A stretch of 64,000 bases of DNA from Yuukianura sp. NJ FZ-2021. Its lineage: Eukaryota. A program made the position numbers and the translations under genes. The stretch is taken from the NCBI GenBank assembly GCA_046563655.1, contig CM102288.1, forward strand, positions 4,154,001 to 4,218,000, in the 5' to 3' direction. The notes beneath the pieces are model-generated. The model was not told the DNA's origin and did no database searches. It saw nothing but the letters and a program-made list of their open reading frames with translations. Shown here piece by piece: positions 1-64,000 of this stretch (the first letter of the stretch is position 1; every line of letters begins with the position of its first letter).

Positions 1-216
1 ATGGCCAAATTCGATAAAGTGAGCTCTCGACGGATAAGATAATTCCAGCGTTATCGCCTACTACGGCGAGAATACAAATAAAAAATGGTAAACACAAAAA
101 GGAAACAAAATCTTTACGTTTTTTTTTGTATAAAACTGTAGTAGAGCATGCGTCAACTTTGAACTCGTGACTTGGTTTGAATATCCCCAACCCGCCAAAT
201 GTCAATTCTGGTTGGA

Positions 217-442
217 GTAAGGTCTCACGAGAGTCATTGTAGTCGTACAATGTAGCCACTTCTGTGGCTGCAATGGGTGGCTTAACTAGCGGCTACTTAT
301 GTTGCCACTTTAGGTTAGGTTTTTAATGTGAAGTGGCTACAAATATTGGTACTAGCAGCCGCCTACTACTGTAATTGACACAAGGTGACCGGAGTGGCTG
401 CACACTGCGGCAGCGGCTACAAAGATGCTCGTTAATCCTTAC
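217..442. mobile_element. MITE-like palindromic element, copy 1
   Basis: Imperfect terminal inverted repeats (GTAAGGTCTCACGAGAGTCATTGTAG ... CTACAAAGATGCTCGTTAATCCTTAC) and internal TGTAGCC/GGCTACA repeats. Related copies at 59525-59760 (inverted) and 56997-57093 (partial). No clear target-site duplication. Confidence 0.6.
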
Positions 443-556
443 CTCAACTCAATTTTTTGTTTACAGTTAATAAATTTAACCCAACCTAATTTAATTAGCA
501 TTAATCGATTACTTTGTAATTGGTAGTTCCGTTCCGGTGGCTGACTGTGGCGAACG

Positions 557-1798
557 ATGACTGCTGTATCCGTATTTTCAACTTCAAGGTCGTTTTCCTT
601 TGCAGCGAACAATTTTCTGTCACGTTCGTTTCCTTCTGCTTCCCGTTCCAGTGCATCCACCTTATTTCTACTTCGGAGGAGGAATTACTGCGGCATTCAT
701 TACACAAGCACCAGCATTGTTCCAGCAGTTAATCGTAGACAGCAGATACCTAATTCCGTAAGCTCAAACTTGTCACAAAATCCGCAATTTCTGAATTACT
801 GCTGTCTAATGTCATTACGTTGATTATTGCAGATCTCGTGGAGATTCCAAAGTACACAATCCAATAAAACTCCAGGCCAAGAGGGAGAAAAGGTCGTTGA
901 GAAGCCTCTTCTCAGGTCAAACAAGAAACCAGTTCCAGACAGTCCACTTTCATGGAAAAGTGTACTTATTGCCATTGGTTGTGGTGCAATCATGACTGGT
1001 TTCTTCTACTACATCAAGAAGGAAAAAGATCAGAGTACATGAGACGCTTTACTGCAATTACGTAACGTAAACGTTCAACATGAATTTGTTTGTTTTTAGA
1101 ACTTATGATCGAGAGGAAGCGAGCTCTTGGAAAAGCTTCTTTGGGAGGCCGCTTCGACCTGGTGAATCACGATGGAAAGGCCGTGAAAAGTGAAGATTTC
1201 TTGGGGAAATGGGTGTTGATTTATTTTGGATTTACGCACTGCCCTGACGTCTGTCCAGAAGAACTGGAGAAATTGGCCAAAGTTACCAAACTTATAGGTA
1301 TGGAACGATATAATGTTAAGAATCATCGAACGTTTCTCAAGTTTGAGTTTAACTTTTTCATCTGTAGACGAAGACAGTGCAAAGCATATGGAAGTCCAAC
1401 CACTCTTCATCACTGTTGACCCTGCCAGGGACTCGATGGCTGCCATCAAAAAATACCTTTCAGAATTTTCAGATCGATTCATGGGCCTGACTGGAACGAC
1501 AGAACAGATTGCCAAAGCATGTAAAGCCTACAGAGTATACTTCAGCGCTGGACCCAGAGATGATGACGATGATTACATAGTAAATCTAAAAAAAAATCTA
1601 CTTTTTCTTGTACTTTGGAGCTAATTTTTACTAACTTTCTTGTGTCATTAGGTGGATCATACGATTATCATTTACTTAGTCAATCCGGATGGAGAATTTG
1701 TAGACTACTTTGGACAAACGAAGACAGCAGAAGACATTTACAATGCCATGCTTCTCTCTGCAGCAAAATACAAGGCACTCAAAAGCAAATGGTTTTAG
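557..1798 (+). CDS. SCO1: SCO1/SCO2 mitochondrial copper chaperone for cytochrome c oxidase assembly (5 exons: 557-757, 833-1034, 1100-1297, 1368-1579, 1652-1798)
   Basis: Ser/Arg-rich transit peptide, one TM segment, [12 protein letters not shown] (CxxxC), FITVDP, DYIVDHT (conserved His). GT-AG introns keep frame. Confidence 0.95.
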
Positions 1799-1950
1799 TA
1801 AGCAGTTATCTCAATTAATTATCCAATTCTCAGAAATCGTCGATTCATAAAGGCAATTCTTAATTAAAGATTTGTTAGTGATTTGCATTCCTAATTAGTG
1901 TTAACTTTCTAAAGCGGATTGCTTGATCTTTGGAAATGTACTTCCCGATT

Positions 1951-2112
1951 TGACCTTTGACGTTGCGTGAGGCGTGACCTTGACTGGTGAAGGAAGGTCA
2001 GTTGGAGCGTGATTGTGGTTGAGGTAAGGAGAAGGACGCCTCGTGGTTTGGCGGTTCCATTTAGCCAGAGTGTCCGTGTCTCATGTGGATTTGAGTGGAG
2101 TGACGTCACGTG
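1951..2112. promoter_or_regulatory. Putative citrate synthase promoter module: nuclear-receptor half-sites/ERRE, CRE and E-box
   Basis: TGACCTTTGACG at 1951, TGACCTTGA (reverse TCAAGGTCA) at 1975, TGACGTCA at 2101-2108 overlapping CACGTG at 2107-2112. Lies between the SCO1 3' end and CS. Function is inferred. Confidence 0.45.
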
Positions 2113-2836
2113 TGAACCGGCATAATTCCACTTTCCATTCCACTTCTCCGTGCCACTTTCGCCTGCTCAGTTCCATTCTCCTAACAGATTTTTCATACTT
2201 GGTTCACTTTTTTTCAATCAGTGACTCGAGTGTTCCTTCTGTGTGTCAGACGACAAGGAGATCCAGAAGCCAGTAGACTTTGTACTCCACTCTTTCTTCG
2301 GGTAACAACCGAATTCCAAATTCCTATTTTTAAAATTTTTGGTTCTCGGTTTTTGGTAGTCGTTCAACGTCCAAGTCCAACCACACCTCATTCGATTTGG
2401 TTCGGAAATCTGGCGGATCGGATTCCATACGGATTCCGTCATTCGTCAGTTATCAATTGACTAACTAAATTTATTGGTTTGTCAAAGTAGGCGATTAACG
2501 TGGTAGGTTTTGATAAGGAGTAGGACTTATTTCGAAGGAGACTGGATCAGCTGTCAAGTTGGTCCAATACTAGCTAGAGCTGGAAGAGTAGTTGGACAAG
2601 CTAAATTTTCTAAATTGAATTAGTAATTAGTATCTTTGGAGGAGTTATGAAGGATTGTTGGTGGTGTGGGTATCCAAGTATTCTGTGTTAATCATATGGT
2701 CTTATTCGTGGTCGTGTTTCAGCTGTACCCATCTGACACTCTCATCTCCAGTAATAGTGACGACGACGAACCGTGGTGGACATCAGCGGAAGACTTTGAA
2801 TTACCTGTGCTGTACGGATTCCTGTTTGTGGTGTAC

Positions 2837-5062
2837 ATGATGATTCTGTTCCGGACACTTGCTTCCAAGACTCCAGTCGTCTCCCAAACCCAGGTAATTA
2901 AAAGTTAAAAGTTAAACGCTAAAAGTTAAATCCTTACATTTCAGTAAGTTCAATGTCAATCACTTTCATTGCACACTGTTTTAAAGTGTTATATTCAGCT
3001 CAGCTCTGCCCTGCATTTGCCTTTCCTGTCATTCCCCAATCTCCAGCAACAGATGAAATCAAGGTCATGGTCATGGATGGTAGGCTTGGAATTCCACAAT
3101 GTCACAAACTTGTTTTTTCACACGCATTTCAAGTCCATGACCACTGATAAGTAGTGATAAAGAGTTGGACTTTAGATTATCCTATTCTGCAATATTGATA
3201 GATGTAACAAGTACATTTGTTGCTACTGATGTGATAATTAGATAATTAACATAGTGTTCTTGACCTTTGTAGAAACTGACCCCTCTTGCTAACGTCTTTG
3301 TTCGAAATGAGAGCACAAACCTCAAGGAAGTTCTGGCCCAACGAATTCCAATTGAACAAGAGAATATCAAGAACTTCCGCAAGGAGCATGGCAACACGAA
3401 GATCGGAGAAGTCACTGTCGACATGGTCAGCTTAACTTTACATTAATTAAGCTAAGATTTGAACTCAAATTGATTTGGACTTGGGAATGTCATAGGCGTA
3501 CGGTGGAATGCGAGGGATCAAAGGACTGGTCTGTGAGACTTCCGTTCTGGATGCGGACGAAGGAATCAGATTCCGTGGCTACACAATTCCAGAATGTCAA
3601 AAGCTTCTGCCCAAAGCTCCCGGTGGAAAGGAACCACTTCCGGAAGGACTCTTTTGGTTGCTGGCAACTGGAGATATTCCCACAGAAGCACAAGTAAGTT
3701 CAAAGTTAACTTTAACCTTGGTTTAAAAGTTAAAAGTTTTAACCTTAATTGATTTGTATAGGTGAAAGCTATTTCTAACGAATGGGCCTCTCGAGCTGAC
3801 CTTCCAGCCCACGTAGTGACGATGCTAAACAACTTTCCATCCAACTTGCATCCAATGTCCCAATTCAGTGCAGCCATCACAGCACTCAACAGTGAGAGTA
3901 AGTTTGCCAAATCTTACTCCGAGGGAATCCACAAGAGCAAGTACTGGGAAGATACTTACGAGGATGCGATGGACTTGATCGCCAAACTTCCTCCAGTGGC
4001 TGCCACCATCTACAGAAACTTGTATCGAGATGGGAGTGCCATTGGAGCCATTCAACCAAACAAGGACTGGAGTGCAAACTTCTGCTCCATGCTCGGATAT
4101 AACGACGCCCAGTTTCTGGAGTTGATGAGACTCTACCTCACGATTCACAGGTCTGTTAACTTAATTATTAGTTGCATTTGGAAAAGTTATTTACGATTAA
4201 TCTTCTTTTAGTGATCACGAGGGTGGAAACGTGAGTGCCCATGCAACACATCTCGTTGGTTCTGCTCTGGCTGATCCATATCTCAGCTTTGCTGCTGGAA
4301 TGAACGGCTTGGCTGGTCCTCTTCACGGTCTCGCTAACCAAGAAGTAACTATTAACTTAATTTAACTTTTAACTTTAACTAATTTAACTTTTAACTTAAT
4401 TGATGTTATTATTTGTAGGTATTAATGTTCTTGACGAAAGTAGCCAAAGAAATTGGATTGAATGCTACGGAGGATCAGTTGAAGGAATTTATTTGGAAGC
4501 AACTCAAATCAGGTCAAGTTGTACCTGGCTACGGACATGCTGTTCTGCGCAAGACAGATCCGCGCTACACTTGCCAACGTGAATTTGCTCTCAAACATCT
4601 TCCAAATGACCCAATGTTCAAGGTCAGCTCAGTCAATTTCTAATTTCTTCAACTATTTGGTGCCATGAAGTTCTAAAATTCTAATTCTTATGTTTTTCTT
4701 ATTGATTTGCAGTTGGTATCGACGATTTACAAGGTTGTTCCACCAATTTTGACGGAGACTGGGAAAGTGAAGAACCCATGGCCTAATGTTGACGCTCACT
4801 CTGGAGTACTGCTGCAAGTAAGTCAATAAACATCAAACACTTTGAGTTTGGAAAATTATGATGTTCCAAATTGCTGACTTGATGTTTTTCATTTTAGTAC
4901 TATGGAATGAAGGAGATGAACTACTACACTGTATTATTTGGCGTGTCAAGAGCCCTGGGTGTGATGGCTTCTTTGATTTGGGATCGAGCTCTTGGTCTGC
5001 CACTTGAACGACCAAAGTCCATGTCCACCAAGGGACTCATGAAGCTCGTTGGAAAGCAATAA
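2837..5062 (+). CDS. CS: Mitochondrial citrate synthase (8 exons: 2837-2893, 3273-3425, 3496-3693, 3762-4150, 4212-4344, 4419-4622, 4713-4817, 4898-5062; possible upstream in-frame ATG at 2696)
   Basis: [67 protein letters not shown]. All introns GT-AG and frame-preserving. Confidence 0.97.
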
Positions 5063-8000
5063 CTCTAACTACTAAACCAAACACCAGTAAAAGTCCAAAC
5101 AATTATCATCGCATAATCCATCATCTTTTCAGTAGGAATTGGAAATTCCAATTTGGAATGTAAAACTCGTAGTCTCTAAATTGTGTCTACAGTTAATTCT
5201 ACCTCTCTAAATATCAGCTAAATCCATTAATTACTAATCAGGCAACATTTGATAAAGAGGACTCTATGGAATCTAGTTGGTAGTAAGAGGTCATAAGGTC
5301 ATGCCGCTCAAAAACAGTCTAATTACTCTTGTTTTTCTTGAAACGACTTCATTTTTGATCTGTCTTCTGGAAGGTCACTGGTTAAAACAGTGCGACAGAC
5401 TCCACTGCATCATAAATTCTCCAGTTCAAGGTTTCTTTACTTCAATGTTAGAATTTAAGTTGATCTTGAGCCCTTTGGATGACACGATGACATACACGTC
5501 AATTGCGAAATTTTTAATTACAAAGAAGTTAGGTGTTAATTACCAAAGAAATAATTAGAAAAGTATTAGATGGAATTTAGACACTACGGGATAAAATGTG
5601 TTGGAAATTGTTTTAATAAAATTCAGGAAGTTTTCCCAACATTTTGCAAACCTTTAAGTTTTCCTTGTGATACTTATAGCACAGGCAGTTGGAAAAAAAA
5701 ATTGCAAGCATTGCCAATTTTGTGAATTGCAAACTTCCGTTCTTTTGACGTCCTTGCAGTTTATTGAACAAAAAGTTTAATGGAAACGACCTTCATTTTA
5801 AGTTGCGAATTGCAAAGGACAGCGACGCAAATGAGGCGTCATCGGGGGTAAAGTTTGCAAATTTTGTGCAAAAACTGTTTAAGTGAAGTGTGGTTAATTG
5901 AATGCACTTGAGGTGTTAATCAATTAATCTACGTGGGAGGTGATAAGGCGGAAGTTGGTTTGGATTCTTTTGATGTAGAAATTGGTTTCAAAGTGCATTG
6001 TGTTGCCAATTGAACAAATTGCAATTTGCCAATCTGTCAAGTCCTGCTTCATGCTCTGCTGCTTACTTTGTAGCCTTGGGCCTAATAATCAATCGACTGA
6101 ATCACAACAATACAATTTATATTGTTAAAGTACAACTACAAAGAGAAATTTTGAAATCAACATTTTCAAAAAGTTTGTTATTTTTGGCAAATTGTTTTTG
6201 ACTCAAAATTTTGCAGATTAGGCACGTTTCCTTTCAAGAACTTTCTATTTCAATTTTGCGATTTTCAATGCGAATTTGCAAAAATGTGAATCAAAATCTT
6301 TCGTGAGATGCTCAACCTTCAATTTTTGCACAAAGACTTTTTCTCACGTCGCTCTTTTAAGTGTTTAACGCACGAAGAAATCTGGCGTACTGGGATTACC
6401 ACAAAATTCGCAAAGTTTTTGCGAATTCGATTTTTTTAAATTGCAGTTACGAAATGGGACTTTCCTCGTTTTTATTAAATAAAATTATAACAACCATGTG
6501 ATTAGAATTCTAAAGATTCGCAAAAACCCTCAAGACAAAAAGAAAGTTAATTACAGTTATTGCAAAAATTTTTCGCAACCCGTAGTTAATTAATCAAAAT
6601 GCTGCTAACCAATTGACCTAACAAATCCCATTAGAAGATTGCAAGCGGTGCGGTTTACACTTTTTAGTTTGCTACTTACAAGCAGAAGCATGTTTGTCCG
6701 AGTGGACTTTTTATCATCAACAGTTTAATTTTAACTTTTATGACAAATTAAATTACACAAAACTTTTTGCAAACTTTTTTTTGCATGGTTTGACAGGAGA
6801 AGAAGGCGTGTTTATGGTGACGCAATGTTCGCGTGGTCGTTGCTGGATGAGTCCAGATAATCGATACGAAGGTTTTCGCAAGGGCTTTTGGCACTTGCCG
6901 TTTTAGCGTGACATGCCAAGTGTCATCGTCATGTTATGGTTCGCACAACGTCGGTGCGGAAGGCATGTCCTCCTAATGATTTTTTACTAACGGTGACCTT
7001 GTTCCCTTTTGTATAACATTTGCAATTTGAAATTGGCAAGAATTTGCAACTTGCGAATTCAGACTAAAGACTGAAGTGATATTTAGAAGTTAGTAAAGGA
7101 AATGACATGCTCCTTGGTTGTGGTTATGCCAACAACCGTCAATCTGGTTCTGGACTCTCTCCCAACCATAGCACTTACCTTAGTCCACCACCACAATATA
7201 CCCATCCTGTCAGTCGCCTTCGTCATGTCACTCTCCATCTAGACTCAATTAAGTGTACACACGTCTCTCTGCATTTAAAGTGGGCACTTGTCATCAAGGA
7301 CTGCTGAGGTGGATCTTCTTTCTGGACAATCGTATTGTTGTCGTTTCGTCACCTTTTAAGTGTCGCTGTCCTAATTTGCTTGGTCATTGTTCGTCACGAA
7401 TCGGACACGCTCCAGGAACACAGTCCAGAATCAGGTGACGATACAGTGACAATGAAAATGTTATAAACTCTCAGCATGTTGTAACTAATTGATCAATTAT
7501 CATCACCTTTTTCCTATAGGTGCAAACGTCATTGTGCTGTCACTACCAAGTTGGGAGGAACTGATAATCAGGATACAAGATAGGGACAACTTGCTCAACT
7601 ACCGGGACACTCCCGAATCCTGTCTCAGTCACTCAGTTGACACGTCCAGAGGAACAGTCTCCAGATCCCTTCCAAGTACATCCTGAAAATCACAGCAATC
7701 CAGACACCATGACAGAAAAGTAAGTCCAGTAATCTGTTGGTTTTATTGTAGCAATGATAAGCAACTTTTAACTGGAAACGGACCTCTGGAGAGTTCAATG
7801 ACATTAGTCTGGGGCGGTATCCAATCACTTTGACCTTGGCCGTAGGACGACGCCAAAGTTTATCTGTCATCTCTATTGTTCCGACTGACGCAAAGCAGCA
7901 AGAAACTGGATTCCCCAATTCAAAACAAGCATGATGATCCTTAGGAAAATTTTGGGAAAATTACTGGTGGGTAATCAGCACTTGGTCCACTTAACAAAAC

Positions 8001-8555
8001 AACAACAATTTGGAACATCCATCGTCATATCTCGGTCATGTCAACAACAACAATGGCTTCAGCGTCAGAGGTAAAAAAAAACAGGAGTGGACAGGTACTG
8101 CTGTCGTCAGCACAGTTCCCAGAAGAGTTCACGCAATTTGTGCAACCCCTGAAAATCTCTTTTCTTGGGAAGAGGGTTAATTGACGTCGGTGGGTTAATT
8201 GGCCAAGTGAAAGTGGACGAAGGAGTTTGTGCGAATCCATCGTCATCGTCCCGCCCATTAATCGTCGTTTATGTGCCGGAAACTAACTTCAGTCAGACAC
8301 AAAAACAGTTTTTTAAGAGTCATGTTGCAAAGAAGATTGGGAAATAACCGGAGATTCAATTCTCACATGACATCATCTAAATGGACCAAACCAGTACTTT
8401 AACAGTACTCTGGCAGTACCGTCGACCTACATCCCTATTTCCCAATTCTCAACTTACCCCAATGATGAATACTTGGAATTTTTATTATGAATGGATGAAA
8501 ATATCAAGTTTACGAACAGTTTTAATTGCTTTGTTTATTTGTTTTAATTTTGTAG

Positions 8556-10425
8556 AGCGGATATTGCCCTGATTGGGTTGGCCGTGATGGGTCAAAATTT
8601 GATTCTGAACATGGATGACCACGGTTTCACGGTGTGTGCTTACAACAGAACGACAGAGAAGGTTGACCACTTCCTTGCAAATGAAGCCAAGGGAACAAAG
8701 GTCATTGGTGCTCACTCTCTCAAAGAAATGGTCAGTTTACTCAAGAAGCCACGTCGTGTCATGATGCTTGTCAAAGGTAATGTCACAAAGTGCACTGCTC
8801 CACGTCCACCAATTGTTCAACTCCACTTTGTAGCTCAAAAGTTGAAGTAATTGATAAGATAAAGTGACATTGGACTTGTGTTTCAGCTGGAAAAGCAGTG
8901 GATGACTTTATTGACCAACTCGTGCCGCTCCTGGAGCCTGGAGATATCATTATTGACGGAGGGAACTCCGAGTACCAGGACACTCGACGAAGAAACCGAA
9001 GTCTCAAAGAGAAGAACCTCCTGTTTGTGGGCTCTGGAGTTTCTGGAGGCGAAGAAGGGGCGAGACATGGGCCGTCACTTATGCCTGGAGGCAATCCAGC
9101 CGCTTGGCCACACATCAAAGACATTTTTCAGGTATTTTCTACTTTTTGTTGTAATTAAGGAGTTGAACTGCCTCCAGCAACAGATGAACTTTGAATTGGT
9201 TTTTGTTACAGGCAATCTCAGCCAAGGTTGATGGAGAGCCATGCTGTGACTGGGTGGGAGAATCCGGTTCTGGACACTTTGTCAAAATGGTACACAATGG
9301 AATTGAGTACGGAGACATGCAACTCATCTGTGAAGCTTACCATTTAATGAAGGATGCAGTGGGATTGAACAATCAGGAAATGAGTGATGTGAGAAAATTC
9401 CGTGCCGATTTTTCAAAATTTCGAAACTCCAGGAACTTTTGATGTAAACTTTTTTTGAAATTGTTTTCAGATTTTGAATGAATGGAACAAAGGTGTGCTG
9501 GACTCGTTCCTGATTGAAATCACAAGCAATATTCTCAAATTCAAGGATGAGGATGGAGAGTACTTGGTTGAAAAGATCAGGGACTGTGCTGGACAAAAGG
9601 GGACTGGAAAGTGGACTGCCATTTCGTCTCTGGACTACGGTGTTCCAGTCACACTCATTGGAGAATCTGTATTCGCTCGGTGCTTGTCCGCTCTCCAGGA
9701 AGAGCGTGAAGAGGCATCCAAGGTTCTTGCAGGGCCACCGAAAACTAAAATTGATCCGGCCGAGGCCAAGGAGTTCATTGGACACATCGAAAAAGTAATT
9801 TCAAAATTGAATAATTTCAATCTTTAAGAATTTTCGAAATCTAATTTTGTTTTTGTACTTTAGGCTCTGTACGCTTCCAAAATCGTTTCTTATGCCCAAG
9901 GGTTTATGCTTCTGCGTGAAGCTGCTTCTCTGTACAACTGGAACTTGAACTACGGTGGAATTGCTTTGATGTGGAGAGGTGGTTGTATTATCCGAAGTCA
10001 GTTTCTGGCTAACATCAAGTCCGCTTTCGAGAAGGATCCAGACTTGACCAACCTCCTTCTGGACGACTTTTTCCGAAAGGCAATGGCAGATTGTCAAGTG
10101 TCATGGCGAAAAGTTGTAAGCAAATCCGTTGAACTGGGAATTCCAACTCCATGTTTCGGAACTGTAAGTAAAAACAAAACTTACGTCGGTTGTGACATTT
10201 AGCAGAAAAAAATTGCAAGTTTTTGAAATGTTTGTTTTGAATTGGCAGGCACTTGCTTTTTACGATGGATTTCGATCGGCTCGACTGCCTGCCAATCTCA
10301 TTCAAGCACAACGTGACTACTTTGGAGCCCACACTTATGACCTCCTCACAGCTCCAGGAGTTTTTGTCCACACGAACTGGACAGGTCATGGTGGAAGTGT
10401 TTCATCTACTAGCTACGAAGTTTAG
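8556..10425 (+). CDS. PGD: 6-phosphogluconate dehydrogenase, decarboxylating (short first coding exon not resolved; candidate ATGs at 8038 or 8491)
   Basis: [81 protein letters not shown]. Confidence 0.96.
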
Positions 10426-10733
10426 AACAACAAAACAAAGAAAAACGGAAAAACAAAAACAAGATGGTCCTCAAATTTACCTGCTAGCGCGCCAATATTT
10501 AGAGTTTACTACAATTAAGTGATATTCTTAACCCTACATCTATGAAAAAGATATTAAACACCCAGATTTTAAACTATCAAGCACAAAATGTGATTTACTT
10601 TTTTAAAAAGTTATAAAATGCACCAATAGAAAACTCAACCACCGCCAGTATTCCCACTTGAGTATTTTTATAAGTATTTTTTGGTCCTTGTGTTGTTCGT
10701 TGAGCAGAACGTTTTGTTTTCGACAATCAAAAA

Positions 10734-12168
10734 TCATAAATCAGTTCGCTCAGATTGAGAACCGATGCCTCCTGTAATACAAAAAAGGGAACTCTAACTT
10801 CGTTTTTCAGCACTTTTCCTAAAAGTTGTCTTTATAAAAATGTAGTTGACCTTTGTGAGCAGCAATGTCGTCAATGAATCTGAGGAATTCTCCTTTTCGG
10901 TCTCTGGGCAAAACGTACTTGGTCAACTGATGAACCACATCGTCCCTCTCAGATTCATAAGTGAAGAATCCATCTTTGTAGAAGGCGACAGTTTCCTAGT
11001 TTCAAAAAATGTCATAATATGAACATCAAAAGTCACAAAATTATGGAAATTGCAGTTTTTGGTTATCCTGTACCCGAATTGCATCGCTGAATGCTGTAGG
11101 GACGAATCCAGTACTCTTGATCTTGGACACGTTGACTCCTCCCCGTGTCACGGATGGAAACAAACTAAAACTTTCAGCAGCAGTGAAAGTATAGTCCACA
11201 GTTTGTCCCACCTCGGCTGCCAGTGCCTTCAAAAATTCGTGTAATGTGAAAGTCTGTTCAAATCCGATATTGAAAACGTCGTCTTTGATGCCTTGGTCAA
11301 TTAGGAACAACATGGCCCTGGCAACGTCCTTGACATAGACAAAAGACGTCTGGAGTTGTTGAAGATGTGTTGGAATGAAGATGGGTACTTTGATGAATTC
11401 GTAGAACTGGATCCACATGATGTAAGTCCAAATCCTCTCTGTCGTGTCTCTTGGACCAATGACATCTGGAAGACGGACGATTAAGTATGGACAGCCTCCA
11501 CTGGCTCGATTATTCACAAGAACCTAAGACAAGGTCAATTGTCAATTACACTTTTCAATTAACCGAACCTTGACAGACTTCACCTCTTCACCTTCCAGTT
11601 TCTCGTGACCATACTCGTCAAGGTCGTTTAGCCTTTCACGTTCTTCGTCTGATTGAGGTCTGACAGCATCTTCTTCCCTGCTGAGCCCATTGTTGACCTC
11701 CCGTCTGTTTTGACAGACTTCGTATACTGAGTCTGAACTGACATAGACGTACAACTCTGTCTTGTTGTTCAGAATCTCCAGTGCTGCTTCCAGAACTTCC
11801 GGTTTGTAGGCGCTGAAGTCAAAAACGATCTTGAACGTATTTTGAGCGACGATGTTCATTAAATCTTCGCAGTATTCCAAGTCTGAATTTTCTCTATCAC
11901 AGATAACGTGGTTGACGAATGGTTTGATGCGCGTCTCGGCATCGAAGTACCAATTTCCTCTAGAGACGATCGTAATGTTCCACCTCCCGGATTGAATTAG
12001 GCTGTTCACAAGTTCAGACCCAATGAATCCGTTCCCACCAAACACCAGCACATGACCTTTGACCCCGGGGCTTTTGTCATCCTTAGCTGCCATTCCTAAA
12101 ACAAGAGATACGAAGATTACTAACCAAAATGAGGCTGTCAATTCGAAGATTGAACTAAAAGATGCCAT
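10734..12168 (-). CDS. Atypical NAD(P)-dependent epimerase/dehydratase (SDR fold) with signal peptide and C-terminal RTDL (4 exons)
   Basis: Hydrophobic N-terminus, VLVFGGNGFIG, YVYVSSDSVY, YGHEK (YxxxK), IVRLPDVIGPRD. The last two exons read ETVAFYKDG...IAAHK|GGIGSQSERTDL*. Confidence 0.85.
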
Positions 12169-12697
12169 TTTCAGTTTCAGTTTCTGAATGCTGGGCTGGA
12201 GTGCGATTGAATAGGATACTGTTCAACAAGTATTTCGGAAGTTGTCAATTGATTAACGACTGGAACAGTGTAAACAAAAGACACTTACTTGCGTCTGTTG
12301 AATGTTTTGGTCAGGAGATGAGCTGTCAGATGATCTGTGGGAGAATCTTGGTTGAGAAGAGATGAGGCAGGCGGTAGTTTAAATGAATTCATTTGCGGCT
12401 TCGAAGAAAACCAAAAACAGAAAACAAGCGCATCGCTCCCTACGTTTCGTCAGTCTACTAATAGGAATTCAGCGTGCGAGACACGCTGCGACACCAGTGC
12501 CACTGGTCATACGCCAGAACACGGCACTTTGACCCCTGACCTCTCCACCAACTGACGACTTACTACAGGGTAGGTGGTCGTTCAGTCTACTCTTAAATTC
12601 TAAATACCATTTAAGATCTAAATCTTAAGCGGTGTTTGGAAAATGTTGGGATAAAAACGTTTTTATTTCAGAACTTTTAAATCGCTTTGAAATCAAA

Positions 12698-15600
12698 ATG
12701 TCAGCGGCTGACGTTGAGGTGTCCTCTAGTACGTGCTCGTCCGCTACGATGATCCTCAAGGATCCCCCGAGTTCTGCCAGTGACCAAGACAGGTTTACAT
12801 TTTCGAAATAAAAGTTCACTTACGGCGTAATTATTCATTTTTGCTTTGTTTATTTACAATTTTATGCATTTTCTGTTCAGTGACTGCTGTGAAGAGCTTT
12901 TTATCACAACGGCGACAACTTCTGAAGCTGGAACAGAACCGGACGCCACTGGATTGACAAAAGCCGGTTAGCCCAAAAAAGCAATCTTGGTTTTTAATTG
13001 GAAGGAATTGAAAATTAATTGTTCATTGATTTTTTCCTGATTACAGACTTGCCAAATGTCCCTACTAACAAGTCACCCACATCAAGGCGACGACGGACCA
13101 TGTCATCTTCTGTGGTCAACAGCAAGGTTCGTGATCCTCCGATTCTACGAACTCCGACTAGGACGATTTACACTGCAGGGAGACCTCCGTGGTACAATCC
13201 GGATGGACAACACATTGAGCCATGCGTTATCGGTAATCCAGAAGTTACACTTCAAATTACGCAATTAATCTCAAGTGAAGTGGTAACAACTTTTACAGCG
13301 CTTTTCATTTTTAATGGGCAATCAATTTCTCAATTGCCTTAATCTCTTTTTTGGCACTCAACATGCGTGAGATTAAAAGTTGCGTTGTGGTTGGGGTTCA
13401 TAAGCCGCAAATTAATCCGTAATATATTTTCTACCATTGCGCAATACCAGAGTTCGATAAACTTAAGTCCAGATTCATGTCAACCTAAATTGTTGACAAC
13501 TTCGCAAATGGAGTTTAATTTCTTTATAATTTTGCAGGGATATGTGGAGGGTCAGCTTCTGGGAAGACGACAGTGGCCAACAAGATAATCGAATCCCTGA
13601 ATGTGCCATGGGTGACTAGACTCTCAATGGACTGCTTCTACAAAGTAAATTCTTTGACTAACACCCTCTCCTTGCCCTCTGACCTTTTGCCACTTTGTAG
13701 TTTCGTTATCTGTACACACTCCGTCTATTTTGAACAATCTTGAATCAGTTCTAATTTTAACGATGTGTCAAAGAGCGTTTTAGGTCGTCTGATCTTTAAT
13801 TCCCAAGAAATCTGTTGAACTTTATCTTTTCCCAGTCTCCTTACGTCAACAGTTTAGCTTCTGAGTATTTTTGAATTGATATTTTATGCCAATGTGTTGC
13901 AATATGAGGAACAGTTTCCCATAAATTAGTTATTTGATGGACTTAAACTTGTAAAGATTAACGTCATCATTAGCAATTGTGTTGACTATGCAATATTTTT
14001 GTTTGTAGGTTCTGACGGAGGAGCAACATGAAAAGGCAGCTCGGAACGAGTATAACTTTGACCATCCTGATGCTTTTGACATGGACCTACTCGCTGAAAC
14101 GCTGCGGCGACTACGAGACGGTCGCAAAGTCGAAGTTCCTGTCTACAATTTTGTGACGCACAGTCGCGAAGAAAAATCGGTGACGACAAAACAAAAAATA
14201 AAAAAGAAAAAACCAAAGGAAAAAAAATTTGCAAAATTGCGAAAATCTACAAGCTTACTTTAACTTAAAGTGGATTTGGATTTCGTTTTTTTTTTTCAGA
14301 AAGTGATGTATGGTGCAAATGTCATAATTTTCGAAGGAATTCTTTCTTTCTACAGTCAAGAAGTTCGCAAAGTGAGTCATCGTAGTTCACATTAACTGCA
14401 AAACGTGAATGGAAAGTTTTAATTGATTGCAATTTAGCAACTTTTGTTTTGTTTTAGCTTCTGGACATTTGCTGCTTTGTGGACTCTGATGCCGACACGC
14501 GACTCGTTCGCAGATTGAAGCGAGACATCTCAGAGCGTGGGAGAGACCTAAGAGGAGTAATTGCCCAGTACAAGAGATACGTCAAACCTTGTTTCGAGCA
14601 GTACATCCAACCTCAGGTACTTTCTGAACCAAGTACTCCATTCTGCGGATTCCGAGGATTAGTCAGTCCCGTTGTTACCGATATTTTTGATTTTCAGATG
14701 GTCCATTCCGACATCATTGTTCCGAGAGGTGTCGACAATGAAGTTGCCATTAATCTTATAGTCATGCATGCCATTTCACAACTTCAGGCGGTAAGTTCAC
14801 AATTTTAAGAAGAAAATCCGTTTGAAACTGAAAATGCAAATCTTTCAGCGGGGATTAAAAGTTCGGGAGAAGTTGGCAGAGGCTTACGTTGCGTCTGAGC
14901 CCATCCCATGTCCAGATTCCGTCTTCATCCTTCCAGGGAGTGTCCAAATCACTGGAATGCACACAATCATCAGATCTGTGGAAACTCCTCGGGACGAGTT
15001 CATCTTCTACTCCAAGAGACTCATTCGATTGCTCATTGAGTTTGCTCTAAGTCTTTGTCCATTCAACGTAACAGAAACTAATTAATAATTAACTAATCTT
15101 AATTAAGATTAATTTTCAGCCACTCACTGTTGAATTTTCTGTTAAGGATGTGATTGTGGAGACACATCAAGGTGTTCTGTACAGTGGGAAGCGAAATGCC
15201 AGTAGGATCTGCGGAGTATCTATTCTGCGTTCTGGTGAAACGATGGAACAAGCTCTGGCCGAAGTGTGCAAAGACATTCGGATTGGCAAGATTCTGATCC
15301 AGACGAACGAGAGCACTGGAGAACCAGAGTTGTATTACCTACGCTTACCCTGGGACATAAAAGACTACCATGTCATGCTCATGGATGCAACTGTCGCCAC
15401 TGGTAGGTCACTAATCCTAAGAATTTACAGAAATCTGACGTTTCATAAACGTTTTTTATGAGCAGGAGCTGCAGCCATGATGGCCATCCGAATTTTGCTA
15501 GACCACGATGTGCCAGAGGAGAACATTATGCTCCTGTCACTTCTAATGGCAGAAAGCGGTAACTTTTTACTCGTTCTGAACATGAATGTGGATGACCTTT

Positions 15601-15766
15601 GACCTTTTGTTTTTTAGGAGTCCACTCCATTGCCTATGCATTTCCGAAAGTGAAGATCGTGACGACCGCTGTGGATCCTGAAATCAATGAGAAGTTCCAC
15701 GTGATGCCGGGTATCGGGAACTTTGGTGACCGCTACTTCGGAACGGAGCCATGCCAGTACTTTTGA
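12698..15766 (+). CDS. UCKL1: Uridine-cytidine kinase-like 1 (kinase plus UPRTase-like domain), multi-exon
   Basis: [24 protein letters not shown]-loop, [46 protein letters not shown]. Head-to-head with the SDR gene (~530 bp between ATGs). Confidence 0.94.
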
Positions 15767-16097
15767 GAGCAAGGATGGACCAATTGTAAACACTTTGATA
15801 CCATGTGAAGACATGATCCTACTAGCAACTTATAATCTCTTCAAAACATGAACTTAGCAACATAAAACTACAACTATTTATATGTTTAGACTAAAGTCTT
15901 AGTTCCAAACTAACCATTTTCTATTTTAAAATTCGGCAGACTGATCTATTTAAATAAAAGTCAAGTATATCAAAGCTTTTCAATTTCATTTTCTTTTTTA
16001 CCCTCTTATAATCCTGTTGTAAATGAATTCCGTGTTTTATTCTAATACTCGTTTAGACAATATTCCTCCACTGCTCAAACGAACTAACTTCAAACAT

Positions 16098-18970
16098 TCA
16101 GTATTTGGACTCTCTCTGCTTCTTGACTGCTTGAACACACTTGGCCATGGTAGGTGAGGCCCTTGAAATGACGTCAGTCATGTAGAAGTCTTCGAGTGCC
16201 TTCAACTGGACATCCAGCACTTCCTTCCCAAGTCCCTTCTTACCAACTGACTCGCCAAGGGAAGCTGCTTTGTCAAAGTAGTTGGCATCTTCTACGTTGC
16301 CGTACTTTGTCAAGGTTGGACTAATTTCAGCCATACGCATGCGAAGGGTGGACAACTCATCATACGGAAGTGTGTTTCCCATGATCTGTAACAATTTTTC
16401 AAAAATCAGATTTTTCAATTTCAGTGATGTTTTTCAAAAAAAAAGTGATGAAATTTTTGACTTACCTCTGAGAGGGCTCTGATAATTTTCCAGTCCTCTC
16501 TGGCCAATCCAGGAGCAGTGACTGCCACAGTGGTTCTCTGTGCTCTGCCTTCCATGTTGACATAAGTGGCTTCCTTTTCAGTGTAGGCGCATCCAGGAAG
16601 TATTGCATCCGCCATCTCAGCTCCACGGTCACCATGATGCCCTAACAGTAGAGACAACATTAGATTCTGATTGGGCAATAGCTGACAGTTTTACCTTGGT
16701 AAATGACAAAACAGTCCTTGTGAAGATCTTCCCGTCGAATAACGCCTTCATCTGCTCCCAAGTTGAACAGGACTTTCGGCTTAGCATCTCGAATTTTCTG
16801 GGCTCCTGGTGCATAACCCAGGTCAAGGGCTGCTACTTGAGAGGCAACACGATGCAGAATGTTCAGCACTGGCCAGTCTGGAGAAATTTGACCTTTTGCC
16901 CTCAAGTCTCGACACAATTTTTGAATTTTGGCTAGTAAAATCCCGCCATCAGTTCGCTAATGACAGAGAAATCAAATTAGCTTGACTCCAAAACTTCTAG
17001 CTTCTCGATTTGTACTTACCTGAAGTGCAGTGGATCCTAAAATTACAATTGGTTTCTGGGCTTTGGCCAATTTTGAATAAAATTCGCTTTTCCCATTTAC
17101 TAAATCATCCACAACTTGAGGATTGGTTCCTAATGCCTGAAATAGTAAACCAAAGTAAAGAGATTGACATTGAATCAGGAATGTTTAAGTGTTACTGTGT
17201 AGTCGTAGTTGAGGTCCAGCTTCGGTCCGACATATCCCACTTGCAAGTCGTTGTTAATCCAAGCCTTTCTGATTCTGGCATTTAGAACTGGAGCTTCAAA
17301 CCGAGGGTTGGTTCCAATGAGGAGGAGTGCATCTGACTCTTCAATTCCAGCGATTTTGGAATTCAAGAGGTAGCTGGAGCGGAGGTCAGTGCCCGATCCG
17401 TCTAATGGGAAAATTTCTTCTGTACATAAATTCTCCGAGTCCAGTTTGTTCAAAAGATCTTTCAAAGCCGTCAAAGCCTAGCAAAAAATTAAACAATTCA
17501 TCAATGCTTTTGGACAAAATGTCAATCTACTAAGGAAATTTGTTACCTCAGCGTCTACTAGGCCTCCCACAATGGCTCCAATTTCGTGACCTTTAACAGA
17601 GTTGAGCGCTTGAGCAACTCCAACGAGAACGTCTTCCCATTCAACATTGACAAGTTCACCGGCAGAGTTCTTCATCATGGGGCTTGTGAGCCTTTGGCGT
17701 TTGAGTCCATCACAAGCAAAACGACTCTTGTCGCCTATCCATTCTTCATTGATATCCTGCAATTTGTGGTATGTTATTATAGTATTCAATTGAAATTTTG
17801 TCCGATTTAATCGGTATTTACTTACATCATTAACTCTTGGTAACACCCGAAGAACTTCTCCCGTACGAGTGGACACAACAATATTGGAACCCAAAGCATC
17901 CAGCACATCTACACTCTCTGTTTTGCGTGTTTCCCAAGGTCTGGCCATAAAAGCGTAGGGCTTCGAGGTCAAAGCCCCTACCGGGCACAAGTCAATGACA
18001 TTGCCGGATAATTCGGACATCAGCATTTTCTCAACGTATGTTCCAACTTGCATGTCTAAATTCCAGTCAAACGAAACGTAATTAAAAAGTATTATGGTAT
18101 CTGGTACTGAACTAATTATAGTTAGGTTAAAATTGTATTCGAATGCGGAAAACTTCCCCTGTACTCTAACATTTGGACGTACTTTATTTGAATTATGAAA
18201 AATTCAGTGCATACCCTGTCCTCTTCCAGTGGTTCCGAAATCATCGACTCCAGCTACCTCTGAAGCAAATCTGATACATCGTGTGCAGTGAATACATCGC
18301 GTCATAATCGTTTTGACCAGCGGGCCAATATTCTTATCTTCAACTGCTCTTTTCTCGTCATTTAAGGCTAATCGACTCTTGTCTGATCCAAAAGCCATCG
18401 ACTGATCCTGCAAGTCACATTCACCTCCCTGGTCACAAATGGGACAATCTAGCGGATGATTGACGAGAAGGAATTCCATAACGCCTTCGCGGGCTTTCCT
18501 GGCCATGTCTGAATTCGTCTTGACTCTCATGCCTTTCATTATCGGCATAGCACATGATGCAACTGGCTAAAAAGTAAAAGTAGAGTCTAGAGTGAATAAC
18601 TGGTCATAAATTCCAACATGTACCTAGTATGCAGGTGGAATTCTTACCTTGATCGATTTCTCTACTTCCACTAAACACATTCGGCAGTTTCCAGCAATTG
18701 AGAGTCGTTCGTGGTAGCAAAACCTTGGAATTTCCACTCCAGCTACTGCGGCGGCCTAACAGAAGTACGAAAGATGTAATTAAACAACTAAACGCATAAA
18801 AACTAAGTTTTTGGATGAACAATTACTTGGAGGACGGTTGACCCCGGCTCTACCAACACCCGTTTGTCGTCGATAAAAACTTCCACTTTCTCAGGGGCAG
18901 TTGACATGCCACGAAGGAACTTCTTGGCCACTGCTCCTCCGCTTCGCAACCCCTGTCCCAGGCGAAGCAT
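16098..18970 (-). CDS. NDUFS1: NADH:ubiquinone oxidoreductase 75 kDa Fe-S subunit, multi-exon
   Basis: [88 protein letters not shown]. Confidence 0.97.
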
Positions 18971-19208
18971 CGTGGACCAAATACCAGTCAATTAATTAAA
19001 ATTCAAAACAATTGTGAATTACCAGCTGATAGTTACTGTTTATCTTCTTGTTTTTGTTGCATCCGTAGAGAATCCAATTCAAAAAGTACGGTTGAAATCC
19101 CACTCCTTTCACACCCTCCCAATCAATTTGGCTGACATAAGGAAAGCAGAGACCTGTAATGCTCTACGCTTTTTACTAAATCACAAAGTTTCATTTAAAA
19201 AAGGACAA

Positions 19209-19618
19209 AATTCCAAATTCCAAAAAGTTAAAAGTTTAGTAGGAAAATCACTCTTTTTAAATAGCATAATTCCAAATTCCAAAAAGTTAAAAGTTTAGTA
19301 GGAAAATCACTCTTTTTAAATAACATAATTCCAAATTCCAAAAAGTTAAAAGTTTAGTAGGAAAATCACTCTTTTTAAATAACATAATTCCAAATTCCAA
19401 AAAGTTAAAAGTTTAGTAGGAAAATCACTCTTTTTAAATAACGTAATTCCAAATTCCAAAAAGTTAAAAGTTTAGTAGGAAAATCACTCTTTTTAAATAA
19501 CGCAATTCCAAATTCCAAAAAGTTAAAAGTTTAGTAGGAAAATCACTCTTTTTAAATAACATAATTCCAAATTCCAAAAAGTTAAAAATTTAGTAGGAAA
19601 ATCACTTTTTTTAAATAA
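19209..19618. repeat. Minisatellite, 59-bp unit x ~7
   Basis: Unit AATTCCAAATTCCAAAAAGTTAAAAGTTTAGTAGGAAAATCACTCTTTTTAAATAACAT starts at 19209, 19268, 19327, 19386, 19445, 19504 and 19563; copies nearly identical. Confidence 0.95.
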
Positions 19619-19877
19619 AAAAAAATAATAAAGTTACATTTTATTGTACTCAATTTAAGCAAATTGACTCTGCTAACAATCTAGTATATCATTAACTTGT
19701 TTTCAATTTCTAATTACTTTGGTAGTACTCGTAAGTAATTGTTACTCAAATTAGTACATCAATGGTTACATTAGTATAGATGTAAGAGAGGTTCAACTTT
19801 GTGAGTGTGGAAGAAGTGGCTTTTGTCATTCAAAATCTAACTGTATTTGTAATTTGGCGAAGTCGTATGTCAGCTGA

Positions 19878-19899
19878 TCTCCTCCTTCTCTCGTCTCTG
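19878..19899 (+). promoter_or_regulatory. Polypyrimidine tract, candidate TCT initiator / 5'TOP of EF1-beta
   Basis: TCTCCTCCTTCTCTCGTCTCTG about 100 nt upstream of the ATG; elongation-factor mRNAs are classic TOP mRNAs. Confidence 0.5.
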
Positions 19900-19984
19900 C
19901 CACCCGCGTGTACAAGACCGGTTGTCGATTAATTGATTTTAAACCGATTAATCTAGCCCCAATTAATTTCATTTCCTGTAAAAC

Positions 19985-20993
19985 ATGTCGTTCGGTGACG
20001 TCTCAACAGCTGCTGGATTGGCTAAACTCAATGAACATCTCAAATCCCACTCCTACGTCGAAGGGTAATTAGATTAAGAATTTGACAATTTTTGGACGTA
20101 AATTCCAACAGATTAACAATTGATTGTTTGTGAACAGGTATTCTCCAAGCAGTGCCGATACGAAAACGTTTGATGCCATAAAATCTGCTCCGGATGCTTC
20201 ACATCCTCATGTCCTCCGGTGGTATAATCACATCAAGAGCTTCGGAGCATTGAAAGCCAGTTTCGGGGCATCTGGAGCATGTGCTGCTACTTCTGCAGCC
20301 GCTCCTGTCAACAACGGTGCTGCTGCTGAGGATGAAGATGTTGATCTTTTTGCATCTGATGAAGAAGAGGTAATATTTTGTATAAAAGTATTGTCTGGCG
20401 AGTTGATAAGACCGTAATAAGTTATGATTCGTAGGATGCAGAGGCAGCTAAGATTCGAGAAGATCGTCTCAAAGCCTACGCAGAGAAGAAGAGCAAAAAG
20501 CCTGGGCCCATTGCCAAGTCCAACGTCATCCTGGATGTCAAACCGTGGGATGATGAGACAGATATGAAGAGTAAGAAACAAAAACAGTTTTTCCATACGA
20601 TTTTTTTCAGGACTGAATTGAATTTTGTTTTGTTAGAACTGGAAGAAGCTGTGCGCTCTGTGGAGATGGACGGTCTTCTCTGGGGACTTTCCAAACTGAT
20701 GCCTGTCGGGTATGTCATGTTCCCTACTTTGTTTCATTTTTTCAATAGTATCTTAAGCAAACCATGCTTTTTGTTCTTTTAGTTATGGAATCAACAAGCT
20801 CCAAATCACAACAGTTGTCGAAGATGACAAAGTTTCCATTGAAGAACTGACAGAGAAGTTGGAGTCGTTCGAGGACTTTGTAAGTTCTGTCTTTACACAA
20901 CAAATCAAAAAACTGCAAGTTTTCAACCTATTTTTTTTTGTTTTGTTTTTACAGATCCAAAGTGTTGACATCGTTGCCTTTAACAAAATCTAA
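19985..20993 (+). CDS. EEF1B2: Translation elongation factor 1-beta (6 exons)
   Basis: MSFGDV..., [67 protein letters not shown]. Confidence 0.95.
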
Positions 20994-21410
20994 ACACCCT
21001 CACCCCTTCGTCCACCTTCCGGAACTTGTACTGGAAATAAAATCATCTTTTCAACCTAAAAGCAGACAGTCATTTCCCATTTTCTCATCCCACGCACGCC
21101 CACATGCCGCCAACAGTTCTCACTCTTTGTCATCTTCTCAGAATTTTGAGGATCTAATTGTAGGGAGTTGCGGAAGTGGATGCAATTACTGTGTTTGGTC
21201 ACTTGTGAACTTCGCAACTTTGTGAACTGTACAGGTACAAGGTACTTTCAGTTCACAACTGAAGTGGAGGTGCTAAGGTTGTATGCTCTCTTTAGTTTGT
21301 GATGGTTTTAATGAACTAGTTGGCCTTGGAATAAGTAAGTTTCCCTTCCGAATCTTTTGCACAAGAGTCAAATTTAAATAGGGATTTGGACATTTGAAAT
21401 CAGAATATTT

Positions 21411-22338
21411 ATGGGACGACTGGACATTCAGCAGACTAGTGGCTTCTGGACAGCGTCTGGCATAATGGCAGTCTCTCATTTCGTACTAATTTTTACAATA
21501 GCAATTACAACCACGGAAGGACAGCGATTTTCTGGTAACTTGTAAAAGTTTAAAAGTTACATTTAAAATTGCATTTTAAAAATTTCGTGTTTCTTGACTT
21601 TGTTTTGTTTGTTAGCAAATGTCGTCCCGTCTAATTCCAGACCGGAATTTATCTCCAGTGTTTTTGTGGACGGTCCGTCGCTTCAAGTGGGCCAAGAAGA
21701 TGGAGAAGATCGAGGAAGCTTCACAAGACGGCTGCGCATGAGTGAATCTTGTCTGGCATGTCTCTGCGCAGCATCCTCGGACTGTGACCTGAGCATGCGT
21801 TGTGTTGGCCAAGGTCAATACTGTGGTCCATTTCTCATTTCCAAACCCTATTGGCTCGATGCTGGAAGTCCAGTCATCTTGGGAGATTCCGCTGAACGAC
21901 CAGAGTGTAAATACTTTTCAATTTTTAAATTTTAACACATTTTTTTAGAAACTTATTTGTGACTTATTTTTAGCCTTCCAAGATTGTGCTCTGGATCCAA
22001 TTTGCTCAGCCCAGACAGTGCGAAAATACATGACGAGATTCCAAAAAGTAAGAAAAGATGCTCAATTTTTTGAAATTGTCTTTTTTCCTTGTGTTTTGAT
22101 ATTTTTGTTGATTTTGTAGGATTGCAATGGTGATGGAGTGGTGACCTGTGATGACCTCGCCCTCATTCACTTGATGGGTCCATATGGATCTGAATGTGGA
22201 AACCCCTCAGCTCTGCGTAGTGGCTACTTTCAAAAATTCCAAAAGTGTTGGAACTCCGTCCTTCGCTTGTCCTCTGCTGTGTCGTCATTTCCAGCGTCCA
22301 CATCCTTGGACGGTGACGACGGCCAAAGATTGACCTAA
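21411..22338 (+). CDS. Invertebrate-type (i-type/destabilase) lysozyme-like secreted protein (4 exons; alternative ATG 21465)
   Basis: Signal-like first exon; CLACLC...C...C...CGPFLISKPYWLDAG, FQDCALDPICSAQTVRKYM, DCNGDGVVTCDD..IH.MGP match the arthropod i-type pattern. Confidence 0.85.
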
Positions 22339-23123
22339 AGCTTACCCGAACATACAAAATGGAGCCATCTCTCTCCCACCGAAATCAGCGATTGAGCTTA
22401 ATAAAGCCTTGAATATGTCCTTGTGTGTTTTGCAAGAATGTGTTTGGTGATATTGTTTGTGGTGCGTTTGATGAATTGTTTGTTGGAGCGTAGTGCGTGT
22501 CCATGGGGATTTGGAGAAAGTGAAGAGAAAGGAGATTGATGGGAATTGAGAAGGCGGCAGACCAAATAATCAAATACACTTCCTTAGCCGCTCCTTTCTC
22601 CACTTTCACCCACTTCCTAGTTACAACTTCCTCAACAACAACTTCATCTAAAGGCAATCAGACCAATAACAAAATTGCCCATACCAAAATTGTCAAATGT
22701 GTAACAGCAAAAGGCAAAAGTTTTTTTCAACCGATTTTTTCAATTTTCCACACTTAAAAATTCTACACGCCCGAAGTTTTTTGCATTTCTGTTTCAGTAT
22801 TTCCATATTTCTTAGTTGTTAGATATAAAATTGTAGATCTTTTTGCATGTTGATCTGAAATGTTTAGACTGTTTTGCTAAGAAGTGTAGCTTTGAATGTG
22901 TGGAGTGGCTATAGCCTTGCATAGCCGTGTCGATCGATAGTCCCAGACTTTCTCTGCTGCTACACGTGGTTTTGTGGCCTTTCATTTTTAAATTTTTGAA
23001 GAGAAAGTGGTCCAGTGAGTAGAGTGGAGTGATGAAGTCGTGTCGAGGTCAGAGGTCAGAGTGACATGGCTTAGGGTGACATGAGTCCATGTCCGGAGTG
23101 AAGAGGCCTCCTCACCTGGAGCC

Positions 23124-26100
23124 ATGGAGGTGGAAGACCTCATTCACATCAACCCTCCCACCACTGAAAACCTCCTCAGGGTCATCCACAGACGATTCAA
23201 ACGGGACATTGTCCATGTCAGTTTTTCAAAATTACTTCAAAATTGAACTATTTTTCACAATTTTAGTTTTGATTTTAGACTCGTCTTGGACCGAGGCATT
23301 TACTGGCGCTGAATCCGTACCGAGCGCTGCTTCCGAGCGCTGATTCGAGTCCTAGTCTGGAAAACTTTGTGGACGAAATGCGGCAGGGTTTGAGCGAAGG
23401 ACTGGAAAACAGGCAACTGCTGCTGCCACTCGGGGAGTCTGGAAGTGGCAAATCAACAGCGTTTCTGACAGCGCTCGAGACGCTGGCGACCTTTGGAAGC
23501 AACGACAAGGAACAACGACTGCTTCGCGGAATACATCTACTCAAAAGTACTGTTTTGAAAAAGCTGTTTCAACAATTTTTAGAACACGGGTTTTAAAAAG
23601 TGTTGGAATTTTAGTTTTAGGAAATGCGAGGACACAAGGGAACGAAGACGCGTCGAAGTTTGTTCTTCTGGTGGATCTTGAATTGGATTTTAGGGGCCAA
23701 GTGATGACATATGCCATCAACACATGTAAATCATTTTCAAAATTTTATTTTCAAAATTTCATTTTGAAAAAGTCATTTTCAAAAGGTTTTCAAAATGGTC
23801 GTGAATTTTGAAATGATTGGATAATTTCAGATATGATAGAGAAGGAACTTGTAACCAGAAGAAGTGGAGCCAACTTTCATGTGTTTTATGGACTCCTCGC
23901 AGGAGCAGATCCACCATTGCTCAGTTCGTTTTTTAAATCAAATTTTGAACAAAATTTTGAAAAAGTTTGTTGAAAAAGTTACATTAACTTTGATAATTGA
24001 ATTTGCAGAATCACTTCGCCTTTGTCGTTCTGCCGATTCGTATGGACTACTCAGCCCGCTTCCAACTCCCACAAACGCACAAATAGGGAAAGAAACGTTT
24101 GAACAAATCCGAGTAAGCAGGAGTGGACTTTTTAAAAAAATCTTTTAAAAATTTCAAAATTTTGATTTTTGAAAAGTTATGCCTGAGTGTCCACGGTCTG
24201 GATGAAAAGGCCTTCTTCCAAATTATCGCCTTCATTCTCAAAATGGGGAACATTTTCTTCATTCCCGTCACGCGCATGGACGGAACGGCTGGACTGCAAC
24301 TGGAACCAAGTTGGTTGAATTTTTAACCAAGTTTTAACATTTTAACTTAATTAATTACAATATGAACTAATTTTTAACACATTTTAACATTACCAGGGAC
24401 AGAGTTTGCGGAATCAGGGGATTTAGTAGGGGTGGAGTCCACTGTACTTGAGGCTGCTTTGCTCTACGAAGATGGCGGGGTGATCCGTGATCCAATTGGA
24501 GCCGCCAGCATCAGAGATTCGCTTCTGCGCACACTCTACGCACGACTCTTCCTCTTCATCTCTACGCAGATATCACCAGGATCAATGGTAAAACCTTTGA
24601 CCTAACCAGGCTAAGCTAATCATAATCAGAATCCATAACTTTAACATAAAATTTCAAAATTTCATGTTTAGAGCGGGAATTCCTGCCTGAGTTTGCTGGA
24701 CTTTCCGGGATTTCAGAGTCTAGAAAGGAATTCCTTTGAGGAATTGCTGTTGAATCTGATTGGAGAGAAAATCCAGGAAGTGCTTGTGGACTGGGAGTTG
24801 AAGGAGAGGCAGGAAGAGTGGCTCAGGGAGGGATTCAAGTGGGTCAAGGTCGACACCAGGTCAAACCCACCCTCAGTTCTCCAGCTCCTCGAACAAGTCA
24901 GTTTTCATTTTTCAAAATTTACTTTTGGAATTCCAATGTTTTTTTGAAATTTAGAACGGCCCACTTTGTACCAGTAAGAGTGATGAAGAGATTTTAGAGT
25001 TGATTCTGGACAAGAGTCCTGCTGCCTCTCGCCTTGGTTCCGACCAGTTCCGGATTCGTCACTTCGCGGGGACTATCACTTACCGCAGCACGAAACAAGA
25101 AACGTTTCCGGAAAAGACCGAAGTTCTTCCGAAAGCACTCACTGCCGCCATGTTCTCTTCCAGCCACCCATGGATACCACAATTCTTTCCAGAAGGTAAC
25201 TATAATTTCCAAAAATGCTACTTTTTTGACTAAGTTTTTCGAAAAACTGAACTTTTTCAATTCTTTTTTTGAAAACTTAACTCCTTTTTCTGGAATTTAG
25301 GATGTCGGGGTCACTTGGGGGGTCGTGCGTTGACTCCGTTTGCGCATCTTCACTTGCTGAGCCACAAGTTACGCTCTCTGTCTGCCGTTGCATCGTACAC
25401 TGTACACTGTATCAAAGCCAATGAGCTGAAGGTGGGTGGGGTGTTCGAGGGGGCGTTGGTGGAGCATCAGTTAAAATACCAGCGTATCATGGACACTCTG
25501 ACTGTGACAAGAGATGGGTTTCTGTTGTCACGAGACTATGACCGCTTCCTAGCCAGGTACAGACTGCTGTCACTTAGGACTTGGCCTACGTGGCGCAGTG
25601 GGGCCCGTGAAGGCGCCCATCTCATCCTCAACGACTTGTTTGTGCCAGCACATCTCTACTTCCTCGGCAGAAATCGCATTCTAATCAAAGCTCCGCTCGT
25701 AAAATATCAAATTTTCAAATTTTTTTTTTGAAAATTTGATTAGAAAGTTTCAGGAAGTGTTTGTTTTAAAAACCTTGCAGTTGAGTGATTTGGAGTCGTT
25801 TAGAAGAGAACGTTTAGACGATTTGGCCCTTTTGATTCAAAAAACGTGGAGGGGCTGGAGAGGGTTCAAGCGATTTCAGCGAATGTGCCACGCCCAAAAA
25901 CTCATTTCCAAAAACTGGAGAAAGTACAATGTAAGTTCAAATTAACAATTTTTTGAAAAATTGACTTCAATCATAAAAAAATCTCATGTTTTTGAAAATT
26001 TTTAGAAACGTCGTATACAATTTGCAGAAGCTGAGGGCAGTCGGCAGCGAATCGCTGTCGGCAAAATTCAGCGGGCCTATCTTCACTGGAAGGTGAAAAT

Positions 26101-27215
26101 TCTGAAGCTTTGAAGACCTTGAAATCAAGTTTTTTGAAATTTTGAAAATGTTGATTTTCTATTTTCAGCGTAAGTGTTTTTTGCAAGATTTGCTAAGTCG
26201 TGACCTTGCGATGTCCCCTATTGTGTGGACATGGCCTCGTCCCTCCCCTTGTCTGTGGCGTGCCAGTCAGGAGCTGGAGCGTCTGTTCCACCGCTGGCGG
26301 TGTTCGGTGTACCGCAGTCACTTTAAGGACCCCAACGAACGTAACCGATTAGGTGAAAAAGTGACGGCGTCAAATCTTCTGCGCGGGAAAAAGGCGTCTT
26401 ACCCCAGAAGTGTGTCCCATCCGTTCCTTGGAGACTATGTCCGACTCAGGGTCAACTCAGAGTGGAGGAAAATTGCCAAACAGGACGCAACTCTCGTCTT
26501 CGCTGACCTCGTCCAAAAAATTAGCTTGTCTTCTGGAAAGGTCACCCAAACTTCCAAAATTCTCCAAAAACAGGTTTCAAAATTTTGATTTTTCCTGAAA
26601 TTTTTGATTGTTCTAGACAACCCCGTACCTTTTGGCAGTGTCCACTTTTTCTCTGATGGTTTTGGATTCGAGGACATTGACATTGAAGCAGAGAATCCCT
26701 GTCCAAGAAATTACAAAGTTAAGTTTGAGTCCATACGCAGATCCCTTCATTGTCTTCCATCGAGTCACCCATGTAAGGCTCTTTTTCATGAAATTTCGAA
26801 ACTTTTTTTTGAAATTTTGAAATTTTTAGGAAATTGTGGAGGGAGAAGAGGGGGAACGCGGAGCTGAGCCGTGTACTGGCTGTCGGTTGTTTGAGGAAAG
26901 TGCTGGTAAGCGTGGTGACCTCATCCTGTCCACGCAGCATCTCGTGGAACTTGTGACCAAAGTTTACTTGATTGCCAAAAATCTGATGGGGGGCAAGGGA
27001 CCATCGGTCCACATTGGAGAGAGGTCTTCTTCTCAATTTTTTAAAAAAATGTTCAAAATTTTGAAACTGTGTTTCTGATTAGGTTTGAGTTGAATACGGG
27101 TTGTTCAGGGTCATCGTCTTCAGTTCAACTGGATTTTGTGAAAAGATCTTCGGGTGACGGGAGTGACGTGTTGAAAGTGGGACTCAAACAAGGCCACATC
27201 TCCATTTTCTTGTGA
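23124..27215 (+). CDS. Highly divergent myosin-I-like protein (shortened motor domain, IQ motifs, TH1-like tail), many small exons
   Basis: VEDLIHI, LALNPYR, P-loop GESGSGKS, GNARTQGN, NFHVFYGLLAG, LDFPGFQ, FRIRHFAG, HCIKAN, IQKTWRGW. Tail EKVTASNLLRGKKASYPRSVSHPFLGDYVRL is typical of class I TH1. Confidence 0.8.
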
Positions 27216-27840
27216 TATTCAAAAAATCCCCCGCCCCCACTTCATATTTATCTCCCCACCATCCATCTCTTACCCCTCTTTAAACAACAATCGAATTATA
27301 ACGTCGAAATATTCTCTCGGCTCAGCAATAATAAACAAAACACAAAGTGTTCTATTACTTGTCCTTTTTTTTGAAATCCTCGAAATTTTTCGAAATTTCA
27401 AATTTCGAAATCGAAAACGAAATGAACGTTTTGAATTATTATCCAAAGAGGTATGAAGTAGAAAGTAGCAATGGACAGAACTGCACAGTTGTTTCAGCAT
27501 AAATTGCGTTTTTCTGAAATTTTTGTCTCGACATGTATGGAAAGCTAGAAGAAAATTTTTGTTTTTCAATATTTTTACTTGATCAACTTTGTTTCATTTT
27601 TGCTAAAATTAGTAGACACAAAGTGCTTTTGTTTTTATAAATTACGTTTTCACAATTGAAGCTCACGAAGAGAAAATACTTTTAGAGTTTCTCCACTTTC
27701 ACTGGTTGCAAAGTGTATTTAACTGGACTAACGGAGGGTTTAATTAAAGTTAAACTTAATTATGCTCAACCTTAACAATTTGTAATTGGTGACGACTAAA
27801 CAATTGTTTCTTCAAAATTTTGAAGTTTAGTTTTGAAAAG

Positions 27841-30800
27841 TTAAGCTGGAGAGCCGGATTTGCTCATCATTCGAACAGTGTTCTTGAGAGCTTGGCGTTT
27901 ATTACAAAACCAAATTCGAATTACTTCCCGTTCGTAGCCCAGTTGGTGAGCGAGTGTTGTTATTTCAGCTCCTATGCAGAATATATTAATTAAAATATAT
28001 TATTTTATTATATATTTTATTGTTATTATATTTTATTGTTATTTGCCTGATGGGTGTGTGTTCCTCTCAAAGTGAGTGTTGAGTATTTCGAGTGCTTGTG
28101 GCGTAAAAGACGTGCGTCGCTTTCTCTTTTTCGACGGTTCCATCCCCACGAATTCGTTTAAATTTTGATTTCCAGAGCGATAGCGATCCTCTGCCTCCTT
28201 CATCCACTTTTCCAAAACTGGCTTGATCTTCTGAGCACTCTTTGGAGTAATGTCCAGTTTTTCAAACCTAAAAAGCACAAATTTTGAAATTTTTACACAT
28301 TTTTGAAAAAAGATTTTAAAAACTTTGGGTTTCAAAAGTAATCATTAACTAAAGAAGTGATTTGTGTGAGAGGTGTGGATGATTTGAGACTTTAATTTTC
28401 ACTGGCAGTGCTCTGGCTCTTTGAGTTTTTCAAAACAAAAGTACTACAAAGTTTATTTTTGAAATTTTAAGGTCAAAAGTGAAATTTTGAATGAGTTACG
28501 TACATGGATGGTTGTTGGTGGTTGGGGAGTGGTCGGTTAGTCTGAGTCAACTGCCAAGCCAGGGCACTGTACAAAATATAAGGAAACAAATCAAACACAG
28601 TGTCCGAAACTAACCTAACATTAACCTAACCTTAGCCTCACACTAGCCTAATTGACCTAATGTTTCGCAAAAGTTTAAGTTGAACTATGATCAACGTTAG
28701 GCTAAGAACGAGATATGTCATCGATTTTTCAACTACTTTTTCATTTTTTTTTAAATTTTGAAAAAAAGTTTACCTGCATATTGCGCTTTGACTGTACGCA
28801 GGCCCCTCAGTGACGGACAAAGCTTGACCCACTTGCGTCTGCGTCAAACCAAGCGACAGCCGACGCAGTTTGAACGCCTTGGCAAACTCCTTGATTTCGT
28901 CCAAATTTATTCCGTCCATCATCGTCTCGTCATCTGAAAATTTGTAATAAAAAACAACAAGTTTTAATAATTACTTAAGTCAGTTAAAACCGTCATCGCT
29001 TAAGTTAGTTTAAAATCGAAATTTTAGAAATTCTGTCTGAACTTAAACGGATTTTTTTTTTGATTTTGTGAATCATTTTTGAAAAATGATTTTTCAAAAT
29101 TATATTTTTTACCATTGTCTGAACATCTATCCAGAAAGTCCGAACATTCCTCCTCGTCTTCTTCCATGTCCAGGTCATGACCTATGCCATGACTCTGATG
29201 AGAGTGGGTTGGACTCATTTTGGACGGCGGAGGGCCAGTATATTGCGGAAAGTGACCTCCCCGGTGACCTTTGACATGACTAGACACGTTCTCATCATGG
29301 TTCCCCATACTAGCTGAAATCAGTGGAGAACTTGACCTGTCCCGCCCCCCTCCGTGACCTTGAACTCCGTTGTTCAGCGAATGACTCCGTCGACGTCTTC
29401 TGTTTCCCAAACTACTTCGCACGTTCGAGTTACGGTCAACACCAACCAACTTTTGCGAAATCTAAAAAAAGATTTAAAAAAATCACTTTCACCACTTTCT
29501 CCCAAAAATACCATACTAAGTATTGGGGAACTTTTTTAGGTTAGGTCTCAACCTACTTGTGTTTTTTTCGTGTTTAGCATGTTCTAAATTTCCATTTTTT
29601 TCTGTTTCTAAATTTTGTGCTCGATACGACCTTATTTTTTGGTTAGTTTTATAAAACAGGATTGTGTTAATTCCAAAGTGTTGTAATGCGCTGTAATCTC
29701 TAATCTGATTCCTACTAATGCTTTTCTGTGTTTTGTGAATTTTAATTTCACTCTGTTCCAAAGCACATTCCAACATGTCATTTCTTTTTAATGTTTTGGA
29801 GCTAATAGCATGCAAATGTGTCATTTAACGTCATTTCAAATACTCAAAAGAAAGCAACAAACAATAGAGAAAGTGGGCGGGAAAAAAGTAACAACGAAAG
29901 TAGAAAAAAATGAACTCATAAAAATCTGCGTTCTCGTTCCCCCTACTTAATTTCTTTTTTCGACTTAAAAATAGTTTGTCCAAGGTTTTTCAATTTCCGT
30001 TTTTCAAACAGTCAACTTTCACCTACTTTTCATTTGAAGAAAATAAAAAAGTCCCGCAACTTTGAATTTGACTAAATTTCAAAAATTGTGACTTACGAGA
30101 GAAAGGTGTTGCTGAGGAGAAAAGTCCTTGTGGTCGGTGGGTGGGGGTTGAGGGGGTGGGTTTCTCTTGGGTGGGGAGGGGGTGGTGGGGGTGATTGTTT
30201 GGAGGGGTGAGAGCGGTTGGGTGATGGGGATGGTGAGGACAGTTTGCGTGAGGAGTCCTGGAACAAAAGAGAAAGTCAAAATCAGATAATTTCCAGAGAG
30301 TAATTAACCTTAGGTTAAGTTTTCCAATACTTTTTAATTTTATGTTTTTAATTGTGGTGTCTTGTCTAAACTCGGAGAGAAAGTAGAGAGTTATTAAGAT
30401 CCTCATCGACATTTCCACTTTATGAATTGTTGATGTTCCGAGGTCACTAAGCCACTGAGTCCACTCCCTGATTATCTATCCTTAATCAACCCAAAATGTA
30501 CAAAGTCTGTTATTCGCCGTTCTCCAGAGTTACAGTTCGCTACTCAAACGGAACGAAACGACCAATTCATCACGAGAAATCGGTTCCGTCCGGTACCGAA
30601 CTTTTAAAAACGAACCAGGCTGAATTCTTTGATTTGAACTCAATTTTTCTTGGTTTTTGCGATGTCGCAAAACGGTTCTTTTTTCGGTACTTTGTACAAA
30701 TACAAAAACTGAGGAAAATGATTTCATCCAACTCCATATGATGATGAAACATCAACTTTCTCAATTTGATGAAAATTCTGAACAGCGAACTGAAAATTAA

Positions 30801-33800
30801 GTTCAACGGCGCTTAAACCCGAAAAGTGTAAAAACGAATTGGTTCGCGTGCCGGTTTTGGAATCGATTTGTTCCGCGTGATGCATAACTCTGGTGGTCAT
30901 TGGCAATTAATACTCTGAAGATACAGAAAGTGTACAAGAACCCAGTTCATTCCAGTTAACCATTAAAATAATTCACAAAACATGTTAGTTTCTCTACTTC
31001 AATTAAAACCGCAAAACTAACATTTAGTTTTAAACTTCTTTTCAATTTGAAACTCATAATTTTGTAAATTTGACAAAATGTCATTGATTATAGGACCATG
31101 GTCACCCCTTGTTGTTCCTGAAAGGGAGGAGACTATAAGAGAGTGCTAATTCAGGTCTAAACCATTTCAATATTTTACTTCAAAAACTGCCCAATCCTCA
31201 AAGTTAGGCGGAATATTTGAAAAAGTGTGATGAGGAGTAATGGGGGAAGCCATTTAAAGTGTAGGTGGGGCCAAAGTGCACTGTGACTAGTAGTTGCCAC
31301 TTTCAGGTCAAATGACCACTTGAGTCTCAATTTATGAATGACTAATTACGAGGTGAGGCTAAATGGGGGCGGGGTTAAGGACTAATTGAATCCACTCCAG
31401 CCAATCACAGGCCACGCGGAGTCTCTGGAGACTCCGAATCTCATAAATTTATCCAAAACTAATAATTTCCGACTCAAACTGCCAAATTACAGGCACTAAA
31501 TCACTATTACTTTTAATTGACTTCCTTTAATTATTGGTAACCATCGTAACCTTCAAGTAACCACTGAAAGTTACAGTGGTTACAGTCTGTAACCATTGAC
31601 GACACTTACCCTGGGGGGATGGAATGAGGACTTGAGCTCCCTGGATTCCTTGTACTATGCTTCCAGAAGCCAGAATCAGTTGGGGAAAGTTGGGTGGGGT
31701 GGGGCTGCTTCTGGACTGAGACGATGGAAACTGTTGTTGGTGGGGCTGGTGGGGCAAGTTGGTGGGGCCGCCGTTGGACAGATTGAGAGGAAGTGAGCCC
31801 GGGGTATTGCCGAGTGAGGCTAGATTGAGAAGGGCAGTTCCGAGACTTCTGCTCAGGAGATTGAGACCACCAGAACCACAAGACCCTCCAGAACTCAAAT
31901 CCGGTTTAACTACATTTCAAAACAGAAGAAAAAATGTTAAACTTTTGTCAAAATCAACAAAAATTATGATTTCGTCAAGTACAACTTTTCAAAAAATGTG
32001 AGCATTAGGTAATTTGGGCTTTCTATCATACTGCATGTATTATGTAATGCCTTTCATTTGCTGTTTTTAAAAAACCCGTTACAAAACGTGCTTTTTTTTT
32101 GAACATTTGAAAGGAGATTGGAATTGGAATGGGAGCTGTCCAGAGGCAACGGAAAAATCCGAATGATGCAAGAGCAGCAACAATACAAAATGTAGTTACT
32201 CCACAGGGCTCAACCTAATTTCGAAATTTTTCAAAAACTACTTTTCAAAATTTTTTCTCAAAATGAATTGCTCAACATTATGAATTTGTGAATTCGTTTT
32301 CACAGTTCTCTTTGCTAAATATCAACACCGTTTGTCTCTCTGTTGAACTCAAACCTGTGATTTAACACAAGAGAGACAGTTTGTGTTTCGATATTTTAAT
32401 CTTTGTGATTTTTAACACAATTTCACAGACTTTCAACTTGGATTGAATTTGTTGTGGCTTTTTGAATGATAAAAGTCATGAGTTGACTGAAACAAATTGG
32501 CGAAGTGGTTTAATTTATGGTTTGAATTCCGTTAACTTTTAAACTAGTTGAACTTTTTTTGTTGGTTAATAACTAGTGTGATTGTGTTTGGTTGACTGGA
32601 TTTGAGTGTTGCTACTCATTCCATTCACGTAATTCAATTCGAATTAAGAGGGAGAGACCTTAATAAATATTAAAGTGGAACTCAAAAGAAAAATCTCCAC
32701 TCCAGACACGCACCCACTTAATTCCACTCTTAATTCAAGTCCCACATTAACTAATCCAACCAATCACAGCCCTCCATTAACTAATCCAGCCAATCCCAGA
32801 CCTCCATTTCCCTAACTTAACTTTCCTCTTAGGTTAACAGTCTCAAGTGATTAATTATGCTAATGGGGAATTGGTGGGTGGAATTGATTGGATTTGCAGA
32901 GTTTAATCAGAGTTTAATTGCAGTTGAGATCATAAATCCACCCACTTCTGAATTCATAGAAGGCGGTTCTGTCCAAACCAGAATTTGTAATTGCAGTCTA
33001 ATTAAGATTATCCAAAATTATTAAGTAGCAGAGTGCCTGCGGGGCAAGTCTCAACTGACGACGCCTAGTTTATGGCCTCTCGTAAAAAGAATTTATCCTT
33101 AATCTTGCCAATCTGGGCCCACCAATTTCCCAATTTTCATATCTTTGCATAGGGGAGGGAACAAACGGCTTCTGCATTTTAATAATTTACAGCTCCAAGG
33201 TCCACTTCCAAATTCAAATTCAAAATTACCAGGTACAAAACAATTTGAAACGAAAAAAACGATTGAAAGTTGAGTGAAAACTTACGATCTTTGGTGTCTT
33301 TGGTTGGTGGGGCAAGTGGAGATGAATGAGGGGTGGAATGTGGAGAAAGGCTGCTGGTTCCACCGAGGTCCCGTGCTTGCTGAAAAAAGTGGTGGTACGA
33401 TGAGGGGTCAGTGGGCAAGCGTGGTGGGGCCAGGAAGTGGCCAGACTCTGCCCCACCACCGCCCTCTTCCCTGTCTTGTTCAGTTGACCTTGACCTTTGG
33501 TGGAACTGGGCTGGAAGGTGGCTCAGGAGACTTTTGACGGTAACTGCGTCCTTGTAGTTGTTGTTATTGTTGTGGTGGATCGGTGGTGGGTCAGTGGTGG
33601 ACAAAGTGGAAAGCCCGTGTGGTGGTGAAAATAGGTTAAACTGTTGCTCCAAATATGTCCTCCGTCCATTTCCTCCTCCCTGTTAACCAAAAGACAAAGA
33701 ATTTTCAAAATTTCATTTTTGCATTTCAAAAAAATTGATCAATTTCGGTTCCTACTTGACCAAATTTTGAAATATGATAATTTTATGGACTGCTGAGCAT

Positions 33801-36800
33801 CGTAAGCCTTGGGGAGAAAGTAAAGTGAAAAGTGTGGATTAATTCTAAATTTGAGCATTTGGCTTGATCCTAAAAGTGACAGATGCACAACAATTGAAAG
33901 CAGCAACAATAGAACACTTCATTAAAACACACTTCATCACACACACGCATCATTCTACAGTTTTTACACTTTCACTTTTTAGTGTTACTTAATAGAAGAT
34001 TTGGGACTGAAAAAGTTAATTTCTTACTGTTACTCATTTTTGCAATTTCGTATTTGGAATGAGTTGGTGAGTTTTAGGGAAGTAGAGTGGTAAAAGTTTG
34101 AACTGTTGTGCATAAGAGGAATTAATAATTTGGAAAAGGAAGAGAGTGGAAGGAGCTCATTTCCATTTAAATGAACTTCAAATTCACCCGCCTTCCCCCC
34201 ATACTTTCTACGCACAACTTTTAAAGTTCACAATGGGATTTAGACACAAAGAGACAAAAGGAATCAAACACAATTATACTCATTTCTTATGCTAATCTCT
34301 AACTCACTCTCCACATACAAGTTTTTTTAATGTTCAAAATTTGAAAAAACCAACATGGTTTAAAAAAATCCCTTCAAAATCTTAACTTACTCTTCACATC
34401 AACTTTTGGTGTGAGATTAACAATTTCAGGTGAGTTTGAGAATACGAAATTACAAAATTTTCCAATTTAAAAAACGTTTATCTAAAAAGTGAATTTCGTA
34501 ATGATTTTTTTTTCTGTTGGGAATTGGGTTTGTTTCAGTCCGGAATTAATTCTAATTGTGGAAGTGAGGTGCGATGTTGGCGTTGGCCAGAGGGGGGTTG
34601 AGGGGGTCTCCAGAACCCCCCCCTCTCGTGCCATTCCCATCAGAATTAGCATTTGGGAATTAATTGGAAAGTGAATCTCTGAATTTAATTAAACTTCTTC
34701 ATTAGCAACACTTTCCCTCCGCCTCTACCGTGCCTCATTCCCTCCAAAACCTACTTTCTCTCTCTCTCTGGAAACAGAATTGAAGCGATGAATAAATTAG
34801 AGAGCCAATTAAAAATAGGACAAGAGGAAAAAGTTGGGTTTAGGATGGAGAAATTAAGTTAATTAAAAGTAGGTTCTAGAAGGACACTCCAACAGATACA
34901 TTATGCAGAAAGTGTGGACCACCAATTTATAAATTATGGAAACAATCAAAAACAATACACTTTTTCATTATAATTTCCAATCATAATCGATATGTCTCAT
35001 TTCAATTCAAACACTCACAAAATGTAATTTCTCTTTTCTAAAAAGAGAAAGGAGTTAGAGAGTTGAGTTGAATTTTGAATGTCAGCGGGTAGTCCTTGGA
35101 ACGCGTAATTTTGGATATTGTTGAAATGTGATTTGTCATTTGAGAGTGAGGGGAAAGTGATGAGGGATTGAAATGGATTTGGTCCATTTCGATTTGCATT
35201 TTAGTTGGGGGAGACTTTGTACTACTCAGTCTCCTCATCTACATTCTGCATTTGGATTCTCAATTACTACTTTATGTATTTCTAGCTTTCACTCCCTTTC
35301 CTAATCACAGAGTGTCACTAGAGATCGCTTCTCAGCGGTATCCGGTTCGAAACGAATAAAAGTCGGTCTTTGTTTCAACATCTACCGTTCCGTTCCGGGT
35401 TCGTTTCGATCCGAAACCGGGACTGGGACTGAACTCTGGTCATGGGGAAAGCATGGAGTATGGTTGGTGATGTGACATGACATTATGCATGGTCGTCACC
35501 CAAATTCAAATTAGACTCTCAGAATGAGATGGACCGAGTGCCCAACTGTCCCTTACATCACTTTGACACTTGACACACAATGGACCAAGGGACTCTCGAG
35601 CCTCACAGACTTATTAGTCAACACACATTTAGAATTCTCATTTTACCCCTCATCCTCACTCAACCAAATCAGAAGGGAGGCAAACAACTGGAAAATATAA
35701 GGTTTTTACCAAAGAGAAAGCAGAGGATTCACCTAAAAAATTAATTCCATTGTTTATCTATTTAACATTTTTCCAAATTTCAAATCCATTTTCAATTTAA
35801 TCTTCGAAAACCTTGGCCTTCGTTCCTACTTTTTTTAAAACTTTTTTAAACAAAAGTTGAAATCCCTCTGAATCCTTTCTCCTTTGGTCCATTGTCCGTT
35901 TTTGTGTATTTTTGAGCTTGGAAAGTTCCCTCCCTCCTGATTTAAGCTCGTGTGCATAAATTAATTAATTTCGGCCTTCACTTTTTGTAATTTGAATTGT
36001 TTGATTTTGAGTGAAAGCTGGTCACGTGGCTCCCTTTTCCCTGCGTAATAGTAAAGAATAGGGTGGAGATTATTCTGAACACTGCGTAGGCCATGCATAA
36101 ATTAATAGGAGGGGATGTCCTTCATTACTACCACATTCACAATCTTCTCTTCTCCTGCCAAAATTAAAATTTACCACTTCACAAATCCCATACTCAAGCT
36201 TTCTCTTTTGAAAAAAAGAAACTAAGCTTCTCAAGGAAGCCTTAAAACTTTTACTCAACTTATGCTAATTCCAATTCAAATCATTCCAATCTCATTCATT
36301 AACACCTATCCATTGAATACTGAAGCAGGATTTTTAAAGAATTCAAATTATATTCAAAATATACATTTTTACATTGTATAATTTTATATATACTATTATA
36401 ATTTTTAAATTAGTAACATTATCAAGTTAAACTTTAATCACCAAGGCCACAGTAAATGAACTAAAGAATGGTTATTTAACCGTTTAAAATGCGAATTAAG
36501 AAAAATATTTTGACAGCGTTAAAATGTTGTAAATTTAGTTAGGGTGAAAGTAATGTTTGAATTTTCGTGTTTCCTCTGTAATTTTGGATCGTATGAGTCA
36601 CTTTGGAAATGTAGTGTGTGTTGAGGATGGCATGCAGGTAATTACAATGATTGTGTACATGAGCATGCTAGTACTTTCACTACTCCCTGCATAATGGGGG
36701 TGGGGAGGAGAGTTTGGGGGGTGGGTGCATAATCATAAGATGTGGACAGGGAATAATGTGGGTAGTTACTGGAGAGGTAACCATGGAGGGGTGGGTGGTT

Positions 36801-39800
36801 ACCATGGTAACCACCATAGCCACACTCTTCTCCTCCCCCTAAGTAGGTATTATTTTAAATGTCACGACATCCACTTCCCTTACCTGTAATTAACCCCAAA
36901 TCTCCACTTTACTCACTTTCTCTACTTTTACTTTCCAATTCATAAGCCCAATCTGAGTTTAGCGTGAGGGAAACATAATGTGGGAGACGAAAAAATGGAA
37001 GAGAAAGTAGGAGAAAAATCATGAGACATGAACATAGATTTGGAAAAATATAAAGAAAGTGACATGGAAAATATGCATCTTAACATTACATATTTTTTTA
37101 CCACCAACCGAAAAGACTATGGTCAAACACATGTTTCAAATTGACACAGGGAAATTACTCACGAAAAAAATACAATAAAGCTTTCACTTTCTCTTTTCTT
37201 TCACTTTTGGATGAAATCATTAGAATTGTGATTGATATTTTTATAATGGAGGTTCAATTTGTCGCATTTTCTCAACACTCTACTCGAAATTCTGTTTCAG
37301 TTTGAAATTTAGTTTTTGAAGGGAAACGCTTATGTTGCGTTGAGTTTATGCATTATAAAACAATAAAATGTAAATAATAGAATGAAATATGTTGGAAGTG
37401 TAGCTGGTGGGTGTTTGTGTTTGGGATTTGAGTGATTTTGTAGTTTTGGTGGAAAAGTGTAATGAGAGGGAGCTGTTTAATTATGGTTGTGCCTTGACTC
37501 TGCCTTCCCACTTTCTCCACTTTCACTTTGGCAACACAAGAGTTTAGTTTAGGTTTGTGAATATGATGAAACGATATTCCCTCCCCCTTCCTTACTCAAG
37601 CCAACTTTAGAAGTTGGTCTCATTAGGATGGATTAGCATTCCTAATTACTAATTACGAATTACTAATTACTAATTACAGGCCAAAGTGGACTCTACTCCC
37701 ATTCTGCACAACGGAACTTTCCATACTTCGATTAATTACAAGGAACCGGATTCAAATTTGTTCCAAAACACTTTCACCCGCCACTCGCCTAATCAAAAAC
37801 CATAATTCTATTCACAACACAGCACTGCCCAACTCCCACTCAACTTTCTCCGAAACTAACAAAAAGCGTAGTCCCACTCAACTTTCAGTTTGAAAAAGAC
37901 CAAAATTTCACTAAAATCCCGTTTTTGAATCGCGATTTTTTGAAGTTTACACAAAACTGAAAAGCCCATTTAGAAAACTAAGTTTGCAAAATCAGAATTA
38001 CGTTGAAGATTTAAAGGATTGGGAAGTTTTAAGTGTAAAGACTGAGTGTTATTTTCATTTTGACTTGGATTCTGACTGAATCCTGTCTTAAGATGAGTTG
38101 TGTTTTCTCTTCTGGCGGGAGAAAGTAAGTTCTTGGTTGATTTGTTACGAGGGGGTGCTAAGTTTGTGAGTTTGTGATTACATTAAGTGTAACCTTAGGG
38201 AAGTTGCTGGGAGGGTCAAGAGAAAGTTGTTGCTAAATTAGCATTGCTTTGCATCATGTAATCTTATTAATCTACATATTAATCAACGCAACTCTCTCTC
38301 TCCTCTCTGCATTTGCATTAATCCAATAATTGCCCAACTCAGAAATTAAAATTAAGGCTCTCATTTATTCACCTCACCCGGCGGAGAAAGTGGAACAGAC
38401 CAACTCCACTGGAAAAGAGACAGCGAGGAGAGGGATTAAAATCAACATAAATTATGAAACTCAACTCTCACAAATTTTGAAACTTACTTTACAAACTTTC
38501 AAACTTTTCAAACTTCAAAATTATACTTTCCACTTTACGGATTTCATCACAAAAACACTAGAATCTCAACTCACGCCTACAAAAAAAAAATGTTTTCAGA
38601 CCTTCTTGGAATCTGCTTAGCAACTAAGGTTAGGAATCTCTCAAAATTGGACAAATTTCCTAAAATTTTGACTTTTTTTGAAAATATTTAAAAGAGTTTA
38701 TTAGTACTTGAAATTATGATTCTTGGGAGAGAGAGATTTTAATGCTCCACTTTCCTTGTCTTTCTCCTGAACTTTCTCCAGAATCTCATTATGAAGGAAA
38801 GACCATAATAAAAAACAATTAAAAATTAAAGTTTCCCTCTCCCAGTCGCTGTTTTTATAGACCAATCAAATCACAGTATAAATTAAAAGCCCAACTCACG
38901 ACATTATGTTCTGCATAATCACCAAAATCACCTCACCCTCAAAATTTTACGCTTTCACATAAAAGTCCCACCGCCCCCGATCCACATTTTATGTCAAAAG
39001 ACATTACCCCACCCCCTGCAGGCCCAGCATTTTTACTACAACAGACAGAGAGATGCCAATTTCATAAACTTTTTTTTATTTTTTGAAATGCTCATGTCTA
39101 AAATTTGAAAATTAATTGAATTTGAGTGAGTTAGGTTATAATATTAATTAGACTTAGAAGATTCCATGTGAAGCGGAGGTTGTAATGACATTAAGTTTTC
39201 ACCTGGCGGCCTAACTGTAATTAATCCTACCCCGCCCCCTCCCTAAATCACATCAACTGCCCCCTCTCCCCTCTTCATAAACGTCAATTTGGATGCAGAG
39301 AAGGAGTGGATTGATGGATCGTGAGAAAATTAAAAAAGTATTTGAAAAACCCTCCTCCAGGAAGAAAGGAAGGCTCTGCTTAACCCAATAATTACAAAAA
39401 GCAATAAAAGAGCAAAGCAGGGTTCGAAGAACTCAACATTTTATTAGCTACTTACAGTTAACTTATTATTTAACTTTCCAATTATCTACTCTCAACCATT
39501 TCCCCAAAAATTTAAAACTTGAAATTCATCTTCCGACGAAAACTGAACTCAATACTAAAGTTTCAATAGATTCCAAACCTTAAAAGTTAGTAAAGGTTTA
39601 GTAAATTCAATTTTCTTGAATTAACTTATGGCTAAATTCTTGTTTCTTCTCAATTTTTGTTACGATTGTGCCAATTTCCTTGGATATTTTGTGTAATGTT
39701 AGAAGTTGTAAGAATAAATGAGAGTTTAGTGCACGAGAGCCCTTATTACTCATCCACTTTGTGTAAGTGGCTGGAGATCATAATGTGAGTCCTGGGGGTG

Positions 39801-42004
39801 GGGAGAGACAGAGCCTTAACTCGATTATGTCAACATCCCCCGCCCCCACTCCCCTCCCCCCTTCCTATTTATAGCTCATTTTCCCTTCATACTCCCAATT
39901 TAATAATGATTTATTTTATGAGTCTAAATTATAGGCTCCACTTTTACTTAAATTAACCTTACTACAAGAAGAAAGGAGGAGGGAAGGGGTGCAGAGGTCA
40001 CACCAGTGACTGACCCCTTCAAAATCAAAATTATGAATAAAATCTTAGTTCTGAATCAATTTTGATCAATTTTTGAGTGTGGATTTTGAGAATGATGATG
40101 AAGTGTGTTTCACTTTGGCCATAAATCTGTCCATTCCCTTCAATCTAATTTATGTCCACAGTGGTTTCAGTTGGAAAATGTCCAAAGAATTGCGGCGTTT
40201 TGTGTGACTCTGGGGAATTTTAATTTTAGAAGAAAATGACTTTTTTGGTTTATGTTGCAAAGGGTGTAAATGACTCTGGATTTTAAAATAATCCCTACAA
40301 AGATTATCATCCAACGCATCATTAGCATCTACTGAATCAGGTGCCAAAAATATTTTCAAAATTTCACCAAAATCTTAGTCAATTTAGCTCAACTGTGAAC
40401 CGAATTTAAATGTGCTATGAATGCTTTCCGAACTGAAGAAAGTTCTGGTTTTTCGGATTTGAACGACTTTTTAAAGAATGAATGGCGCTGAAGTGAAGGA
40501 AAAAAAAGTTTTTGGTTCAAAATTTTTGAAAGTTGAATTTTTTGTAACTTGAGAAATTGGGAGCGTAATTGTTTATGACTGACTTAAAACGTAATAGTTT
40601 TTGGCTGAGCTTTAACTGCCATCTCATTTCTATCTAATTTGGAAACTGAAATCGAAAGAATAATGTTGAGAGTCTGAACTTATTTTGTTTGTGTCTGTGC
40701 AATTATGATAATAAGTGGTTGATTCCAGGAACAAGTTTTGATTATTACGTGATGAGATCCTGACAAGGATGTTGCAGATCATAATTCAGAAATGGACTTC
40801 GGAGTAACTCCTCCTGCACTGCAAAATCAAGAGCTACTGGTTGTACTTGGACTCAAACTGGTTGTGAGAGAGGAGACTTGTAATTAGCTAGCACTGGAAT
40901 TAACTTTGGAAAATTAGACTCCTGCAATTATTGAATGGAGGGAGTAACTACAGCTTCATTTTTAATTAGCCTCTCTATAGACTCTTATTTGCTCAATCTT
41001 TACTACCCAGATCACTTCCCAAGTCAAACACAATTCAGCCACTTATAATATATCAACTACTGTAACTCACATTATTAAAATGAAACTAAACCCAAAGCAA
41101 AGTTTCAAAAATGCGTCAAGAAAATTAAGTGATAGAAAGTTTTTCCCACGATTTTCGTCATAAATTCAAATTCGCAGGGATAATTAGGGGTCGATTTGAT
41201 ACAAAAAGATAATTAAAATGTAAGTACAGCGTCATTACTATTTTTGCTGAAATTGAGTTTGATTTTTGTGTAATTCAAAGTTCAGTTTTTCAGGATTAGG
41301 TTAAAGTTTAAAATGGAGAGATCGTAATTTCACACCTTGTCAAGCACGTATGACTCAAACGCGAAACAGAATCAAAATCAACTTTCACATCATTTCCCCT
41401 GTTGCTCTCCTAAACAAATTGAAAAGTAACAGAAAACGTAACAAAACAAAATTCTGGACAAAAAAATTACGCAAGTTGAAAAGTTTCTGAAAATAAAAGC
41501 AAGAAAAGGAAGTTGTTTTCTTACCTGTTTGTTGTAGTTGAATATTTCCGGAGAGTAGCGACTGCCTTGATTCAGCTGAAAGTGACCATTCAGTTGGAAT
41601 TTGCTGTTTGAAAACTGTCTTCCCGGAATTTCAAATTGTTCTCGTAGCAGTTGTTGTGCTTGACCTCCCCCCGATGACCTTTGACCTCCATCTTCCTCCT
41701 CCTCTTCTTCGTCTAAATCAGACAAATGCCCTCCACCCTGGTGCCTTACTGCCGAAATTTGAAAATTCTGAGCTGCCGCTTTGTCCTTCCATGCAATCTG
41801 GAGCGTCCCTTCGTCCTCGTCTTCTTCTTCACTCTGTCCAGAGCCAAAGTCCCCCTGCCCTTGGCCATGGGCACAGTTGACCTCTGACCTCTCCAGCACT
41901 TTGGTTCTGGTGAAAGTAGATGCGGTGGAGACAGGAGCTGGTGGGGGGCTGTTTCCACTTGGGGGTGAAGTTGACTTGGAGAACTCCAGTTCCACCCCTG
42001 TCAT
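27841..42004 (-). CDS. POU6F/pdm3: POU class VI homeodomain transcription factor (exons 42004-41525, 33679-33286, 31909-31610, 30257-30097, 29461-29113, 28933-~28774, ~28267-28046, ~27971-27841)
   Basis: DGINLDEIKEFAKAFKLRRLSLGLTQTQVGQAL...AICRFEKLDITPKSAQKIKPVLEKWM; homeodomain KKRKRRTSFTPQALE...VIRIWFCNKRQ. Upstream exons splice in frame with matching phases; they are less certain than the DNA-binding exons. Confidence 0.92.
32743..32808. repeat. Short tandem duplication (~29 bp x2) containing TAATCC and CCAAT motifs, in a POU intron
   Basis: CATTAACTAATCCAACCAATCACAGCCCTC followed by CATTAACTAATCCAGCCAATCCCAGACCTC. Confidence 0.6.
36794..36815. promoter_or_regulatory. 22-bp perfect palindrome containing an RFX X-box consensus
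   Basis: GGTGGTTACCATGGTAACCACC; the core GTTACCATGGTAAC matches GTTNCCATGGNAAC. Confidence 0.5.
37643..37677. repeat. (TAATTAC)x5 tandem array
   Basis: TAATTAC TAATTAC GAATTAC TAATTAC TAATTAC. Confidence 0.8.
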
Positions 42005-42657
42005 TTCTCTCGTTTTAATTTAAGCCTAACTTTTACTAAAAGTTCACAAATCCATCTAAACTTCAAATTGGAAAAGTATTCTGCGTTGTGTCAGAGGTCA
42101 AGTGGAGTTGGAATAAAAAGTTCGGGGTGTTTGACTATTGTTGCAAACTTTTGCGGGAGCTTGAGACTGCAATAACCTCTCTAGTCAAGATCTCCTGCTC
42201 AACTGAATGTCGAAAGAGAGTAAAAACTGGTTCAGACTTTCAATCCGTCGTCGTAAAGCCTCTCCAAAAACTGTTTCAAAATCAAACACAACTTAAACGC
42301 TGCTTACAAAACTATTTTTTGAAAGGCTGCACTTTCACAACTTTCACTTGGTCAGTTAAACAACGAAAAAAAAAGTTTGGGAAGTGTTTGAAATCAAAAT
42401 GTACAAAACTTGAAAATTTCAAGACGTAACACTATTTTTTCTGAAATGGATAATGGATCCAACTCACAAGAAAATTGAAGCCAGATTTAGACAAAACGTA
42501 TTCATAAAGATTTTCAAGATTCCTAGCTATGACGCACCACTTCAAAATTCCAACTTTCTCAGAGCTGTGCTTATGTACTTATGTTAATTTTCTAAACAAA
42601 GTGAGTTGCAATGTGAAGGAAATGCAGAGGAATGGACTGCATAAACTTCTCCACTTG

Positions 42658-42845
42658 ACCTTACTCTGAGAACAATTGAGTAGGTGTAAGTTACTAATTA
42701 TATTAAGTCAATAATTCACCAATTAATTAAACCACCATTAATTTCAACTTTAATTTCAAACAATGGACATATTAACTGAGCAATTAAAATAATTCATGCC
42801 TAAGCTTCACAGTCGAAACCAAGTGCCAAATTCCATACAAGTTTT
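42658..42845. repeat. Direct repeat copy A (~185 bp)
   Basis: ACCTTACTCTGAGAACAATTGAGTAGGTGTAA...CTAAGCTTCACAGTCGAAACCAAGTG...CATACAAGTTTT aligns colinearly with 45184-45370, with scattered substitutions and small indels. Confidence 0.92.
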
Positions 42846-43215
42846 ACTGTTTTTATAAACTACGGTTTACTGTGCATTCCTTGATTAATTCACTTTCTCA
42901 GCCGTCCACCGTTTCTGTCTACAAAGTGAGCAGAGTAAAAAGAAACAAGACAAAAGGAAGAGTGAATGAAGAGCTGTCAAAAACGATTTTTGAAAAACTA
43001 AGTTTTTATAGAAGCAGAAAAACGTTTTCAAAAAATAAATGTGTGAGTAAAAGCCAAGACATAACAGAGTAAACAGAGCTAACTACACAGTGCTTTCTAG
43101 GCTACAAGAAGAAACTAAGAAGCTGTGCGGAGAGAGATCTTAGACTGCCAGGGATAACTGAATATAATTGGAGATAAATTATCTCAGCTAATAAGTTGAG
43201 ATAATTGGATATTTT

Positions 43216-43978
43216 CTAATTGTTTTTGTTAGAAAGGACGAACCTCTTGGAAGGTTGATCCTCTCTGCGATGACAGGCAGCAGCAGCCAGCTTGTTCTCA
43301 ATTACCCCAACGTTTCTTAGCAGATCGTTCACAATCGAAATCGGATTTGACCTGACACGAACTAAAAAGAGAAAAAACGAATTAACAACGTTTCAAAAAA
43401 TTCTGGAAAACGTTATCTGTTTAGAAAATCTGATTACCTGCAGGAGGCACTTGAATTTCAGTTCGATTTGAATCTTGCGGAGCTGGCGTTTGAGCTTGCT
43501 GCCTAATAACCTGCAAAGGACAAACAATTAATCAGTTAATTAGGAAAATCTCAATTAATTGTGTTAATTGAGAAGTTCTGTATACGTTACCTCTACTTTC
43601 GTCTCGAAATCGTTGTGCAAGAATCTTCAGTTGCTCCTTTTCATCCAACTCGCTTTCCAGAATAGCGTTTCTGTCAATGATCCCGTTGATTTTAGTGTCC
43701 AGGTCATCGATACTTTGCTGGGCAGCTCTGTTTCTTTTCTCCAGATCGTCGTTGTTCTGTTCCAATTGACGAATTTGACGTTTGAGTTCCTCCAATTGCT
43801 TCCTAAGAGCGGCTATTTCTTGTGAAGATTCTGTGTCTGTATGCCACAGCCGATACGGCCATAGGCTTGCTTCAAGCAAAAGCAAATGCAATCGTTCAAC
43901 ACATCGAAGGACCGCTGAAAAACGTAACATTATGAACAGCATCCAGTATCGCAAGAAACGAATCCAGACTGCCATCAT
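43216..43978 (-). CDS. N-terminally truncated NudE/NDEL1-like coiled-coil protein (3 exons; start and first donor uncertain; may be a pseudogene)
   Basis: IRQLEQNNDDLEKRNRAAQQSIDDLDTKINGIIDRNAILESELDEKEQL...QRFRDE and ISIVNDLLRNVGVIENKLAA match the NudE central coil and C-terminal helix. The frame holds only if the weaker donor GTATAC (exon end 43586) is used. Confidence 0.7.
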
Positions 43979-44689
43979 ACTTCCTCAACAATCTTCTTCG
44001 TGGCCTTTGACTGTACTCGACGCAGAATTTGAAAGTTTGGAAATTTTTGATGTTTCGGCTTCAAATGATGGGAAATTTTGGGAATGTTGATATATTTTTT
44101 AATTTGACTTTTAGAAATTTGTATTAAAGGGCATTCACCATTATTCCTTTTGTTCAATCAGCCTTGAAACCGGCTATGTTGTTGTTCCCTTACTGGTTTT
44201 AGATTTAAAAGTTTTAGGTGAGAAAGATTTTAGAACAGAGTTTTTTGGTTGTTCAGAAGCCTGTTCCACGCATCATTGGAATTTGTGTTAGAAACGCTTG
44301 AGGCGTTTGAGAGATGTCCTGTGACTAGTTCCACGTCGACAGAGAACAAAAAAGTAGTATGGCTTGGAAGTTGTACTAGTCTCTGGTGTGTTAATTCCAT
44401 CGTGACCTTCCAACTGTCCCTTATTTGACCTCTAACTCCAACTTAATCTAATTTCTAATACTTTTTATAAAAGCGGGCAAAGACTAATAAGGGGAACTCC
44501 GAGGACGGTTCAAGGTAAGACAGACTTTACAACCTCCCAATTGATAAAAATTAGACAGGTAATGCGGAACGGACATTTGTTTTGGTCAGAAGTCATTTGG
44601 AATCGGTAAGAAAGTGTACGTTCTAAAGGTAGAGGTCAACATTAGATTTTAGGGGAAGAGTTGACAATTGTGTCATAGTGTTGTTCAAA

Positions 44690-45163
44690 ATGAACCGTAA
44701 GGAACGAATGGAGCAAAGACGCGAAATGTTAGGCCTTTTAGAAATCACTGCGAAAATCGACCTAGAAATGCAAGAGTCCGAATGGTGGAACGCGCGAGCC
44801 AAATTGGTATTTTATTGTTTTTTTTTTTTAAATTTCGGAAATTTTTTATAAAGTTTAAATTTAAGGTTTGGGATTGATTTTATGACTAAAAGATTGTAAT
44901 TTTCATCTTTTCAGATGAAAAGAAAGAAGACGGACCAAATGGCTGGGGTTCTCAAGCTAGAGACTTTTATGAAGTCGAAAGCTGGAGACCTTTGGGTGAA
45001 GCGAAAAGAATTACAAAAATTGAACGATGCTGCTCCTGCCGATGCCGATGCTGAGCAACATCAGCTCCGCATAGCGGAGAAGGAGAAAGAAGCGGATGAC
45101 TTGGAAAAGGGATTAGATCGTCTGTGGCAGGCCATCGAACAGTTGAAAAGAGAGATCAATTAA
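44690..45163 (+). CDS. 121-aa charged coiled-coil protein of unknown function (exons 44690-44806, 44915-45163)
   Basis: AAAATG start context, phase-0 GT-AG intron with a pyrimidine-rich acceptor, open E/K/L-rich helical sequence. Confidence 0.65.
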
Positions 45164-45183
45164 AAAATTGCCGACATCTTCGC

Positions 45184-45370
45184 ACCTTACACTGAGAACA
45201 ATTGAGTAGGTGTAAATTACTAATTAAAGTCAATAATTCATCAATTAATTAAACCACCATTAACTTCCACTTTAATTTCAAACAATGGGCAAATTAACGG
45301 AGCAATTAAAATAATTCAAATCTACATCTAAGCTTCACAGTTGAAACCAAGTGTTTTTCATACAAGTTTT
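45184..45370. repeat. Direct repeat copy B (~185 bp)
   Basis: Colinear match to 42658-42845; begins ~20 nt after the stop codon of the coiled-coil orphan. Confidence 0.92.
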
Positions 45371-47358
45371 GCTTATGGCCCAACTCCAATGATATCTAAA
45401 CTAATAAAAAAATCCAAGTCACTTGGAGTGATGTGGAGTTTATAACACAAGGCTCGAAGAAAAGAGATTTATTTTTAAAATTTTTTTTTTAAATTTAGTA
45501 ATTTTGAAATTTGGAAATGTTTGTGCTGAGAGAAGAGTGGAGAAAGTAAGTTGCTACGTTAGGATTGGGTGGGGAGGGTGTTTTGAAATGCTAATTAAGA
45601 GAAGATGTAGAAATTATGGTTGTGATGATCAAGAGAAAGGGAGAAAGTGGGGGTGGGGGGAAGAGGGGAGAAATGAAAACTCATTATGCAAATAGGAAGT
45701 TCCCTTTGAATAATTCCAGGACGTAATTAAGCAGTAATTTTCAGCCACTTTCATCCACCCAACTACACATTACACATACGACCAGGAATATGGGCTCTTA
45801 CCATTCCACTTCTGCAGGGCCGTAACTTTCACTCTAAGTTCAAAAACAAAGAAATTTCAAGCAACTTTCACTCCGCAGTCTTTTCTTTTCTATTTTTAGC
45901 TCCAGGCTTAAGTAGTGGTGGTTCCGGCCCTGCAGGTTCCACTTTTCGTATACTTTTTCTATTTGGCCATGGCAGGAGAGAGAATAATTTTGTTGTAAAA
46001 TGAAGAAAGTGGAGGAAGGAAGATCCTGATTAAGCGTCTAATTAATGGAGACAATCAACTTCTTCCTCTCTCAACGCAAAATAGCGCAGAAGCAAATGCC
46101 AAAAAGTTTGGTTCAAAAGGTGAAACAAAGGAGAAAGTGACCACAGGAAAATCAAAGGAACCAACAATTTCATGCCTCGGAAATCAAAGGTCATGAAACC
46201 AACCAACTCAACATCATTACCACCTCATTTCAAAATTTCAAAAGACACAACTCCTCTACTGTTCAAAACAAAACTAAAATTGCCCTTTTGACAACAAAAT
46301 TTTCAACAAACATCAAAAATTTCCATCTCAGATTTAAAACAACTAAAAACCTCATAAATTTTAACTCAAATATCAAGTCCGTCGACCCTACTAATTCAAT
46401 TTCCTGGTCAAAAATCTCCAAATAGAAATTTAAAATTCGACCATGAACTTTGCGATTTGAAAAAAAGTGATTCAAATTTTGAAAAAGAATGACTTTTTTT
46501 TTAAATTGTGAAAAATAACCTTACCTTAAGAAGGTGAAGGCCTCTTGGGCGTCATTTCTACTTTTTATTTCCTGGATTTCAAAACTTTGCACATGGAGCA
46601 AAATGGAATAAATTTCATTTGAAATTGAGGTGTGAAGATCTGGATCAGAATTTATAAATTAATTGTCACCAAATCTTCACAATTTAGTATTCAACTTGTT
46701 TCGTTTTTTGAACTTGTGGTGCCATTTTGACAAGGTCAGAGGTTACTGTTCGACCAAAAGTGTTTCAATTTCGTCTTTTATTAATTGAAACGGAAATCAA
46801 CAAGTTATTTTTCATAATCTCCAAAGAATCATGAAATCGGTAACCGCCTTTTCAATTTCTTTCCATTTTGTTCCTGATGACGATTTTGAGTGCGTGAAAA
46901 GTTTGAATTAATTTCAAATTCCAAACAAATTCCAAGAAAATGAAGAAAACGAGTTTTTGCGGTTTTTCGGATCCATCGCCTTGCCGTGTTTATTGGACGT
47001 GAAGAAAATGGGAAAAATTGTATTTTGAAAATGACGATGAGTTATTCATATTTAATAAACTCCGGCTTTTCACTTTTCAACTTTCTCTCTCTGAAATCAA
47101 ATATTTTCCATCTTCCAAAACCCCATTTTCTAATTTCTATTTATGAATTTGGATCCTAACACTTGATTAAACCAAAAAACAATATTTCAATTACTTACAA
47201 ATCAATTCAAATCAATTATTACTCAACATCCAAAAGTCAACCCACAAAAATAATTGTTATCCAAAAATCTAAAATTCAATTTCCAAAAGTCACAATAACT
47301 TTCCCTATTGCAATAATTTTCACCACTTTTGTTATAAACTAAGGAATTTTGTAGATTT

Positions 47359-50300
47359 CTAGTCATAGACACCCCTGACTCTAAGATTTTTGGGGTCAAA
47401 GAGACTTGTTAGGCTTGGTTTGGCTGGAATGCGTTGACCCATGACCTCAATGGAGTAGGTGCCCTTTTCAATACTTTTGACCCATTGAGGGCCCCTTGAC
47501 CCTGGAGGTGCCTTGACATAGCCAACACCTATGCTTTTTCCTAGGGTGAATCCATAGTCAGCTAGTCTGAGGAAACCCACGGGTTTCTCTGGGTATCGCT
47601 CATCCCAAATCGCTTCTAACCCCCACAACGGCGTCTGTTTCTCCTTCAGAGTAAAACAAACCAATCGCTTCTCGATTCCTTTCTCTTGTTGTTCCTCTAA
47701 AGCCTAAAAAATTCAAATTTTTAAAATTTTGCAACAATTTCTTAAATTCTGAACTAACTGTTCTGCCAATGAAGTCTTCTGAAGTCTTGAGTTTGCAAGT
47801 GAAAGCAAGTCCAGCTTCCAGTGGCGTATCGTCTGTCCTGAGATCCGAGTGCCAATGTCTGTAGCCCTTCTCGATACTAAGGGAGTCAATGGCCCTGTAC
47901 CCTCCATTTTTCAGTCCAAATTCCTTGCCGACTGCCCAGAGGGCGTCGTAGATCTGAGGGCAGTGGGCCCTTGGCACATGCAGTTCCCATCCCATTTCAC
48001 CAACAAATGATATTCGGAGGGCCCTTATAGGGACGTGGTTGAAGTGGAGTACTTGGGCAGTGGAGAAAGCGAAATCATCTTCCTTCAACTTGGCAGTGGG
48101 AAACAGTCGCTTCAGAATGGCTCTACTTTTTGGTCCTTGGATAGACAGCAGACCGAAATCTTCACTGGAATCCACAAGGTCAACGTCAAAGCCCTTGGAT
48201 TTTAAGGCTCTCAGAAGTCCTCCCTTTGTATACGTTTGGTTGTTTCCACCAATCGCAAGGTAGTACGCAATTCCCTGGCAAATTAACACAAAAAATTCAA
48301 AAATTTCCTCTTTGAATTAAAGTAATTTTGCAGTACCGTAAAGTCCGGATCTTCTGGAAGGGCCAATGACTGGTCAATGACTGTGGCTGTCAAATCGGTC
48401 TCTGTCCCACCGCGTTCGTTGAGAAAGCAAGTGTAGATGACTGATCCAACTGGTTTGTTCATTTGATTGGAGAAGAGCCACTGAGCTGCTGATTTTGCAT
48501 CTGGACCAATCAGAAACAACTTCCCAAAGTACGACATGTCAAACACGGCACAAGCTGTACGACATGCTTCGCACTCACGTCGAATCTAAACAAGAAGAGA
48601 GAGAAAGAAGAGAATGAGAAAGAGCAAACTTAAAAATAAGAACTTAAAAATGAGTTTCTATAAAAATATTTTGAGTAAAGTGGCGTCTTACAAGGTCATG
48701 TGATCTGGGAAATTGAAAAGTGTATTCCAGTTCGAGGCGTTGAGCATAAACGTTGTTTGGATGCGACTCAAATTCGTACTGATTGTACCAACTAAAAAGT
48801 GGAAAATCATTTTAAAAAGTAAAATGAAAACTGAAATTTTGAAATATGGGTTGTGTACGTACTCGTAGGGAAGAACTTGGACGTTTTGCGGGTCATCTGA
48901 GCAGTGAGCAAAATACCCGGGTCTTTCCCACCCCTGTCTTTCCTGGAACACGCACCCTGCTTGCACAAGTCGTTCATGAAATGGACTCAGAATTTGATTT
49001 CTCCCGGCCAAAGGTTCGTCGTTTTTGTAGACAATTGAGTAGTTTTTGGCGTAAGCTTCATGACTTCTTTCTTTCGCCCAGTCTTTACTACCACACAGTT
49101 TAGGAGAAAATCGCCTACAAAAATTATCACAGGTAGAAAAGTTTCGACTCATATGTGGAAGATGATTGTTCATTTTGTGATTGCTAGATTTCTAGACTTC
49201 GAGAAATGAAAAAAACGAAACTCTTTTTTTTGTTTAAAATGATTTTACCTTATGTCGTAAGCAAACATGTCTAACTCTGGTTGACCTTGCATGACCCACT
49301 GGGCCAACTGTTGACCACATCCTCCTCCGAACATCATTCCAGCAGAATTGAAGCCCACTCCATGGAAGAACCCATGAACAGTAGGATCTTGACCCATGAG
49401 TGGCTTATGGTCAGGGGTAAAGCTCTCTGGACCACAAATCGTTGATTTTATTCCAACTGACGCAAGTTTAGGCATTCGTTTTGTAGCGCTAAAAATAAAA
49501 CATAAATTAAAAAACTTATAATACATTGAAAATAGAATTTGTAAAAGTACCCAGTTATGTGCGTTCCGAAGATTTCCCAGTCCAGTTCATACAGGTCAAA
49601 AGCTTCATTTTGAACCTAGCACACCAGAATTCGGCATTTTTGAAATTTTGAAAAATGATTTTTTGAAAATCAAGACCTTCTCGATGATGACTGGATTCAT
49701 TTCGTATCCACCGACACTGAGCGTGTCTCCCTGAATTCGAAAGTAAATGGCCTCGTCATGGTCCCTTAGATTCGGCATTCCCTTGACCTCGTCAATTCGG
49801 TCAAAGACGACATACGAGTGTTTCATGGGAATCAGCGGAATTGAAATTTTGACCATGTCACAAATTGCGGGTGCCCAAGCACCTAAAGTGGTCAAGTTTT
49901 TCAAATTTTTGGAAAACACATTTAAAAAAAAACTTACCTGTGCAGTTGATGACTACGGGAGTTTGGATGTACCCGAAGTTCGTCTGGACTCCAGTGACAT
50001 TCTTCGTTCCGAATGTTGATTCTTGTGTTTTGATGTCAGTGACTGAACAACCTTCGATGACCTGAGCCCCCTCCCGGGTAGCATACCTTGTCAAGGCAGT
50101 ACAGAGTCCACTGGGGTCAATATTCCCGTCATTCGGAGAAAACACGGTCCCATACAACGTCTTTTCGTCCAACAATGGCCAAAGACTCTTCGTCTCTGAA
50201 GGACTCAGCAACTCCGAGTAGATTCCGAACACTTTTCCAATCGTGTGAAGTCGCTTGTACTCGTCCAATCGTTCCTAAAACCCTGAATTTTAAATTTCAA

Positions 50301-50824
50301 ATTTAGATTTTTGTGAAAGGTGACCTCTGACCTTTGTAGAAGCCAAAAACAAGCCGCCATTGACATTCCATCCAGGATTGACTCCAGTTTCTGCCTCCAG
50401 TCGCCCCAGCATGTCCCGAGTGACCTGAAGAAGCTGGATGTCAGTGTCGTTCGGTCGGAGACTCCACACCAATCCGGCAGTATGCCAAGTCGTACCGGCA
50501 GTAAGTTTACTTCGTTCAAGCAAAACAACATTCTTCAGTCCAAGTTTCGTCAAATGGTAGAGTGTACTGCATCCAATGCTTCCACCACCTCAAAACATCA
50601 TTTTTCTTAGACTTTTTAATCAATTCCTTCAAAATTTGAAAAAAATTTCCAAAATTTTTACCAATTATGACAGCATCAGCAGACGCCGGAAGGGAAGGAG
50701 ACGCCGCATTTGAATTTTGGCGAAAACTGGACCAGATTCTAAGTTTGGAGGGATTTCGAAGTGTGGTGAATTTTTGTTTTGACCAAAGCGGCCAATAGCC
50801 GCCACCGAGTTGAATCAATTTCAT
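47359..50824 (-). CDS. SARDH: Sarcosine dehydrogenase, mitochondrial, multi-exon
   Basis: [24 protein letters not shown] (covalent-FAD His), [67 protein letters not shown]. Confidence 0.93.
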
Positions 50825-52009
50825 TTTGTTCTGAACATAACTCAAACAGTTGAACTGAACTGAACTATTGCGCTAACTACTAACTAACTGTCTTGCTAAC
50901 TAACTAAATGTATTGCTAACTAAATGTTAAAGGTCAAGTGACCAAACAGTGCTGGATCAACCACTTCCTGAATCAGAATACGATCTCCGTTACTTTCGAA
51001 CTTGTTTACTGCTATTGCGCTTATTTGGAACTTCAGTAAATGCACGTCCTACTTCCCTTATTTTTGTTTTCGCTCTGAAATTGATTAAAATTATTTTGCA
51101 ACTAAAAGTTCTGTTTTCAGTTTTCAGCTTAAATTCTGGAGAGGAGTAGACAATGAAGGTCGTCCTTGTGTTGACTATTTGATGATGCTAACTGGTGTTT
51201 TTGTCTGGAGCTCTTACTGTACTTTATCATATACTATTTTTTCCATGTAATACTTCATGTATATGTACGTCGCAGATGAGTTCCAGCACAAATAAGTGTT
51301 TTATTTCAAGGTGACCACATGATCCCAGGGTCACCCACAAAAAAACAGCATCTTCTCCATAATCTCACACAAAGTGCAAAAGACTAACACAAGGCATCAC
51401 AAAAAGAGAGATGCGAAAACGAGAATGAAGATGCAATGCTAAATAAACTGGTTTCAAAATTACTCCAAATTTTAACCTGAATTTCCTGGATCAGAAATTG
51501 AAATTTCAAAATTTGGAACTGACATGAGCAAATTGGCGAATAAAATTGTGTGAAAACGCAGTATTTGTTTTGGGTGAGTGTCAAAGGTGACTTTGGCGTC
51601 GCTTGACAGCATGATGGAAGATGACTTTGTAGAGACTTTGATTGATGTTCAACTCCTATCAGTAGGAATATGGATTTTCACCTTTGATTTCTCCAGTTGC
51701 TTATTTGTTCTCACAAATATTTTACCAAAACTCAACAGGATATGAACATTTTAAGCATGTCGTGTATGGATGAAGAGTAGATGTGACCAAAGGTCAAAGG
51801 GCATCATGAAACTCCTGACAGAGACAAGTCCTAGTCTATGTTTTAGTCACTGCACCCTCTGTGCTCACCCAGTTTATCAGTTCTAATTACTCGATAAGAT
51901 ACACGCCCAGTAAGCACTTAAAACCAAACTCAAATTCTTCTGGGCACTACATTTTCCATAGTCATTGACAGTCGCACGAGGTCACCGTTGCAGGAAGTCA
52001 CCCCCCAAA

Positions 52010-54084
52010 ATGCCAGGAGAACTCAGTTCACTCTTTGAGAATCAGGAAGAGCTAAAAAGTCCAGTGGACGCAGTGGAAGTCACTGGAAAAATTCCAGCAT
52101 GGATCCATGGAACTTACTTGCGAGTTGGGCCGGTAGGTCAATCGGAGTAACAAAATTTCGAAATTTCCAAAATTCTAAAAAATTTTGACCTTTGACCTTG
52201 ACAGGGAATGTTCGATGTCGGGAAGGTCCAGCTGAACCACTTCACTGATGGCTACTCGATGCTCTCTAAATTTGACATCAAGGATGGCCAGGTCAAAATG
52301 CACAAAAAGTTTCTAAGGTAGATTTTTCAAATTGCTTTTTCAAATTTCAAATTTTTCAAATTTTCGCAAATTTTTTGACACTTTTTCTAAATCATGTAAT
52401 GAGGAAATGTTTTATTAGGTCCGAAGCCTACAAAAAAGCAATTGCACAACAGGAGCCGTTTTTTCCTGAATTTTCAACCAAAGGTACGCGTGGATCTCTG
52501 AATTGAAATTTTTGATCAAAATGAAAAAAAAATTGAAAAATTGTAAAATTTTTGTTGCTTCCACAATCCACAGGAAACATTGCAAACCAGAAGAGTTTCT
52601 TCAGTCGGTTGATCAGTGCCTATTCCAGCGTCGACGTGACTGACAATGACTCTCTGAATGTTTTTCACATTGGCCAAGACATCTTCGCCTCCACCGAAAC
52701 AATGCACATCACCCGCGTGGACACCAAAGACTTGGACACCACTTCGGACAAAGTGGACTACTCCAAAGTGTTTGGGTGTCACATGGCCACTCCCCATGCT
52801 CTCGTGGACTCCAAGGGAGATTGGTACAACATTGGCACATCATTTTCTGCTGCTGGAGCCAAGTACAATGTCATGAAGATCCCACATTGCCCCAAGGGTA
52901 ACTACAAAGATGGACTCAAGAAAGCCACTGTCATGGCCACCATTTCGCCATCCAACTTTGGTTATGTCAGTTACTACCACACTTTTGGCATGACACACAA
53001 CTACATCATCTTCATTGAACAACCCTGGAATGTTTCCCAAATCCAAATGTAAGTAACCCAAAATTTCAGTTTTCAAAATTTCTTGAAAATTTGAAGAGAA
53101 GAAACGAAAATTTGGTCTTAATTTTTTCAGAATTGATTCCAAGTTGAAGGGAAAGAGCATCCGGGACTTGTTTTCGTGGGATCCAAAAGGAGTCAACCGA
53201 TTTCACATTTTGGATAAGCGAGATGGAAAGGTCAGATTTTTGAAAATATGTGCCATTTTTTAACATTTTGTTCAAACATTGTTTGTTGTGCGCAGATCTT
53301 CTCTACCAAGTTCCAATCCGAGAGTCCGTTTTTCTTCTTCCACTTTGCCAATTGTTTTGAGGATGGAGAGACCATTGTGGCTGACATCGTCGCTTTTCCG
53401 GATTCTACAATCATAGATGAAATGGAAGTGAGCTCCATTTGCAGCAGAAGAGTGGACGAGTCACAAAAGAGTTTTGCAAGAATCCATCGTTATGCAATTC
53501 CAATCGTCAAGAATGTGCGAGATGTTACGGTTGGAGAGAACCTGATTGGTTTGGACTATGTCAAGGCCACTGCCAAGCGGACCAGTGATGACAAAATCCT
53601 GCTAACGCCACAAGCTATTGGAGAAAGTGGTCTGGAGGGCCCTTGCATCAACACGAACTTCCGCTACTGTCGTCATCGTTTCATCTACGGAAGTGGATTC
53701 CAGAATCGCAGTTTCTTTGAAAATGCTATCTGCAAAGTGGATGTGGAAACGGGAGAAACCAAAGTGTGGAGAGACGGCAAATTCGTCTTTCCAGGTAAGA
53801 ACAAACTGAAAAAACTTTCCCAAATTTTGATTTTAATTTTTAAATTAAAATTTTGAATTTTGAAAATAGGTGATCCAAAGTTCATTGCTCGAGAGGAGGG
53901 GTCAAAGGTGACAGAGGACGACGGTGTCCTGGTTGCAGCTTGTGCGAATATGAACGAAGGGGGTAAAGACTTTCTCCTCTTTTTAAATGCAAAAACGATG
54001 GAGGAAGAGGGAAGAGCCTATTTCAACAAGAAACAAATTCCACAGTCAATCCATTCCATTTTCATACCAGCAAACTCACATTAA
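52010..54084 (+). CDS. Carotenoid oxygenase (RPE65/BCO/NinaB family), multi-exon
   Basis: VTGKIPAWIHGTYLRVGPG, HFTDG, EDDGV. All four iron-ligand His contexts are present: ATPH, YYHTFG, FHFAN, SIHSIF. Confidence 0.92.
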
Positions 54085-54435
54085 CTTTCTAATTTTAATT
54101 AATTTGTCAAACTACTATCCAAAATTTAACAAAAATTAAACAAGTTTTAGAATACTGTTTGTCCGTAATTTAAAACGAGCGGAGTTGATTTTATTCAAAT
54201 TTAAATTATGGCGAGTTTAAATCTAAAAAAATTTAAAATTGTAGAAAGTTGATGAAAGCAGTTTTGGTTGCGGAGATTAATTTGGAACATAAAATTTAAT
54301 TGCAGACATTTGACACTTTGTGCTGAAAAAGTTATCAGCGCTGTTTTCAGTGAATTTTCATAATCATAATTTTGAAGTGGTGAAAATTTAAATTTTGGAG
54401 GTTTCCGTTCTTATCTGAGTAATAGTTTGGACTCG

Positions 54436-55106
54436 TCAGAGGTCAAAGGTCAAGTTACAAGGTTCGTCACTCCTTGTCCATCCCCAGCGACTAAAAATTG
54501 CATCTGGTCGTGGATGTGGAGGTTGAAGTGGAGCAGATAAGCGCTGAGTGACGTGGCAACAACGACGACGCTCCAACGACGGAGAGCAGCAGCAGAGACA
54601 TGGGCGTGGCTTGTAGGCTGCGTAAAAATTGTGTTTTGGATAATTTTCTTGATACATTTAGGTTATGTATTGCATTGCAGTATTGCAGAGATATTTGTTT
54701 TGTTTTAAATAGTACTTAAATTTGTTTTAAATTAGTTAATTCTTAGTTCAAGTTTACCCTGTTGACAGAGGTAGACGAGCGGTGACATGACCTCGTGCAT
54801 GTCGCTTTTAATGCGAGGGAGGTCAAGAGTAGGCGATGTCACTTCCAGCACGTCGTCTTCGCATACGGAACTCTTGGGCATGGACTGCGCAAATGCGTTT
54901 GCATTTTGTGTAATGTTGGACTGAAGATTACCGAGGATTTGGGACTGACGAAATCGCAAAGAATCCACATTTTGAATACAGGCAGTGAGACTGCGTAGAA
55001 GTGCGGGTGAGCAGACCTCGACGTGTTCAGAGGTCAAAGGTTGTCCACATCCTTGCTCTTCCGATGTTTCAAAAGTTCTGTCACCCCTCCACAGATTGTG
55101 TGGCAT
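54436..55106 (-). CDS. Hypothetical Cys-containing protein (exons 55106-54758 and ~54648-54436; may have an upstream exon)
   Basis: Two ORFs with coding-like composition joined in frame by a phase-1 GT-AG intron; no recognised domain. Confidence 0.4.
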
Positions 55107-55397
55107 TTCTCAAAAGAGAAATTTTAAATTTAAAATTAGTCTGTAAAAACTATGAGTTTATCCATTGAACGAAAAGATGTTTGTTTGAAAATTAAAAAGC
55201 TTGTTTGAAAAACTTTCTCAATTTCATTTGAAACTGCTTCAGAAACAGCGTTTCTGTTTTCTCCTTGCCAAAGATTTCAAGAATTTCAAAAAATTGCATT
55301 CCAAAAGTTCAGAATACCACCGGGCGAAATGGCACAATTTTTCACCAAAATTATTTTACTTCAACTCTGTCGCAAGTGAGGATTGGAAAGTTACTTG

Positions 55398-56120
55398 CTA
55401 ACTAGAAAGTAGCGCAGTTAGGACCGTGATTACAATGTTGAAAACTGCAAGGTCGTTGACCTTGTGACCCGTATCTAGTCCAGGAGCATACATGCGCTGT
55501 AACTCCAAGCAGTCTGCATTTTCTTTAGTATTTTTGCAAGTACAGTAGCCATAAGCATATTCATAGTCCGCATCCCCACCAATTTTCAGTCGTCGATCTT
55601 CGACGTCTTCGACACACTCTGCTCCAGGGAAACACTCCAGCCACCCTCGGAAGTGACGCAGAAAAGAAGGGAAGCGTCTGCACTTGGTCACTCCAGGAAC
55701 AGCGTAGCAGGTCAACACGCTCTTCACGGGGTCAAACTGACTGAACACAATTCGCTGCCAGAGAGTGGAGCACTGACAACTGCCCAAGTGGGGGTCATCG
55801 GAGTCATTGGCTGGGACACACACGAACTGGAGGTTCTGGTCACCATCTATGTCCAGGTTACACAGGTCATTGGCTTTTGACTTGAGCACTTCCTGTCTCG
55901 TCTCGCTTGAATTTTTGAACTTTCCCTCCAAATAGTCAAGTTCGACGTCAATGGCCACGAGAATATGGGGCAGACCCATGACAGCCTCGGTGTAGATGGC
56001 AAGCAGTGGATCGACTAGTTCTTTCCATAGAGTGGCGTTACACGACTCGCCGTTGTCACCCTGACTGGAGAAAGTGGGCACAAGAGGCAACAAACACAAA
56101 AAGTTAATGACAAAATTCAT
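55398..56120 (-). CDS. Intronless Cys-rich secreted, probably GPI-anchored protein (240 aa)
   Basis: Signal peptide MNFVINFLCLLPLVPTFSSQG, ~12 Cys in the mature part, hydrophobic C-terminus LAVFNIVITVLTALLSS*. Confidence 0.7.
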   Translation of the reverse strand: MNFVINFLCLLPLVPTFSSQGDNGESCNATLWKELVDPLLAIYTEAVMGLPHILVAIDVELDYLEGKFKNSSETRQEVLKSKANDLCNLDIDGDQNLQFVCVPANDSDDPHLGSCQCSTLWQRIVFSQFDPVKSVLTCYAVPGVTKCRRFPSFLRHFRGWLECFPGAECVEDVEDRRLKIGGDADYEYAYGYCTCKNTKENADCLELQRMYAPGLDTGHKVNDLAVFNIVITVLTALLSS

Positions 56121-56996
56121 TTTTGCAAAAGTTTTTAAAAGAATCAAATTCAAGTTAAGAAAGTTTTGACTTTCGAATTGTCAGTTTTTGTTGTTTCAAC
56201 TTTTTCCCGAAATAACTGAAATTCAAATCTCATGACAAAAATTTAGAACCATTTTTGGAAACTGGGATTTGTTCAAAAATTCTTCTCTCTGTATATTTTT
56301 TTTAGAAAGGAAGCTAGAAAGTGGACAAGAGTAGGGAATTCCTGTTGTTCATTTTTTACTTTTGTGAGATTGGATTTTGAGTAGTGGAATTGAATTTTGT
56401 GATTTGAATTCATGAGAGTGTCTCTCTCTTGGACTTTCACTTAAGGAGTGAAGAGGTCTCGAATAAAATTACTATTTGTCGCCAGTGGACATTCCAAATG
56501 GAAGTTCCAATTCCAATCTCCCGATACTTCCACTCCTGTGTAGCCATGGGTCTAATCCTAATTCACATTTCAATTCTCCCCCGAAGCACAGGATTTAAAT
56601 CCCTTCACACTTTTATGAATGTGGATTTGGGGAAAGTGGACTTTCTCCACTTACTCTACAAGAAACTCAATTCAATTCAAATTCAAAATATTACACTCAC
56701 CTCTCCCTCTCTCACAAGAAGAAGAAATGGGAGGCTCAAAATCAAATCTACAAAAATAAACTCAAAAAATCCCCGTTCCAGGCTTCCATTTGTGCTGGAC
56801 GCAAGAAAAATCCTATATTATCCAAAATACAAAACCCAAATCCCAACTTTAAGGTGGTTACCTTCTACAAGGTGGTTACCTTCTCCATGGTGGTTACCAC
56901 GGTAACCATTGTAATCATAAGTAACCATCCGGACAAAATGAAATGAACCGAAGACGGAAACTTTAGTCTTGAATACAAACTGAAAACAGGGTTAAG

Positions 56997-57093
56997 GTAA
57001 GGATTAACGACCGTCATTGTAGCCACACAGTGTAGCCATATTGTGTGGCAACAATAGGCGGCTACACCTAGTGGCAACATTTGTAGCCACTCA
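56997..57093. mobile_element. MITE-like element, truncated copy
   Basis: GTAAGGATTAACGACCGTCATTGTAGCC...GCGGCTACACCT...CATTTGTAGCCACTCAA matches the left half of 59525-59760. Confidence 0.6.
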
Positions 57094-58114
57094 AACTGAC
57101 ATTTTAACTGCAGAAGTTGAACGAACGCCAAATAACAGTTTTCGTGTAGAAAGTCGCATGGAGAAAGCTCCAAATAATTTATGTGGCGTCAATAAATAGT
57201 GAAAGTGGAAAAAGTAAAGAATTTGCATTTTGCATTCATCTTTTCAATAATTGTGATGACTTTAGAAACTAGTGCTATTTGGTGCGTGTCAAGGTCAGGT
57301 CAACTTCCACAAGATGAACTGCGGAGGAGATGTATTTGAAAAGGAGGAATTCAATTTAAAGTTTGTTTCGTTTCTTGTAGCAGAGTATCAATTTTTGTTG
57401 GAATTGGATTTTGTAAAATTGAGCTGAATATTGGTAGAGTGGAGTGAGAGGGGGGCCCTTGATAAGGACATGGACTGTGTCCACATTCCAGAAGAAAGTC
57501 CAGTCTCCTTTTCCCATGAATTTGAATGATGCTGGACTTTAATAGGGAGAAGATAAGAAGAGCCTTTCTCTTTTTCAATACTTTCTCCACTCCAACGCTC
57601 CTTTCTCCCAAATATTCACATGTTCCCTAATTCAATTCTCCTGCTCCACTGCCTCCGAACTCTGCATAATGGCCACTGGACCAAACAGTCCAAGGAGCCA
57701 TACAAGATGGTCCACAGTTCCCTCGGTCATTGCATTTTATTATTCAAACGAGCCAGACCATGGACCAACCTCATTTCAAAATCAACACAACATCAACCAG
57801 ACGAGCTTTCTTGTTCTAAATGTTCTGAATTTCCAATGAGTTTCCTTTGTGAGTTGAAATAATTTCGTACTTTCTCCATGTGCTTGGCACAAGTAGGGAT
57901 GAGAGTGAGTTGAAGGACTCATTTCTATTCAATGAACCTGAAAGGAACAATAAATACAAGTACAGTTACAATTCACAATCACCAATTTCAGTTATCGTTA
58001 ACAGTAATGTTTGTACTTAAAAAAAGGAGAGGTCTAGACACTCTCTCGTATCCAACACAAACTTTGTGAAACTCAAGTTTTATTTTTCACAAAACTGGAA
58101 TTTGTTGAGCTGTG

Positions 58115-59323
58115 TTATGCTGTAGAGCTTGGGTTTTCTGTAGAAGCAACTTTTAAGCAGTACTTGTCATATCGCTGAACAACGATTTTCTCTTTAACTA
58201 GCTTTTCCAGGTGATGCACAACGTTAATTTCGGCGGCGGGGTGCAAATGTTCTGGAGTATCCTGGAATGCCAACAAGAGTTCAGTATTTAGTTAGACTAT
58301 CGGAAGACATAACATCGTTGACGACTGACCTTGTATACACTCTTGACAATCATGGAAGGCGTCACTGGTTTGTTTTCATTTGAAAGGACATTGGTCTGAA
58401 AATAGTCAACAATCTGTTTCTCTCGGCTGTTCCGATGGTCAATGTAAAATTGGATCTTCTCCATTGGATTCTGGAAGTAACAGGAAGGTTAATTGAGTTG
58501 AGAAGGTGGGGTTAAAGTTTAATTTGACACCTCGACCACTGGACCATGTCCAGGATAAATCAACAAAGGCTTAAAGTTGAGAATTTTCTTTAGGGAAAGC
58601 ATGTAGTCGTGAAGATCCTCAAAGACAGTGGTTCCTTCTCCTAAAATACAATCACCACTGAATAAGGCTTGTTCCTCCTCCAGGTACAGTACAGCATGGT
58701 CTGTTGTGTGTCCAGGGGTATGGCAGACTCTGTCCAAAAAAAAAAAATTAAGATGAAGCAAAAACGAAGGCTTTCAAAATGGTGAGCTGACCTGAGTGTT
58801 GCTCCTTCTGTTTGGACACTCTGGTTATCGTGGAGTGACTTAAGTGGAAACCTCGGGGGAATTCGATCATCTGTTTTTTCCGTACGTGGAAACTTCAATA
58901 CGTTCGGCAAAGCTACAGGGATTGAAAACAGTTCAGTTAGCTGTAAAGTAAGCGGACGTTTAAATTAAAAGACTTACGATTGAGCACATCTTGGAGATCA
59001 ACCAGGCCGCCAATGTGATCTTGATGCCAGTGGGTGATGATGACTTGGTCAACTGTCACTTCCTCCTGCTGCAGTAAGTTGGTCAAGGCCCCAATGTACT
59101 CTGGAAATCCGTCCTGGCCAGAATCCACTAACACGCGCCTAAAACAAAGAAAGATTACACTTACAAAGGTGTTGAGTTGACACTTTAATGTGGCATGAAC
59201 TTACTTCTGGCCTGTGCCAACCAGGTAAATATTTGAGCCTTGCAATGTCATTGGTCCTGGATTGCATCCCAACACTCGCCATACACGAGAAGAGAGTTTC
59301 GTCAACTTTGGAATGACATTCAT
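58115..59323 (-). CDS. LACTB2: Metallo-beta-lactamase-fold endoribonuclease LACTB2 homolog (6 exons)
   Basis: [32 protein letters not shown] (HxHxDH), [35 protein letters not shown]. Confidence 0.93.
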
Positions 59324-59524
59324 CCTGATCCTAGTAAAGGTCAAATCAACATTGTAAACATAAACAAGGTAGCCTAACCTACCTAGTATATCCATTTCCA
59401 AACCTATGTTAATCTTACCTTGGTTTAGAATCGTTTTATGAAACGATGACTAATTAATTAACAAGTTAATCTTGATTACACTAATTAAATTTAAGATTCT
59501 GATTTGTTTACATTTTTGTACGAA

Positions 59525-59760
59525 GTAAGGTTTAACGACCGTCATTGTAGCCGCATAGTATAGCCACCCCACGGTTCCGCCGTCTTGTGTGGCTACAATA
59601 AGCGGCTACACCTCATGGGGCCATTTGTAGCCACTCAATCCTAAAAAAACCCTCGCCTCAAGCGGCAACATAAGTAGCTGCACGACAGAGCCTCCCGTTG
59701 TAGCCGCCATGTGGCTGCAATGGTTACAACGCGGTTACAATGACTGTTCGTAGACCTTAC
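59525..59760. mobile_element. MITE-like palindromic element, copy 2
   Basis: TIR-like ends GTAAGGTTTAACGACCGTCATTGTAGCCGC ... GCGGTTACAATGACTGTTCGTAGACCTTAC; inverted relative to 217-442. Confidence 0.65.
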
Positions 59761-60292
59761 TCCAACGCATTTTGGCGTGTACCTAATCCTCCGATAAGAT
59801 GTCAGCAGTTTCACTTGTCATCCCAGGATTTTAGGCAGTAGTAAAACTTTCAATTGAGATGAGACTGGTAAAGTGCGCCAACTCAATTTGAAAAATAGTA
59901 AACAAGCAAAAGGTCAAAGTTCAAAGTAAAGAAACAAAAAGGTCAAAGTCAAAAGGGGAAGGTGAATATTTGCAAGGTGTGACATCTTTTTAGAACCTGA
60001 AACAACCTCAACTAATTAAGATTTAATACAAGTAAAAGAGTTAGTTAAGTGTTGGAAACAAACGAATCTTTAGAGTAGAAACATTACACAATTTTTACTT
60101 ATTAGAGGAAGCACAGAAATTGAAAAGGAAACATTGGATTCCGATTCCATACATTATTGACCTAACATTATTACATATTTTTACATAAATTGTTTAATTG
60201 TAAATTATTATTCAACAGTTGACGTTGGGAGAGACGAGTATTTTTCTGGATTCTCTTGATTGGAATTTGATGTTTTGATTGGAGGAGGGTGT

Positions 60293-61396
60293 TTAGTAGA
60301 CTTTGAGATGGTTCAACTCGTCGTAGCCTGCCGAATGTCCAGCGTTTCGAACAATGAAGGAACCACCTACACATAGTAAGTTAGTCGCAAAGTATAATAA
60401 TTATTTGCAACTTGTGTGACTAAAGGAATTACTTAACAGGTTTTATTTACCATCGAAATGGAGACGGCGTTCTCCACGTTTCACAAACAAGTGACAGGCG
60501 TCCCCAACGGAAGCAGTGCAGTGGACATACGGAGTATTGAGATTCACGGTTCCATTCAACGGAGAACTTCGGAATTGGTACTTGGAGGAAGAGCGATTGA
60601 CACTAAGCATTCATAATCAAGTATGATCAATTTGGTTTCTGGAAGGTCATGCTGATTCGAGCTCAACTTGTGGACTTACCGAACGGCGCCATCTTGAGCT
60701 TGAGAAACTCGAATTCCGTTGATGAGCCAGTTCTCGATTCCATCAGCCGAGAGCCAGTACTGACCATGACGAAGAAGAGCCATGGCTTCATCGACAAACT
60801 CCTTCCCAATTCGTGCTCCAGTTTCAAAGACTGGGACAGAGAAGTCACCTGACATGTCAGAATACACATCTGAAGTTGACCGAGTTCCGGCAGCATCAAC
60901 TACGTAAACTACTACGGCAGGGGCTGAGGTGAAACTTATTCCACGGTGACTCATCTTGGCCAGTCTATAAAACCATGAAAACGAAAACGTGAGTTTTTTT
61001 TTTCCGAAAAAAAGTAATACATAATTTTTAGAGAAATTGTTTAATTTAAAATGCTTACTTCATATTTCCATTTACATCCATTGCAGTAACTTCAACACGA
61101 CTTCCATATTGGTAAACACGCCCAGAAGGGTGAATCAGCGAAGAAGTACTTCCATCAGCACTCACTGCCACTATGATGCTCGCCTGAAAGTTCAAAGGAA
61201 ATCGGAGGTCAGACCATTCCGAATTGAAGATTCAAGAAACTGGACGTACCGGATTGTTTTGCATGCGAATGGCTTGGTTGACAGTGATGTCCACTTTGAC
61301 TCCTTGGTGAAGTCGAATAGTGATGACTCCATCACCAGTCACCAATGCTCCCAGAATGGATTCCTCTACTGGCTCACCGCGGGAATTGAACGGCAT
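60293..61396 (-). CDS. Conserved-looking beta-rich protein of unknown function, 260 aa (exons 61396-61250, 61183-61059, 60964-60680, 60602-60451, 60366-60293)
   Basis: Five exons splice in frame. Motifs LIHPSGRVYQYGSRVE, YVVDAAGTRST and FIVRNAGHSAGYD resemble an uncharacterised insect family as I recall it. Confidence 0.8.
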
Positions 61397-62639
61397 CTTG
61401 TAATCTCACGGATTCTTAGATTTTGAAGATTTAAATTGAAAATTGAATAACTACAAATGGATTTTTGGAGTTTACCCTTTGAAGGCAAAACACGGACTGA
61501 CCAGCAACTACAAATAACACAAAGGAAAATCCGAATTCCCCAACAACGGTCCGGCCCGAGGTGAATGACCTCAAAGTCAAAGACCTGTGCGAAATTTAGA
61601 GTGCTGCGCCGCATGCCGCAATAAGGAATGTTTCGTAAGTACCGTTAGTTTCGTGTTTTTGTTTTATATTGATCGTATCGAATTCTACATTTTATCTAAT
61701 TTATCCCAATGGATAAAGAATAGATAAATATATAGCTTTCCGGATCTCCTTTTGCCGAAACGCATTTCCTAGCCGGCATCAATTGCTGTGTTGTTGACGT
61801 TGCCGCGCTATGCAGAAAAGTTCCGTTATTCGGCATCAGGTCATCCACCTCAACGCTGAACACTTTCAGCGCGTCATCCTAGCCAGCCTCGCTCGCCTTC
61901 CCTCTCGCTTCTCGAATAATTCCCGGTTTTCGGTATTTTTGGACGCCAGACGCCACACCACGCGTTGTTGGTATTTTGTAGCGTCTGCCTCGTGAGACAC
62001 AAGCCAGACAATGGGCAAGAGAAATGAATGGAGAGAGTACGTCGTAGTAAAATCCATATAACGGCTTCTCCACTCCACTACCCAAATACTACACGTACAC
62101 ACCTAAACATATGATACACATAGACATTGTAGACAGAATTCGCAGAAACCAATTGGCCAAACTGCGTTCTTCCGTCGTATTCGCAAAAACCTTGAAATCA
62201 TTTTTTGCGCCTCTTGAGTTCAACTGAACAAAAACTGTTGGTGACTCTTGGTACCTCTCATCATATGCACAAGGTAACTTTAATATCCGACAACTCCGTC
62301 GTTATGTCTAATTTCGCATTCTTTCTGTTGTCTGTTTACATTTCTGCGTCGTAAATGTCCCCCAGAGCGTCATAAGATCAAAGTTCATCTTCCCAAACAC
62401 TAAGCACTTTCATTGAAACGTGTTTAGGTACTCCTAGACAGGTCCGGCTCAGATTGGCTCTGCTGCCTTCTTGATTTATTACACTCGTCAATTGGGCTTT
62501 GTTTGTTGACGTGGTCGGAAACTGAACTAGCGCCTTCAGTCAACAACTTATCACCCCCGTCCCCATCAAACTTTCATCCACCTCCAACACTAACGGAACA
62601 ATCCACTAATTAATTGGACTCTTTTCTGTGTTTAGGAAG

Positions 62640-64000
62640 ATGTCACAAGACGTAATAGTGGCCGTGGACAAGGACAAAGTTCCGCAGACGTCTTCCCTTG
62701 AAACTACTTCGTCACAACCACAGGAATCGCCAGCCTTGGAAAACGCTGCAAAAGATGGAGAGACCAAGTCCACGATTGACAACGTATTGACTGAGCAGGA
62801 ATCCATGGTGCTCTCAAAGACTGAAACGCCGGATGTCGTTAATGGAACGTTTCCATTTCCACCTCCTTCGTCGGTGAATCCCCTGGAACCTGTTCCTCGG
62901 TTTCTGCGAATTGTGGAAGGAATTGATAAGCTGAGAAGAGCAATTGGAAAAGAACTGACCAGTCCAACTTCCAATGAAAAGTGCAGTAACTTGCCCCATC
63001 TTCTATCGATTGTCCACATCCTCTTAAGGTCACACACTGAAGGACCACTGTTGGGATGTGGCGAAAACGGATCCGGAGACTTAGAAATTCCGTCGGCCGT
63101 TCTCAAACCATTTTACTACGTTCCGAAGAAGACGAAGAAGAGGACCCGATTTATTGTGGACATCGTCTCAGCTGATGGAGCTGAGTGGAGCAAGATCTCT
63201 GCTAGAAACCCACGGTCACTGTCTCTCCTAGCCTCGGGCGGTGGTGGATTTGGCCAAAAGTCTATGATTGATCATGCAAAGGATTACAAGCAATGTGCGC
63301 AACAACATCAACGATTCTTCAAGCCACCACTTGTGAGTTATAAAGTAACTCAGATTCAAAGTTTTTAGAAGTTCAATCAATATGTTTTTGTTTTTTGTTA
63401 GATCAAGTTTGTTTTTGCCAGTGGAATCGGAAGTGGCCTGGCAGTAAAACTGGAGAGCCTTGGAATTAAAGTAGAAGGAGAGCGAATAGCCGATGAGGAA
63501 CTGGCAATTCATCCAAGATTGAAGCCGTATAAGGAACTGCTCATGGAGTCTGATTCCAATTCTGAGAAATCGACTGAGTTGAGTGAAGACTCTGTGGATG
63601 GCCACTGCTCCGAAGAAACGACGACTAGCACCAAAGATGAAGGAGGTGGACAAAATGGAGACATGCTGTCTGTGCCCAGCAATACCAAACCATCCACCCT
63701 CATTCGGAATTCACGACTCGAGGGAATTGTGAAACTGAATTTGGATATTACTGCTCTTCTGGCCTATTGTTCAAATCTTACGAATGGACACACAAACGTA
63801 ACCTTCAAGTCACAGATCCTCACTCAACAATTACAAATGGAAAAACTTCGACCACAAAAACCAGTTCTGGAGTCCATTTTCCAAGGTAATGGAATCCGAA
63901 TGAGTTTTACATCAATTGGAACTAAAAGAATGGATTCATAATACTTGCAGGGCGTGACCTCTACTGTTGTGAGATGGCATACAAAGAGTTCAAGGCTATT
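62640..64000 (+). CDS. C7orf25: UPF0415/C7orf25 (DUF1308) homolog, 3'-partial
   Basis: CSNLPHL, VDIVSADGAEWSKISARNPRSL, KLNLDITALLAYCSNLTNG, LYCCEMAYKEF; runs off the window end. Confidence 0.85.

Follow-up and report, generated by a model that had tools for sequence, protein, structure and literature searches.

Background

In myosins, a salt bridge between an arginine of switch I and a glutamate of switch II is described as critical for ATP hydrolysis and for actin affinity, and a switch II ending in GFQ, by which this bridge is lost, is given as a defect of myosin-18 (PMC11112018). In Dictyostelium myosin II this bridge is R238:E459, and S237 is a metal ligand (PMC7986744). Thus, the role of the salt bridge and the parallel to the GFQ of myosin-18, both put forward in an earlier note on this DNA, are in print. 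Class 18 myosin is reported to have negligible ATPase activity and to bind actin weakly (PMC11112018). Dachs (myosin-XX) is an arthropod myosin that is described as a scaffold with no detectable ATPase and with ATP-independent binding to F-actin (PMC12828244). MyHd of Trypanosoma cruzi, a kinetoplastid orphan, is a pseudomyosin predicted to be non-functional, and can be likened to the gene analysed here by description only (PMC7300353). Each of the pseudo-myosins found in print, namely myosin-18, Dachs, and T. cruzi MyHd, forms a class of its own or is an orphan. A search of freely accessible papers gave none that describes either this gene or a pseudo-myosin of class I, and curated inventories of myosin sequences could list one.

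The gene analysed here belongs to Yuukianura sp. NJ FZ-2021 and is located in a window of 64,000 nucleotides, which is the whole stretch of DNA that was analysed (assembly GCA_046563655.1, contig CM102288.1, positions 4,154,001 to 4,218,000). Its product has the layout of motor, putative IQ neck, and TH1 tail in common with myosin-1a, myosin-1b, and Myo95E, whose fly representative is most similar to vertebrate MyoIB (PMC5891590), and trees group these proteins with it. Unlike these homologs, it has lysine and glutamine in place of the arginine and glutamate of the salt bridge, and its motor is about 45-120 residues shorter. With myosin-18A and myosin-18B it shares a switch II that ends in GFQ and contains a proline (PMC11112018). 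However, myosin-18 has kept the switch I arginine, is dimeric, and co-assembles with myosin-2 (PMC11112018, PMC4914028), whereas the Yuukianura protein combines a class I motor with a TH1 tail and has neither a myosin-2-related motor nor a dimerising, filament-forming tail. Because of the TH1 tail and the position inside class I, its GFQ is considered convergent with that of myosin-18. Dachs is reported not to bind ATP (PMC12828244) and to have a short, unrelated tail (PMC3696060), whereas the Yuukianura protein has an intact P-loop, a TH1 tail, and a class I placement. The best reading of these comparisons is that the protein may work like myosin-18 or Dachs, as a member of neither class.

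Gene structure

The gene model consists of 16 coding exons, which encode 982 residues without internal stops. All features lie on the forward strand, and positions are those of the window.

23124-27215, forward strand: whole gene, Myo95E-type, from the ATG at 23124 to the end of the stop codon at 27215
23124-23216, 23279-23546, 23615-23725, 23831-23923, forward strand: exons 1-4 of the gene model
24009-24112, 24177-24309, 24397-24587, 24672-24896, forward strand: exons 5-8 of the gene model
24955-25195, 25301-25698, 25781-25930, 26006-26092, forward strand: exons 9-12 of the gene model
26169-26540, 26617-26772, 26830-27023, 27083-27215, forward strand: exons 13-16 of the gene model
27330-27335, forward strand: candidate polyadenylation signal AATAAA, 115 nucleotides past the stop codon

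All 15 introns have GT-AG borders, are 57-105 nucleotides long, and contain 70-81% AT, and the coding sequence has 50% GC. A metagenome scan gave 29 loci and revealed an ortholog in one of them (L017), which is readable through exon 15; exon 16, before which L017 ends, is modelled from the window sequence alone. The 14 comparable introns are all common to both genes, alike in position and phase, and exon lengths are equal in 11 of 15 cases and differ by multiples of three in the remaining four. Alternative acceptors at 23620 and 25753 were rejected because the exon lengths in L017 agree with acceptors at 23614 and 25780. Similarity between the introns was above the best of 50 shuffles in none of the 14, with one tie. 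The shared upstream words TCGATCGAT (22930) and CACGTGGTT (22963) were considered as a conserved promoter and rejected; such sharing was equalled in 80 of 1000 shuffles and in 29 of 197 window tiles, and the upstream alignment is poor.

Classification and genome context

A search with the tail exon revealed 42 homologous proteins among 191 candidates, every one with head and TH1 domains and with tail-exon identities of 44-58%. The 40 tail homologs with named sources are all from hexapods, and several are called myosin-Ia, myosin-Ib, or 95E. By these matches the animal is an arthropod, and a nematode, considered at first, was rejected. Both the best tail match and the nearest named protein is P0001 of the springtail Allacma fusca, and exon 10 finds myosin-Ib as its top match in the PDB. 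In a FastTree motor tree of 47 rows the Yuukianura gene falls into a clade of Myo95E rows and P0053 with a support of 0.999, and in a motor tree of 20 rows (IQ-TREE, fast mode) the Myo95E group has an SH-aLRT value of 99.6 and the separation of Myo1A/B-like rows from three other class I loci of the genome (L001-L003) a value of 95.8. The tail tree of 36 rows also places the Yuukianura gene with the Myo95E rows (support 0.998). On the sequences of both motor and tail, the gene is a class I myosin of the Myo95E/Myo1A-B type, as placed by trees that contained no myosin-18 sequence. Separate phylogenies of motor and tail had been suggested by the earlier note, which had spoken of a pseudo-myosin with a class I tail; the tail is indeed of class I, but so is the motor. 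The agreement of the two trees, which put motor and tail alike among the arthropod Myo95E/Myo1A-B proteins, led to the rejection of a motor-tail hybrid. In the motor tree the stem branch of the Yuukianura lineage is long, at 1.2 substitutions per site. Within the Myo95E clade its position is not stable, and long-branch attraction may explain why it groups with Allacma.

In the genome (98.7 Mb, 22 contigs) at least 15 myosin loci and at least four TH1 loci were found. The P0001 tail matched only the locus at 23124-27215, and the switch II exon was found in a single copy, both counts being lower bounds. L001-L003 have canonical motifs and lie outside the Myo95E clade, and the best PDB match of two of them is myosin-1c. 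The Yuukianura gene is therefore the only Myo95E-type gene found, with no spare copy; genome searches, whose counts are lower bounds, gave no second gene of this type, and the assumption of a spare paralog beside an intact Myo95E is unsupported. A separate locus, L013, which may be Dachs, is placed outside class I, and its P-loop is altered.

The active site

The motor domain was delimited by Pfam, PDB match, and trees, and the altered residues by alignment with the reference rows.

23124-25813, forward strand: myosin motor domain of Myo95E/Myo1A-B type, about residues 1-630
23432-23455, forward strand: P-loop GESGSGKS, residues 83-90, same in L017
23641-23664, forward strand: switch I NEDASKFV, residues 130-137, same in L017
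23842-23874, forward strand: post-switch I region with near-invariant columns 198 and 207
24699-24716, forward strand: switch II DFPGFQ, residues 341-346, same in L017
24762-24764, forward strand: relay-helix asparagine changed to Gly362 in both orthologs

The myosin head profile (Pfam PF00063) matches exons 8, 9, and 10, three of the eight exons scanned, and an ESM Atlas search returned generic myosin heads only. The P-loop is the GESGxGKT/S of active motors, with its lysine retained and a serine as its final residue. Switch I has retained the first asparagine and the serine preceding the arginine position; its final glycine has become valine, and the salt-bridge arginine has become Lys135 (23656-23658) in Yuukianura and in L017. 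The aspartate, glycine, and phenylalanine of switch II are retained, Pro343 is unusual, and the catalytic glutamate has been replaced by Gln346 (24714-24716), encoded by CAG in Yuukianura and by CAA in L017. The equivalent pair of rat myosin-1b, as counted along the sequence, is R165 and E392. In addition, the arginines of LEKSR (residue 164) and ERNFH (residue 171) are substituted in both orthologs, and the relay-helix position now occupied by glycine is an asparagine in 37 of 41 reference rows (two rows have gaps). A glycine-to-arginine change at SH2-SH1 is common to the Yuukianura gene and Allacma. In the alignment the lever-arm junction and the converter are retained.

For comparison, 41 of the 42 homologs were aligned, with P0007 (502 residues) left out. 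The switch I arginine is present in all 35 rows that cover the motif (six rows have no coverage), and the glutamate of GFE in all 41. The other myosin loci of the genome retain both residues without exception (14/14); the glutamate of L002 was read from separate data, its merged row having a splice-junction artefact. A census of switch II in 193 proteins gave 54 pattern matches, comprising 52 FE, one LE, and a spurious LD, with glutamine in none. A set of 50 near-invariant columns was defined on the 41 reference rows, with eight test rows set aside. Of the 49 columns covered in Yuukianura nine are altered, two of which (columns 529 and 580) may be alignment shifts, compared with 10 of 48 in L017, one of 50 in Allacma, one or two in the three other class I loci, and seven of 50 in P0051. 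Despite these seven changes P0051, which belongs to the Myo95E clade, retains arginine and glutamate.

Conservation of the altered gene

Over 928 codons the protein is 78.6% identical to L017 (motor 76.7%, neck 68.2%, tail 87.8%), and the tail, from residue 716 on about 88% identical, is the best-conserved part. Synonymous differences are near saturation (pS 0.72), pN is 0.14, and pN/pS is 0.19 (95% bootstrap interval 0.16-0.22), with values of 0.21 (0.17-0.24) for the motor and 0.13 for the tail. The corrected dN/dS, 0.065, lacks precision at such saturation. Purifying selection acts on motor, neck, and tail. With this ratio and an open frame, the neutrally evolving reading frame that the earlier note had considered is not what was found. 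Its proposal of a derivation from myosin I is borne out by the class I trees; the gene is intact and under selection, as pN/pS shows, and both salt-bridge partners are missing (Lys135, Gln346).

All three active-site motifs are present as they had been read, and the 22 residues are identical in L017 though 13 of the 22 codons differ. This shows that the altered site is old and has been maintained. The identical residues include all nine non-canonical positions, and 258 of 20000 randomly placed blocks of the same kind were equally conserved. The same substitutions, which it had been proposed to look for in orthologs, thus occur in L017, the one ortholog found with a readable motor. In the search for more such orthologs with the switch II exon, the one match among three candidates was L017's own fragment, and an alignment search for switch I, weak enough to miss the frame of L017 itself, gave none among 34 candidates. 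Tail fragments in the tail tree add P0044 as a third member of the clade and L018, P0043, and P0067 as its sister group (support 0.98 and 0.95).

Motor length and actin-contact elements

Measured from landmark to landmark, the motor spans 604 residues in Yuukianura, 596 in L017, 650 in Allacma, and 664-722 in five other Myo95E-type proteins. The same span is about 663 residues in rat myosin-1b (counted by hand), so that the Yuukianura motor is about 9% shorter. It had been called much shortened; it is shorter than its relatives, but the extent was overstated. The N-terminal subdomain lacks 12 residues, including a PPHIY-type motif, loop 1 lacks 5, and about 7 and about 21 residues are missing from the CM-loop and helix-loop-helix regions, respectively, where the loop names are assigned tentatively from the myosin fold.

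24487-24520 (approximate), forward strand: CM-loop region, about 7 residues under profile length; Allacma is also 5 residues shorter
24860-25020 (approximate), forward strand: helix-loop-helix and next loop, about 21 residues shorter in the alignment, acidic DEE absent
25301-25345, forward strand: loop 2 region, poorer in lysine and arginine over 28 alignment columns

The helix-loop-helix region is shortened in Allacma too, and its gap is ambiguous, the profile having put it at different places in Yuukianura and L017. Over the 28 columns of loop 2 there are four lysines and arginines in Yuukianura and three in L017 versus five to six in eight Myo95E-type rows. Loop 2, the helix-loop-helix, and the CM-loop are described as the conserved actin interface (PMC8698748).

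Neck and tail

25823-26092, forward strand: neck with a clear IQ motif (residues 634-652) and two weaker IQ-like stretches (starting at about residues 661 and 690)
26169-27215, forward strand: post-IQ segment and TH1 (PH-like) membrane-binding tail, residues 699-982, with the profile starting at about 26400

The first IQ motif was matched by Pfam PF00612 with an E-value of 0.0018 and 18.4 bits, below the cut-off of 20.3 bits, and exon 12 gave no match. The two weaker stretches were recognised by eye and by alignment, and the neck aligns with the homologs without gaps. The TH1 domain (Pfam PF06017) was matched by exons 13 and 14 singly with 23.3 and 27.1 bits, each below the cut-off of 31.1 bits, and the tail matches the myosin-1c tail structure 4R8G (E=3e-6). 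The PDB matches of exon 14 are to a designed repeat protein and were taken as chance. The protein terminates after TH1 without an SH3 domain, as judged from eight exons scanned with Pfam, exon 16 not being among them. The tail is basic, with 41 lysines and arginines versus 29 aspartates and glutamates, and one basic residue of its first PH-like loop has been lost in both orthologs. The open frame of 982 residues together with the IQ, TH1, and 4R8G matches agrees with the view that reading frames and an IQ/TH1-like tail have been preserved.

Predicted function and alternative explanations

Because both ATP-splitting residues have been lost from a gene that is otherwise undamaged and well conserved in a related species, the protein is probably a passive membrane scaffold and not a motor. 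We thus consider it moderately probable that the Myo95E ortholog of Yuukianura is a non-hydrolysing class I pseudo-myosin, which would act as a passive linker between membrane and cortex, or as a scaffold, in the manner of myosin-18A and Dachs. That it hydrolyses little or no ATP is quite likely. From what is known of myosin biochemistry, an active site without the arginine-glutamate pair should not hydrolyse ATP at a useful rate, and there would therefore be no power stroke. Mg-nucleotide may still be bound since Lys89 and Ser90 of the P-loop, Asn130, Ser134, Asp341, and Gly344 are retained. The TH1 tail would dock the protein on acidic membranes, and this predicted binding is likely because the tail is basic and the best-conserved part. 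The IQ neck should bind calmodulin-like light chains, and the head would bind F-actin weakly and mostly irrespective of ATP, which is the weakest step of the scheme. Force would come from L001-L003, the class I myosins with canonical motifs. Whether the protein is a strong membrane-actin tether is uncertain because loop 2, the CM-loop, and the helix-loop-helix have been reduced in length or in their conserved charges. Drosophila Myo95E nulls are reported to be viable and without left-right defect, and since fly Myo95E is dispensable for viability, loss of the motor activity could have been affordable (PMC5891590).

Several observations speak against this non-hydrolysing linker. The change from arginine to lysine preserves the charge, and the new acidic residues Glu131 and Asp132 in switch I might replace the lost glutamate. 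The motor is nearly as constrained as the tail and has kept the lever-arm junction, as a working motor needs. The Myo95E clade diverges yet retains arginine and glutamate, as in P0051 and in Allacma with its shortened loops. The linking step in particular is opposed by the altered actin-contact elements. In addition, the tail has lost a basic PH-loop residue. It could be possible, but seems rather unlikely, that the protein is a slow but working motor or a tension sensor, in which the arginine-glutamate pair has been superseded by Lys135 together with either Glu131 or Asp132 as the new carboxylate. Such a motor would fit with the retention of all P-loop residues, Asn130, Ser134, Asp341, Gly344, the converter, and the IQ neck, and a motor pN/pS of 0.21 and the complete conservation of the altered motifs (22/22) are as for a site that is still doing something precise. 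However, glutamine occurs at the position of the switch II glutamate in no protein of the census, the relay asparagine, the switch I glycine, and two further arginines have been lost as well, and myosin-18, which has the glutamine and an intact arginine, already has negligible ATPase activity (PMC11112018). Doubtful, too, is the idea that a class I myosin fixed in this arthropod lineage is held in the ATP-bound state. It would connect membrane and actin as a nucleotide-gated clutch that does not cycle, and would replace the lineage's only Myo1A/B-type motor. Such a protein would be a natural counterpart of the salt-bridge mutants made in the laboratory because the residues that bind Mg-ATP are retained and the hydrolytic pair is absent.

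The head might also have given up actin binding, the protein being a folded protein-interaction or nucleotide-sensing module that the TH1 tail brings to membranes, or a competitor of myosin-1C/1D for membrane sites and calmodulin. The reduction of loop 2 charge, of CM-loop length, and of the acidic helix-loop-helix motif, all parts of the conserved actin interface (PMC8698748), and a tail that is the best-conserved part (88%) point in this direction, but myosin-18 and Dachs are both reported to retain actin binding (PMC11112018, PMC12828244), in Allacma comparable loop losses go together with a canonical active site, and the placement of the helix-loop-helix gap is ambiguous, so that this explanation is quite unlikely. 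It is hard to imagine that the gene is a pseudogene in decay, or that its model was mispredicted or its sequence is an artefact. The long stem branch would be expected in these cases, but the frame is open, pN/pS is 0.19 at saturated pS, and an independent assembly has the same substitutions with a different glutamine codon. A pseudogene or sequencing error can largely be excluded because L017 shares the substitutions, the introns (14/14), and the low pN/pS.

Implications

In the preferred reading of a non-hydrolysing pseudo-myosin, the novelty is that selection has kept a gene with ordinary motors as its kin after the loss of both catalytic partners. Force production and membrane-actin linkage, the two tasks of myosin I, would thereby be separated in a natural protein. 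The hexapod genes would offer a graded series for the residues that are needed after the loss of hydrolysis, from canonical insect proteins through Allacma, with short loops and intact catalytic residues, to the Yuukianura lineage without them. A second degenerate myosin I, P0093, was also observed, which is unrelated to the Yuukianura gene; its sequence hints at a repeated origin of class I pseudo-motors.

Relatives of the myosin gene with altered motor motifs

The Myo95E-type protein of Allacma fusca (P0001) has several of the peculiarities of the window's myosin gene, namely the shortened CM-loop and helix-loop-helix regions, a Phe directly after the switch II Asp, and the Gly-to-Arg replacement in the SH2-SH1 region. 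Unlike the myosin gene, however, it retains both the Arg and the Glu of the salt bridge. P0001 may therefore represent an intermediate stage. The salt-bridge residues are also retained in two further Myo95E-type proteins with milder motif changes, P0063 (GLE in switch II) and P0051 (switch I NDNATRCV).

A separate myosin locus in the same genome also has changed motifs:

G000:C6:888500-895000, myosin locus L013, P-loop (GCSGSGKT) and switch I altered

Despite these alterations L013 keeps the Arg and the Glu, a motif pattern that may be Dachs-like.

P0093 (1010 aa) is a second degenerate myosin I, composed of head, IQ, and TH1 domains, in which switch I is replaced, switch II reads EIPGFD, and 14 of 45 near-invariant motor columns are altered. 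Because it is placed outside the Myo95E clade in both the motor and the tail tree, it is probably an independent pseudo-myosin-1.

Gene structure and neighbourhood

The ortholog of the myosin gene at the metagenome locus L017 differs in its third intron:

L017:1265-1357, 93 nt, ortholog intron 3, which keeps the reading frame and contains no stop codon

Its retention would therefore add 31 residues after switch I, whereas intron 3 of the window's myosin gene contains stops. Four more related sequences were found as tail fragments (metagenome locus L018 and the homologous proteins P0043, P0067, and P0044).

The myosin gene, on the forward strand, is flanked by two genes:

about 21620-22340, + strand, Destabilase (invertebrate-type lysozyme) gene, Pfam E=1.5e-12
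about 28040-29460, - strand, POU-homeodomain gene

The Destabilase gene lies immediately upstream on the same strand, and the POU-homeodomain gene downstream in convergent orientation.
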